Assembly (NCBI GenBank): GCA_040954595.2
Contig: CM082581.2
Coordinates: 1,604,699 to 1,668,698, forward strand
Source of the DNA: Balanoglossus misakiensis
Taxonomy: Eukaryota; Animalia; Hemichordata
Direction: 5' to 3'
DNA length: 64,000 nt
Numbering within the stretch: position 1 is the stretch's first letter; each line of letters starts with the position of its first letter. The notes beneath the pieces were generated by a model. It saw nothing but the letters and a program-made list of their open reading frames with translations. It did no database searches and was not told the origin of the DNA. Shown here piece after piece: positions 1 to 64,000 of the stretch. The position numbers were made by a program, and so were the translations under genes.

Positions 1-3000
1 TCAAAATTAATGGGCAGAACACTGTCCACTACGGCCTGGTTATTGTGTGCTCTGGTTAATGTTGACGCAAAGGTTGACGCCACCAAACACTCAAAATCAA
101 TGGGCAGCATACTGTCCACTATGGCCTGGTTACTGTGTGCTCTGGTTAATGTTGACGCAAAGGTTGACCCCACCAAACACTCAAAATTAATGGGCAGAAC
201 ACTGTCCACTATGGCCTGGTTACTGTGTGCTCTGGTTAATGTTGACGCAAAGGTTGACCCCACCAAACACTCAAAATTAATGGGCAGCACACTGTCCACT
301 ATGGCCTGGTTACTGTGTGCTCTGGTTAATGTTGACGCAAAGGTTGACCCCACCAAACACTCAAAATTAATGGGCAGAACACTGTCCACTACAGCCTGGT
401 TACTGTGTGCTCTGGTTAATGTTGACGCAAAGGTTGACCCCACCAAACACTCAAAATTAATGGGCAGAACACTGTCCACTACGGCCTGGTTATTGTGTGC
501 TCTGGTTAATGTTGACGCAAAGGTTGACCCCACCAAACACTCAAAATTAATGGGCAGAACACTGTCCACTACGGCCTGGTTACTGTGTGCTCTGGTTAAT
601 GTTGACGCAAAGGTTGACCCCACCAAACACTCAAAATTAATGGGCAGAACACTGTCCACTATGGCCTGGTTACTGTGTGCTCTGGTTAATGTTGACGCAA
701 AGGTTGACCCCACCAAACACTCAAAATTAATGGGCAGCACACTGTCCACTATGGCCTGGTTACTGTGTGCTCTGGTTAATGTTGACGCAAAGGTTGACCC
801 CACCAAACACTCAAAATTAATGGGCAGAACACTGTCCACTACGGCCTGGTTACTGTGTGCTCTGGTTAATGTTGACGCAAAGGTTGACCCCCACCAAACA
901 CTCAAAATTAATGGGCACGATACTGGCCACTCTGGCCTAGTTAATGTTGACGCAAAGGTTGACCCCACCAAACACTCAAAATTAATGGGCACGATACTGG
1001 CCACTCTGGCCTAGTTAATGTTGACGCAAAGGTTGACCCCACCAAACACTCAAAATTAATGGGCACGATACTGGCCACTCTGGCCTAGTTAATGTTGACG
1101 GAAAGGTTGACCCCACCAAACACTCAAAATTAATGGGCACGATACTGGCCACTCTGGCCTAGTTAATGTTGACGCAAAGGTTGACCCCACCAAACACTCA
1201 AAATTAATGGGCAGCACACTGTCCACTATGGCCTGGTTACTGTGTGCTCTGGTTAATGTTGACGCAAAGGTTGACCCCACCAAACACTCAAAATTAATGG
1301 GCAGAACACTGTCCACTACGGCCTGGTTACTGTGTGCTCTGGTTAATGTTGACGCAAAGGTTGACCCCACCAAACACTCAAAATTAATGGGCAGCACACT
1401 GTCCACTATGGCCTGGTTACTGTGTGCTCTGGTTAATGTTGACGCAAAGGTTGACCCCACCAAACACTCAAAATTAATGGGCAGGATACTGTCCACTACG
1501 GCCTGGTTACTGTGTGCTCTGGTTAATGTTGACGCAAAGGTTGACCCCACCAAACACTCAAAATTAATGGGCAGAACACTGTCCACTACGGCCTGGTTAC
1601 TGTGTGCTCTGGTTAATGTTGACGCAAAGGTTAACCCCACCAAACACTCAAAATTAATGGGCAGAACACTGTCCAATATGGCCTGGTTACTGTGTGCTCT
1701 GGTTAATGTTGACACAAAGGTTGACCCCACCAAACACTCAAAATTAATGGGCAGCACACTGTCCATTATGGCCTGGTTACTGTGTGCTCTGGTTAATGTT
1801 GACGCAAAGGTTGACCCCACCAAACACTCAAAATTAATGGGCAGAACACTGTCCACTACGGCCTGGTTACTGTGTGCTCTGGTTAATGTTGACGCAAAGG
1901 TTGACCCCACCAAACACTCAAAATTAATGGGCAGAACACTGTCCACTATGGCCTGGTTACTGTGTGCTCTGGTTAATGTTGACGCAAAGGTTGACCCCAC
2001 CAAACACTCAAAATTAATGGGCAGAACACTGTCCACTACGGCCTGGTTACTGTGTGCTCTGGTTAATGTTGACGCAAAGGTTGACCCCACCAAACACTCA
2101 AAATTAATGGGCAGAACACTGTCCACTACGGCCTGGTTATTGTGTGCTCTGGTTAATGTTGACGCAAAGGTTGACCCCACCAAACACTCAAAATTAATGG
2201 GCAGAACACTGTCCACTACGGCCTGGTTACTGTGTGCTCTGGTTAATGTTGACGCAAAGGTTGACCCCACCAAACACTCAAAATTAATGGGCAGAACACT
2301 GTCCACTACGGCCTGGTTACTGTGTGCTCTGGTTAATGTTGACGCAAAGGTTGACCCCACCAAACACTCAAAATTAATGGGCAGAACACTGTCCACTACG
2401 GCCTGGTTACTGTGTGCTCTGGTTAATGTTGACGCAAAGGTTGACCCCACCAAACACTCAAAATTAATGGGCAGCACACTGTCCACTATGGCCTGGTTAC
2501 TGTGTGCTCTGGTTAATGTTGACGCAAAGGTTGACCCCACCAAACACTCAAAATTAATGGGCAGAACACTGTCCACTACGGCCTGGTTACTGTGTGCTCT
2601 GGTTAATGTTGACGCAAAGGTTGACCCCACCAAACACTCAAAATTAATGGGCAGAACACTGTCCACTATGGCCTGGTTACTGTGTGCTCTGGTTAATGTT
2701 GATGCAAAGGTTGACCCCACCAAACACTCAAAATTAATGGGCAGCACACTGTCCACTATGGCCTGGTTACTGTGTGCTCTGGTTAATGTTGACGCAAAGG
2801 TTGACCCCACCAAACACTCAAAATTAATGGGCAGAACACTGTCCACTACGGCCTGGTTACTGTGTGCTCTGGTTAATGTTGACGCAAAGGTTGACCCCCA
2901 CCAAACACTCAAAATTAATGGGCACGATACTGGCCACTCTGGCCTGGTTAATGTTGACGCAAAGGTTGACCCCACCAAACACTCAAAATTAATGGGCACG

Positions 3001-4870
3001 ATACTGGCCACTCTGGCCTAGTTAATGTTGACGCAAAGGTTGACCCCACCAAACACTCAAAATTAATGGGCACGATACTGGCCACTCTGGCCTAGTTAAT
3101 GTTGACGCAAAGGTTGACCCCACCAAACACTCAAAATTAATGGGCACGATACTGGCCACTCTGGCCTAGTTAATGTTGACGCAAAGGTTGACCCCACCAA
3201 ACACTCAAAATTAATGGGCACGATACTGGCCACTCTGGCCTAGTTAATGTTGACGCAAAGGTTGACCCCACCAAACACTCAAAATTAATGGGCAGAACAC
3301 TGTCCACTACGGCCTGGTTACTGTGTGCTCTGGTTAATGTTGACGCAAAGGTTGACCCCACCAAACACTCAAAATTAATGGGCAGAACACTGTCCACTCG
3401 ACCTGGTTACTGTGTGCTCTGGTTAATGTTGACGCAAAGGTTGACCCCACCAAACACTCAAAATTAATGGGCAGAACACTGTCCACTACGGCCTGGTTAC
3501 TGTGTGCTCTGGTTAATGTTGACGCAAAGGTTGACCCCACCAAACACTCAAAATTAATGGGCAGCACACTGTCCACTATGGCCTGGTTACTGTGTGCTCT
3601 GGTTAATGTTGACGCAAAGGTTGACCCCACCAAACACTCAAAATTAATGGGCAGAACACTGTCCACTACGGCCTGGTTACTGTGTGCTCTGGTTAATGTT
3701 GACGCAAAGGTTGACCCCCATCAAACACTCAAAATTAATGGGCACGATACTGGCCACTCTGGCCTGGTTACTGTGTGCTCTGGTTAATGTTGACGCAAAG
3801 GTTGACCCCACCAAACACTCAAAATTAATGGGCAGAACACTGTCCACTACGGCCTGGTTACTGTGTGCTCTGGTTAATGTTGACGCAAAGGTTGACCCCA
3901 CCAAACACTCAAAATTAATGGGCAGAACACTGTCCACTATGGCCTGGTTACTGTGTGCTCTGGTTAATGTTGACGCAAAGGTTGACCCCACCAAACACTC
4001 AAAATTAATGGGCAGAACACTGTCCACTACGGCCTGGTTACTGTGTGCTCTGGTTAATGTTGACGCAAAGGTTGACCCCACCAAACACTCAAAATTAATG
4101 GGCAGAACACTGTCCACTACGGCCTGGTTACTGTGTGCTCTGGTTAATGTTGACGCAAAGGTTGACCCCACCAAACACTCAAAATTAATGGGCAGAACAC
4201 TGTCCACTACGGCCTGGTTACTGTGTGCTCTGGTTAATGTTGACGCAAAGGTTGACCCCACCAAACACTCAAAATTAATGGGCAGAACACTGTCCACTAC
4301 GGCCTGGTTACTGTGTGCTCTGGTTAATGTTGACGCAAAGGTTGACCCCACCAAACACTCAAAATTAATGGGCAGAACACTGTCCACTATGGCCTGGTTA
4401 CTGTGTGCTCTGGTTAATGTTGACGCAAAGGTTGACCCCACCAAACACTCAAAATTAATGGGCAGAACACTGTCCACTACTGCCTGGTTACTGTGTGCTC
4501 TGGTTAATGTTGACGCAAAGGTTGACCCCACCAAACACTCAAAATTAATGGGCAGAACACTGTCCACTACGGCCTGGTTACTGTGTGCTCTGGTTAATGT
4601 TGACGCAAAGGTTGACCCCACCAAACACTCAAAATTAATGGGCAGAACACTGTCCACTACGGCCTGGTTACTGTGTGCTCTGGTTAATGTTGACGCAAAG
4701 GTTGACCCCACCAAACACTCAAAATTAATGGGCAGCACACTGTCCACTATGGCCTGGTTACTGTGTGCTCTGGTTAATGTTGACGCAAAGGTTGACCCCA
4801 CCAAACACTCAAAATTAATGGGCAGAACACTGTCCACTACGGCCTGGTTACTGTGTGCTCTGGTTAATGT
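1..4870. repeat. Tandem array of 90-bp monomers with blocks of a 74-bp deletion variant; continues past the left window edge
   Basis: Unit ggttaatgttgacgcaaaggttgaccccaccaaacactcaaaattaatgggcagaacactgtccactayggcctggttactgtgtgctct repeats with period 90; 74-bp units (ggcacgatactggccactctggcctag) at ~865-1160 and ~2871-3240. Confidence 0.98.
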
Positions 4871-5100
4871 TAATGGTAGGTCGTGGCTGTCTCATTTCAG
4901 GGATTTGTGGACTAAATGTCAATCTTTGTACTATTCGTACATGAAACTTTTCTTTCAAATACAACTTACAGACCAACATAGACAGTCATGCTTATATAAG
5001 TATGACTATCTATTAAAGTAACATTCATATCATGATTGTTGTTTTACACTGTGTTTTCAAAGTAATTGTTGCAGTAAACCAATTGCCTTGCTTGGAAATA

Positions 5101-5214
5101 TTAAAAGGGAAGTCCTGTCCAGCTGATTTATGCATAATTTCTACACAATGTTTTTTTCTGAAAGAATGACCTCAAAGCTACCCAATTATGTAGCTGAACC
5201 GGACTTCCCCTTTA
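5101..5214. mobile_element. Short TTAA-flanked MITE (Kolobok-like termini)
   Basis: ttaa-aagggaagtcc...ggacttcccct-ttaa inverted ends; its right half recurs at ~8765-8844. Confidence 0.6.
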
Positions 5215-5728
5215 AATGCTACCAGTGAGCTTGTTTGTCTTTGTAAATACACTCAAGTATTAATCCCCTTTTTCTCAGAATTCAATGCATCTTCATGCCA
5301 TGAGGTGAGAGGACACTTTTGTTAGCAGGAGGGAAACAAATCCAAAATAAATAATAACAGTGCAAAGTTGGTCTGCTGACTTTCTCCACATTTCATTATT
5401 GAATTACGGCAAAATTATGAAATCCAATTATGAAATTCAGCTTTTTGTCCACTTTTTGTTGCTGCAAATTCATTGCGGTATAAAGGTCAATAATATGACA
5501 AATCTTGGTTAAAAGTATACAGTCACCTTCAATACACATTCCCATATATGGCTGAATGGCGTATTTGAGCATTCTAAAGAACATATGGTGGCGCCTGTTT
5601 TCCACGTGTGCCACCAAATGAAAATCTGTGATTGGCTAGATTTCAATTTTCCATGGTAACTATATATAGCTAATTTTCCATGGGTGATCATATACCTTTA
5701 ACTCTTTAACCTTTAACATGATACTTAC

Positions 5729-5914
5729 GAACACATGATTGGTTAAAAGTGTAGACATCATACATTGAGAGACCAGTTTCTCCAGGTGGCAGATAGAATC
5801 CACCTGTGCCGTTATTTGCATATAAGAGATAGCCTTCTTCACAGGAACATTGAAAACCACCTGCAGTGTTTTTACAAAGTTGATCACAAGAATGTGAAGC
5901 ACATTCATTTATAT
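5729..5914 (-). pseudogene. Exon: Ca-binding EGF with uif-like insert
   Basis: ttctttgtag|AT...GTTC|gtaagt; DINECASHSCDQLCKNTAGGFQCSCEEGYLLYANNGTGGFYLPPGETGLSMYDVYTFNQSCV; 186 bp, phase 1-1; this frame is absent from the ORF track. Confidence 0.9.
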
Positions 5915-6435
5915 CTACAAAGAAGGAACATGGATTGGATTAAAACAATGTACGTTCAGTAAAATTGAAAGTATTGTCATTTCTTTTAATCGTGAATTTT
6001 GGGATTATCTTGTGTACGTACAAGATGAATCTGTGATAAAATAAAGGCGTCACCTTGCTTGCTTTTGAAATACAAGGCCATTAATTTAGTTGATAATAGA
6101 AGAAACCTGCTGACTCAGCATGGTTCACCAATGGTTTGTCTATGGACAAAAACCTTAAAGAAATTTATCTCAAAATAGAGCATTGTAATCACACAATTTT
6201 ATTTGACCAATGAATTTATATTTACTAGACTGAGCTATGTGTAAAATATCGTGAAAATGACAATAGTAGAAGTTTGTTTTCTAGCAATTATCAATGTAAT
6301 CCTATGAGAAAAAGACACCTGAGATTAAAAGGTCATTCCAAAAATTTATCCGGAATTCTGAAATAAGTTCGGAATGTGTTAAATGTGAAAATAGTGACTT
6401 GAAGTTATGTTGCAAGTGACTTGTTTATGTCTCAC

Positions 6436-6564
6436 CTTTGCATGCTGTTCCATTCACATCTGGTTCAAATCCCACCAAACATGCACACTGATAGTCACCA
6501 TCTCTATTTTCACAGACTTGATTGATTCCACACCGTGCCACCAATGTACTACATTCATTGATAT
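6436..6564 (-). pseudogene. Exon: Ca-binding EGF
   Basis: catttcag|...AAAG|gtgaga; DINECSTLVARCGINQVCENRDGDYQCACLVGFEPDVNGTACK; 129 bp, phase 1-1. Confidence 0.9.
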
Positions 6565-7041
6565 CTGAAATGTTATTCATCAAGATATGATCAAAATCCC
6601 ACAGGTCCGCTGGTAAATTCAGACCAACAAGTTTAGCTGGGAACCACCAGACCAACAGGAAATTTTCACAAACAAATTTTCGCGAACTATGCAAGAGCCA
6701 AAAAAAAAAGACATTTTTGCGTAAAAAACTATTTTCAGTGATAACAATGTAGTGAAATACGAGAACATGAAAATTAATCGTCTCATAACAGTTTCTGCTT
6801 TTGATATCGCAAAAAATTTCTTTGTCGCGAAAATTTCCTGTTTTACAGTAATCAATGAAAAATAAAATTACGAAAATCATGAAATTTCTGACAGCCATAG
6901 ATTTGCATGGCATGAACTGTATGTCCTATCAGCATGTAGTTTAGGTGACATTTATGATAAATAGTCAAATTACTGGAGTGATCGATTACGGTACCTCATA
7001 AGCAGACAACCACATGAAGACCAATCTTGATGTGAACTTAC

Positions 7042-7224
7042 CAATGCATGATGGTATTGCACTATTCCACTGTAAATCGGATTGACAAGTCAGGTAATCA
7101 GCACCATTTAATTCATAGCCAGCATTACAATAGAATGTGATGTTACTGCCCATATAATATGGTCCACTATCAGGGACAGCTTGTAGATGTGGGTCTGTTA
7201 TGAGTATATCACTGCAGTTCAATC
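7042..7224 (-). pseudogene. Exon: Sushi/CCP domain
   Basis: LNCSD...ITFYCNAGYELNGADYLTCQSDLQWNSAIPSCI; ttgcag| ... |gtaagt; 183 bp. Confidence 0.9.
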
Positions 7225-7534
7225 CTGCAAGTAAAAAAAATAAAACACTATGTGGATGCAGACTTGATTGTGGTATATATATTGGGTATCTGTATTCTGT
7301 CACAACTTTAACATTTTCACCCCAAGTTCCCACTATAAAAGTCCAGATACCATTGACTCCTTTTTTTCAATTATCGACTAAATTCATGACTCTGTATTTC
7401 AAAAACAAGCGTGGTGACCCCTATATTTTATCACAAATTTTCATTATACATACATAGGATAATCCAAAAATTAACAATTAAAAGAAATGACCATATTTTC
7501 AATTTTACTGAATGTACATCCTTAAATGACTTAC

Positions 7535-7717
7535 GTTGACAGTATCCTGGATCTCCAATCCATGATCCATCTTCACCACATGTAGAGACAGTGTAGCCAG
7601 TCAGACTGTAGCCAGATGGACATGAGTAGGCAACGGTTGTTCCAAAAATCAATGAATCACCATTAACAATTTCATATGATAAGTAGTTGTCTACATTCGG
7701 TGGTGGACACTCGCGAG
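7535..7717 (-). pseudogene. Exon: Sushi/CCP domain
   Basis: RECPPP...FGTTVAYSCPSGYSLTGYTVSTCGEDGSWIGDPGYCQ; aacag| ... |gtaagt; 183 bp. Confidence 0.9.
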
Positions 7718-8011
7718 CTGTTTGGATAAGATGAACAGATAACATTACAAGTGTGTTAATACTAGGAAAATGGTTTAAAGGGACATGCAGTAACCCTCAC
7801 AATCCTGCATATTTTCAAGTTACCAGTGTCTGGTTTAACATTCAGTGTGTAATGTCCCAATTAGACACCCATGTGGAATGTAGCAACCAGCACAAAGTGC
7901 CCAATCATAACGCTATGGAGAGAATTTCAACTTGAGTCAGTGATTTTTATGAAAACATGACAGTGAACACCCTGTGTTATACTTTGTTTTCAAAACGACT
8001 CATCACACACT

Positions 8012-8319
8012 TTAAAGCCTCTAGAGCTGCCAAATTTCACAATTTTTTTCTTTTCCACAGTAAAACCTTTCAAATCTATGGTGATGCATACCACGATAGC
8101 TAGCTGCATACTGTTTGTATGGAGGCTGATTTTAATAAAATGGGTACGGCACCTGTTTAATACATTGCACGTTTAAATTGCAACATACAGCCACAATCAG
8201 GCATTGATGACATGTTCTTGTATCCCTATCAGTAAGCTTAATTATTTCAATGTACCAATCTACGTCGGAAAATAAAATCTGAAAATAAATGCAAAAAGTG
8301 GCAGCTCTAGTGGCTTTAA
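8012..8319. mobile_element. TTAA-flanked MITE (Kolobok-like)
   Basis: ttaa-agcctctagagctgcca ... tggcagctctagtggct-ttaa inverted termini. Confidence 0.65.
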
Positions 8320-8419
8320 AGCACTGGAAAGGTTCAGAGGACTAACATTTTTCTGAAAATCCGTCTCCTAAGTGTGCACTACAATGGCAGTTTAATTGTT
8401 TTCAAAAATATCAACTTAC

Positions 8420-8599
8420 GCTCGCATTGGGGCACAAGTGGACCCCAGACACCATCTGCTTGGCATTCCAATGAAGACACATTATTTATAAACTGATAGC
8501 CCTCAATGCATTGATAATAAGCAATGCCACCATACACTGTACTGGTAACATTGGTAAGAATTCCATTGCTGCACTCAGGGGGTCCACCACATGTTATTC
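8420..8599 (-). pseudogene. Exon: Sushi/CCP domain
   Basis: ITCGGPPECSNG...YYQCIEGYQFINNVSSLECQADGVWGPLVPQCE; tttttag| ... |gtaagt; 180 bp; not in ORF track. Confidence 0.88.
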
Positions 8600-8891
8600 C
8601 TAAAAAATAAACAACAAATTAGTGTCATTCAAGTTGTTGCTAACAATAGATTCAAGAGACAAATTAAGTCTCTCTCATCACTGCACTTTTTTCATTAATT
8701 ATCTTGGATACAAGACACCAGGCTAGGCATATTTGCATAGCTGGTACGACTTATACACGGCGAAAATGTTTTTTTTTTCCTGAAAGAGTGACCTCAAAGC
8801 TACAAAATTATGTAGATATCAGCTAGACCGGACATCCCCTTTAACTACTGGATAATCGTCCGAGCATTGGAATGAGACAGAGACATCATAC

Positions 8892-8945
8892 CTTCTATCT
8901 CTGTACTGGTCACCACGCCCTCACTAATCACAATTTCGGGACAGT
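8892..8945 (-). pseudogene. Exon: N-terminal part of a Sushi domain
   Basis: ctgacag|AC TGT CCC...GAA G|gtatga; DCPEIVISEGVVTSTEIE; 54 bp, phase 1-1. Confidence 0.6.
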
Positions 8946-9016
8946 CTGTCAGAACAAGGATCACAATGATAAGAATGCATGCAGACAAATACTTAAACTC
9001 ATAAATGTCAGTTGTT

Positions 9017-9248
9017 TTAAAGTGAAGGGGTCGTCGCAATGCGTTTGTTTATAAACATTACAATTCATCCACAAATCCCTCAAATAAGATAATTCTTAGA
9101 ATGAACGAAGCAGCTGACAGTATCCTAGACTGTCCATGACAGCAACTGAAGATCCTAGTAGGTCGTGGCTGTCTAATTTCAGGGATTTGTGGATGAATTG
9201 CAATGTTTATAAACAAACAAACGCAGTGCGACGACCCCATCACTTTAT
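9017..9248. mobile_element. MITE with ~70-bp imperfect TIRs, TTAA-type site
   Basis: ttaa-agtgaaggggtcgtcgca...ataaacatt.caattcatccacaaatccct mirrored by agggatttgtggatgaattg.aatgtttataaac...tgcgacgaccccatcact. Confidence 0.75.
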
Positions 9249-9463
9249 TGAGTGTGATACAAGAGTGTTGCCATTCCTGTCAATGGTCCAAAATTGCATT
9301 GCAATTGTAAGAAATTACTGTCTCTGTTTTTCCAGCTCTTTGAAGTTTCGTAAAAATTCAAAAACATTTGCACCTTTCAATTAATGACTCTAAATCACAA
9401 GGAATAAAGGGAGAGTGTGTTTCTAAGAATTCTGTAACAACTTTTTCTGAAATGTTAGTAAGT

Positions 9464-9674
9464 TACTGTAAAACACTTTATTTTCGCGAGCAAGAGATTT
9501 TCGCGAAATACGCGAGAGCCAAAATAGCGTGAAAATAAAAAGTTGCGTAATTTTTTTGAAGATAAAGATGCAATGAATGAAATAAGAGAACGCGAAAATT
9601 AACACTGGCGAAACAGTGGCCTCTCTCGATGTCGCGAAAAATTTCAACTCGTGAAAATAAAGTGTTTTACAGTA
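9464..9674. mobile_element. TA-flanked MITE (CTGTAAAA...TTTTACAG termini; Tc1/mariner/pogo-type signature)
   Basis: tactgtaaaacactttattttcgcgag ... ctcgtgaaaataaagtgttttacagta; relatives at ~6655-6851, 9903-10100, 10144-10353, 15639-15833. Confidence 0.75.
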
Positions 9675-9681
9675 TGTGTAC

Positions 9682-9865
9682 CTGGTGAAAATGAAGCCCT
9701 GAATCCTTTAGCTGGTCGTGTTCTACTACTCCTGAACACAACCGAAAAGTGTCCAATGTCTGTACGGCAATCGGGTGGTGGCACAGTGCCATCAATGACT
9801 CCATCAGAATTGCCACTCCATGGACCAATAATGACATCATCATCACTCTCAGTACCATTGTATAC
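9682..9865 (-). pseudogene. Exon: CUB3 C-terminal half
   Basis: VYNGTESDDDVIIGPWSG...FSVVFRSSRTRPAKGFRASFSP; 184 bp, phase 0-1. Confidence 0.85.
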
Positions 9866-10143
9866 CTTCAGAAACAAAGACAATTTAAGCATGCATTGTA
9901 AATACCGTAAAACGGGAAATCTTCACAACAGGAAATTTTCGCGATATCAAAGGTGGCTACTGTTACGCGACAATTAATTTTCACATTGGCATATTTTACT
10001 GCATTGTTATCTCTGAAGCATTTTAAGCGACTTTTTATTTTCATATTTTTTGGCTCTCACATAGTTTACGAAAATTTATCGTTCACGAAAATTTTATAGT
10101 ATTCAATCCTTGTTGCATTTCCTGCTGTAACAGCTACTCAACA

Positions 10144-10353
10144 TACTGTAAAATGGGAAATGTTCGCAAACAATAAATTTTCGCGATCTACGTGAGAGCC
10201 ATCAAAACATGAAAATAAAAAGTTGCGTAAAAATGTTTTTCGGGGATAATGATGCAGTGAAATACAAGAACGTGAAAAGTTATTGTTGCATAACACTTGC
10301 CTCTTTTGATAACGCGAAAATTTCATGTTGCAAAAGTATCCCGTTTTACAGTA
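10144..10353. mobile_element. TA-flanked MITE, same family as 9464-9674
   Basis: tactgtaaaatgggaaa ... tatcccgttttacagta. Confidence 0.7.
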
Positions 10354-10518
10354 TATATGTGATTAATTAAATTTCCAAATTGTGTTCCAAAGTTGTATAG
10401 TTTGAAGTAATGTCTGCCAAAATTGTCAAACTAAAATCACTGCAAAATAATATGACAAATTTTTTAATATGACAAATATTTTTAACATGGCTGACTCATG
10501 ATCATATCTGATACTCAC

Positions 10519-10703
10519 AATGATGTAATCAACATCTGTGTTCCTCTCTAATCCAAAGTTCTCATCAAAGATAAGAGTTAATGGTCTTCCAGTTGGTTCC
10601 TTGATTAACCAGCTACACATAACATCATCAGGGTAAGTGCTAACATCATACCCTGGTGACTGAATCGTGCCAAAACTACGCAGAATTTCAATTCCCTGGC
10701 AAC
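10519..10703 (-). pseudogene. Exon: CUB3 N-terminal half
   Basis: CQGIEILRSFGTIQSPGYDVSTYPDDVMCSWLIKEPTGRPLTLIFDENFGLERNTDVDYII|gtgagt; 185 bp, phase 1-0. Confidence 0.88.
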
Positions 10704-10929
10704 CTTTAAAGAAACAAGTGACCTATCGGTCAAAAGAGCTCTGCTGACTTTAACAGTGAAACCTATAGCTGGGCAATGATATGAATACCCTAGGTTTTAA
10801 TCATAACAATTGTATTCTATTAAACAAAACCAAACATAGACATCACAAGTATTTAATATCCACATTCAGCCTGATTCATTGTGCTAAAGAAAGAAAGAAT
10901 TTATTCCTAAAGAACAACATCAAAAGGAA

Positions 10930-11460
10930 GTACCAAGGTACTAATTTGCATATTCATGACCCGATCAAAATTCCAATAAAACAAAATCAGGTAGGGGCAC
11001 CATAACACACATTCTACCAAATTTCAGCTCCATCGTACATGTAGTTAGGGAGAAGAAGATTTTTTACCAAAAATTATATTTTTAGATCTAATTTGCATAT
11101 TCATGACCCGATCATATCCAAATTTATGAAATCAGGTAGGGGCACCATAACACACATTCCTGCCAAATTTCAGCTCCATCGTACATGTAGTTAGGGAGAA
11201 GAAAATGTTTGACCAACATTCTATTTTAGATCTAATTTGCATATTTATGACCCCATCAAATCCAAATTTACAAAATCAGGTAGGGGCACCATAACACACA
11301 TTCCTACCAAATTATAGCTAAATATGCAATGTCGTTTTAACGAAGAAGATTGAAATACCGAAAGTTGACGGACGACGGACAACGGAAGCCGGACGACAGA
11401 CGGACACTTATCAACCTACTGCTACAGCTTGGCTGACACAAGTGACAGCCAAGCTAAAAA
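10930..11460 (-). mobile_element. HINE/DINE-1-like non-autonomous Helentron derivative with ~145-bp internal tandem repeats
   Basis: Hairpin agcttggctg...cagccaagct next to an A-run (11426-11460), GACG/GGAC microsatellite (11365-11405), ~3 copies of ctaatttgcatatt... at 10941, 11088, 11232. Left boundary uncertain. Confidence 0.65.
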
Positions 11461-11833
11461 TACCAAACAAGGAATAATGAATTCAATCCACAGGTTTGGT
11501 GTAATCCTGGCTGCCTTTTATTTTGTGCTAGGGGATCAAATCACATAATAATTGCCTTCTGGATAAAAAGTCGTACGCGACAGAAGAAATGACTGTTAAC
11601 TGTATATGACTTCCTTAGGTCAAACCTTTCTGTCGTTATACATGTAGTTATCAAATTAAACTCATTTAACTTTTTTCACATTTTGTTATTTTTTCTGTTA
11701 AAAAGTTCCATAATGACCCAGTATCAGATTAGCTTATATTATAAACTTCCAGAAAGAATGGCAAAAGAAGATAGATCTGTGATCCTTACAATTCTTACTG
11801 GGTTGAAATTCTTTGGGAATGATTTTAAGTGAT

Positions 11834-12190
11834 TTAAAGGGACAAAGTTTCTCTCACTCGCTGCCCTTTTTCCATTAACTATGTTTGATACAAGACACTG
11901 TTTATGTTATTCTACATGTGGATATATAGTGAATAAACATTCAACCACGCACAACTTCCATCCCGTTTGTAGGATATGAGAGTAAAAATATTGCCAAAAT
12001 GAATAAACGGTAGAGACCAATTATTCATTTTGGCGAGTTTTTTCACTCTTGTGTCTACAAGTGGGATGGAAGTTGTTTGTGGTCAAACGTTGTTTCAATA
12101 TATATCCACATGTAGAATAACATAAACGCTGAATTGTATCATCATAATTCCTGGAAAAAGGGTAGCGAGAGAGAGTGTTTGTCCCTTTAA
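11834..12190. mobile_element. TTAA-flanked MITE family A (Kolobok-like), long TIRs
   Basis: ttaa-agggacaaagtttctctc...gagagagtgtttgtccct-ttaa; other copies at 12585-12868, 17413-17711, ~18505-18801. Confidence 0.8.
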
Positions 12191-12271
12191 AACATTGTTC
12201 TCTTGCATCATGAATCCTTGATTGCCTCTTCATTCAAACAACGTCTTGATCAATTTGAATGCGTTACCTAC

Positions 12272-12473
12272 CTGCCCAGTAATGTACATGAAAACCTCTC
12301 ATTGTAACTGCATCATCACTCTTAATGTCAACTCTCATCATACTTTTGGAAGATATGATGACATTGGGTAACTCCATCCCAGAAAATAAAGCAAGTCTGA
12401 GGGCAGGATTCAGTTCAGCGCCATCGTATACAGACACTTGATCAGCCCCATCTTCTGTTGCAAAGGAGATAAA
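12272..12473 (-). pseudogene. Exon: CUB2 C-terminal half, acceptor mutated
   Basis: FISFATEDGADQVSVYDG...FSGMELPNVIISSKSMMRVDIKSDDAVTMRGFHVHYWA; 202 bp like its paralogous exon 13679-13880 but preceded by cttttccg instead of cttttcag. Confidence 0.85.
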
Positions 12474-12584
12474 CGGAAAAGATATAAAAAATAGCATCAA
12501 AGACACTTTGCTCCCATTTGATATGTACATTTAAATGTGACATACCGTACAATCATAGTGATCACAATTTCCTACACAAAACCA

Positions 12585-12868
12585 TTAAGGGGCAAAGTCT
12601 CTCTCTCTCTCGCTGCCCCTTTTCCATTAATTATCGTTTGATTATCGTTTATGTTATTCTAGATGTGGATATATAGTGAATCAACATTCCATCCCGCTTC
12701 ATTTTGGGCGAGATTTTTACTCTCATATCCTAAAAATGGGATGGAAGGTGTGTGTGGTGGAATGTTGATTCACTATATATCCTCATGTAGAATAACATAA
12801 ACGGTGTCTTGTATCAAACATAATTAATGGGAAAAGGGCAGCGAGAGAGAGAGACTTCGTCCCTATAA
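12585..12868. mobile_element. MITE family A copy
   Basis: ttaa-ggggcaaagtctctctctctctcgctgccc ... gggcagcgagagagagagacttcgtccct. Confidence 0.78.
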
Positions 12869-13233
12869 GGACACCTTTAGCATTGATGAGGTAATATAAG
12901 AATACATCTGATAAAGAATATTTTCACATCCCAATAAACCAAAATCCAAAACAACTGGAAGAGCCGTTTCTGACATAAGTGGACTTTTGGACCAAAAATG
13001 TCTAAAACTACCCACCCCCCTCCTCCCCAGTATTGATATTTGTCACATGTTTATGTACACCATAATAACAAATATTGTAGGTCCTTGTAAACCAAATTTT
13101 AAGAAATCGGAAAAGTGACTACTGAGAATTGACCAGAAATGACAAAAATAAAATGTATTTTTAAAAATATAATTACTAATTTTTGTCATGCTGTAAAACA
13201 ACTCACACGATTAATTGCATCTGAATCCACTAC

Positions 13234-13385
13234 CTGTAAAGTGACAACAAATTCTGTTGTGAATGATGCCAGCTGTCAGTTACAATCTTCATTGTTGAGA
13301 TAATTCTTGCCTTCAAAATATTCTGTACTGCTGAGATTCTGTTTATATGACTGTGCTATGAAATTCCCACCACACAAAGAATACA
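13234..13385 (-). pseudogene. Exon: CUB2 N-terminal half with premature TGA
   Basis: ctttctttcag|...YSLCGGNFIAQSYKQNLSSTEYFEGKNYLNNEDCN*QLASFTTEFVVTLQ|gtagtg; 152 bp, phase 1-0; stop replaces the conserved CxW Trp. Confidence 0.85.
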
Positions 13386-13678
13386 CTGAAAGAAAGAAGA
13401 AGTCATCTTAACAGAAACACTTCACAAACAGGACATCAGCAAGATCACAGTCGAGGTAGGGCAAATATTGCCTACATGTGCAATCTATAATGTTATACCA
13501 GGTTCACGTAGGGTAAAATTCGAAACGTTTCAGAGACACTATTTGCCTAAGGTAAACACAGAGCATTAATGCTTTTAGTTGCCTTGTGTCCACACATGCA
13601 AAGTTTATGTGTAGTTCGCGAAAATTTATCGTTTGCGAAAATTTCCAGTTTTACATTATGTATAAAACTTGGTATTAC

Positions 13679-13880
13679 CTGCTTGCCAAGATGCTTCAAA
13701 GCCAGTAGCAGTATGCGAACTATCTGAGAGAAATTTCACCAACATTGCATTACAGCTGCTAATAACTTCATCAGGCTGGTCCGGTCCACTGTATGTGGCA
13801 AGAACTTTGGATGGGTCAAACACAGACACCTCGACAATGACAACAGTATCATGATAAAGTTCAGTGTCAAAATGTAGAAA
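13679..13880 (-). pseudogene. Exon: CUB1 C-terminal half
   Basis: FLHFDTELYHDTVVIVE...LATYSGPDQPDEVISSCNAMLVKFLSDSSHTATGFEASWQA; 202 bp, phase 0-1. Confidence 0.9.
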
Positions 13881-14244
13881 CTGAAAAGAATAAAAAATGT
13901 CACAACACACATCATAAATAGTGAGCTGTCTCAAGCCAATATACATGAAAATAAACACAGTTTCATGACTTAAGCCCCATTAGCTGTAACTTTTTGCATT
14001 TTTCAGTATTTCTATTCTGTGTATCAATTATAGTTTCTTGTTCAGCTACGCAGGGCAGAGTTAAATCCATAGTCTTAACTTCTCAACGAAACCTATGAGG
14101 GCACAATCGGCATTGTTGTTGTTTGAAAACATTCGTAAATAATGACAACAGTCAGTACACATACACATGACTCGTTGACAAGCAGAGAGCTGGGTGTGAT
14201 GGGTTACTCATGAGGAGAGGAACAAGAAAAAGTGTTTAATTTAA

Positions 14245-14900
14245 ATAATAACACATGATAGCGAGGGCAATATCACGATTTGAAGCCTGCATGAGGGATG
14301 GTGATCTCTGACCATAATATTGATGATGCCCGAGCCGCAGGCGAGGGTATCATCAATATTTTGGTCAGAGATCACCAGCCCGAGGGCAGGCTTCAAATCG
14401 TGATGTTGCCCGAGCATAATGTGTTATTAATTTTATTACGCCGAACATTTGAACGTACATACACTGCAGCATGTAGCATGTAGACTCGCGTCCATATGTC
14501 GTACGTTGCTGAGAATGTAAAATGTCTCGATCTCCCAAGAATTATACGATACCTACTTCGAACTTAGATTATTTTGAAAATACTGCGCTGTTGGTTGCGA
14601 TTTTGGTGTATTTACTGCCCGTTTGCAGTAAAATATCATCCAGTAGAACAGGTGTTAAGCCTGTGTGTCGCTTTGAAGCCATATAGATGCGGGAGTTGAC
14701 TGATCGTGAAGGAAGCCATTGAACGACAGTTTGGAACGCGCAGAAGTCGTGCCCAGAACACCAAAACAACCAAGTGGGCAATATCAGCGCACGCGACAGG
14801 GCTTTATCAACTCTAGCCATGTTATATCACTTTTTTTTCTATATCACGTGAGCGCGTCTCAGCCAATCACGAAAACGGTATAATACGTGAGGTGTAATAA
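14245..14900. mobile_element. Non-autonomous element with a long palindrome, possibly Crypton-type
   Basis: ~85-bp inverted arms (14245-14430) around ccgagccgcaggcgagg; ttattac (14433) / gtaataa (14894) pair; superfamily assignment is from recall only. Confidence 0.5.
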
Positions 14901-15191
14901 ACACAAAACAAAATTACTGATAAACTAGCCTGAAGTTATAGATAATGGCCCTTTAATTCAAAAGTTTACCAAAAATCATGTTTGTTATAAGGAAGAAAAA
15001 AATCAAATTATTTTTTTTTTAGTTGAAATGAATTTAAATCTAATACATGTGTCTGTTTTTTTTAAAGTGTTTGTATGTCGAATGGACGGGAAAAGGTGTT
15101 TTGTATAGGCAGGTTTCCAGATTAGACAGAGTTAGTGGTTTATGCAAGTTTTACTGTAAAAAATAACTGGTTTTGGAATTTGACAGTTTAC

Positions 15192-15327
15192 AAGTGAGCA
15201 CTTATTCTGGATGTTGCAGGTCCCTGGATTGTCCAAATACATTCTTGTAGAATGTAATAATTATCATCTGGGTATCCAGTGCTGTGAAAGGTCCCCGATT
15301 CACCAGTTTCCAAACCACCACATGTTC
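15192..15327 (-). pseudogene. Exon: CUB1 N-terminal half
   Basis: attcag|GA ACA TGT GGT GGT...; TCGGLETGESGTFHSTGYPDDNYYILQECIWTIQGPATSRI; no in-phase donor seen at the 3' end. Confidence 0.8.
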
Positions 15328-15638
15328 CTGAATATCATTAAAATAAAAAGAAAGAGTATGTTTGTGTGATGAATGGTCATAAAGATTCAGCTCATCAAGT
15401 TGACGAAATTTCATTGATGATAAAATTACTTCACCAACAGTGAGTATCCAATGTACATGTATAAAACAATGTTTGTATTAGTATAAATCAAATGTAAAAA
15501 TTTTGAAACGACATTTATCACACCCGAAAATTCCAAGAACCGCATATTATGATTCTCTAAGCTCAAACTATCAGTGTGACAGATGCCAGATTCTTAAAAT
15601 ACTTGGCCCAGTTTTGTTTCTGATTTATATTTATGACA

Positions 15639-15833
15639 TACTGTAAAACAGGAAATTTTTCATGATATCAAAAGTGGCAACTGTTATGCGATGATTGATT
15701 TTCGCATTCTCATATTTCACGGCATTGCTATCTTCGAAAAACATTTTGACACAACTTGTTTATTTTCGCGTTTTTTTGGCTCTCGCATAGTTCGCAAAAA
15801 TGTATCGCTCGCGAAAATTTCCTGTTTACAGTA
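15639..15833. mobile_element. TA-flanked MITE, same family as 9464-9674
   Basis: tactgtaaaacaggaaatttt ... aaaatttcctgtttacagta. Confidence 0.72.
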
Positions 15834-16399
15834 CAAAATTCTTTGAAGATCAGACTTTCTGCTGACAGTTCAAAAGTAGTCTTTAGTTGCAAAGGAGATG
15901 ATCATACAATTAAACCACGATCGTGACGTCACACTATTCAATAGGCAAGTCAAGACAGGTCAAACCTTACTGAACACATGTATTGCATGGAGAAACTTTT
16001 CTCCCTGTCTGTGTACTGAACACGTACCGTGATTGCCATAGTTACAAACGTTACCACGTGAGAGAGAGTGCATTTTACATCTGTCTTTTCAATTTTGTTG
16101 CTTTCTTACTATTCGGACTGATGGAGTCGAAACGAAAACTTTTTGCTTCAGGTGGACCTAGGGGAAATACCTTATTTGTGACTTTTTTCATGACCCTAAA
16201 AAGACGTCGGAATTAATGTGGCTGAGGTCACTCAGGACGACGGAATGGTTGAGCGATTTTATTTTATGAGCTCCCACTAGTATTTGTTTTATTGTTTCGG
16301 CAGTGTGTCGCGTTATTCGAGCAATCTGCAGTCTGAAAACGAACGGTTTTCAAAGTTTATAACAGAAGAACAGGGGTTTAAGCATGAAAGGTCCTGTTG

Positions 16400-16640
16400 T
16401 CTCCCTCGCTGTGTTTGTGTCACTGTGTCTTTGACGTCTGACTGACTGATTAACTGGCTGACTGACTTACTGACTGTCTGTCAACGTCGGTCTGTCTGAC
16501 TGTCTGCCCCCTCTCTCTGAGAGAGAGAGTGAGCGAGCGAGCGAGCGAGCGACCGATGAGTGTCTCTACTGATGAATGTTGCTCTGTCTGTCTGCTTGTG
16601 TCTGTCTGCCACTCTGCCTGTTTCACTCTGTCTCTCCTAA
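16400..16640. repeat. Compound degenerate microsatellite (ACTG, TCTG, GA, GAGC)
   Basis: Directly visible short-period repeats. Confidence 0.8.
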
Positions 16641-17412
16641 TTTCTTTAAATTTAGGGATATGCTATTAATGCGATATGAAAGTCAGACACGACGGAAACC
16701 TTTTATTCTCAAAACTGTCTGTTGTTTGCTGTTAAATATTGCAAAAGGTTAAGGGCCCTTTTCGCACGAGACACATGGCTTTGCAGCCGTAGCTCCCAAT
16801 GTCATAACGATTACCCGAACTACCCTAATTTTAGCCCGCCGACCCAAAACAGTTTAGATCTTCGTAAACCGGAAGTAAAAATAACGATGTCAAATATACA
16901 ACAATTCATGAAAATTGCGAGAATCACGCAAGAACTATGATGTCATTCTTCTACACTACGACGGCCAAAGATATAAAAAAATTGAAAAATAAAAAAATGT
17001 CCCTTTCTACCTACCCTATTTTTGAAAACCATGTAATCGGAATAGCACATATTAGTTTTTTTGGCCTGAGACATATCCAATTTCCCAACTGAACATGACA
17101 CGTGATCAAGCATTTTCGACTTATCAGATGCAATCGCTGAACACCTCACACTAAGCGAGGTTTTGTCTGTCTTTATACGCGCCCTTTGTATTTGTGCGTG
17201 ACATGTCCAAGCCTTGTTAGGATCTCCCATAAAATTCTACTCAAATGATGTATACTTTCATACTTACGACTGACAGGTATTTTCAGCGTTGCCAGCTGAT
17301 TGTTTGTCAGGTACCGCTTTATAACAAGACGCCCCTCTGAGTTGATAACCTGCAATGTAACATCATTCAATTGGTCTAGTCATGTTAGCATTAGTAAAAT
17401 GCTTCAAAAGTG

Positions 17413-17711
17413 TTAAAGGGACATGATACAAGACACCGTTTATGTTAGTGAATGAACGTTCAACCACACACAACTTCCATCCCGCTTGTATGATACGAGA
17501 GTAAAAACCCGCCCGAAATGAATAAATGGTAGAGACCGTTTATTCATTTTGGCGACTTTTTAAAACTCTCGTGTCTATACAAGCGGAGTGGAAGGTGTGT
17601 ATGGTTGAACGTTGATTCACTATATCCACATGTAGAATAATATAAACGCAGTCTTGTATCAAACATAATTAATGGAAAAAGGGCAGCGAGAGAGAGACTT
17701 TGTCCCTTTAA
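17413..17711. mobile_element. MITE family A copy with deletion in left TIR
   Basis: ttaa-agggaca|tgatacaagacaccg ... gagagactttgtccct-ttaa. Confidence 0.75.
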
Positions 17712-18048
17712 TGAATACAGCTACAATGTTCTGTTTATATCTACTGACGGACCAGGCATGGATTGTCACGTATAATTCTTTGAAACGTTTGGTCCTCTGA
17801 AGAAATCTGAGCACTCATCTACTCAGTTTGCTTATTTTGTCTTCCTCCACCAGTCAGTGGTATCGTCCGATTTGATACTCCACTCTAAGCCTCTTTCTGA
17901 ATGGCTATTTAAGTTGTGATCTGTAAGTCTTAAACCTTTCATCACCCCCCCCCCCCCGTTTCCTCTTTAGAGGTCCAACATTAACATAGAAAACAATTGG
18001 TTTTGACTGAACCATGTTGGTGAAAGGGCTAGGGTCAATTCAACTTAC

Positions 18049-18106
18049 CTTCTGGACATTCATATTTCACAAAGGGTGTTCCAAACAGTGCTCCAAGATC
18101 CAATTG
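18049..18106 (-). pseudogene. Candidate upstream exon (QLDLGALFGTPFVKYECPE)
   Basis: ttttttgtcacag| ... GAAG|gtaagt; 58 bp, ends phase 1, compatible with the CUB1 exon; domain identity unclear. Confidence 0.5.
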
Positions 18107-18504
18107 CTGTGACAAAAAAACAATAAGTTAGCTGCCAGTGCACTCAATGATGTACGCGCAGAACGTCAACTGGTAAACTGTGCGCCTGTGTCTCTTCCCA
18201 TAGGAGTACATGGAGAATAGTTAGAAAACTCCCTTCTATTATTGTCATTTTCAGGAAATTTTACACATAGCTCCGACAAATCAAAATAAATTCACCACGG
18301 TCTATTTTGAGATAAACTTTGTTCAATATTGTATCCATAGGCAAACCATTGGTAGAAAATGCTGACCGTCAGCAGTTTTCTTCAATTATCGACTAAATTC
18401 ACGGCCTTGTTTAAAGTCGAAAACAAGTGCAGTGACCCAAAATGGATTTTCATTATACATACAAATCAGAAACGAAAATCCACGATTAAAAGAAATGACA
18501 ATAC

Positions 18505-18801
18505 AAAACACCGTTTATGTTAATGTAAATGTGGATATATAGTGATGCAACGTTCAACCGCACACACCTTCCATCCCGCATGTAGACACGAGAGCGAAAA
18601 CTCGCCAAACTGAAAAATCGGTCTCTACCATTTATTCATTTTGGGCGAGTTTTTACTCTCATATCATACAAGCAGGATGGAAGTTGTGTGTGGTTGAACG
18701 TTCATTCACTACATATACACATGCCCATTAATATAAACGGTGTCTTGTATCAAACATTATTAATAGAAAAGGGCGACGGGAGAGAGAGTTTGCCCCTTTA
18801 A
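18505..18801. mobile_element. MITE family A copy, left-truncated
   Basis: Shares acaccgtttatgtta...gtggatatatagtg core and ends tttgcccct-ttaa. Confidence 0.7.
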
Positions 18802-20129
18802 GGCGACATGATGCATGAAGTGGCGAGAGATAAACGCGACTGACCACCGCATTAAACACTGTCAAGCAAGGCACTTCAAATGCCAATTGTTTAAGTGTGT
18901 ACTAAGTAATAGTTTCATGTACCATGTCCTGGGGGGGGGAGGGGTCAAATCACAACAGTTGGACATGTACGAATATGAAGAGACGATATCAGTTTTTTCA
19001 TGTCTTCCTTTAGTAAACAATCTTTTTTTAACTTTGTATAGAATTCATTGAACTTTACTTTAGCTTATGAACTCTCATTTGCACATCGTCATCTTGAAAT
19101 TGTGTCGACTTTATCATAAGGTTTTTATAACTCAACTAGGTCGCAAAACCTATTTAAGTTAGTGAGAATAGGACGTTCACCTTTTGGGTTGATGGCTACA
19201 GACATTAATCCTGACTCATACACATGTTGCAGCCAGTATACTCTGCAGACATTGGACACAATAGTTTTACTAACCATTGAATTTTATTGGACCATCAAGT
19301 TTATTGACCCATGACGTTCATATAGATTGTATGACACGACTGACGCTATAATCGGTCCATACCTTCGGCGAGCCAAGTGTTTTATAACATCATAAGATAT
19401 TAATACCTATCACCCAGTCAAACGATTTCAAGTTATACAATTTCCACGCCAATAGGACGCCTTTAGGTGGAAATGCAACCAGGTATCCTGAATAGGAAAA
19501 TATTCCGGGTATCTGTCAAGTTTAGTCCCATATTTAGGGGACCAAGAGCCCTCAGGCGCTTGGTCCCCTTCTGTTATTGCTGGAGTTTGTCTTCTTTCTT
19601 CTTGAGTCGTTTTTTTGCGCCCGTTTTTCTCTGAAATTCCGGCAGGTGCGCCTTCCAAATTTGGCACGGTGGTTGGGGCCCATAGTACTGGTGCACCAGC
19701 CCTTTGAATTTGTAATTAGTCACGTGACTTTGTTGCTATAATCGAGCGAAATTTTCAAATTGACCTAATTTGCACGTTAATGGGGGCATGTACATTCTTT
19801 TCGCGATTTTTGTAGACCATGTGGCCAAAATCCCCTGTGCCAAATTTCAAGGTCCTAGGCCACGTCGATTTTGAGAAGAAGATTTTTGTAATATTTTTTC
19901 GCTTTTTTTGGTGGGCTGAGGACGGACACTGGGGCATCGGACTTTGACCGTCATTACGTTATGTTGTGGAGATCTCATTAGCAGGCTACTCACTTCTGGC
20001 GGGTTGCAGTAGTCCTTGGAAAATCGGCTGAAATACGTAAACAGACCAGTGATTATTTTCCACGGAATGAATTTTGGGACAACACATTATCGGAGTTCAG
20101 GCTGTGTTAGGGCGTTTTATTGAATTACG

Positions 20130-23100
20130 CTGAGTTTGGATTGACTACTGTGTTACCACTGAAATTTCTCATAGCAATGTTCTTTCAATTTCGAGTCTTT
20201 GCAATGTTGTTGACTCCGACCATATTCCTGTTTCAATAGAGGTTCATTTCAACACTTCTGCGGATGAAAGCTTCAGCAGTAGTTCCTTCAAGCAATGTAA
20301 TTTTCGAGTTGATTGGAAAAAATTGTCACAGCAGAATATATCCGCCTACACCGGTTGTACCAAAGCCAAGATTGATAAGATTAATTTATCCGAAGAGTTA
20401 TTCTGCACTAATGTGAACTGTACAGACCCTTCGCATTTACAGGCAATTGATACTTGTTATAGTAGTATTGTGGACGCATTGAATTGTGCTGCAAAAGATA
20501 CCATTAGACGTAAGTTTCACCAGAAAGTTCATGTTGTGCCTGGCTGGAACGATTTTGTAAAAGAAAGTCACGACTATGCCCGTTCCATGTTTTTATTATG
20601 GGTTAATGTGGGTTAACCTAAACAAGGCCCGCATTTTGAAACCATGAAATCTTCCAGAGCTCGTTTTTAGTATGCTTTACGTGCTTGTAAAAAGATTGAG
20701 AATCAAAATAGGGCTGACAAGATGGCTGATAATTTACGCTGCCACAAACAGAACGACTTCTGGGAGGAAGTCAGAAAGCAAACTAGCAGAAAAACGCCGC
20801 TTTCTGACACTGTAGGTGGAGCGACTGGTGAGAGTGAAATTGCAATTATGTGGCACAAGCATTTCAGTGATATTTTGAATTCTGTCCAGGCTCAGACTGG
20901 TAAAAATGACATCGAGGAGAAAATGAAGTATGTTAAATTTTCTTCTGATATGTATGTTTCTGAAGACGAAGTAATTTCTGCTATACATAAGTTACCTGAT
21001 GGTAAGACAGCTGGCATTGACAATATTTTAGCTGAGCACCTCAAATTCTCAGACTCCTCTATTTTACCCTTTTTGACTTGTTGTATTAATGCAATGATTG
21101 TTCATGGTTACCTGCCAACTGAGGCTATCAATGTTAATTTAGTTCCAATTATTAAGGATAAAACTAAGCTTTGTAGTGATGCCAGTAACTACCGGCCGAT
21201 AGCACTAGCAACTGTTTTCTCTAAAGTTTTTGAGCATATTTTACTTTCTCGTTGTGAGGAGTTTCTTACCTCTCATTATTTACAATTTGGTTTCAAGCGA
21301 GAACATTCAACTGACCTGTGTTTATTTGCATTTAAAGAAATCATTAGCTACTACACCAGCAATGGAAGACCAGTGTTTACTTGTTTTCTGGATGCTTCAA
21401 AAGCTTTTGACAGAGTTAATCACTTTAAACTGGTTATAATTAACAAGCACATCGACAGGAATGTTCCCTTGTATGCTGTACGAATTTTATATTAATGGTA
21501 CAGAAATCAATTGTTTACTGTGTTGTGGGGTAATGAAACCTCAGAGTTGTTTTCTGTTTCTAACGGTGTAAGACAAGGGGGGGGGTACTCTCTCCCTATC
21601 TTTTTAATGTCTACATTGATGATATTATCAATGCACTCTGTAAAGCCAAAGTTAGCTGTACCATGTGTGGTGTCAGCGCTAACACTTTAGGTTACGCTGA
21701 CGACATGACTCTACTCAGTCCAAGTATTAAGGGTCTACGCCGTCTTCTTAGAATTTGTGAAATTTATGGCAAGGATTATGATATCATTTATAATTCTAGT
21801 AAAACTGTGTGCATGCTTTTTAATGGGAAGAATATGAGCGTTCAAAGAATTCCTTCGGTTAAACTTAATGACATCACTTTAAAGTTTGTACCTGTACACA
21901 CCTATCTGGGCCATGTTATATCTTGTGATGGTTGTGATAATGAAGATATTGAACGACAGAGAAGAGCATTTTGTGTAAGAGCAAACATGCTATTGAGACA
22001 TTTTCAACATTGTAGTCAAGATGTGAAGAAAGTTTTATTTTTGGCATATTGTTGTAATATTTACTGTTGCAGTTTGTGGGCATCCTTTAAAGTTAAACCG
22101 ATGAAAAAATTTAAAACTATGTACAATAATGTTTGCAGAAGATTTCTCGGTCTTCCGCCATTTTGCTGTGCATCGGGTATGTTTGCTACAAACCATGTAC
22201 ATGTATTGTCACTTGGTGAAGTTTTTAGACGCAATATGTACAGTTTTAAGATGGGTCCCTGGGATCTTTTTGCTCGTTGCTGTGGGCCTTTATAGGACAT
22301 TACACCCCGATTTGGACTAAGCCGTTTTCAGAGTCTAACAAGGGGCTGGTAACTAGTTGAAAATCTGCACGATTATGTGCACACCCCCTGTCCGAGTATG
22401 TTTACGGCAGCTACCACCCGGCCATAGGCCGCCACGCTAATACGGCAAAGCAGCGGTCAGCGATAGCGTGCGCGTCCTGTAACCACAGTAACTGGATCGA
22501 ACGCTAAAAATCCAATGTTTTGTACACAGAGATTTTGTACCGTTCACGAAAATCCCTAAGGCTTTTTTCATAGGCCACGTACGCCAGTCAAATTTGACCT
22601 GCTTGTTGAGAACGCACTTCCGCACAGTGTGACGGATCGTTTTTTCGGTTTTCGTCGTGCTAAGAAGCGATACCGGTGGAAGAGTGCGTCCAAAAACACC
22701 CAAAATCGATGACTTTTTCAGGTGTGGTACGGGTATGCTGAAATCTTAGGATACAACGATAATATTCGAAAACAAAATCCGTCACGATCTTCCCTGGTTC
22801 AAGCAACTAATGAATACGTATCAAGTTCGTTTTTGAGGTCACGGAATAAAAAGCCTTAGGCTTTTGAAATTTGACCTAGCTAATTTTCATATCAATGGCG
22901 TCAGGGGGCGCGCGCTCACAATCGTGCAGATTTTCAACTAGTTACCAGCCCCTTGTTAGACTCTGAAAACGGCTTAGTCCAAATCGGGGTGTAATGTCCT
23001 ATAAAGGCCCATAGCAACGAGCAAAAAGATCCCAGGGACCCATCTTAAGCGTAGACTCGAAAATTCTTCTAATGTTTTACTTGATGCGATCTGTTCATCA

Positions 23101-23272
23101 GATAGAGCGACTGACAGCATATTTTTCAAACATTGGCGAAAGCAATTGTATATCATGTAAGTTTTTTTTGTGTGTGTGTCTCAGTGTCAGATTATTATTA
23201 TTGTTTTTTTTTCTTCTCTCTTTTGGGTATATGGACTTTTTTTAAAGTCTGAAATAAAGAATTGTTATTATT
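20130..23272 (+). mobile_element. 5'-truncated, degenerate non-LTR retrotransposon (APE-RT ORF2, RTE-X-like)
   Basis: APE C-terminus WIDYCVTT...SDHIPV (20137-20235); RT motifs YRPIAL, QFGFK, LDASKAFDRV, QGG, YADD; stops at 20614, ~20668, 21493 and frameshift in the G-run ~21577; ORF end at 23160, AATAAA ~23253. Confidence 0.9.
22250..23044. mobile_element. 795-bp non-autonomous DNA transposon with 125-bp TIRs and TTAA TSD (Kolobok-like GA...TC termini)
   Basis: TTAA 22246-22249 and 23045-23048; TIRs 22250-22374 and 22920-23044 with one mismatch seen; removal restores LINE frame YSFK|RRLENSSN...LYIM*. Confidence 0.92.
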
Positions 23273-26200
23273 TGTTAGCTGTTGCCATTCAAATGTGTCT
23301 ACGCAAACCCGGCTACACTGGCAGTGGGCTTTGACTCTAAGTCGCTAATGTTGTGGGAGGTTTCATTAGCATTGTAGTCACATGTAGTGGATAGTAGTTT
23401 GGGAAATTGCCTGAAATACGTCAGCAGACCAGTGATTTTCTTGCACGAAGGGAGTTTGGTACCAGCAATAATCAGAGATCAGGCTTCGTTGCCGTTCAAA
23501 AGTTCCTACTTCAGTCGTGATGTTGCAACTGGACGTTCAGTATGGGGGTCGGCCCGCAGGTGGCCGTGTGGGTTATCAGGTCACCCGTAACGGCACGCAG
23601 CTACATGCAGCTGTATGGGACCAAAATAATACACCCGATTCGGGGGTCACCTGTGACACCTGCGTAACTCAATAATTATGTGCATGCGTAATTGTGGGGG
23701 CAATGAAAGGGGTGGTAGCGTGGTATTTGTTGCACATGGATCAATATGAAGTCCGATTTTCCCGTCAAGTTGTGGGCGACCTTATGTGACCTTTCACCTA
23801 CTTTTGCTTAGTGAGCATCTACAGAAGATGCATGCAGCTTTGGCTTGGGGGGGGGGGGGCATATACGGATGGGACCATAATGATATACCAAAGGCGGGGT
23901 CACCTGTTGCACCTGCCTAAGTCATTGATTTTGTACATTTAATTGGACACTAACCAACAGGGCGATAGGTGTGGTTTTTGTTCCACAGGGACGAATGTAA
24001 GTGTCAGTTGGTTTTTGCCCAAATGTATAAGGTGATTTTGATGACCTCTGTCATACAGTGCCATATCTCATCCCGTTGTACAGGTGCAGCTTTGGTATTT
24101 GGAGGGATGAAACTATCATGAAATGCCAAATACAGGGGGATACCTTTGACACCTGCCATGATTTTTTTCAAAAATCGACGAAATTTTGAGATTTTGCAAA
24201 GTCGAAAATTTGTCATTTTTTGATGATTTTCACCCGTCTTTTTTCAAAAATCGACGAAGTTTTGAGATTTTGCAAAAGAGGAAAATTTGTCATTTTTTGA
24301 TGATTTTCAACAATTTTTTTAAAAAATCGACGAAAATTTGAGATTTTGCAGTAAAAAATTTGTAATTTTTTGATGATTTTCACCGATGATTTTTTTCAAA
24401 ATTGACGAAATTTTGAGATTTTGCAGTCGAAAATTTGTAATTTTTTGATGATTTTCCCCCATGATTTTTTTCAAAAATCGACGAAATTTTGAGATTTTGC
24501 AAAGTCGAAAATTTGTCATTTTTTGATGATTTTCACCCATGATTTTCTTCAAAAATCGACGAAATTTTGAGATTTTGCAAAGTCGAAAATTTGTCATTTT
24601 TTGATGATTTTCACCCAATGTTTTTTTTTCAAAAATGGACGAACCCATGATTTTTTTCAAAATCGACGAAATTTTGAGATTTTGCAAAGTCGAAAATTTG
24701 TCATTGTCATGATGATTTTCAACCATGATTGTTTTCAAAAATTGACGAAATTTTGAGATTTTGCAGTCAAAAATTTGTCATTTTTTGATGATTTTCACCC
24801 ATGATTTTTTTTCACAAATCGACGAAATTTTGAGATTTTGCAGTCGTAAATTTGTCATTTTTTAATGATTTTCTGGATTAACTGGATCGAACGCTAAAAA
24901 TCCAATGTTTTGTACACAGAGATTTTGTACCGTTCACGAAAATCCCTAAGGCTTTTTTCATAGGCCACGTACGCCAGTCAAATTTGACCTGCTTGTTGAG
25001 AACGCACTTCCGCACAGTGTGACGGATCGTTTTTTCGGTTTTCGTCGTGCTAAGAAGCGATACCGGTGGAAGAGTGCGTCCAAAAACACCCAAAATCGAT
25101 GACTTTTTCAGGTGTGGTACGGGTATGCTGAAATCTTAGGATACAACGATAATATTCGAAAACAAAATCCGTCACGATCTTCCCTGGTTCAAGCAACTAA
25201 TGAATACGTATCAAGTTCGTTTTTGAGGTCACGGAATAAAAAGCCTTAGGCTTTTGAAATTTGACCTAGCTAATTTTCATATCAATGGCGTCAGGGGGCG
25301 CGCGCTCACAATCGTGCAGATTTTCAACTAGTTACCAGCCCCTTGTTAGACTCTGAAAACGGCTTAGTCCAAATCGGGGTGTAATGTCCTATAAAGGCCC
25401 ATAGCAACGAGCAAAAAGATCCCAGGGACCCATCTTAAGCGTAGACTCGAAAATTCTTCTAATGTTTTACTTGATGCGATCTGTTCATCAGATAGAGCGA
25501 CTGACAGCATATTTTTCAAACATTGGCGAAAGCAATTGTATATCATGTAAGTTTTTTTTGTGTGTGTGTCTCAGTGTCAGATTATTATTATTGTTTTTTT
25601 TTCTTCTCTCTTTTGGGTATATGGACTTTTTTTAAAGTCTGAAATAAAGAATTGTTATTATTTGTTAGCTGTTGCCATTCAAATGTGTCTACGCAAACCC
25701 GGCTACACTGGCAGTGGGCTTTGACTCTAAGTCGCTAATGTTGTGGGAGGTTTCATTAGCATTGTAGTCACATGTAGTGGATAGTAGTTTGGGAAATTGC
25801 CTGAAATACGTCAGCAGACCAGTGATTTTCTTGCACGAAGGGAGTTTGGTACCAGCAATAATCAGAGATCAGGCTTCGTTGCCGTTCAAAAGTTCCTACT
25901 TCAGTCGTGATGTTGCAACTGGACGTTCAGTATGGGGGTCGGCCCGCAGGTGGCCGTGTGGGTTATCAGGTCGCCCGTAACGGCACGCAGCTACATGCAG
26001 CTGTATGGGACCAAAATAATACACCCGATTCGGGGGTCACCTGTGACACCTGCGTAACTCAATAATTATGTGCATGCGTAATTGTGGGGGCAATGAAAGG
26101 GGTGGTAGCGTGGTATTTGTTGCACATGGATCAATATGAAGTCCGATTTTCCCGTCAAGTTGTGGGCGACCTTATGTGACCTTTCACCTACTTTTGCTTA

Positions 26201-26610
26201 GTGAGCATCTACAGAAGATGCATGCAGCTTTGGCTTGGGGGGGGGCATATACGGATGGGACCATAATGATATACCAAAGGCGGGGTCACCTGTTGCACCT
26301 GCCTAAGTCATTGATTTTGTACATTTAATTGGACACTAACCAACAGGGCGATAGGTGTGGTTTTTGTTCCACAGGGACGAATGTAAGTGTCAGTTGGTTT
26401 TTGCCCAAATGTATAAGGTGATTTTGATGACCTCTGTCATACAGTGCCATATCTCATCCCGTTGTACAGGTGCAGCTTTGGTATTTGGAGGGATGAAACT
26501 ATCATGAAATGCCAAATACAGGGGGATACCTTTGACACCTGCCATGATTTTTTTCAAAAATCGACGAAATTTTGAGATTTTGCAAAGTCGAAAATTTGTC
26601 ATTTTTTGAT
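22489..26610. repeat. Tandem segmental duplication, period 2390 bp (copy 2 continues after the Ngaro insertion to ~31875)
   Basis: 22489-24224 matches 24879-26610 almost perfectly (one A/G change at 23583/25973, G-run length difference); duplicated spurious ORFs in the track are offset by 2390. Confidence 0.95.
24157..24873. repeat. 78-bp satellite, short block within duplicate copy 1
   Basis: ~9 monomers of the same family as 31305-64000. Confidence 0.95.
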
Positions 26611-26710
26611 AATTACTACTATGAATGAACAAGCGACACACACACAGGATTGGGTGAAAGTGGGGTGTGTTTTATTAATTGAATGTGGTGACACACTCCA
26701 CACCGACCAA
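26611..26710 (-). repeat. Ngaro split direct repeat B2 (3' terminus)
   Basis: Identical to 26921-27020; AATAAA on minus strand at 26671-26676. Confidence 0.95.
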
Positions 26711-26726
26711 CGGGTGGGTAGGGTTG

Positions 26727-26920
26727 GGAAAAACGACACACGCACCAACTAATATGGCCAAGCCAAAAGACTGAGTGGCTGGGCGCCAAACAGAAAACTG
26801 CTACAGTACTAAAAAACCGCCAATTGGGAAAGCACCAATCACAGGGCCGGTAGCCCCCTTTGTAAACTGAGGGGCGCCCTCACAGTCCGTAATTAAACAT
26901 TTCTTAACAAGAAATAAACA
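26727..26920 (-). repeat. Ngaro split direct repeat A2
   Basis: Matches 31111-31304. Confidence 0.95.
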
Positions 26921-27020
26921 AATTACTACTATGAATGAACAAGCGACACACACACAGGATTGGGTGAAAGTGGGGTGTGTTTTATTAATTGAATGTGGTG
27001 ACACACTCCACACCGACCAA
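26921..27020 (-). repeat. Ngaro split direct repeat B1
   Basis: Identical to 26611-26710 and directly abuts A2. Confidence 0.95.
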
Positions 27021-27063
27021 CCAAAATCACCCAAACCCCTGTGAGTGAGTAGTAAAGGTTACT

Positions 27064-28083
27064 CTAGGAAAGGTTTCCATCACGAATTGCCCTACCCATA
27101 GAAGCAGTAACTTCTAATTTGTCAACCAAAGGTACTTTAATGTACTGACGGAAAGCATCACTGGCCCAATCACCATGCATACGAAGCATTTCTGGAGGGA
27201 TGCCGCAGTGGAATGCAAACGAACAACCTCCCCTGCGGAAGCTATGACCAGAAAAATACTGAGGGGAGAAACCGGCCAAGGAAACCAGCCGGGAAAGTGC
27301 TCCGGAAAAAACCCTGGCTGAAAGTGGGACAAGGCAACCTCCAGAAGGTACGACGAATGCAGGTGCAGAGGCCGGTGCTGGGATCAAAGAACACATTGAT
27401 TTAAAAGCTTTAACTGGGCAGAGTGGGGAACCAGGAATACAACAAATAGGGAGAAAATGCAAACGCTCCCCAAATTGAATAGTCTTACTATAACTAACAG
27501 TAACGACTAAGTAATGCTCAAAAACTCTAACTTTGTCCCTAGTCAAGTGCTTAGCACTGTCAAAGCTATGTGGACCTGGGGGTACTAAATTACTCTTCCT
27601 GAAAAAAACGAAAAAGGCAAGTAAGAAACATGCCCACAAAGCGGAGTGAACTGGTTTAGAAAGGTCTAAATACTTAAGAAATTTAAGTAACATCTGAGGT
27701 GTGATTGGGTGTTTTTGACAAGGCAATGTTGAAAGTTCTCTCTTAAGCGCTCTAACTGATAATTCAACGAGGAAATCTGAGATTGGTTCCACCGAAAACC
27801 CATTGTATGAAGCAAAACGCTTAAGACTGGTCTTGTAGTTGAGGAGTGTACCAAAGGCATGGATGCCACGTGCTAGAAACTCTAAGAAATTACAAATGGT
27901 GAGTGGGTCTAAAGGCAATGGTTTAACATTAAAGTATGTACAAAACAGAAAATATGACTTAATATGACTTCTGAAGTTCTGTGCTGTGCCGCTCGCGTAA
28001 GCTGAACGGCGACGGATGACTGATTGTTGGCAAAGTGTCCTCCACTGTCTGGTGCCAATAAGGTCGAGTCCTGTAGGAACAAA
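27064..28083 (-). CDS. Tyrosine recombinase (phage-integrase family) of the Ngaro element
   Basis: Catalytic R (FFRKSNL), K (YSKT), HxxR (GHSFRRGG), GDW, Y (RQYI); frame is open 55 codons upstream of the track's TTG start, back to the RT stop, including AYASGTAQNFRSHIKSYFLFC. Confidence 0.92.
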   Translation of the reverse strand, partial: FVPTGLDLIGTRQWRTLCQQSVIRRRSAYASGTAQNFRSHIKSYFLFCTYFNVKPLPLDPLTICNFLEFLARGIHAFGTLLNYKTSLKRFASYNGFSVEPISDFLVELSVRALKRELSTLPCQKHPITPQMLLKFLKYLDLSKPVHSALWACFLLAFFVFFRKSNLVPPGPHSFDSAKHLTRDKVRVFEHYLVVTVSYSKTIQFGERLHFLPICCIPGSPLCPVKAFKSMCSLIPAPASAPAFVVPSGGCLVPLSARVFSGALSRLVSLAGFSPQYFSGHSFRRGGCSFAFHCGIPPEMLRMHGDWASDAFRQYIKVPLVDKLEVTASMGRAIRDGNLS

Positions 28084-30231
28084 TCACCAATCATGAGTGA
28101 ATTCAAACAATGTGACATCGGCAAAAAATTCATCTAACATTTTACCTTTGCACAGGCTATGGAATTGTCTGCGATACTTATCGTCCAAATGCCACCTGCT
28201 CAAGCAGTCAGCCTGAGAGTTTGCTACTCCTGGGATGTGCATAGCTTTGATTTCTAATTGGTATTTAGCGCAGTAAAACAAAAGTTCTCTTGCGCAAGCA
28301 ACCATAAAATTGTCTTTACTGCGACCTGTATTAATTACTGAAACTGTAGCTTCATTGTCACATGCTACATTTAAACCAAGACCCTGCCAGCTGTGTCCCC
28401 ACAATTTGACAGCAACCACGACGGTAAGTAGTTCCAATGCTGAGATGTGCAACTCCTGGCTGGTGATACTTTCTGGAAATATTGCGTGAAAAAATCCAGA
28501 ATTTGTGATACCCCCGCAACCAGTAAGACATGCATCAGTGTGTAGGGGGACGATTGTTTTAAGTCTGTTGATTTGCGGTATCAGTGAGATGCCATTATAA
28601 GTAGGTAGGAATGTTATCCACCACAACAAGTCTTTTTTGAAGTGGCGGGTAAGACGTGTTTTATGATGATTGCGTTTCAGTCTGCGAAGCAGTGCTAACA
28701 TTCTTGTCACAAATAATCTCCCTGGTCTCACACAAGCCGCAATGAACATGAGTTTCCCGGTGATTGACTGAAGTTCCCGTTTCGTTGCCGTGCGTTTGTC
28801 CTTCCACTGGTCCAGAATAGATATAGTGTCCTCCAATCGCTCGCTGGTCACAAACATTGTCATTGTTTCCGAGTCAAAGCCGACTCCTAAGAAAGTCATA
28901 CGAGTGGTGGGCGGTACACTTTTTGCTACGTTCTCTTGTAAACCAAGTTCTTGTAGCAAATCACCTAATTTATTAAAGGAGTCTGATGCCCGAGTGGGTG
29001 AGTCAACCCCTCCAAAGTCATCCAAGTAATTGATGCTGGTGTAGCCTCGTTTCCGATGCAGGTAAGTTACAGCATTCGTTACCCGTTGACATGCCATTGC
29101 TGCGCTGCGAATCCCGAAAGGAAACACAATGTCAAAGTATAGATTGTCCTTCCATTCATAACCCAGAAGGTGATAGTCATGCGGGTCCACGTATAACTGT
29201 TTATAGGCCCGACTTAAGTCACGTTTAAACAACAAACACCCTTTTCCATAATTGCGTATCAAGGATGCAAACGTGTCGACTGTTGGGTATTTCAGGGAAT
29301 AGTCTTCCCCTAAATATGAGTTTGCAGGAATACCATCGTTCACTGAGTTGTCCGATGGAAAGCTGAGGTCTAGAATGATGCGTCGTTCGTCAGAGTCTTT
29401 CTTGCTAACAGTAGAGATAGGTGACACCGTAAGTGGTACGTTAAACGGATTTGAGGTAAATGGTCCGGCAGTAGCTCCCAGGAGGGATTCTTTGTCAATG
29501 AATCTGTCCACATGACTGCTGTAATCTAATGCTGACTTATGATTGTGTCCATGTGTAACAGGTAAGGTGTCTTTGATATAGCCTACAGGCCACCCAAATT
29601 CTAGGAATTCACAAATGCTGCTGTCGTTGTAGCCTTGAAGACGTTGTCTCCACACATTAACATTAAGTTTTGTAGGTACTGGAAACTTGAGGCCTTCATA
29701 ATTGTAAAGCCCTGATGTGTACACCAAATCATGTAAGTTCACCAAGTATTGCAAAGTGTGATCGGGAACAGCTTGCGATTGATGACTGTGCTTGATTGAT
29801 TCAGATGGCTGGTTTGCAGTTTTGTGAGCAGTCGTTACTGAAGCATGCGAGGCGTTGTCATGGGGCTGTATACCGCAAGCATTATCACGCTGGTAACAGG
29901 CCTTGACAGGTTGCTCCTGAGAAGCGGTGAGAAAAAGGCAGTTCCCTTGCATAACTGTTGTGTTGTGGGTCTCAGGAGTAGCGGAATTACGAGTACGTTG
30001 TTGCAAAACCGTAGAATAGCTGTTTTCATAACGATTGTCAATTGAAACTGTCGAGTGCTTAGTTCCGTTGCGAACATGCGATACCTGCTGAACGACATGA
30101 TTAGGTGTAATTGTTTGTGTTCGAGTATGTTGTTTACTTCTGCAGCGCCTGGCTGCTAGCGTCCGATGGCGTAGTAGGCGTTTTTGTTTGCTGCTCGCGA
30201 AAAGGACATCTGACGATAGGGTGCGGCGCAT
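28084..30231 (-). CDS. Reverse transcriptase-RNase H (DIRS1/Ngaro type), 715 aa, intact
   Basis: RIILDLSFP, KRDLSRAYKQL, PFGIRSA, YLDDF, FLG; RNase H TDAC...ISALELL...CDN...NSQADCLSR. Confidence 0.96.
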   Translation of the reverse strand: MRRTLSSDVLFASSKQKRLLRHRTLAARRCRSKQHTRTQTITPNHVVQQVSHVRNGTKHSTVSIDNRYENSYSTVLQQRTRNSATPETHNTTVMQGNCLFLTASQEQPVKACYQRDNACGIQPHDNASHASVTTAHKTANQPSESIKHSHQSQAVPDHTLQYLVNLHDLVYTSGLYNYEGLKFPVPTKLNVNVWRQRLQGYNDSSICEFLEFGWPVGYIKDTLPVTHGHNHKSALDYSSHVDRFIDKESLLGATAGPFTSNPFNVPLTVSPISTVSKKDSDERRIILDLSFPSDNSVNDGIPANSYLGEDYSLKYPTVDTFASLIRNYGKGCLLFKRDLSRAYKQLYVDPHDYHLLGYEWKDNLYFDIVFPFGIRSAAMACQRVTNAVTYLHRKRGYTSINYLDDFGGVDSPTRASDSFNKLGDLLQELGLQENVAKSVPPTTRMTFLGVGFDSETMTMFVTSERLEDTISILDQWKDKRTATKRELQSITGKLMFIAACVRPGRLFVTRMLALLRRLKRNHHKTRLTRHFKKDLLWWITFLPTYNGISLIPQINRLKTIVPLHTDACLTGCGGITNSGFFHAIFPESITSQELHISALELLTVVVAVKLWGHSWQGLGLNVACDNEATVSVINTGRSKDNFMVACARELLFYCAKYQLEIKAMHIPGVANSQADCLSRWHLDDKYRRQFHSLCKGKMLDEFFADVTLFEFTHDW

Positions 30232-31081
30232 GTTGACCCTTTGTTATGCAATGTAGACAGGCGTGCAACTTCTTACACTGTTTACCAGCTTGGGGGTCAT
30301 CATAAGGGCAAGTGCTTTTCCAATTCCACGAAAAGCATAAAAAGTTAAATTGATTGTTATGCTTGGGTTTATCTTGTTGTTGTTGTTGTTGTACCGAAAC
30401 ATTCGTGGTGTGCATAGGTGCCGTGGCCTTAAATGCCCAGTACGCTAGGTTGTCAAAACTATCACTCCAAGTAGCGTGGCCCATTTCTATCTTATGCAAT
30501 GCCTTTGCGTGGAACTCTCTGGTTTTCTCCCATCCGTACAATATCTTGTAGTTAATTAGGTCTTTTAGATGGGCGATCCTGTATTCTTTCTCTTCTACGG
30601 AGATCAACGCTGGTGTGTGAGTGATAATGGCGAGATAACCGGCGAGGAAATTGTCAAAGGACAAATTGTTGTAGTCAGTAGCTTGCGTTGACGGCATGAC
30701 GTCCACCATAATATTATGGGGCCACAGTGTGGGTCTTACTACGCGGTCCTGGGGCTTCGTAAACATGCCTGATTTGTGCTTACCGGAAGGTGCCTGAGCC
30801 AGAAAATCGTCTTCAGCAAATGGTAACCATTGTCTCATTCTGTCCTCTGACCTCCGTACCAGATCGTTGTCTCTCCGAAATTCATTCACGTCTACATCGT
30901 GGTGCAGGAGTGATGGGGTTTCTGCCAGACGACGCTGGGTGGAATGGTTACGTTGACGACTACTGCTACGAGTATCGCTTGATTGGACACGTAGGCCTTC
31001 GATTTCACGATCGACCTCCCGGATACTAGCTTCCAACTGCTCGATTGCTTCAGCGGCATGTTTCTTATTCCTACGAGGCAT
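30134..31081 (-). CDS. Gag-like ORF1 with N-terminal coiled coil and C-terminal Cys/His zinc-finger cluster
   Basis: ATG at 31081 (MPRRNKK); heptad-like segment IEQLEASIREVDREIEGL; CFSWNWKSTC...CKKLHACLHC...HPIVRC; overlaps RT ORF by 98 bp. Confidence 0.85.
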   Translation of the reverse strand: MPRRNKKHAAEAIEQLEASIREVDREIEGLRVQSSDTRSSSRQRNHSTQRRLAETPSLLHHDVDVNEFRRDNDLVRRSEDRMRQWLPFAEDDFLAQAPSGKHKSGMFTKPQDRVVRPTLWPHNIMVDVMPSTQATDYNNLSFDNFLAGYLAIITHTPALISVEEKEYRIAHLKDLINYKILYGWEKTREFHAKALHKIEMGHATWSDSFDNLAYWAFKATAPMHTTNVSVQQQQQQDKPKHNNQFNFLCFSWNWKSTCPYDDPQAGKQCKKLHACLHCITKGQHAPHPIVRCPFREQQTKTPTTPSDASSQALQK

Positions 31082-31110
31082 GTTTGGATATGATTTCACA
31101 GAAGACGGCA

Positions 31111-31304
31111 GGAAAAACGACACACGCACAAACTAATATGGCCAAGCCAAAAGACTGAGTGGCTGGGCGCCAAACAGAAAACTGCTACAGTACTAAAAAA
31201 CCGCCAATTGGGAAAGCACCAATCACAGGGCCGGTAGCCCCCTTTGTAAACTGAGGGGCGCCCTCACAGTCCGTAATTAAACATTTCTTAACAAGAAATA
31301 AACA
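31111..31304 (-). repeat. Ngaro split direct repeat A1 (5' terminus, probable promoter)
   Basis: Matches A2; contains CCAAT/ATTGG motifs and hairpin tgaggg-gcg-ccctca; lies 30 bp upstream of the gag ATG. Confidence 0.9.
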
Positions 31305-34300
31305 GATTTTCACCCGTCTTTTTTCAAAAATCGACGAAATTTTGAGATTTTGCAAAAGAGGAAAATTTGTCATTTTTTGATGATTTTCAACAATTTTTTT
31401 AAAAAATCGACGAAAATTTGAGATTTTGCAGTAAAAAATTTGTAATTTTTTGATGATTTTCACCGATGATTTTTTTCAAAATTGACGAAATTTTGAGATT
31501 TTGCAGTCGAAAATTTGTAATTTTTTGATGATTTTCCCCCATGATTTTTTTCAAAAATCGACGAAATTTTGAGATTTTGCAAAGTCGAAAATTTGTCATT
31601 TTTTGATGATTTTCACCCAATGTTTTTTTTTCAAAAATGGACGAACCCATGATTTTTTTCAAAATCGACGAAATTTTGAGATTTTGCAAAGTCGAAAATT
31701 TGTCATTGTCATGATGATTTTCAACCATGATTTTTTTCAAAAATTGACGAAATTTTGAGATTTTGCAGTCAAAAATTTGTCATTTTTTGATGATTTTCAC
31801 CCATGATTTTTTTTCACAAATCGACGAAATTTTGAGATTTTGCAGTCGTAAATTTGTCATTTTTTAATGATTTTCCTCCATGATTTTTTTTCAAAAATCG
31901 ACGAAATTTTGAGATTTTGCAAAGTCTAAAATTTGTCATTTTTTGATGATTTTCACCCATGTCTTTTTTCAAAAATCGACGAAATTTTGAGATTTTGCAA
32001 AGAGGAAAATTTGTCATTTTTTGATGATTTTCAACAATGATTTTTTTTCAAAATTTTGCAGTAAAAAATTTGTAATTTTTTGATGATTTTCACCGATGAT
32101 TTTTTTCAAAAATCGACGAAATTTTGAGATTTTGCAAAGTCGAAAATTTGTAATTTTTTGATGATTTTCACCCATGATTTTCTTCAAAAATCGACGAAAT
32201 TTTGAGATTTTGCAAAGTCGAAAATTTGTCATTTTTTGATGATTTTCACCCAATGTTTTTTTTTCAAAAATGGACGAACCCATGATTTTTTTCAAAATCG
32301 ACGAAATTTTGAGATTTTGCAAAGTCGAAAATTTGTCATTGTCATGATGATTTTCAACCATGATTGTTTTCAAAAATTGACGAAATTTTGAGATTTTGCA
32401 GTCAAAAATTTGTCATTTTTTGATGATTTTCACCCATGATTTTTTTTCACAAATCGACGAAATTTTGAGATTTTGCAGTCGTAAATTTGTCATTTTTTAA
32501 TGATTTTCCTCCATGATTTTTTTTCAAAAATCGACGAAATTTTGAGATTTTGCAAAGTCTAAAATTTGTCATTTTTTGATGATTTTCACCCATGATTTTT
32601 TTTCAAAAATCGACGAAATTTTGAGATTTTGCAAAGTCGAAAATTTGTCATTTTTTGATGATTTTCACCCATGATTTTTTCAAAAAATTGACGAAATTTT
32701 GAGATTTTGCAAAGTCGAAAATTTGTCATTTTTTGATGATTTTCACCCATGATTTTTTTCAAAAATCGACGAAATGTTGAGATTTTGCAAAGTCGAAAAT
32801 TTGTCATTTTTTGATGATTTTCACCCAATGGTTTTTTTCAAAATCGACGAAATTTTGGGATTTTGCAAAGTCGAAAATTTGTCATTTTTTGATGATTTTC
32901 ACCCATGATTTTTTTCAAAAATCGACGAAATTGTGAGATTTTGCAAAGTCAAAAATTTGTCATTTTTTGATGATTTTCACCCATGATTTTTTCAAAAATT
33001 GACGAAATTTTGAGATTTTGCAAAGTCGAAAATTTGTCATTTTTTGATGATTTTCACCCATGATTTTTTTCAAAAATCGACGAAATGTTGAGATTTTGCA
33101 AAGTCGAAAATTTGTCATTTTTTGATGATTTTCACCCATGATTTTTTTCAAAAATTGACGAAATGTTGAGATTTTGCAAAGTCAAAAATTTGTCATTTTT
33201 TGATGATTTTCACCCATGTTTTTTTTTTAAAAATCGACGAACCTATGATTTTTTTCAAAATCGACGAAATTTTGAGATTTTGCAAAGTCGAAAATTTTGT
33301 CATTTTTTGATGATTTTCACCCATGATTTTTTCAAAAATTGACGAAATTTTGAGATTTTGCAAAGTCGAAAATTTGTCATTTTTTGATGATTTTTACCCA
33401 TGATTTTTTTCAAAAATCGACGAAATTGTGAGATTTTGCAAAGTCAAAAATTTGTCATTTTTTGATGATTTTCACCCATGATTTTTTCAAAAATTGACGA
33501 AATTTTGAGATTTTGCAAAGTCGAAAATTTGTCATTTTTTGATGATTTTCACCCATGATTTTTTTCAAAAATCGACGAAATGTTGAGATTTTGCAAAGTC
33601 GAAAATTTGTAATTTTTTGATGATTTTCACCCATGATTTTTTTCAAAAATTGACGAAATGTTGAGATTTTGCAAAGTCGAAAATTTGTCATTTTTTGATG
33701 ATTTTCACCCATGATTTTTTTCAAAAATCGACGAAATGTTGAGATTTTGCAAAGTCGAAAATTTGTCATTTTTTGATGATTTTCACCCATGATTTTTTTT
33801 CAAAAATCGACGAAATTTTGAGATTTTGCATAGACGAAAATTTGTCATTTTTTGATGATTTTCACCCATGATTTTTTCAAAAATTGACGAAATTTTGAGA
33901 TTTTGCAAAGTCGAAAATTTGTCATTTTTTGATGATTTTCACCCATGATTTTTTTCAAAAATCGACGAAATTGTGAGATTTTGCAAAGTCAAAAATTTGT
34001 CATTTTTTGATGATTTTCACCCATGTTTTTTTTTTAAAAATCGACGAACCTATGATTTTTTTCAAAATCGACGAAATTTTGAGATTTTGCAAAGTCGAAA
34101 ATTTTGTCATTTTTTGATGATTTTCACCCATGATTTTTTCAAAAATTGACGAAATTTTGAGATTTTGCAAAGTCGAAAATTTGTCATTTTTTGATGATTT
34201 TCACCCATGATTTTTTTCAAAAATCGACGAAATGTTGAGATTTTGCAAAGTCGAAAATTTGTCATTTTTTGATGATTTTCACCCATGATTTTTTTCAAAA

Positions 34301-37300
34301 ATTGACGAAATGTTGAGATTTTGCAAAGTCGAAAATTTGTCATTTTTTGATGATTTTCACCCATGATTTTTTTCAAAAATCGACGAAATGTTGAGATTTT
34401 GCAAAGTCGAAAATTTGTCATTTTTTGATGATTTTCACCCATGATTTTTTTTCAAAAATCGACGAAATTTTGAGATTTTGCATAGACGAAAATTTGTCAT
34501 TTTTTGATGATTTTCACCCATGATTTTTTCAAAAATTGACGAAATTTTGAGATTTTGCAAAGTCGAAAATTTGTCATTTTTTGATGATTTTCACCCATGT
34601 TTTTTTTTTAAAAATCGACGAACCTATGATTTTTTTCAAAATCGACGAAATTTTGAGATTTTGCAAAGTCGAAAATTTTGTCATTTTTTGATGATTTTCA
34701 CCCATGATATTTTCAAAAATTGACGAAATTTTGAGATTTTGCAAAGTGGAAAATTTGTCTTTTTTTGATGATTTTCACCCATGATTTTTTTCAAAAATCG
34801 ACGAAATGTTGAGATTTTACAAAGTCGAAAATTTTGTAATTTTTTGATGATTTTCAACCATGATTTTTTTTCAAAAATCGACGAAAATTTGAGATTTTGC
34901 ATAGACGAAAATTTGTCATTTTTTGATGATTTTCACCCATGTTTTTTTTTTAAAATGGACGAAATTTTGAGATTTTGCAAAAACGAAAATTTGTCATTTT
35001 TTGATGATTTTTACCCATGATTTTTTTTCAAAAATGGACGAAATTTTGAGATTTTGCAAAGACGAAAATTTGTCATTTTTTGATGATTTTCACCATGATT
35101 TTTTTTCAAAAATCGACGAAATGTTGAGATTTTGCAAAGACGAAAATTTGTCATTTTTTGATGATTTTTACCCATGATTTTTTTCAAAAATTGACGAAAT
35201 TTTGAGATTTTGCAAAGTCGAAAATTTGTCATTTTTTGATGATTTTTACCCATGATTTTTTTTCAAAAATCGACGAAATTTTTAGATTTTTCAAAGTCGA
35301 AAATGTGTCATTTTTTCATGATTTTCACCCATGATTTTTTTTCAAAAATCGACAAAATTTTGAGATTTTGCATAATCGAAAATGTGTCATTTTTTTATGA
35401 TTTTTACCCATGATTTTTTTTCAAAAATCGACGAAATTTTGAGATTTTGCAAAGTCGAAAATTTGTCATTTATTCATGATTTTCACCCATGTTTTTTTTT
35501 TAAAAATCGACGAACCTATGATTTTTTTCAAAATTGACGAAATTTTGTGATTTTACAAAGTCGAAAATTTTGTCATTTTTTGATGATTTTCAACCATGAT
35601 TTTTTTTCAAAAATCGACGAAAATTTGAGATTTTGCAAAGACGAAAATTTGTCATTTTTGATGATTTTTACCCATGATTTTTATTCAAAAATGGACGAAA
35701 TTTTGAGATTTTGCAAAGACGAAAATTTGTCATTTTTTGATGATTTTCACCCATGATTTTTTTTTCAAAAATCGACGAAATTTTGAGATTTTGCAAAGTC
35801 GAAAATTTGTCATTTTTTGATGATTTTCACCCATGATTTTTTCAAAAATTGACGAAATTTTGAGATTTTGCAAAGTCGAAAATTTGTCATTTTTTGATGA
35901 TTTTCACCCATGTTTTTTTTTTAAAAATCGACGAACCTATGATTTTTTTTCAAAATCGACGAAATTTTGAGATTTTGCAAAGTCGAAAATTTTGTCATTT
36001 TTTGATGATTTTCACCCATGATTTTTTCAAAAATTGACGAAATTTTGAGATTTTGCAAAGTCGAAAATTTGTCATTTTTTGATGATTTTCACCCATGATT
36101 TTTTTCAAAAATCGACGAATTGTTGAGATTTTGCAAAGTCGAAAATTTGTCATTTTTTGATGATTTTCACCCAATGGTTTTTTTTCAAAATCGACGAAAT
36201 TTTGAGATTTTGCAAAGTCGAAAATTTGTCATTTTTTGATGATTTTCACCCATGATTTTTTCAAAAATTGACGAAATTTTGAGATTTTGCAAAGTCGAAA
36301 ATTTGTCATTTTTTGATGATTTTCACCCATGATTTTTTTCAAAAATCGACGAAATGTTGAGATTTTGCAAAGTCGAAAATTTGTCATTTTTTGATGATTT
36401 TCACCCATGATTTTTTTCAAAAATTGACGAAATGTTGAGATTTTGCAAAGTCGAAAATTTGTCATTTTTTGATGATTTTCACCCATGATTTTTTTCAAAA
36501 ATCGACGAAATTTTGAGATTTTGCATAGACGAAAATTTGTCATTTTTTGATGATTTTCACCCATGATTTTTTCAAAAATTGACGAAATTTTGAGATTTTG
36601 CAAAGTCGAAAATTTGTCATTTTTTGATGATTTTCACCACTGATTTTTTTCAAAAATCGACGAAATTGTGAGATTTTGCAAAGTCAAAAATTTGTCATTT
36701 TTTGATGATTTTCACCCATGTTTTTTTTTTAAAAATCGACGAACCTATGATTTTTTTCAAAATCGACGAAATTTTAAGATTTTGCAAAGTCGAAAATTTG
36801 TCATTTTTTGATGATTTTCACCCATAATTTTTTTCAAAAATCGACGAAATGTTGAGATTTTGCAAAGTCGAAAATTTGTCATTTTTTGATGATTTTCACC
36901 CATGATTTTTTTCAAAAATTGACGAAATTTTGAGATTTTGCAAAGTCGAAAATTTGTCATTTTTTGATGATTTTCACCCATGATTTTTTTCAAAAATCGA
37001 CGAAATTGTGAGATTTTGCAAAGTCAAAAATTTGTCATTTTTTGATGATTTTCACCCATGTTTTTTTTTTAAAAATCGACGAACCTATGATTTTTTTCAA
37101 AATCGACGAAATTTTGAGATTTTGCAAAGTCGAAAATTTTGTTATTTTTTGATGATTTTCACCCATGATTTTTTCAAAAATTGACGAAATTTAGAGATTT
37201 TGCAAAGTCGAAAATTTGTCATTTTTTGATGATTTTCACCCATGATTTTTTTCAAAAATCGACGAAATGTTGAGATTTTGCAAAGTCGAAAATTTGTCAT

Positions 37301-40300
37301 TTTTTGATGATTTTCACCCATGATTTTTTTCAAAAATTGACGAAATGTTGAGATTTTGCAAAGTCGAAAATTTTTCATTTTTTGATGATTTTCACCCATG
37401 ATTTTTTTCAAAAATCGACGAAATGTTGAGATTTTGCAAAGTCGAAAATTTGTCATTTTTTGATGATTTTCACCCATGATTTTTTTTCAAAAATCGACGA
37501 AATTTTGAGATTTTGCATAGACGAAAATTTGTCATTTTTTGATGATTTTCACCCATGATTTTTTCAAAAATTGACGAAATTTTGAGATTTTGCAAAGTCG
37601 AAAATTTGTCATTTTTTGATGATTTTCACCCATGTTTTTTTTTTAAAAATCGACGAACCTATGATTTTTTTCAAAATCGACGAAATTTTGAGATTTTGCA
37701 AAGTCGAAAATTTTGTCATTTTTTGATGATTTTCACCCATGATTTTTTCAAAAATTGACGAAATTTTGAGATTTTGCAAAGTCGAAAATTTGTCATTTTT
37801 TGATGATTTTCACCCATGATTTTTTTTCAAAAATCGACGAAATGTTGAGATTTTGCAAAGTCGAAAATATGTCTTTTTTTGATGATTTTCACCCATGATT
37901 TTTTTCAAAAATCGACGAAATGTTGAGATTTTACAAAGTCGAAAATTTTGTCATTTTTTGATGATTTTCAACCATGATTTTTTTTCAAAAATCGACGAAA
38001 ATTTGAGATTTTGCATAGACGAAAATTTGTCATTTTTTGATGATTTTCACCCATGTTTTTTTTTTTAAATGGACGAAATTTTGAGATTTTGCAAAAACGA
38101 AAATTTGTCATTTTTTGATGATTTTTACCCATGATTTTTTTTCAAAAATGGACGAAATTTTGAGATTTTGCAAAGACGAAAATTTGTCATTTTTTGATGA
38201 TTTTCACCATGATTTTTTTTCAAAAATCGACGAAATGTTGAGATTTTGCAAAGACGAAAATTTGTCATTTTTTGATGATTTTTACCCATGATTTTTTCAA
38301 AAATTGACGAAATTTTGAGATTTTGCAAAGTCGAAAATTTGTCATTTTTTGATGATTTTTACCCATGATTTTTTTTCAAAAATCGACGAAATTTTTAGAT
38401 TTTTCAAAGTCGAAAATGTGTCATTTTTTCATGATTTTCACCCATGATTTTTTTTCAAAAATCGACAAAATTTTGAGATTTTGCATAATCGAAAATGTGT
38501 CATTTTTTTATGATTTTTACCCATGATTTTTTTTCAAAAATCGACGAAATTTTGAGATTTTGCAAAGTCGAAAATTTGTCATTTATTCATGATTTTCACC
38601 CTTTTTTTTTTAAAAATCGACGAACCTATGATTTTTTTCAAAATTGACGAAATTTTGTGATTTTACAAAGTCGAAAATTTTGTCATTTTTTGATGATTTT
38701 CAACCATGATTTTTTTTCAAAAATCGACGAAAATTTGAGATTTTGCAAAGACGAAAATTTGTCATTTTTGATGATTTTTACCCATGATTTTTATTCAAAA
38801 ATGGACGAAATTTTGAGATTTTGCAAAGACGAAAATTTGTCATTTTTTGATGATTTTCACCCATGATTTTTTTTTCAAAAATCGACGAAATTTTGAGATT
38901 TTGCAAAGTCGAAAATTTGTCATTTTTTGATGATTTTCACCCATGATTTTTTCAAAAATTGACGAAATTTTGAGATTTTGCAAAGTCGAAAATTTGTCAT
39001 TTTTTGATGATTTTCACCCATGTTTTTTTTTTAAAAATCGACGAACCTATGATTTTTTTCAAAATCGACGAAATTTTGAGATTTTGCAAAGTCGAAAATT
39101 TTGTCATTTTTTGATGATTTTCACCCATGATTTTTTCAAAAATTGACGAAATTTTGAGATTTTGCAAAGTCGAAAATTTGTCATTTTTTGATGATTTTCA
39201 CCCATGATTTTTTTTCAAAAATCGACGAAATGTTGAGATTTTGCAAAGTCGAAAATTTGTCTTTTTTTGATGATTTTCACCCATGATTTTTTTCAAAAAT
39301 CGACGAAATGTTGAGATTTTACAAAGTCGAAAATTTTGTCATTTTTTGATGATTTTCAACCATGATTTTTTTTCAAAAATCGACGAAAATTTGAGATTTT
39401 GCATAGACGAAAATTTGTCATTTTTTGATGATTTTCACCCATGTTTTTTTTTTAAAATGGACGAAATTTTGAGATTTTGCAAAAACGAAAATTTGTCATT
39501 TTTTGATGATTTTTACCCATGATTTTTTTTCAAAAATGGACGAAATTTTGAGCTTTTGCAAAGTCGAAAATTTGTCATTTTTTGATGATTTTCACCTATG
39601 ATTTTTTTCAAAAATCGACGAAATGTTGAGATTTTGCAAAGTCGAAAATTTGTCATTTTTTGATGATTTTCACCCATGATTTTTTTCAAAAATCGACGAA
39701 ATTTTGAGATTTTGCAAAGTCGAAAATTTGTCATTTTTTGATGATTTTCACCGATGTTTTTTTTAAAAAAATCGACGAACCTATGATTTTTTTCAAAATC
39801 GACGAAATTGTGTGATTTTGCAAACTCGAAAATTTTGTCATTTTTTGATGATTTTCAACCATGATTTTTTTTCAAAAATCGACGAAATTTTGAGATTTTG
39901 CAAAGTTGAAAATTTGTCATTTTTTGATGATTTTCACCCATGATTTTTTTTCAAAAATGGACGAAATTTTGAGCTTTTGCAAAGTCGAAAATTTGTCATT
40001 TTTTGATGATTTTCACCTATGATTTTTTTCAAAAATCGACGAAATGTTGAGATTTTGCAAAGTCGAAAATTTGTCATTTTTTGATGATTTTCACCTATGA
40101 TTTTTTTCAAAAATCGACGAAATTTTGAGATTTTGCAAAGTCGAAAATTTGTCATTTTTTGATGATTTTCAACCATGATTTTTTTTCAAAAATCGACGAA
40201 ATTTTGAGATTTTGCAAAGTCGAAAATTTGTCATTTTTTGATGATTTTCACCCATGATTTTTTTTCAAAAATGGACGAAATTTTGAGCTTTTGCAAAGTC

Positions 40301-43300
40301 GAAAATTTGTCATTTTTTGATGATTTTCACCTATGATTTTTTTCAAAAATCGACGAAATGTTGAGATTTTGCAAAGTCGAAAATTTGTCATTTTTTGATG
40401 ATTTTCACCCATGATTTTTTTCAAAAATCGACGAAATGTTGAGATTTTGCAAAGTCGAAAATTTGTCATTTTTTGATGATTTTCAACCATGATTTTTTTT
40501 CAAAAATCGACGAAATTTTGAGATTTTGCAAAGTCGAAAATTTGTCATTTTTTGATTATTTTCACCTATGATTTTTTTCAAAAATCGACAAAATTTTGAG
40601 ATTTTGCAAAGTCGAAAATTTGTCATTTTTTGATGATTTTCACCCATGATTTTTTTCAAAAATCGACGAAATTTTGAGATTTTGCAAAGTCGAAAATTTG
40701 TAATTTTTTGATGATTTTCCCCCATGATTTTTTTCAAAAATCGACGAAATTTTGAGATTTTGCAAAGTCGAAAATTTGTCATTTGTTGATGATTTTCACC
40801 CATGTTTTTTTTTAAAAAATCGACGAACCTATGATTTTTTTCAAAATCGACGAAATTTTGAGATTTTGCAAAGTTGAAAATTTTGTCATTTTTTGATGAT
40901 TTTCACCCATGATTTTTTCAAAAATTGATGAAATTTTGAGATTTTGCAAAGTCGAAAATTTGTCATTTTTTGATGATTTTCACCCATGATTTTTTTTCAA
41001 AAATGGACGAAATTTTGAGCTTTTGCAAAGTCGAAAATTTGTCATTTTTTGATGATTTTCCCCCATGATTTTTTTCAAAAATCGACGAAATGTTGAGATT
41101 TTGCAGTCGAAAATTTTTCATTTTTTGATGATTTTCACCCATGTTTTTTTTCAAAAATCGACGAAATTTTGAGATTTTGCAGTCAAAAATTTGTCATTTT
41201 TTGATGATTTTCACCCATATTATTTTTCAAAAACCGACGAAATTTTGAGATTTTGCAAAGACGAAAATTTGTCATTTTTTGATGATTTTCACCCATGATT
41301 TTTTCAAAAATTGACGAAATTTTGATATTTTGCAATGTCGAAAATTTGTCATTTTTTGATGATTTTCACCCATGATTTTTTTCAAAAATCGACGAAATGT
41401 TGAGATTTTGCAAACTCGAAAATTTGTCATTTTTTGATGATTTTCACCCATGATTTTTTTCAAAAATCGACGAAATTTTGAGATTTTGCAAAGTCGAAAA
41501 TTTGTCATTTTTTGATGATTTTCACCAATGTTGTTTTTAAAAAATCGACGAACCCATGATTTTTTTCAAAATCGACGAAATTTTGAGATTTTGCAAAGTC
41601 GAAAATTTGTCATTTTTTGATGATTTTCACCCATGATTTTTTTCAAAAATCGACGAAATTTTGAGATTTTGCAAAGTCGAAAATTTGTCATTTTTTGATG
41701 ATTTTCACCCATGATTTTTTTTAAAAAATCGACGAACCTATGATTTTTTTCAAAATCGACGAAATTTTGAGATTTTGCAAAGTTGAAAATTTTGTCATTT
41801 TTTGATGATTTTCACCCATGATTTTTTCAAAAATTGATGAAATTTTGAGATTTTGCAAAGTCGAAAATTTGTCATTTTTTGATGATTTTCACCCATGATT
41901 TTTTTTCAAAAATGGACGAAATTTTGAGCTTTTGCAAAGTCGAAAATTTTTCATTTTTTGATGATTTTCCCCCATGATTTTTTTCAAAAATCGACGAAAT
42001 GTTGAGATTTTGCAGTCGAAAATTTTTCATTTTTTGATGATTTTCACCCATGTTTTTTTTCAAAAATCGACGAAATTTTGAGATTTTGCAGTCAAAAATT
42101 TGTCATTTTTTGATGATTTTCACCCATATTATTTTTCAAAAACCGACGAAATTTTGAGATTTTGCAAAGACGAAAATTTGTCATTTTTTGATGATTTTCA
42201 CCCATGATTTTTTCAAAAATTGACGAAATTTTGATATTTTGCAAAGTCGAAAATTTGTCATTTTTTGATGATTTTCACCCATGATTTTTTTCAAAAATCG
42301 ACGAAATGTTGAGATTTTGCAAAGTCGAAAATTTGTCATTTTTTGATGATTTTCACCCATGATTTTTTTCAAAAATCGACAACATTTTGAGATTTTGCGA
42401 AGTCGAAAATTTTTCATTTTTTGATGATTTTCACCCATGATTTTTTTCAAAAATCGACGAAATTTTGAGATTTTGCAAAGTCGAAAATTTGTCATTTTTT
42501 GATTATTTTCACCCATGATTTTTTTCAAAAATCGACGAAATTTTGAGATTTTGCAAAGTCGAAAATTTGTCATTTTTTGATTATTTTCACCCATGATTTT
42601 TTATTCAAAAATGGACGAAATTTTGAGCTTTTGCAAAGTCGAAAATTTGTCATTTTTTGATGATTTTCACCTATGATTTTTTTCAAAAATCGACGAAATT
42701 TTGAGATTTTGCAAAGTCGAAAATATGTCATTTTTTGATGATTTTCACCCATGATTTTTTTTCAAAAATGGACGAAATTTTGAGCTTTTGCAAAGTCGAA
42801 AATTTGTCATTTTTTGATGATTTTCACCTATGATTTTTTTCAAAAATCGACGAATTGTTGAGATTTTGCAAAGTCAAAAATTTGTCATTTTTTGATTATT
42901 TTCACCCATGATTTTTTTCAAAAATCGACGAAATTTTGAAATTTTGCAAAGTCGAAAATTTGTCATTTTTTGATGATTTTCATCCATGATTTTTTTTTTA
43001 AAATTGACGAAATTTTGAGATTTTGCAAAGTCGAAAATTTGTCATTTTTTGATGATTTTCACCCATGATTTTTTTTCAAAAATGGACGAAATTTTGAGCT
43101 TTTGCAAAGTCGAAAATTTGTCATTTTTTGATGATTTTCCCCCATGATTTTTTTCAAAAATCGACGAAATGTTGAGATTTTGCAGTCGAAAATTTTTCAT
43201 TTTTTGATGATTTTCACCCATGTTTTTTTTCAAAAATCGACGAAATTTTGAGATTTTGCAGTCAAAAATTTGTCATTTTTTGATGATTTTCACCCATATT

Positions 43301-46300
43301 ATTTTTCAAAAACCGACGAAATTTTGAGATTTTGCAAAGACGAAAATTTGTCATTTTTTTGATGATTTTCACCCATGATTTTTTCAAAAATTGACGAAAT
43401 TTTGATATTTTGCAAAGTCGAAAATTTGCCATTTTTTGATGATTTTCACCCATGATTTTTTTCAAAAATCGACGAAATGTTGAGATTTTGCAAAGTCGAA
43501 AATTTGTCATTTTTTGATGATTTTCACCCATGATTTTTTTTAAAAAATCGACGAACCTATGATTTTTTTCAAAATCGACGAAATTTTGAGATTTTGCAAA
43601 GTTGAAAATTTTGTCATTTTTTGATGATTTTCACCCATGATTTTTTCAAAAAATGATGAAATTTTGAGATTTTGCAAAGTCGAAAATTTGTCATTTTTTG
43701 ATGATTTTCACCCATGATTTTTTTTCAAAAATGGACGAAATTTTGAGCTTTTGCAAAGTCGAAAATTTGTCATTTTTTGATGATTTTCCCCCATGATTTT
43801 TTTCAAAAATCGACGAAATGTTGAGATTTTGCAGTCGAAAATTTTTCATTTTTTGATGATTTTCACCCATGTTTTTTTTCAAAAATCGACGAAATTTTGA
43901 TATTTTGCAAAGTCGAAAATTTGTCATTTTTTGATGATTTTCACCCATGATTTTTTTCAAAAATCGACGAAATGTTGAGATTTTGCAAAGTCGAAAATTT
44001 GTCATTTTTTGATGATTTTCACCCATGATTTTTTTCAAAAATCGACGAAATTTTGAGATTTTGCAAAGTCGAAAATTTGTCATTTTTTGATGATTTTCAC
44101 CAATGTTGTTTTTAAAAAATCGACGAACCCATGATTTTTTTCAAAATCGACGAAATTTTGAGATTTTGCAAAGTCGAAAATTTGTCATTTTTTGATGATT
44201 TTCACCCATGATTTTTTTCAAAAATCGACGAAATTTTGAGATTTTGCAAAGTCGAAAATTTGTCATTTTTTGATGATTTTCACCCATGATTTTTTTTCAC
44301 AAATCGACAACATTTTGAGATTTTGCGAAGTCGAAAATTTTTCATTTTTTGATGATTTTCACCCATGATTTTTTTCAAAAATCGACGAAATTTTGAGATT
44401 TTGCAAAGTCGAAAATTTGTCATTTTTTGATTATTTTCACCCATGATTTTTTATTCAAAAATGGACGAAATTTTGAGCTTTTGCAAAGTCGAAAATTTGT
44501 CATTTTTTGATGATTTTCACCTATGATTTTTTTCAAAAATCGACGAAATTTTGAGATTTTGCAAAGTCGAAAATATGTCATTTTTTGATGATTTTCACCC
44601 ATGATTTTTTTTCAAAAATGGACGAAATTTTGAGCTTTTGCAAAGTCGAAAATTTGTCATTTTTTGATGATTTTCACCTATGATTTTTTTCAAAAATCGA
44701 CGAATTGTTGAGATTTTGCAAAGTCGAAAATTTGTCATTTTTTGATTATTTTCACCCATGATTTTTTTCAAAAATCGACGAAATTTTGAAATTTTGCAAA
44801 GTCGAACATTTGTCATTTTTTGATGATTTTCATCCATGATTTTTTTTTTAAAATTGACGAAATTTTGAGATTTTGCAAAGTCGAAAATTTGTAATTTTTT
44901 GATGATTTTCACCCATGATTTTTTTTCAAAAATGGACGAAATTTTGAGCTTTTGCAAAGTCGAAAATTTGTCATTTTTTGATGATTTTCCCCCATGATTT
45001 TTTTCAAAAATCGACGAAATTTTGAGATTTTGCAGTCAAAAATTTGTCATTTTTTGATGATTTTCACCCATATTATTTTTCAAAAACCGACGAAATTTTG
45101 AGATTTTGCAAAGACGAAAATTTGTCATTTTTTGATGATTTTCACCCATGATTTTTTCAAAAATTGACGAAATTTTGATATTTTGCAAAGTCGAAAATTT
45201 GCCATTTTTTGATGATTTTCACCCATGATTTTTTTCAAAAATCGACGAAATGTTGAGATTTTGCAAAGTCGAAAATTTGTCATTTTTTGATGATTTTCAC
45301 CCATGATTTTTTTCAAAAATCGACGAAATTTTGAGATTTTGCAAAGTCGAAAATTTGTCATTTTTTGATGATTTTCACCAATGTTGTTTTTAAAAAATCG
45401 ACGAACCCATGATTTTTTTCAAAATCGACGAAATTTTGAGATTTTGCAAAGTCGAAAATTTGTCATTTTTTGATGATTTTCACCCATGATTTTTTTCAAA
45501 AATCGACGAAATTTTGAGATTTTGCAAAGTCGAAAATTTGTCATTTTTTGATGATTTTCACCCATGATTTTTTTTAAAAAATCGACGAACCTATGATTTT
45601 TTTCAAAATCGACGAAATTTTGAGATTTTGCAAAGTTGAAAATTTTGTCATTTTTTGATGATTTTCACCCATGATTTTTTCAAAAATTGATGAAATTTTG
45701 AGATTTTGCAAAGTCGAAAATTTGTCATTTTTTGATGATTTTCACCCATGATTTTTTTTCAAAAATGGACGAAATTTTGAGCTTTTGCAAAGTCGAAAAT
45801 TTTTCATTTTTTGATGATTTTCCCCCATGATTTTTTTCAAAAATCGACGAAATGTTGAGATTTTGCAGTCGAAAATTTTTCATTTTTTGATGATTTTCAC
45901 CCATGTTTTTTTTCAAAAATCGACGAAATTTTGAGATTTTGCAGTCAAAAATTTGTCATTTTTTGATGATTTTCACCCATATTATTTTTCAAAAACCGAC
46001 GAAATTTTGAGATTTTGCAAAGACGAAAATTTGTCATTTTTTGATGATTTTCACCCATGATTTTTTCAAAAATTGACGAAATTTTGATATTTTGCAAAGT
46101 CGAAAATTTGTCATTTTTTGATGATTTTCACCCATGATTTTTTTCAAAAATCGACGAAATGTTGAGATTTTGCAAAGTCGAAAATTTGTCATTTTTTGAT
46201 GATTTTCACCCATGATTTTTTTCAAAAATCGACAACATTTTGAGATTTTGCGAAGTCGAAAATTTTTCATTTTTTGATGATTTTCACCCATGATTTTTTT

Positions 46301-49300
46301 CAAAAATCGACGAAATTTTGAGATTTTGCAAAGTCGAAAATTTGTCATTTTTTGATTATTTTCACCCATGATTTTTTTCAAAAATCGACGAAATTTTGAG
46401 ATTTTGCAAAGTCGAAAATTTGTCATTTTTTGATTATTTTCACCCATGATTTTTTATTCAAAAATGGACGAAATTTTGAGCTTTTGCAAAGTCGAAAATT
46501 TGTCATTTTTTGATGATTTTCACCTATGATTTTTTTCAAAAATCGACGAAATTTTGAGATTTTGCAAAGTCGAAAATATGTCATTTTTTGATGATTTTCA
46601 CCCATGATTTTTTTTCAAAAATGGACGAAATTTTGAGCTTTTGCAAAGTCGAAAATTTGTCATTTTTTGATGATTTTCACCTATGATTTTTTTCAAAAAT
46701 CGACGAATTGTTGAGATTTTGCAAAGTCAAAAATTTGTCATTTTTTGATTATTTTCACCCATGATTTTTTTCAAAAATCGACGAAATTTTGAAATTTTGC
46801 AAAGTCGAAAATTTGTCATTTTTTGATGATTTTCATCCATGATTTTTTTTTTAAAATTGACGAAATTTTGAGATTTTGCAAAGTCGAAAATTTGTCATTT
46901 TTTGATGATTTTCACCCATGATTTTTTTTCAAAAATGGACGAAATTTTGAGCTTTTGCAAAGTCGAAAATTTGTCATTTTTTGATGATTTTCCCCCATGA
47001 TTTTTTTCAAAAATCGACGAAATGTTGAGATTTTGCAGTCGAAAATTTTTCATTTTTTGATGATTTTCACCCATGTTTTTTTTCAAAAATCGACGAAATT
47101 TTGAGATTTTGCAGTCAAAAATTTGTCATTTTTTGATGATTTTCACCCATATTATTTTTCAAAAACCGACGAAATTTTGAGATTTTGCAAAGACGAAAAT
47201 TTGTCATTTTTTTGATGATTTTCACCCATGATTTTTTCAAAAATTGACGAAATTTTGATATTTTGCAAAGTCGAAAATTTGCCATTTTTTGATGATTTTC
47301 ACCCATGATTTTTTTCAAAAATCGACGAAATGTTGAGATTTTGCAAAGTCGAAAATTTGTCATTTTTTGATGATTTTCACCCATGATTTTTTTTAAAAAA
47401 TCGACGAACCTATGATTTTTTTCAAAATCGACGAAATTTTGAGATTTTGCAAAGTTGAAAATTTTGTCATTTTTTGATGATTTTCACCCATGATTTTTTC
47501 AAAAAATGATGAAATTTTGAGATTTTGCAAAGTCGAAAATTTGTCATTTTTTGATGATTTTCACCCATGATTTTTTTTCAAAAATGGACGAAATTTTGAG
47601 CTTTTGCAAAGTCGAAAATTTGTCATTTTTTGATGATTTTCCCCCATGATTTTTTTCAAAAATCGACGAAATGTTGAGATTTTGCAGTCGAAAATTTTTC
47701 ATTTTTTGATGATTTTCACCCATGTTTTTTTTCAAAAATCGACGAAATTTTGATATTTTGCAAAGTCGAAAATTTGTCATTTTTTGATGATTTTCACCCA
47801 TGATTTTTTTCAAAAATCGACGAAATGTTGAGATTTTGCAAAGTCGAAAATTTGTCATTTTTTGATGATTTTCACCCATGATTTTTTTCAAAAATCGACG
47901 AAATTTTGAGATTTTGCAAAGTCGAAAATTTGTCATTTTTTGATGATTTTCACCAATGTTGTTTTTAAAAAATCGACGAACCCATGATTTTTTTCAAAAT
48001 CGACGAAATTTTGAGATTTTGCAAAGTCGAAAATTTGTCATTTTTTGATGATTTTCACCCATGATTTTTTTCAAAAATCGACGAAATTTTGAGATTTTGC
48101 AAAGTCGAAAATTTGTCATTTTTTGATGATTTTCACCCATGATTTTTTTTCACAAATCGACAACATTTTGAGATTTTGCGAAGTCGAAAATTTTTCATTT
48201 TTTGATGATTTTCACCCATGATTTTTTTCAAAAATCGACGAAATTTTGAGATTTTGCAAAGTCGAAAATTTGTCATTTTTTGATTATTTTCACCCATGAT
48301 TTTTTATTCAAAAATGGACGAAATTTTGAGCTTTTGCAAAGTCGAAAATTTGTCATTTTTTGATGATTTTCACCTATGATTTTTTTCAAAAATCGACGAA
48401 ATTTTGAGATTTTGCAAAGTCGAAAATATGTCATTTTTTGATGATTTTCACCCATGATTTTTTTTCAAAAATGGACGAAATTTTGAGCTTTTGCAAAGTC
48501 GAAAATTTGTCATTTTTTGATGATTTTCACCTATGATTTTTTTCAAAAATCGACGAATTGTTGAGATTTTGCAAAGTCGAAAATTTGTCATTTTTTGATT
48601 ATTTTCACCCATGATTTTTTTCAAAAATCGACGAAATTTTGAAATTTTGCAAAGTCGAACATTTGTCATTTTTTGATGATTTTCATCCATGATTTTTTTT
48701 TTAAAATTGACGAAATTTTGAGATTTTGCAAAGTCGAAAATTTGTAATTTTTTGATGATTTTCACCCATGATTTTTTTTCAAAAATGGACGAAATTTTGA
48801 GCTTTTGCAAAGTCGAAAATTTGTCATTTTTTGATGATTTTCCCCCATGATTTTTTTCAAAAATCGACGAAATTTTGAGATTTTGCAGTCAAAAATTTGT
48901 CATTTTTTGATGATTTTCACCCATATTATTTTTCAAAAACCGACGAAATTTTGAGATTTTGCAAAGACGAAAATTTGTCATTTTTTGATGATTTTCACCC
49001 ATGATTTTTTCAAAAATTGACGAAATTTTGATATTTTGCAAAGTCGAAAATTTGCCATTTTTTGATGATTTTCACCCATGATTTTTTTCAAAAATCGACG
49101 AAATGTTGAGATTTTGCAAAGTCGAAAATTTGTCATTTTTTGATGATTTTCACCCATGATTTTTTTCAAAAATCGACGAAATTTTGAGATTTTGCAAAGT
49201 CGAAAATTTGTCATTTTTTGATGATTTTCACCAATGTTGTTTTTAAAAAATCGACGAACCCATGATTTTTTTCAAAATCGACGAAATTTTGAGATTTTGC

Positions 49301-52300
49301 AAAGTCGAAAATTTGTCATTTTTTGATGATTTTCACCCATGATTTTTTTCAAAAATCGACGAAATTTTGAGATTTTGCAAAGTCGAAAATTTGTCATTTT
49401 TTGATGATTTTCATCCATGATTTTTTTTTTTAAATTGACGAAATTTTGAGATTTTGCAAAGTCGAAAATTTGTCATTTTTTGATGATTTTCCTCCATGAT
49501 TTTTTTTCAAAAATCGACGAAATTTTGAGAATTTGCAAAGTCGAAAATTTGTCATTTTTTGATGATTTTCCCCCATGATTTTTTTCAAAAATCGACGAAA
49601 TGTTGAGATTTTGCAGTCGAAAATTTGTCATTTTTTGATGATTTTCCCCCACGTTTTTTTTCAAAAATCGACGAAATTTTGAGATTTTGCAGTCAAAAAT
49701 TTGTCATTTTTTGATGATTTTCACCCATATTATTTTTCAAAAACCGACGAAATTTTGAGATTTTGCAAAGACGAAAATTTGTCATTTTTTGATGATTTTC
49801 ACCCATGATTTTTTCAAAAATTGACGAAATTTTGATATTTTGCAAAGTCGAAAATTTGTCATTTTTTGATGATTTTCATCCATGATTTTTTTTATAATAT
49901 CGACGAAATTTTGAGATTTTGCAAAGTCGAACATTTGTCATTTTTTGATGATTTTCACCTATGATTTTTTTCAAAAAAAGACAAAATTTTGAGATTTTGC
50001 GAAGTCGAAAATTTTTCATTTTTTGATGATTTTCACCCATGATTTTTTTCAAAAATCGACGAAATTTTGAGATTTTGCAAAGTCGAACATTTGTCATTTT
50101 TTGATGATTTTCACCCATGATTTTTTTCAAAAATCGACGAAATTTTGATTTTTTGCAAAGTCGAAAATTTGTCATTTTTTGATTATTTTCACCTATGATT
50201 TTTTTCAAAAATCGACAAAATTTTGAGATTTTGCAAAGTCGAAAATTTGTCATTTTTTGATGATTTTCACCCATGATTTTTTTCAAAAATCGACGAAATT
50301 TTGAGATTTTGCAAAGTCGAAAATTTGTCATTTTTTGATGATTTTCCCCCATGATTTTTTTCAAAAATCGACGAAATTTTGAGATTTTGCAAAGTCGAAA
50401 ATTTGTCATTTTTTGATGATTTTCACCTATGATTTTTTTCAAAAATCGACGAAATTTTGAGATTTTGCAAAGTCGAAAATTTATCATTTTTTGATGATTT
50501 TCACCCATGATTTTTTTTCAAAAATGGACGAAATTTTGAGATTTTGCAAAGTCGAAAATTTGTCATTTTTTGATGATTTTCACCTATGATTTTTTCAAAA
50601 ATGGACGAAATTTTGAGATTTTGCAAAGTCGAAAATTTGTCATTTTTTGATTATTTTCACCTATGATTTTTTTCAAAAATCGACAAAATTTTGAGATTTT
50701 GCAAAGTCGAAAATTTGTCATTTTTTGATGATTTTCACCCATGATTTTTTTCAAAAATCGACGAAATTTTGAGATTTTGCAAAGTCGAAAATTTGTAATT
50801 TTTTGATGATTTTCCCCCATGATTTTTTTCAAAAATCGACGAAATTTTGAGATTTTGCAAAGTCGAAAATTTGTCATTTTTTGATGATTTTCACCCATGT
50901 TTTTTTTAAAAAAATCGACGAACCTATGATTTTTTTCAAAATCGACGAAATTGTGTGATTTTGCAAACTCGAAAATTTTGTCATTTTTTGATGATTTTCA
51001 ACCATGATTTTTTTTCAAAAATCGACGAAATTTTGAGATTTTGCAAAGTCGAAAATTTCTCATTTTTTGATGATTTTCACCCATGATTTTTTTTAAAAAA
51101 TCGACGAACCTATGATTTTTTTCAAAATCGACGAAATTTTGAGATTTTGCAAAGTTGAAAATTTTGTCATTTTTTGATGATTTTCACCCATGATTTTTTC
51201 AAAAATTGATGAAATTTTGAGATTTTGCAAAGTCGAAAATTTGTCATTTTTTGATGATTTTCACCCATGATTTTTTTTCAAAAATGGACGAAATTTTGAG
51301 CTTATGCAAAGTCGAAAATTTGTCATTTTTTGATGATTTTCCCCCATGATTTTTTTCAAAAATCGACGAAATGTTGAGATTTTGCAGTCGAAAATTTTTC
51401 ATTTTTTGATGATTTTCACCCATGTTTTTTTTCAAAAATCGACGAAATTTTGAGATTTTGCAGTCAAAAATTTGTCATTTTTTGATGATTTTCACCCATA
51501 TTATTTTTCAAAAACCGACGAAATTTTGAGATTTTGCAAAGACGAAAATTTGTCATTTTTTGATGATTTTTACCCATGATTTTTTCAAAAATTGACGAAA
51601 TTTTGATATTTTGCAAAGTCGAAAATTTGTCATTTTTTGATGATTTTCACCCATGATTTTTTTCAAAAATCGACGAAATGTTGAGATTTTGCAAACTCGA
51701 AAATTTGTCATTTTTTGATGATTTTCACCCATGATTTTTTTCAAAAATCGACGAAATTTTGAGATTTTGCAAACTCGAAAATTTGTCATTTTTTGATGAT
51801 TTTCACCAATGTTGTTTTTAAAAAATCGACGAACCCATGATTTTTTTCAAAATCGACGAAATTTTGAGATTTTGCAAAGTCGAAAATTTGTCATTTTTTG
51901 ATGATTTTCACCCATGATTTTTTTCAAAAATCGACGAAACTTTGAGATTTTGCAAAGTCGAAAATTTGTCATTTTTTGATGATTTTCACCCATGATTTTT
52001 TTTAAAAAATCGACGAACCTATGATTTTTTTCATAATCGACGAAATTTTGAGATTTTGCAAAGTTGAAAATTTTGTCATTTTTTGATGATTTTCACCCAT
52101 GATTTTTTCAAAAATTGATGAAATTTTGAGATTTTGCAAAGTCGAAAATTTGTCATTTTTTGATGATTTTCACCCATGATTTTTTTTCAAAAATGGACGA
52201 AATTTTGAGCTTTTGCAAAGTCGAAAATTTGTCATTTTTTGATGATTTTCCCCCATGATTTTTTTCAAAAATCGACGAAATGTTGAGATTTTGCAGTCGA

Positions 52301-55300
52301 AAATTTTTCATTTTTTGATGATTTTCACCTATGTTTTTTTTCAAAAATCGACGAAATTTTGAGATTTTGCAGTCAAAAATTTGTCATTTTTTGATGATTT
52401 TCACCCATATTATTTTTCAAAAACCGACGAAATTTTGAGATTTTGCAAAGACGAAAATTTGTCATTTTTTGATGATTTTCACCCATGATTTTTTCAAAAA
52501 TTGACGAAATTTTGATATTTTGCAAAGTCGAAAATTTGTCATTTTTTGATGATTTTCACCCATGATTTTTTTCAAAAATCGACGAAATGTTGAGATTTTG
52601 CAAAGTCGAAAATTTGTCATTTTTTGATGATTTTCACCCATGATTTTTTTCAAAAATCGACGAAATTTTGAGATTTTGCAAAGTCGAAAATTTGTCATTT
52701 TTTGATGATTTTCACCCATGATTTTTTTTCACAAATCGACAACATTTTGAGATTTTGCGAAGTCGAAAATTTGTCATTTTTTGATGATTTTCACCCATGA
52801 TTTTTTTTCACAAATCGACAACATTTTGAGATTTTGCGAAGTCGAAAATTTTTCATTTTTTGATGATTTTCACCCATGATTTTTTTCAAAAATCGACGAA
52901 ATTTTGAGATTTTGCAAAGTCGAAAATTTGTCATTTTTTGATTATTTTCACCCATGATTTTTTTTCAAAAATGGACGAAATTTTGAGATTTTGCAAACTC
53001 GAAAATTTGTCATTTTTTGATGATTTTCACCCATGATTTTTTTCAAAAATCGACGAAATTTTGAGATTTTGCAAAGTCGAAAATTTGTCATTTTTTGATG
53101 ATTTTCACCAATGTTGTTTTTAAAAAATCGACGAACCCATGATTTTTTTCAAAATCGACGAAATTTTGAGATTTTGCAAAGTCGAAAATTTGTCATTTTT
53201 TGATGATTTTCACCCATGATTTTTTTCAAAAATCGACGAAACTTTGAGATTTTGCAAAGTCGAAAATTTGTCATTTTTTGATGATTTTCACCCATGATTT
53301 TTTTTAAAAAATCGACGAACCTATGATTTTTTTCATAATCGACGAAATTTTGAGATTTTGCAAAGTTGAAAATTTTGTCATTTTTTGATGATTTTCACCC
53401 ATGATTTTTTCAAAAATTGATGAAATTTTGAGATTTTGCAAAGTCGAAAATTTGTCATTTTTTGATGATTTTCACCCATGATTTTTTTTCAAAAATGGAC
53501 GAAATTTTGAGCTTTTGCAAAGTCGAAAATTTGTCATTTTTTGATGATTTTCCCCCATGATTTTTTTCAAAAATCGACGAAATGTTGAGATTTTGCAGTC
53601 AAAAATTTGTCATTTTTTGATGATTTTCACCCATATTATTTTTCAAAAACCGACGAAATTTTGAGATTTTGCAAAGACGAAAATTTGTCATTTTTTGATG
53701 ATTTTCACCCATGATTTTTTTTCAAAAATGGACGAAATTTTGAGCTTTTGCAAAGTCGAAAATTTGTCATTTTTTGATGATTTTCACCCATGTTTTTTTT
53801 TAAAAAATCGACGAACCTATGATTTTTTTCAAAATCGACGAAATTTTGAGATTTTGCAAAGTTGAAAATTTTGTCATTTTTTGATGATTTTCACCCATGA
53901 TTTTTTCAAAAATTGATGAAATTTTGAGATTTTGCAAAGTCGAAAATTTGTCATTTTTTGATGATTTTCACCCATGATTTTTTTTCAAAAATGGACGAAA
54001 TTTTGAGCTTTTGCAAAGTCGAAAATTTGTCATTTTTTGATGATTTTCCCCCATGATTTTTTTCAAAAATCGACGAAATGTTGAGATTTTGCAGTCAAAA
54101 ATTTGTCATTTTTTGATGATTTTCACCCATATTATTTTTCAAAAACCGACGAAATTTTGAGATTTTGCAAAGACGAAAATTTGTCATTTTTTGATGATTT
54201 TCACCCATGATTTTTTTTCAAAAATGGACGAAATTTTGAGCTTTTGCAAAGTCGAAAATTTGTCATTTTTTGATGATTTTCACCCATGTTTTTTTTTAAA
54301 AAATCGACGAACCTATGATTTTTTTCAAAATCGACGAAATTTTGAGATTTTGCAAAGTTGAAAATTTTGTCATTTTTTGATGATTTTCACCCATGATTTT
54401 TTCAAAAATTGATGAAATTTTGAGATTTTGCAAAGTCGAAAATTTGTCATTTTTTGATGATTTTCCCCCATGATTTTTTTCAAAAATCGACGAAATGTTG
54501 AGATTTTGCAGTCGAAAATTTTTCATTTTTTGATGATTTTCACCCATGTTTTTTTTCAAAAATCGACGAAATTTTGAGATTTTGCAGTCAAAAATTTGTC
54601 ATTTTTTGATGATTTTCACCCATATTATTTTTCAAAAACCGACGAAATTTTGAGATTTTGCAAAGACGAAAATTTGTCATTTTTTGATGATTTTCACCCA
54701 TGATTTTTTCAAAAATTGACGAAATTTTGATATTTTGCAAAGTCGAAAATTTGTCATTTTTTGATGATTTTCACCCATGATTTTTTTCAAAAATCGACGA
54801 AATGTTGAGATTTTGCAAACTCGAAAATTTGTCATTTTTTGATGATTTTCACCCATGATTTTTTTCAAAAATCGACGAAATTTTGAGATTTTGCAAAGTC
54901 GAAAATTTGTCATTTTTTGATGATTTTCACCAATGTTGTTTTTAAAAAATCGACGAACCCATGATTTTTTTCAAAATCGACGAAATTTTGAGATTTTGCA
55001 AAGTCGAAAATTTGTCATTTTTTGATGATTTTCACCCATGATTTTTTTCAAAAATCGACGAAACTTTGAGATTTTGCAAAGTCGAAAATTTGTCATTTTT
55101 TGATGATTTTCACCCATGATTTTTTTTAAAAAATCGACGAACCTATGATTTTTTTCATAATCGACGAAATTTTGAGATTTTGCAAAGTTGAAAATTTTGT
55201 CATTTTTTGATGATTTTCACCCATGATTTTTTCAAAAATTGATGAAATTTTGAGATTTTGCAAAGTCGAAAATTTGTCATTTTTTGATGATTTTCACCCA

Positions 55301-58300
55301 TGATTTTTTTTCAAAAATGGACGAAATTTTGAGCTTTTGCAAAGTCGAAAATTTGTCATTTTTTGATGATTTTCCCCCATGATTTTTTTCAAAAATCGAC
55401 GAAATGTTGAGATTTTGCAGTCGAAAATTTTTCATTTTTTGATGATTTTCACCTATGTTTTTTTTCAAAAATCGACGAAATTTTGAGATTTTGCAGTCAA
55501 AAATTTGTCATTTTTTGATGATTTTCACCCATATTATTTTTCAAAAACCGACGAAATTTTGAGATTTTGCAAAGACGAAAATTTGTCATTTTTTGATGAT
55601 TTTCACCCATGATTTTTTCAAAAATTGACGAAATTTTGATATTTTGCAAAGTCGAAAATTTGTCATTTTTTGATGATTTTCACCCATGATTTTTTTCAAA
55701 AATCGACGAAATGTTGAGATTTTGCAAAGTCGAAAATTTGTCATTTTTTGATGATTTTCACCCATGATTTTTTTCAAAAATCGACGAAATTTTGAGATTT
55801 TGCAAAGTCGAAAATTTGTCATTTTTTGATGATTTTCACCAATGTTGTTTTTAAAAAATCGACGAACCCATGATTTTTTTCAAAATCGACGAAATTTTGA
55901 GATTTTGCAAAGTCGAAAATTTGTCATTTTTTGATGATTTTCACCCATGATTTTTTTCAAAAATCGACGAAATTTTGAGATTTTGCAAAGTCGAAAATTT
56001 GTGATTTTTTGATGATTTTCACCCATGATTTTTTTTCACAAATCGACAACATTTTGAGATTTTGCGAAGTCGAAAATTTTTCATTTTTTGATGATTTTCA
56101 CCCATGATTTTTTTCAAAAATCGACGAAATTTTGAGATTTTGCAAAGTCGAAAATTTGTCATTTTTTGATTATTTTCACCCATGATTTTTTTTCAAAAAT
56201 GGACGAAATTTTGAGCTTTTGCAAAGTCGAAAATTTGTCATTTTTTGATGATTTTCACCTATGATTTTTTTCAAAAATCGACGAAATTTTGAGATTTTGC
56301 AAAGTCGAAAATATGTCATTTTTTGATGATTTTCACCCATGATTTTTTTTCAAAAATGGACGAAATTTTGAGCTTTTGCAAACTCGAAAATTTGTCATTT
56401 TTTGATGATTTTCACCCATGATTTTTTTCAAAAATCGACGAAATTTTGAGATTTTGCAAAGTCGAAAATTTGTCATTTTTTGATGATTTTCACCAATGTT
56501 GTTTTTAAAAAATCGACGAACCCATGATTTTTTTCAAAATCGACGAAATTTTGAGATTTTGCAAAGTCGAAAATTTGTCATTTTTTGATGATTTTCACCC
56601 ATGATTTTTTTCAAAAATCGACGAAACTTTGAGATTTTGCAAAGTCGAAAATTTGTCATTTTTTGATGATTTTCACCCATGATTTTTTTTAAAAAATCGA
56701 CGAACCTATGATTTTTTTCATAATCGACGAAATTTTGAGATTTTGCAAAGTTGAAAATTTTGTCATTTTTTGATGATTTTCACCCATGATTTTTTCAAAA
56801 ATTGATGAAATTTTGAGATTTTGCAAAGTCGAAAATTTGTCATTTTTTAATGATTTTCACCCATGATTTTTTTTCAAAAATGGACGAAATTTTGAGCTTT
56901 TGCAAAGTCGAAAATTTGTCATTTTTTGATGATTTTCCCCCATGATTTTTTTCAAAAATCGACGAAATGTTGAGATTTTGCAGTCGAAAATTTTTCATTT
57001 TTTGATGATTTTCACCTATGTTTTTTTTCAAAAATCGACGAAATTTTGAGATTTTGCAGTCAAAAATTTGTCATTTTTTGATGATTTTCACCCATATTAT
57101 TTTTCAAAAACCGACGAAATTTTGAGATTTTGCAAAGACGAAAATTTGTCATTTTTTGATGATTTTCACCCATGATTTTTTGAAAAATTGACGAAATTTT
57201 GATATTTTGCAAAGTCGAAAATTTGTCATTTTTTGATGATTTTCACCCATGATTTTTTTCAAAAATCGACGAAATGTTGAGATTTTGCAAAGTCGAAAAT
57301 TTGTCATTTTTTGATGATTTTCACCCATGATTTTTTTCAAAAATCGACGAAATTTTGAGATTTTGCAAAGTCGAAAATTTGTCATTTTTTGATGATTTTC
57401 ACCAATGTTGTTTTTAAAAAATCGACGAACCCATGATTTTTTTCAAAATCGACGAAATTTTGAGATTTTGCAAAGTCGAAAATTTTGTCATTTTTTGATG
57501 ATTTTCACCCATGATTTTTTTTCAAAAATCGACGAAATTTTGAGATTTTGCATAATCGAAAATGTGTCATTTTTTGATGATTTTCACCCATGATTATTTT
57601 ATCAAAAATCGACGATATTTTGCGATTTTGCAAAGTCGAAAATTTGTCATTTTTTGATGATTTTCACCCGTTTTTTTCAAAATTTGTCATTTTTTGATGA
57701 TTTTCACCCATGATTTTTTTTCAAAAATCGACGAAATTTTGAGATTTTGCAAAGTCGAAAATTTGTCATTTTTTGATGATTTTCAACCGTTTTTTTTAAA
57801 ATTTGTCATATTTTGATGATTTTCACCCATGATTTTTTTTCAAAAATCGACGAAATTTTGAGATTTTGCAAAGTCGAAAATTTGTCATATTTTGATGATT
57901 TTCACCAATGTTTTTTTTTTAAAAATCGACGAACCCATGATTTTTTTCAAAATCGACGAAATTTTGAGATTTTGCATAATCGAGAATGTGTCATTTTTTG
58001 ATGATTTTCACCTATGATTTTTTCAAAAATCGACGAAATTTTGAGATTTTGCAAAGTCGAAAATTTGTCATTTTTTGATGATTTTCACCCATGATTTTTT
58101 TTCAAAAATCGACGAAATTTTGAGATTTTGCAAAGTCGAAAATTTGTCATTTTTTGATGATTTTCACCCGTTTTTTTTTTCAAAATTTGTCATTTTTTGA
58201 TGATTTTCACCCATGATTTTTTTTCAGAAATCGACGAAATTTTGAGATTTTGCAAAGTCGAAAATTTGTCATTTTTTGATGATTTTCACCAATGTTGTTT

Positions 58301-61300
58301 TTAAAAAATCGACGAACCCATGATTTTTTTCAAAATCGACGAAATTTTGAGATTTTGCAAAGTCGAAAATTTGTCATTTTTTGATGATTTTCACCCATGA
58401 TTTTTTTCAAAAATCGACGAAATGTTGAGATTTTGCAAAGTCGAAAATTTGTCATTTTTTGATGATTTTCTCCCATGATTTTCTTCAAAAATCGACGAAA
58501 TGTTGAGATTTTGCAAAGTCGAAAATTTGTAATTTTTTGATGATTTTCAACCATGATTTTTTTTCAAAAATCGACGAAATTTTCAGATTTTGCAAAGACG
58601 AAAATTTGTCATTTTTGATGATTTTTACCCATGATTTTTTTTCAAAAATGGACGAAATTTTGAGATTTTGCAAAGTCGAAAATTTGTCATTTTTTGATGA
58701 TTTTCACCCATGATTTTTTTCAAAAATCGACGAAATGTTGAGATTTTGCAAAGTCGAAAATTTGTCATTTTTTGATGATTTTCACCCATGTTTTTTTTTT
58801 TAAATCGACGAACCTATGATTTTTTTTCAAAATCGACGAAATTGTGTGATTTTGCAAAGTCGAAAATTTGTCATTTTTTGATGATTTTTACCCATGATTT
58901 TTTTTCAAAAATGGACGAAATTGTGAGATTTTGCAAAGTCGAAAATTTGTCATTTTTTGATGATTTTTACCCATGATTTTTTTTCAAAAATGGACGAAAT
59001 TGTGAGATTTTGCAAAGTCGAAAATTTGTCATTTTTTGATGATTTTCACCCATGATTTTTTTCAAAAATCGACGAAATGTTGAGATTTTGCAAAGTCGAA
59101 AATTTGTCATTTTTTGATGATTTTCACCCATGTTTTTTTTTTTAAATCGACGAACCTATGATTTTTTTTCAAAATCGACGAAATTGTGTGATTTTGCAAA
59201 GTCGAAAATGTTGTCATTTTTTGATGATTTTCAACCATGATTTTTTTTCAAAAATCGACGAAATTGTGAGATTTTGCAAAGTCGAAAATTTGTCATTTTT
59301 TGATGATTTTCACCCATGTTTTTTTTTTAAAAAAATCGACGAACCTATGATTTTTTTCAAAATCGACGAAATTTTGTGATTTTGCAAAGTCGAAAATTTT
59401 GTCATTTTTTGATGATTTTCACCCATGATTTTTTTTCAAAAATCGACGAAATTTTGAGATTTTGCAAAGTCGAAAATGTGTCATTTTTTGATGATTTTCA
59501 CCCGTTTTTTTTCAAAATTTGTCATTTTTTGATGATTTTCACCCATGATTTTTTTTCAAAAATCGACGAAATTTTGAGATTTTGCAAAGTCGAACATGTG
59601 TCATTTTTTGATGATTTTCACCCATGATTTTTTCTAAAATTGACGAAATTTTGAGATTTTGCAAAGTCGAAAATTTGTCATTTTTTGATGATTTTCACCC
59701 ATGATTTTTTTCAAAAATCGACGAAATGTTGAGATTTTGCAAAGTCGAAAATTTGTCATTTTTTGATGATTTTCACCCATGTTTTTTTTTTTTAAATCGA
59801 CGAACCTATGATTTTTTTTCAAAATCGACGAAATTGTGTGATTATGCAAAGTCGAAAATGTTGTCATTTTTGATGATTTTCACCCATGATTTTTTTTCAA
59901 AAATCGACGAAATTTTGAGATTTTGCAAAGTCGAAAATGTGTCATTTTTTGATGATTTTCACCCATGATTTTTTCTAAAATTGACGAAATTTTGAGATTT
60001 TGCAAAGTCGAAAATTTGTCATTTTTTGATGATTTTCACCCATGATTTTTTTCAAAAATCGACGAAATGTTGAGATTTTGCAAAGTCGAAAATTTGTCAT
60101 TTTTTGATGATTTTCACCCATGTTTTTTTTTTTTAAATCGACGAACCTATGATTTTTTTTTCAAAATCGACGAAATTGTGTGATTTTGCAAAGTCGAAAA
60201 TGTTGTCATTTTTTGATGATTTTCAACCATGATTTTTTTTCAAAAATCGACGAAATTGTGAGATTTTGTAAAGTCGAAAATTTGTCATTTTTTGATGATT
60301 TTCACCCATGATTTTTTTCAAAAATCGACGAAATGTTGAGATTTTGCAAAGTCGAAAATTTGTCATTTTTTGATGATTTTCACCCATGTTTTTTTTAAAA
60401 AAATCGACGAACCTATGATTTTTTTCAAAATCGACGAAATTTTGTGATTTTTAGGTCCCATTGGTATAGGCCTATATACCATGGGACCTTATGGGATGGG
60501 TTGCGTCTGTATGTATGTATGGATGGATGGATGGATGGATGGATGGATGGATGTATGTATGGATGTATGTCTGTATGTCCGTCCACATCAAAAACTTGAA
60601 AACCGCTGCGCGTATCACCTCAATATTTGGTGTGTAGGTGCAGGTAGGGCTGTAGATGGGAGTTTGTCCAAACGAAGTTGCCAGGCCCAAAAATATGCAA
60701 ATTAGCTTGTAAAATGTGAAATTTATCAAAACTCTGTAAGTCAACAATTACTGGTCAGATTGCTTTGAAAATTGGTATGCATGTACCTTATGTCAACCTC
60801 ACACCGACCTGTAAGTGTTAAGTTGATATCATGGATGTTTTATTTTTTATGAATTTTTTAGTCTTTTTATTAAATTTATACCTTTACTTATACCTCTGTG
60901 GTTAAGCTATGTCCACGTCTTATTGTGGAATTCTGGTATGTGCAATAGTCCTGTACAGTGACTGTCTATTGGTCAGTGAGCACAATGGGGCCAAAATAAA
61001 AGGCAAATTTTTGGGCTCACCTGTGACACCTGCTTAACACATTAATTATGTGCATACCTAATTCCGAGCTAACTAATAGGGCTAGAGGTTTCGTTCTTGT
61101 GGGACATGGACCAGTATAGGGTCAAAATTTCTTGCCAAAATTTTGGGTGACCTCAGGTGACCTTTGACCTACTTTCCTATATCTCGGCATCCAGAGCAGG
61201 TACAGACTTGGCGTTTGGAGGGTTGGGACTAAAATTGAAAAGCCAAAATATGGGTCACCTGTGACACCTGCATATCTCATTAATTATGTGCATACCTCAT

Positions 61301-64000
61301 TCCGGGCTAACCAATAGGGCTATAGGTTTGGTTTTTGTTGAACATGGACCAGTATAGGGTCAAAATTTCTTGCCCAAATTTTGCATGACCTCAGGTGACC
61401 TTTGACCTACTTTTCCATATCTTGGCATCCAGAGCAGGTACAGACTTGGCGTTTGGAGGGTTGGGACTAAAATTGAAAAGCCAAAATTGGGGGTCACCTG
61501 TGACACCTGCATATCTCATTAATTATGTGCATACCTAATTCCAGGCTAACCAATAAGGCTTTAGGTTTGGTTTTTGTTGAACATGGACCAGTATAAGGTC
61601 AAAATTTCTTGCCCAAATTTTGCATGACCTCAGGTGACCTTTGACCTACTTTATCATATCTTGGCATCCAGAGCAGGTACAGACTTCGCATTTGGAGGGT
61701 TGGGACTAAAATTGAAAAGCCAAAATTGGGGTTCACCTGTGACACCTGCATATCTCATTAATTATGTGCATACCTAATTCCAGGCTAACCAATAGGGCTA
61801 TAGGTTTGGTTTTTGTTGAACATGGACCAGTATAGGGTCAAAATTTCTTGCCCAAATTTTGCATGCCCTCAGGTGACCTTTGACATACTTTTCCATATCT
61901 TTGCATCCAGGGCAGATATGCTTATTGCTATGTTGCTATGTGCTATGTCCTCAAATGGGACCACAGTGTCCTTGACGCTATTTTTTGATGATTTTCAACC
62001 ATATTATTTTTCAAAAACCGACGAAATTTTGAGATTTTGCGAAGACGAAAATTTGTCATTTTTTGATGATTTTCACCCATGATTTTTTTCAAAAATCGAC
62101 GAAATGTTGAGATTTTGCAAAGTCGATAATTTGTCATTTTTTGATGATTTTCACCCATGATTTTTTTTCACAAATCGACGAAATTTTGAAATTTTGCAGT
62201 CGAAAATTTGTCATTTTTTGATGATTTTTACCCATAATTTTTTTTTCAAAAAATGGACTAAATTTTGAGCTTTTGCAAAGTCGAAAATTTGTCATTTTTT
62301 GATGATTTTCACCAATGTTGTTTTTAAAAAATCGACGAACCCATGATTTTTTTCAAAATCGACGAAATTGTGAGATTTTGTAAAGTCGAAAATTTTTCAT
62401 TTTTTGATGATTTGCACCCATGATTTTTTTCAAAAATCGACGAAATGTTGAGATTTTGCAAAGTCGACGAAATTTTGAGATTTTGCAAATTCGAAAATTT
62501 GTCATTTTTTGATGATTTTCACCCATATTATTTTTCAAAATTTGTCATTTTTTGATGATTTTCACCCATGATTTTTTTTCAGAAATCGACGAAATTTTGA
62601 GATTTTGCAAAGTCGAAAATTTGTCATTTTTTGATGATTTTCACCAATGTTGTTTTTAAAAAATCGACGAACCCATGATTTTTTTCAAAATCGACGAAAT
62701 TTTGAGATTTTGCAAAGTCGAAAATTTGTCATTTTTTGATGATTTTCACCCATGATTTTTTTCAAAAATCGACGAAATGTTGAGATTTTGCAAAGTCGAA
62801 AATTTGTCATTTTTTGATGATTTTCTCCCATGATTTTTTTCAAAAATCGACGAAATGTTGAGATTTTGCAAAGTCGAAAATTTGTAATTTTTTGATGATT
62901 TTCAACCATGATTTTTTTTTCAAAAATCGACGAAATTTTCAGATTTTGCAAAGACGAAAATTTGTCATTTTTGATGATTTTTACCCATGATTTTTTTTCA
63001 AAAATGGACGAAATTTTGAGATTTTGCAAAGTCGAAAATTTGTCATTTTTTGATGATTTTCACCCATGATTTTTTTCAAAAATCGACGAAATGTTGAGAT
63101 TTTGCAAAGTCGAAAATGTGTCATTTTTTGATGATTTTCACCCATGATTTTTTTTCAAAAATCGACGAAATTTTGAGATTTTGCAAAGTCGAAAATTTGT
63201 CATTTTTTGATGATTTTCACCAATGTTGTTTTTAAAAAATCGAAGACCCCATGATTTTTTTCAAAATCGACTAAATTTTGAGATTTTGCAAAGTCGAAAA
63301 TTTGTCATTTTTTGATGATTTTCACCCATGATTTTTTTCAAAAATCGACGAAATGTTGAGATTTTGCAAAGTCGAAAATTTGTCATTTTTTGATGATTTT
63401 CTCCCATGATTTTTTTCAAAAATCGACGAAATGTTGAGATTTTGCAAAGTCGAAAATTTGTAATTTTTTGATGATTTTCAACCATGATTTTTTTTCAAAA
63501 ATCGACGAAATTTTCAGATTTTGCAAAGACGAAAATTTGTCATTTTTGATGATTTTTACCCATGATTTTTTTTCAAAAATGGACGAAATTTTGAGATTTT
63601 GCAAAGTCAAAAATTTGTCATTTTTTGATGATTTTCACCCATGATTTTTTTCAAAAATCGACGAAATTTTGAGATTTTGCAAAGAGGAAAATTTGTCATT
63701 TTTTGATGATTTTCAACAATGATTTTTTTTCAAAATTTTGCAGTAAAAAATTTGTAATTTTTTGATGATTTTCACCGATGATTTTTTTCAAAAATCGACG
63801 AAATTTTGAGATTTTGCAAAGTCGAAAATTTGTCATTTTTTGATGATTTTCACCCATGATTTTTTTTCAAAAATCGACGAAATTTTGAGATTTTGCAAAG
63901 TCGAAAATTTGTCATTTTTCGATGATTTTCACCCATGTTTTTTTTTAAAAAATCGACGAACCTATGATTTTTTTCAAAATCGACGAAATTTTGTGATTTT
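31305..64000. repeat. 78-bp AT-rich satellite DNA array (>32 kb, continues past right edge) with higher-order structure
   Basis: Consensus gattttcacccatgatttttttcaaaaatcgacgaaattttgagattttgcaaagtcgaaaatttgtcattttttgat; roughly 400 monomers; ~105-bp, 76-bp and ~35-bp variants. Confidence 0.99.
60453..61980 (+). mobile_element. Complete HINE/DINE-1-like Helentron derivative nested in the satellite
   Basis: 5' hairpin aggtcccat...atgggacct (60453-60489), GTAT/GGAT microsatellite (60505-60585), ~3.8 x 239-bp tandem core (~60990-61915), 3' subTIR atgggacc (61955-61962) plus short hairpin agtgtc-ctt-gacgct; T-runs on both flanks. Confidence 0.85.

Follow-up and report, generated by a model that had tools for sequence, protein, structure and literature searches.

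How does a retrotransposon produce a tyrosine recombinase (YR) whose reading frame has no start codon ahead of its first domain? The question is raised by an element on the reverse strand of the window analysed here, a stretch of 64,000 nucleotides from the hemichordate Balanoglossus misakiensis (contig CM082581.2, positions 1,604,699 to 1,668,698). The original prediction was that an intron with matching phase-1 sites joins the beginning of gag to the whole recombinase, and every coordinate on which it relied, from the ATG-less YR frame after the RT TGA, through donor and acceptor, to the 434-aa join, was reproduced. The features, read along the minus strand (a slash marks a splice junction), are:

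26611..31304, minus: complete Ngaro-type tyrosine-recombinase retrotransposon, 4694 bp, ends set by the duplicated empty site
31111..31304, minus: split direct repeat A1, 99% to A2, start from the empty-site comparison
30134..31081, minus: gag-like ORF1, 315 aa, with a variable N-terminal part, a conserved core (KSG...WPH) and a C-terminal Cys/His motif
30784..31081, minus: predicted coding exon 1, 99 codons plus 1 nt, common to Gag and the predicted Gag(N)-YR
30778..30786, minus: phase-1 splice donor CCG/GTAAGC, GT at 30783-30782, at the Gly directly before the Gag core
28071..30783, minus: predicted GT-AG intron, 2713 nt, which would hold the Gag core and the entire RT/RNase H
28084..30243, minus: pol ORF encoding RT and RNase H, stop-to-stop length 719 codons, stop TGA at 28086-28084
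28071..28083, minus: phase-1 CAG acceptor with its pyrimidine tract, after the RT stop and ahead of the YR head
27064..28070, minus: predicted exon 2, the whole Cre-like tyrosine recombinase, a 339-aa frame
27691..27693, minus: codon 131 of YR, its earliest in-frame ATG, past the Cre-like N-terminal DNA-binding domain
26921..27021, minus: split direct repeat B1, AATAAA at 26986-26981
26727..26920, minus: split direct repeat A2, from repeat search and empty-site comparison
26611..26711, minus: split direct repeat B2, AATAAA at 26676-26671

By its repeats, gene order, domains and mode of insertion the element is a Ngaro-type retrotransposon, as the superfamily, of order DIRS, is defined in the accessible parts of PMC4157794, PMC9210276, PMC8547959 and PMC3783388. 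Shared with it are the gene order gag, RT/RNase H, YR, all on the same strand, and split direct repeats laid out A1 ... B1 A2 B2 with the internal repeats 3' of YR (A copies 99% identical over 198 nt, B copies 100% over 101 nt, circle-type junction B1/A2). The element sits in a 78-bp satellite, and comparison of the filled with the duplicated empty site reveals no target-site duplication, again as in Ngaro. No methyltransferase domain, which in PAT-like elements follows RNase H, separates RNase H from YR: pol runs on for about 37 residues past the last RNase H motif, with YR directly after, and its only Pfam match is RVT_1 (E 9.8e-6). DIRS1-like inverted termini or an internal complementary region were not found, the end repeats being direct and none of the 25 longest inverted pairs lying at the element ends. 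Unlike the Ngaro description, there is no SGNH hydrolase ORF. Nor is there the −1 overlap of YR with RT/RNase H given in a Ngaro review, YR here being in frame 0 without overlap; both same-frame and shifted YRs are placed within Ngaro in the part of PMC3783388 consulted, so that the overlap is no strict criterion.

The recombinase itself appears complete. Its 339-aa frame carries the catalytic set R162, K200, H280, R283, W306 and Y314 (the R-K-H-R-H/W-Y residues of the Cre-like class) behind an N-terminal helical DNA-binding domain. Foldseek matches its whole length to the Cre fold (E 2.1e-11, TM 0.70), and a profile match covers Cre 33-177, at only 17-19% identity to the phage P1 enzyme. Cre, however, begins with a start codon of its own and carries no Gag leader. 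Were translation to begin at M131, the stretch corresponding to Cre 33-131 would be missing, which bears out the expectation that a start near codon 130 loses the N-terminal binding region. The first predicted YR helix begins at the first codon past the acceptor.

That acceptor, TTTGTTCCTACAG/GA, has its AG at 28072-28071, 13 nt past the RT stop. Starting from the gag ATG at 31081, the join gives 298 + 1007 = 1305 nt, or 434 aa with no internal stops; pol, which lies in the +1 frame and shares 110 nt with gag, would be skipped. Simple splice weight matrices rank the donor 1st of 295 GTs and the acceptor 2nd of 270 AGs in the element, and both sites are identical in all three full copies of its family. 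Very probably, then, to judge from sequence, YR is translated from an RNA in which splicing has placed the first 99 gag codons in front of the complete recombinase. The unspliced RNA would be genome and message for Gag and Pol, and removal of the 2.7-kb intron would leave a capped, first-ATG message for Gag(N)-YR, in which the Cre-like DNA-binding and catalytic domains would be intact.

Both sites are kept across many diverged families. In the B. misakiensis genome the 150 nt before a conserved YR anchor have as their best AG a phase-1 CAG, 56-74 nt ahead of that anchor, in 18/20 families, among which YR proteins have a median identity of 40% (the family tree uses YRs of this genome only, and the acceptor-region alignment leaves out L061, its YR head being deleted). 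Phase-1 acceptors scoring above 3 fall in the two bins there in 19/20 families, and in any other 30-nt bin in 7 at most. In other samples, metagenome contigs, the best pre-YR acceptor is phase 1 in 55 of the 65 families (8/80 loci lacking an anchor or upstream DNA were left out), with a mean score of 5.0 versus 0.9-3.3 in seven control windows. By itself phase 1 is weak evidence, since one control window has phase-1 acceptors in 14/20 families of this genome and 37/65 of the metagenome. Ahead of pol a general phase-1 acceptor was not found: phases are mixed over 20 loci and the best score in this element is 0.8.

For the donor, the count relied on is out of sample, because in this genome donors were picked from ranked lists, which makes the 18/18 GGT count and the donor ranks there partly circular. 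At outside loci, where donors were not picked by eye (2/33 loci dropped), the top gag-frame donor among 34-111 GTs is phase 1 and within −150 to +30 nt of the core start in 25/31, or in 21/26 when rows flagged as duplicates are removed. Within this genome a top donor scoring at least 5 is present in 11 of 18 gags versus none of 28 RT segments and one of 16 YRs; top donors of the RT segments are phase 1 in 21/28, so phase is again weak evidence by itself.

Do annotated proteins carry the same join? In the RefSeq model XP_070567566.1 of Ptychodera flava a Gag-N homologue is joined to YR at the same Gly: residues 6-110 are homologous to exon 1, the alignment stops at the junction Gly, and from there to a conserved Tyr are the same 25 residues as in the element. 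The Mytilus trossulus model XP_063442000.1 matches Gag CAG2201812.1 at 119 of its first 120 residues and turns to YR where the Gag reads Gly-Glu; this mussel donor is about 110 residues ahead of the Gag core, so donor position is not universal. CAC5391973.1 and XP_078659994.1 instead join RNase H to YR. The RefSeq joins are gene models, and the predictor may read the same splice signals.

Genomic copies add a trace of another kind. In two from a sister family, L098 and L099, precisely 805 nt are missing compared with the unspliced sisters L105 and L106, beginning with GT at the homologous donor and ending with CAG; the donor is there joined to the head of pol, not to YR, a 2-nt AG microhomology is common to the two copies, and they have further deletions besides. 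An intron-less Gag(N)-YR copy was not found among the YR matches listed (119, 116 and 121) in this genome, nor among the matches listed in DNA searches over seven families. Of the open frames above 400 aa two were inspected, L059 and L061, and these proved to be RT-YR deletions or frameshifts. Rejected as splice products were L082, where a DNA transposon, recognisable by its inverted ends and the duplicated site, makes the break at the donor; C27:10013838, which starts near the acceptor but has an unrelated junction; and P0348, a deletion retaining the acceptor region. The splice reading is thus supported by the conservation of both sites, by gene models that show this fusion and by two genomic copies in which the loss of an intron is exact.

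The published conjecture for Ngaro is different: to explain how elements of the order DIRS produce their recombinase the review, Poulter and Butler 2015, offers, as quoted in PMC13003380, only a 'probable' −1 frameshift. YR would then be the end of a Pol-YR polyprotein, made by TGA readthrough in this element, where YR follows the RT stop in frame, and by programmed −1 frameshifting in most relatives. Among 17 families with a usable RT end −1 is indeed the commonest relation (12, with 0 in 2 and +1 in 3), and gag/pol in these elements shows in-frame stops and slippery sites. Three different recoding events (0, −1, +1) would nevertheless be required across families, none of which would serve L035, whose YR frame opens only 46 nt beyond the RT stop. 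A slippery heptamer at RT/YR is present in none of the 19 rows scanned, while the scan, applied to gag/pol, picks out AAAAAAC in three families. The readthrough that the original prediction had kept as its alternative is permitted by frame in only 2/17 families, this element being one of them, and the TGA is followed by TTT, which is not known as a leaky context. Variable frame and missing slippery site together make readthrough or −1 frameshifting unlikely as a general route, and recoding would leave the conserved pyrimidine tract, the CAG, the strong gag donor and the gene models unexplained; we regard a Pol-YR origin as improbable.

Highly improbable, too, is that the acceptor is real but served by another donor, in a non-coding leader or elsewhere in gag, or that YR starts at an internal ATG on a transcript of its own. 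The mussel join at an earlier Gly, XP_071160915.1, whose YR head is the same but whose front differs, and the weak homologous donors (score 0.2-0.4) of the L058 and L082 families would fit another donor, and an in-frame ATG 5-36 codons before the anchor in 7/20 families would fit internal initiation. The other 13, however, have no ATG before the anchor, and codon 131, the next in this element, lies beyond the DNA-binding domain, which would be deleted; a non-coding leader would not need the conserved phase, and the P. flava model uses the element's own Gly. Scarcely credible is that the sites are unused by-products of protein conservation (Gly-Lys codons at the donor, Thr-Gly or Ser-Asp codons at the acceptor): GGT codons do bias GT sites to phase 1, as in the RT segments, and G[KRE] is common before the Gag core (69/115 versus 114/745 windows) and could be a protein motif, but acceptor residues vary (TG, SD, AA, SE, AG) while CAG stays, in four outside loci the near-core site falls in a Ser codon with GT kept, and the intron loss in L098 and L099 is exact.

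If a Gag(N)-YR is made, what is the Gag front for? It may let YR assemble with Gag and cDNA, or enter the nucleus, a role for which the case is weaker than for the splice itself; alternatively it may serve only as a start codon. The first 99 residues had been described as basic and coiled-coil; they look coiled-coil by eye, but are not basic overall, with 18 K+R versus 19 D+E and a basic stretch confined to the first 8 residues. Pfam gives only weak coiled-coil or SAM-like matches below cut-off in such fronts. A helical LR...L..V...L motif, written by eye from these very sequences, occurs in 26/115 Gag fronts (shuffled mean 0.3); it is absent from bivalve fusion fronts and was dropped as a tether. 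We make no claim of a Gag origin for the Pecten and Argopecten fronts: the Pecten front resembles Gag fronts only at E 0.01-0.05, a search with its N-terminus matched only itself, and the ESM Atlas gave no usable match for it or for the Gag front.

Retroviruses and errantiviruses use spliced subgenomic RNAs for env, and foamy viruses for pol. Ty1/Copia elements make them also, yielding Gag alone in the parts of PMC5580714 consulted. Common to Copia, retroviruses and the proposal is one genome-length RNA accompanied by a spliced RNA whose donor lies within or close to gag and which determines how much of another protein is made; the difference is that retroviral env splicing yields envelope and Copia splicing Gag, whereas here the predicted product is the integration enzyme, YR, fused to some 100-300 Gag residues with RT skipped. 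A gag-to-YR splice was not found in the literature searched, and the Ngaro texts, as far as available, describe none, in contrast to the conserved YR acceptor paired with a gag donor seen here. More tentatively, and with rather more doubt than confidence, animal Ngaro elements might be envisaged as splicing like retroviruses from one gag donor: unspliced RNA would yield Gag, the conserved splice Gag(N)-YR and, in a subset of families, a further splice Gag(N)-Pol. The front common to these proteins would act as an assembly tag, recruiting the recombinase to the Gag/cDNA complex and perhaps guiding the choice of target.

A conserved splice, if true, would mean that this retroelement maintains a functional intron spanning its RT gene, and would correct how a family found in many marine animals is annotated. 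It would also name the protein for biochemistry and structure, Gag(N)-YR rather than the bare YR frame or Pol-YR, and give a testable route by which a eukaryotic tyrosine recombinase meets its cDNA. In Cafeteria, loss of ORF1 is reported to alter Ngaro insertion preference (PMC8547959, in the part consulted), an effect that may relate to the Gag(N)-YR splice and serves as a lead.

Splicing very probably provides the tyrosine recombinase (YR) of this Ngaro-type retrotransposon of Balanoglossus misakiensis, by joining the first 99 codons of gag to the whole of YR as a Gag(N)-YR fusion. The exons of the original prediction are exact, with 298 + 1007 nt giving 434 amino acids. The donor is a phase-1 GT in gag at the Gly just before the Gag core, and the acceptor a phase-1 CAG after the reverse transcriptase (RT) stop. 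Scored over the whole element by simple weight matrices, the donor ranks first among 295 GT and the acceptor second among 270 AG. The features are as follows.

26611-31304, minus strand, Ngaro-type element, inserted among the first repeats of a 78-bp satellite
31081-30134, minus strand, gag frame
30243-28084, minus strand, RT/RNase H frame
28083-27064, minus strand, YR frame

Conservation of both sites in related families, one of the checks proposed with the prediction, was found. The host genome has at least 119 YR matches; 60 loci, taken with upstream DNA, were grouped into 20 families, 16 of which share 31-79% YR identity (median 40%) and form two well-supported groups. The best AG within 150 nt before the anchor, a conserved YR position, is a phase-1 CAG 56-74 nt upstream in 18 of the 20, the exceptions being family L037, where it is only second best, and L080, whose one copy has no scored phase-1 CAG at that distance. 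Nine control windows of the same genome gave phase 1 in 4-14 of 20, with mean scores of 1.8-4.1 versus 5.9 at the acceptor. Outside it, 80 metagenome-contig loci (72 usable, 65 families) have a phase-1 best acceptor in 55 families, for 46 of them at 45-90 nt upstream; seven control windows there gave 13-37 phase 1 and lower scores.

As to the donor, 18 host-genome families carry a G|GT at a Gly immediately ahead of the conserved Gag core, a count that is partly circular since sites were picked partly from ranked lists; in 15 of them no other donor in the entire gag frame scores higher. Phase alone is weak evidence, the top donor of RT chunks being phase 1 in 21/28. Donor strength, unlike phase, is specific to gag: scores of at least 5 occur in 11/18 gags versus 0/28 RT chunks and 1/16 YRs. 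In a clean test, with profiles beginning behind the donor run on outside contigs, 25 of 31 loci (21/26 minus rows flagged as duplicates) have as the frame's top donor a phase-1 site that lies between -150 and +30 nt relative to the core start. The best near-core site falls in a Ser codon in 4 of the 31, so GT is retained where Gly is not.

Among 120 listed YR homologues is the predicted gene model XP_070567566.1 (Ptychodera flava), the front of which can be aligned with the gag of this element (33%, E 2e-10). That front stops at the junction Gly, after which YR follows with the same 25-residue spacing to a conserved Tyr. XP_063442000.1 (Mytilus trossulus) is identical to Gag CAG2201812.1 at 119 of its first 120 residues and switches to YR at a Gly-Glu of that Gag, as expected of a phase-1 splice; the donor position there is earlier than the Gag core. 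Pecten and Argopecten models carry coiled-coil-like fronts on YR, for which comparison did not establish a link to Gag. Fronts of Gag-like or coiled-coil-like kind occur in 4 of the 7 clusters holding named animal gene models; two models fuse RNase H to YR and others begin within YR.

Short copies of the L035/L094 family provide a different kind of evidence. L098 and L099 match through the final base preceding the homologous donor, then resume in the pol head at a CAG| that is phase 1 relative to the pol frame. Their unspliced sisters L105 and L106 contain the 805-nt stretch that runs from the GT to this CAG. The join, being common to both, reflects one event. Its most likely source is a spliced RNA that was reverse-transcribed, which shows the donor in use; the rival reading is a DNA deletion at the 2-nt AG microhomology, and both copies do carry further deletions. 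The join suggests that pol contains a further acceptor, either real or cryptic; a clear pol acceptor is missing from most families inspected. An intron-less Gag(N)-YR copy did not turn up in the host genome, either among the YR matches or in DNA searches over seven families. The family includes several lineages of short non-autonomous copies (L098 2336-4334; L099; L105; L106; L107-L109), and in L099 a 121-bp unit that originates from the pol head is repeated in tandem about 16 times.

Taken alone, this element may make RT-YR by readthrough of the TGA, YR being in frame 0 to RT. By family that relation is 0 in two (this element's and L047), -1 in 12 and +1 in three, and in L035 the RT stop and the open YR frame are 46 nt apart. 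Passages of PMC13003380 attribute to Poulter and Butler 2015 the view that YR is translated probably by programmed frameshift. The excess of -1, matching the published description, counts toward this, but a slippery heptamer was absent at RT/YR in all 19 rows searched, and frames 0 and +1 occur too. The same slippery pattern matches AAAAAAC where pol overlaps gag in the -1 frame in L044, L048 and L055, and gag and pol are in frame across one stop in five families (rows L043, L089, L046, L047, L050 and L088); recoding signals are thus detectable where pol needs them. These two kinds of boundary suggest readthrough and frameshifting side by side in one superfamily. The gag/pol overlap of the present element (30243-30134, 110 nt, pol +1) has neither a slippery site nor a good phase-1 acceptor; its pol frame has an ATG at codon 5, and a C run in the 3' part of gag varies among the three copies of this family (5, 6, 7).

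An own-ATG start is very unlikely here, since the first ATG of YR, at codon 131 and as late as predicted, would delete the region matching Cre 33-131, the Cre N-terminal DNA-binding domain. YR profile positions 20-119 align with this stretch of Cre. A structural model of YR, built from 97 homologues (mean pLDDT 93.8), has Cre as its best fold match (E 2.1e-11, TM 0.70); its first predicted helix begins at residue 5, the first codon past the acceptor.

Spliced RNA would, with high likelihood, yield Gag(N)-YR. Less probably, its Gag front would tether YR to Gag or carry a nuclear signal, MPRRNKKH; alternatively it might supply a start codon only. The front, predicted to be basic, is neutral in net charge overall and differs widely among families. 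Fronts of second-group gags (L044, L050, L054, L055, L058, L079) have a short helical domain, SAM-like by eye, and Pfam gives no more than a weak SAM_KSR1 match in L088 (E 0.013, under cut-off).

The feature is real and the element belongs to a known type; its probable route of expression was not found in print and runs against the stated frameshift conjecture. The splice is undescribed in passages of PMC7192593, PMC9341512, PMC6681497, PMC3783388, PMC9210276, PMC8547959, PMC3266345, PMC4495291, PMC13003380 and PMC4157794, and in the abstract and outline of PMC5580714; earlier mention in Poulter and Butler 2015, the Goodwin and Poulter papers, Repbase reports or supplements is possible.

The element's split direct repeats are ordered A1...B1-A2-B2, and it inserted without target duplication. 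A near-identical local duplication (window 22489-24524 versus 24879-26614 and 31305-31604; 99.7% across 1740 nt, at a spacing of about 2390) preserves its empty site, within the first satellite unit, so that the element either inserted after the duplication or was confined to a single copy. In L082 (2196-2986, oriented) and L080, a DNA transposon of 770 bp lies exactly at the gag donor; its inverted ends are 123 bp long and its target is duplicated. Nearly identical tandem clusters of L033-family YRs are repeated at intervals of about 320-360 kb on no fewer than five G000 contigs (C8, C13, C14, C16, C17; for example C14:10119825, 10471988, 10832709 and C16:10298358, 10651922, 10975339), each with an L037-family fragment about 40 kb away, as giant repeated units. 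The window also has a 90-bp tandem array (1-4871), an EGF-like coding piece named by eye (6425-6925, minus strand), a broken LINE-type RT (20134-22295, plus strand) and the 78-bp satellite (31305-59154, at least 28 kb).
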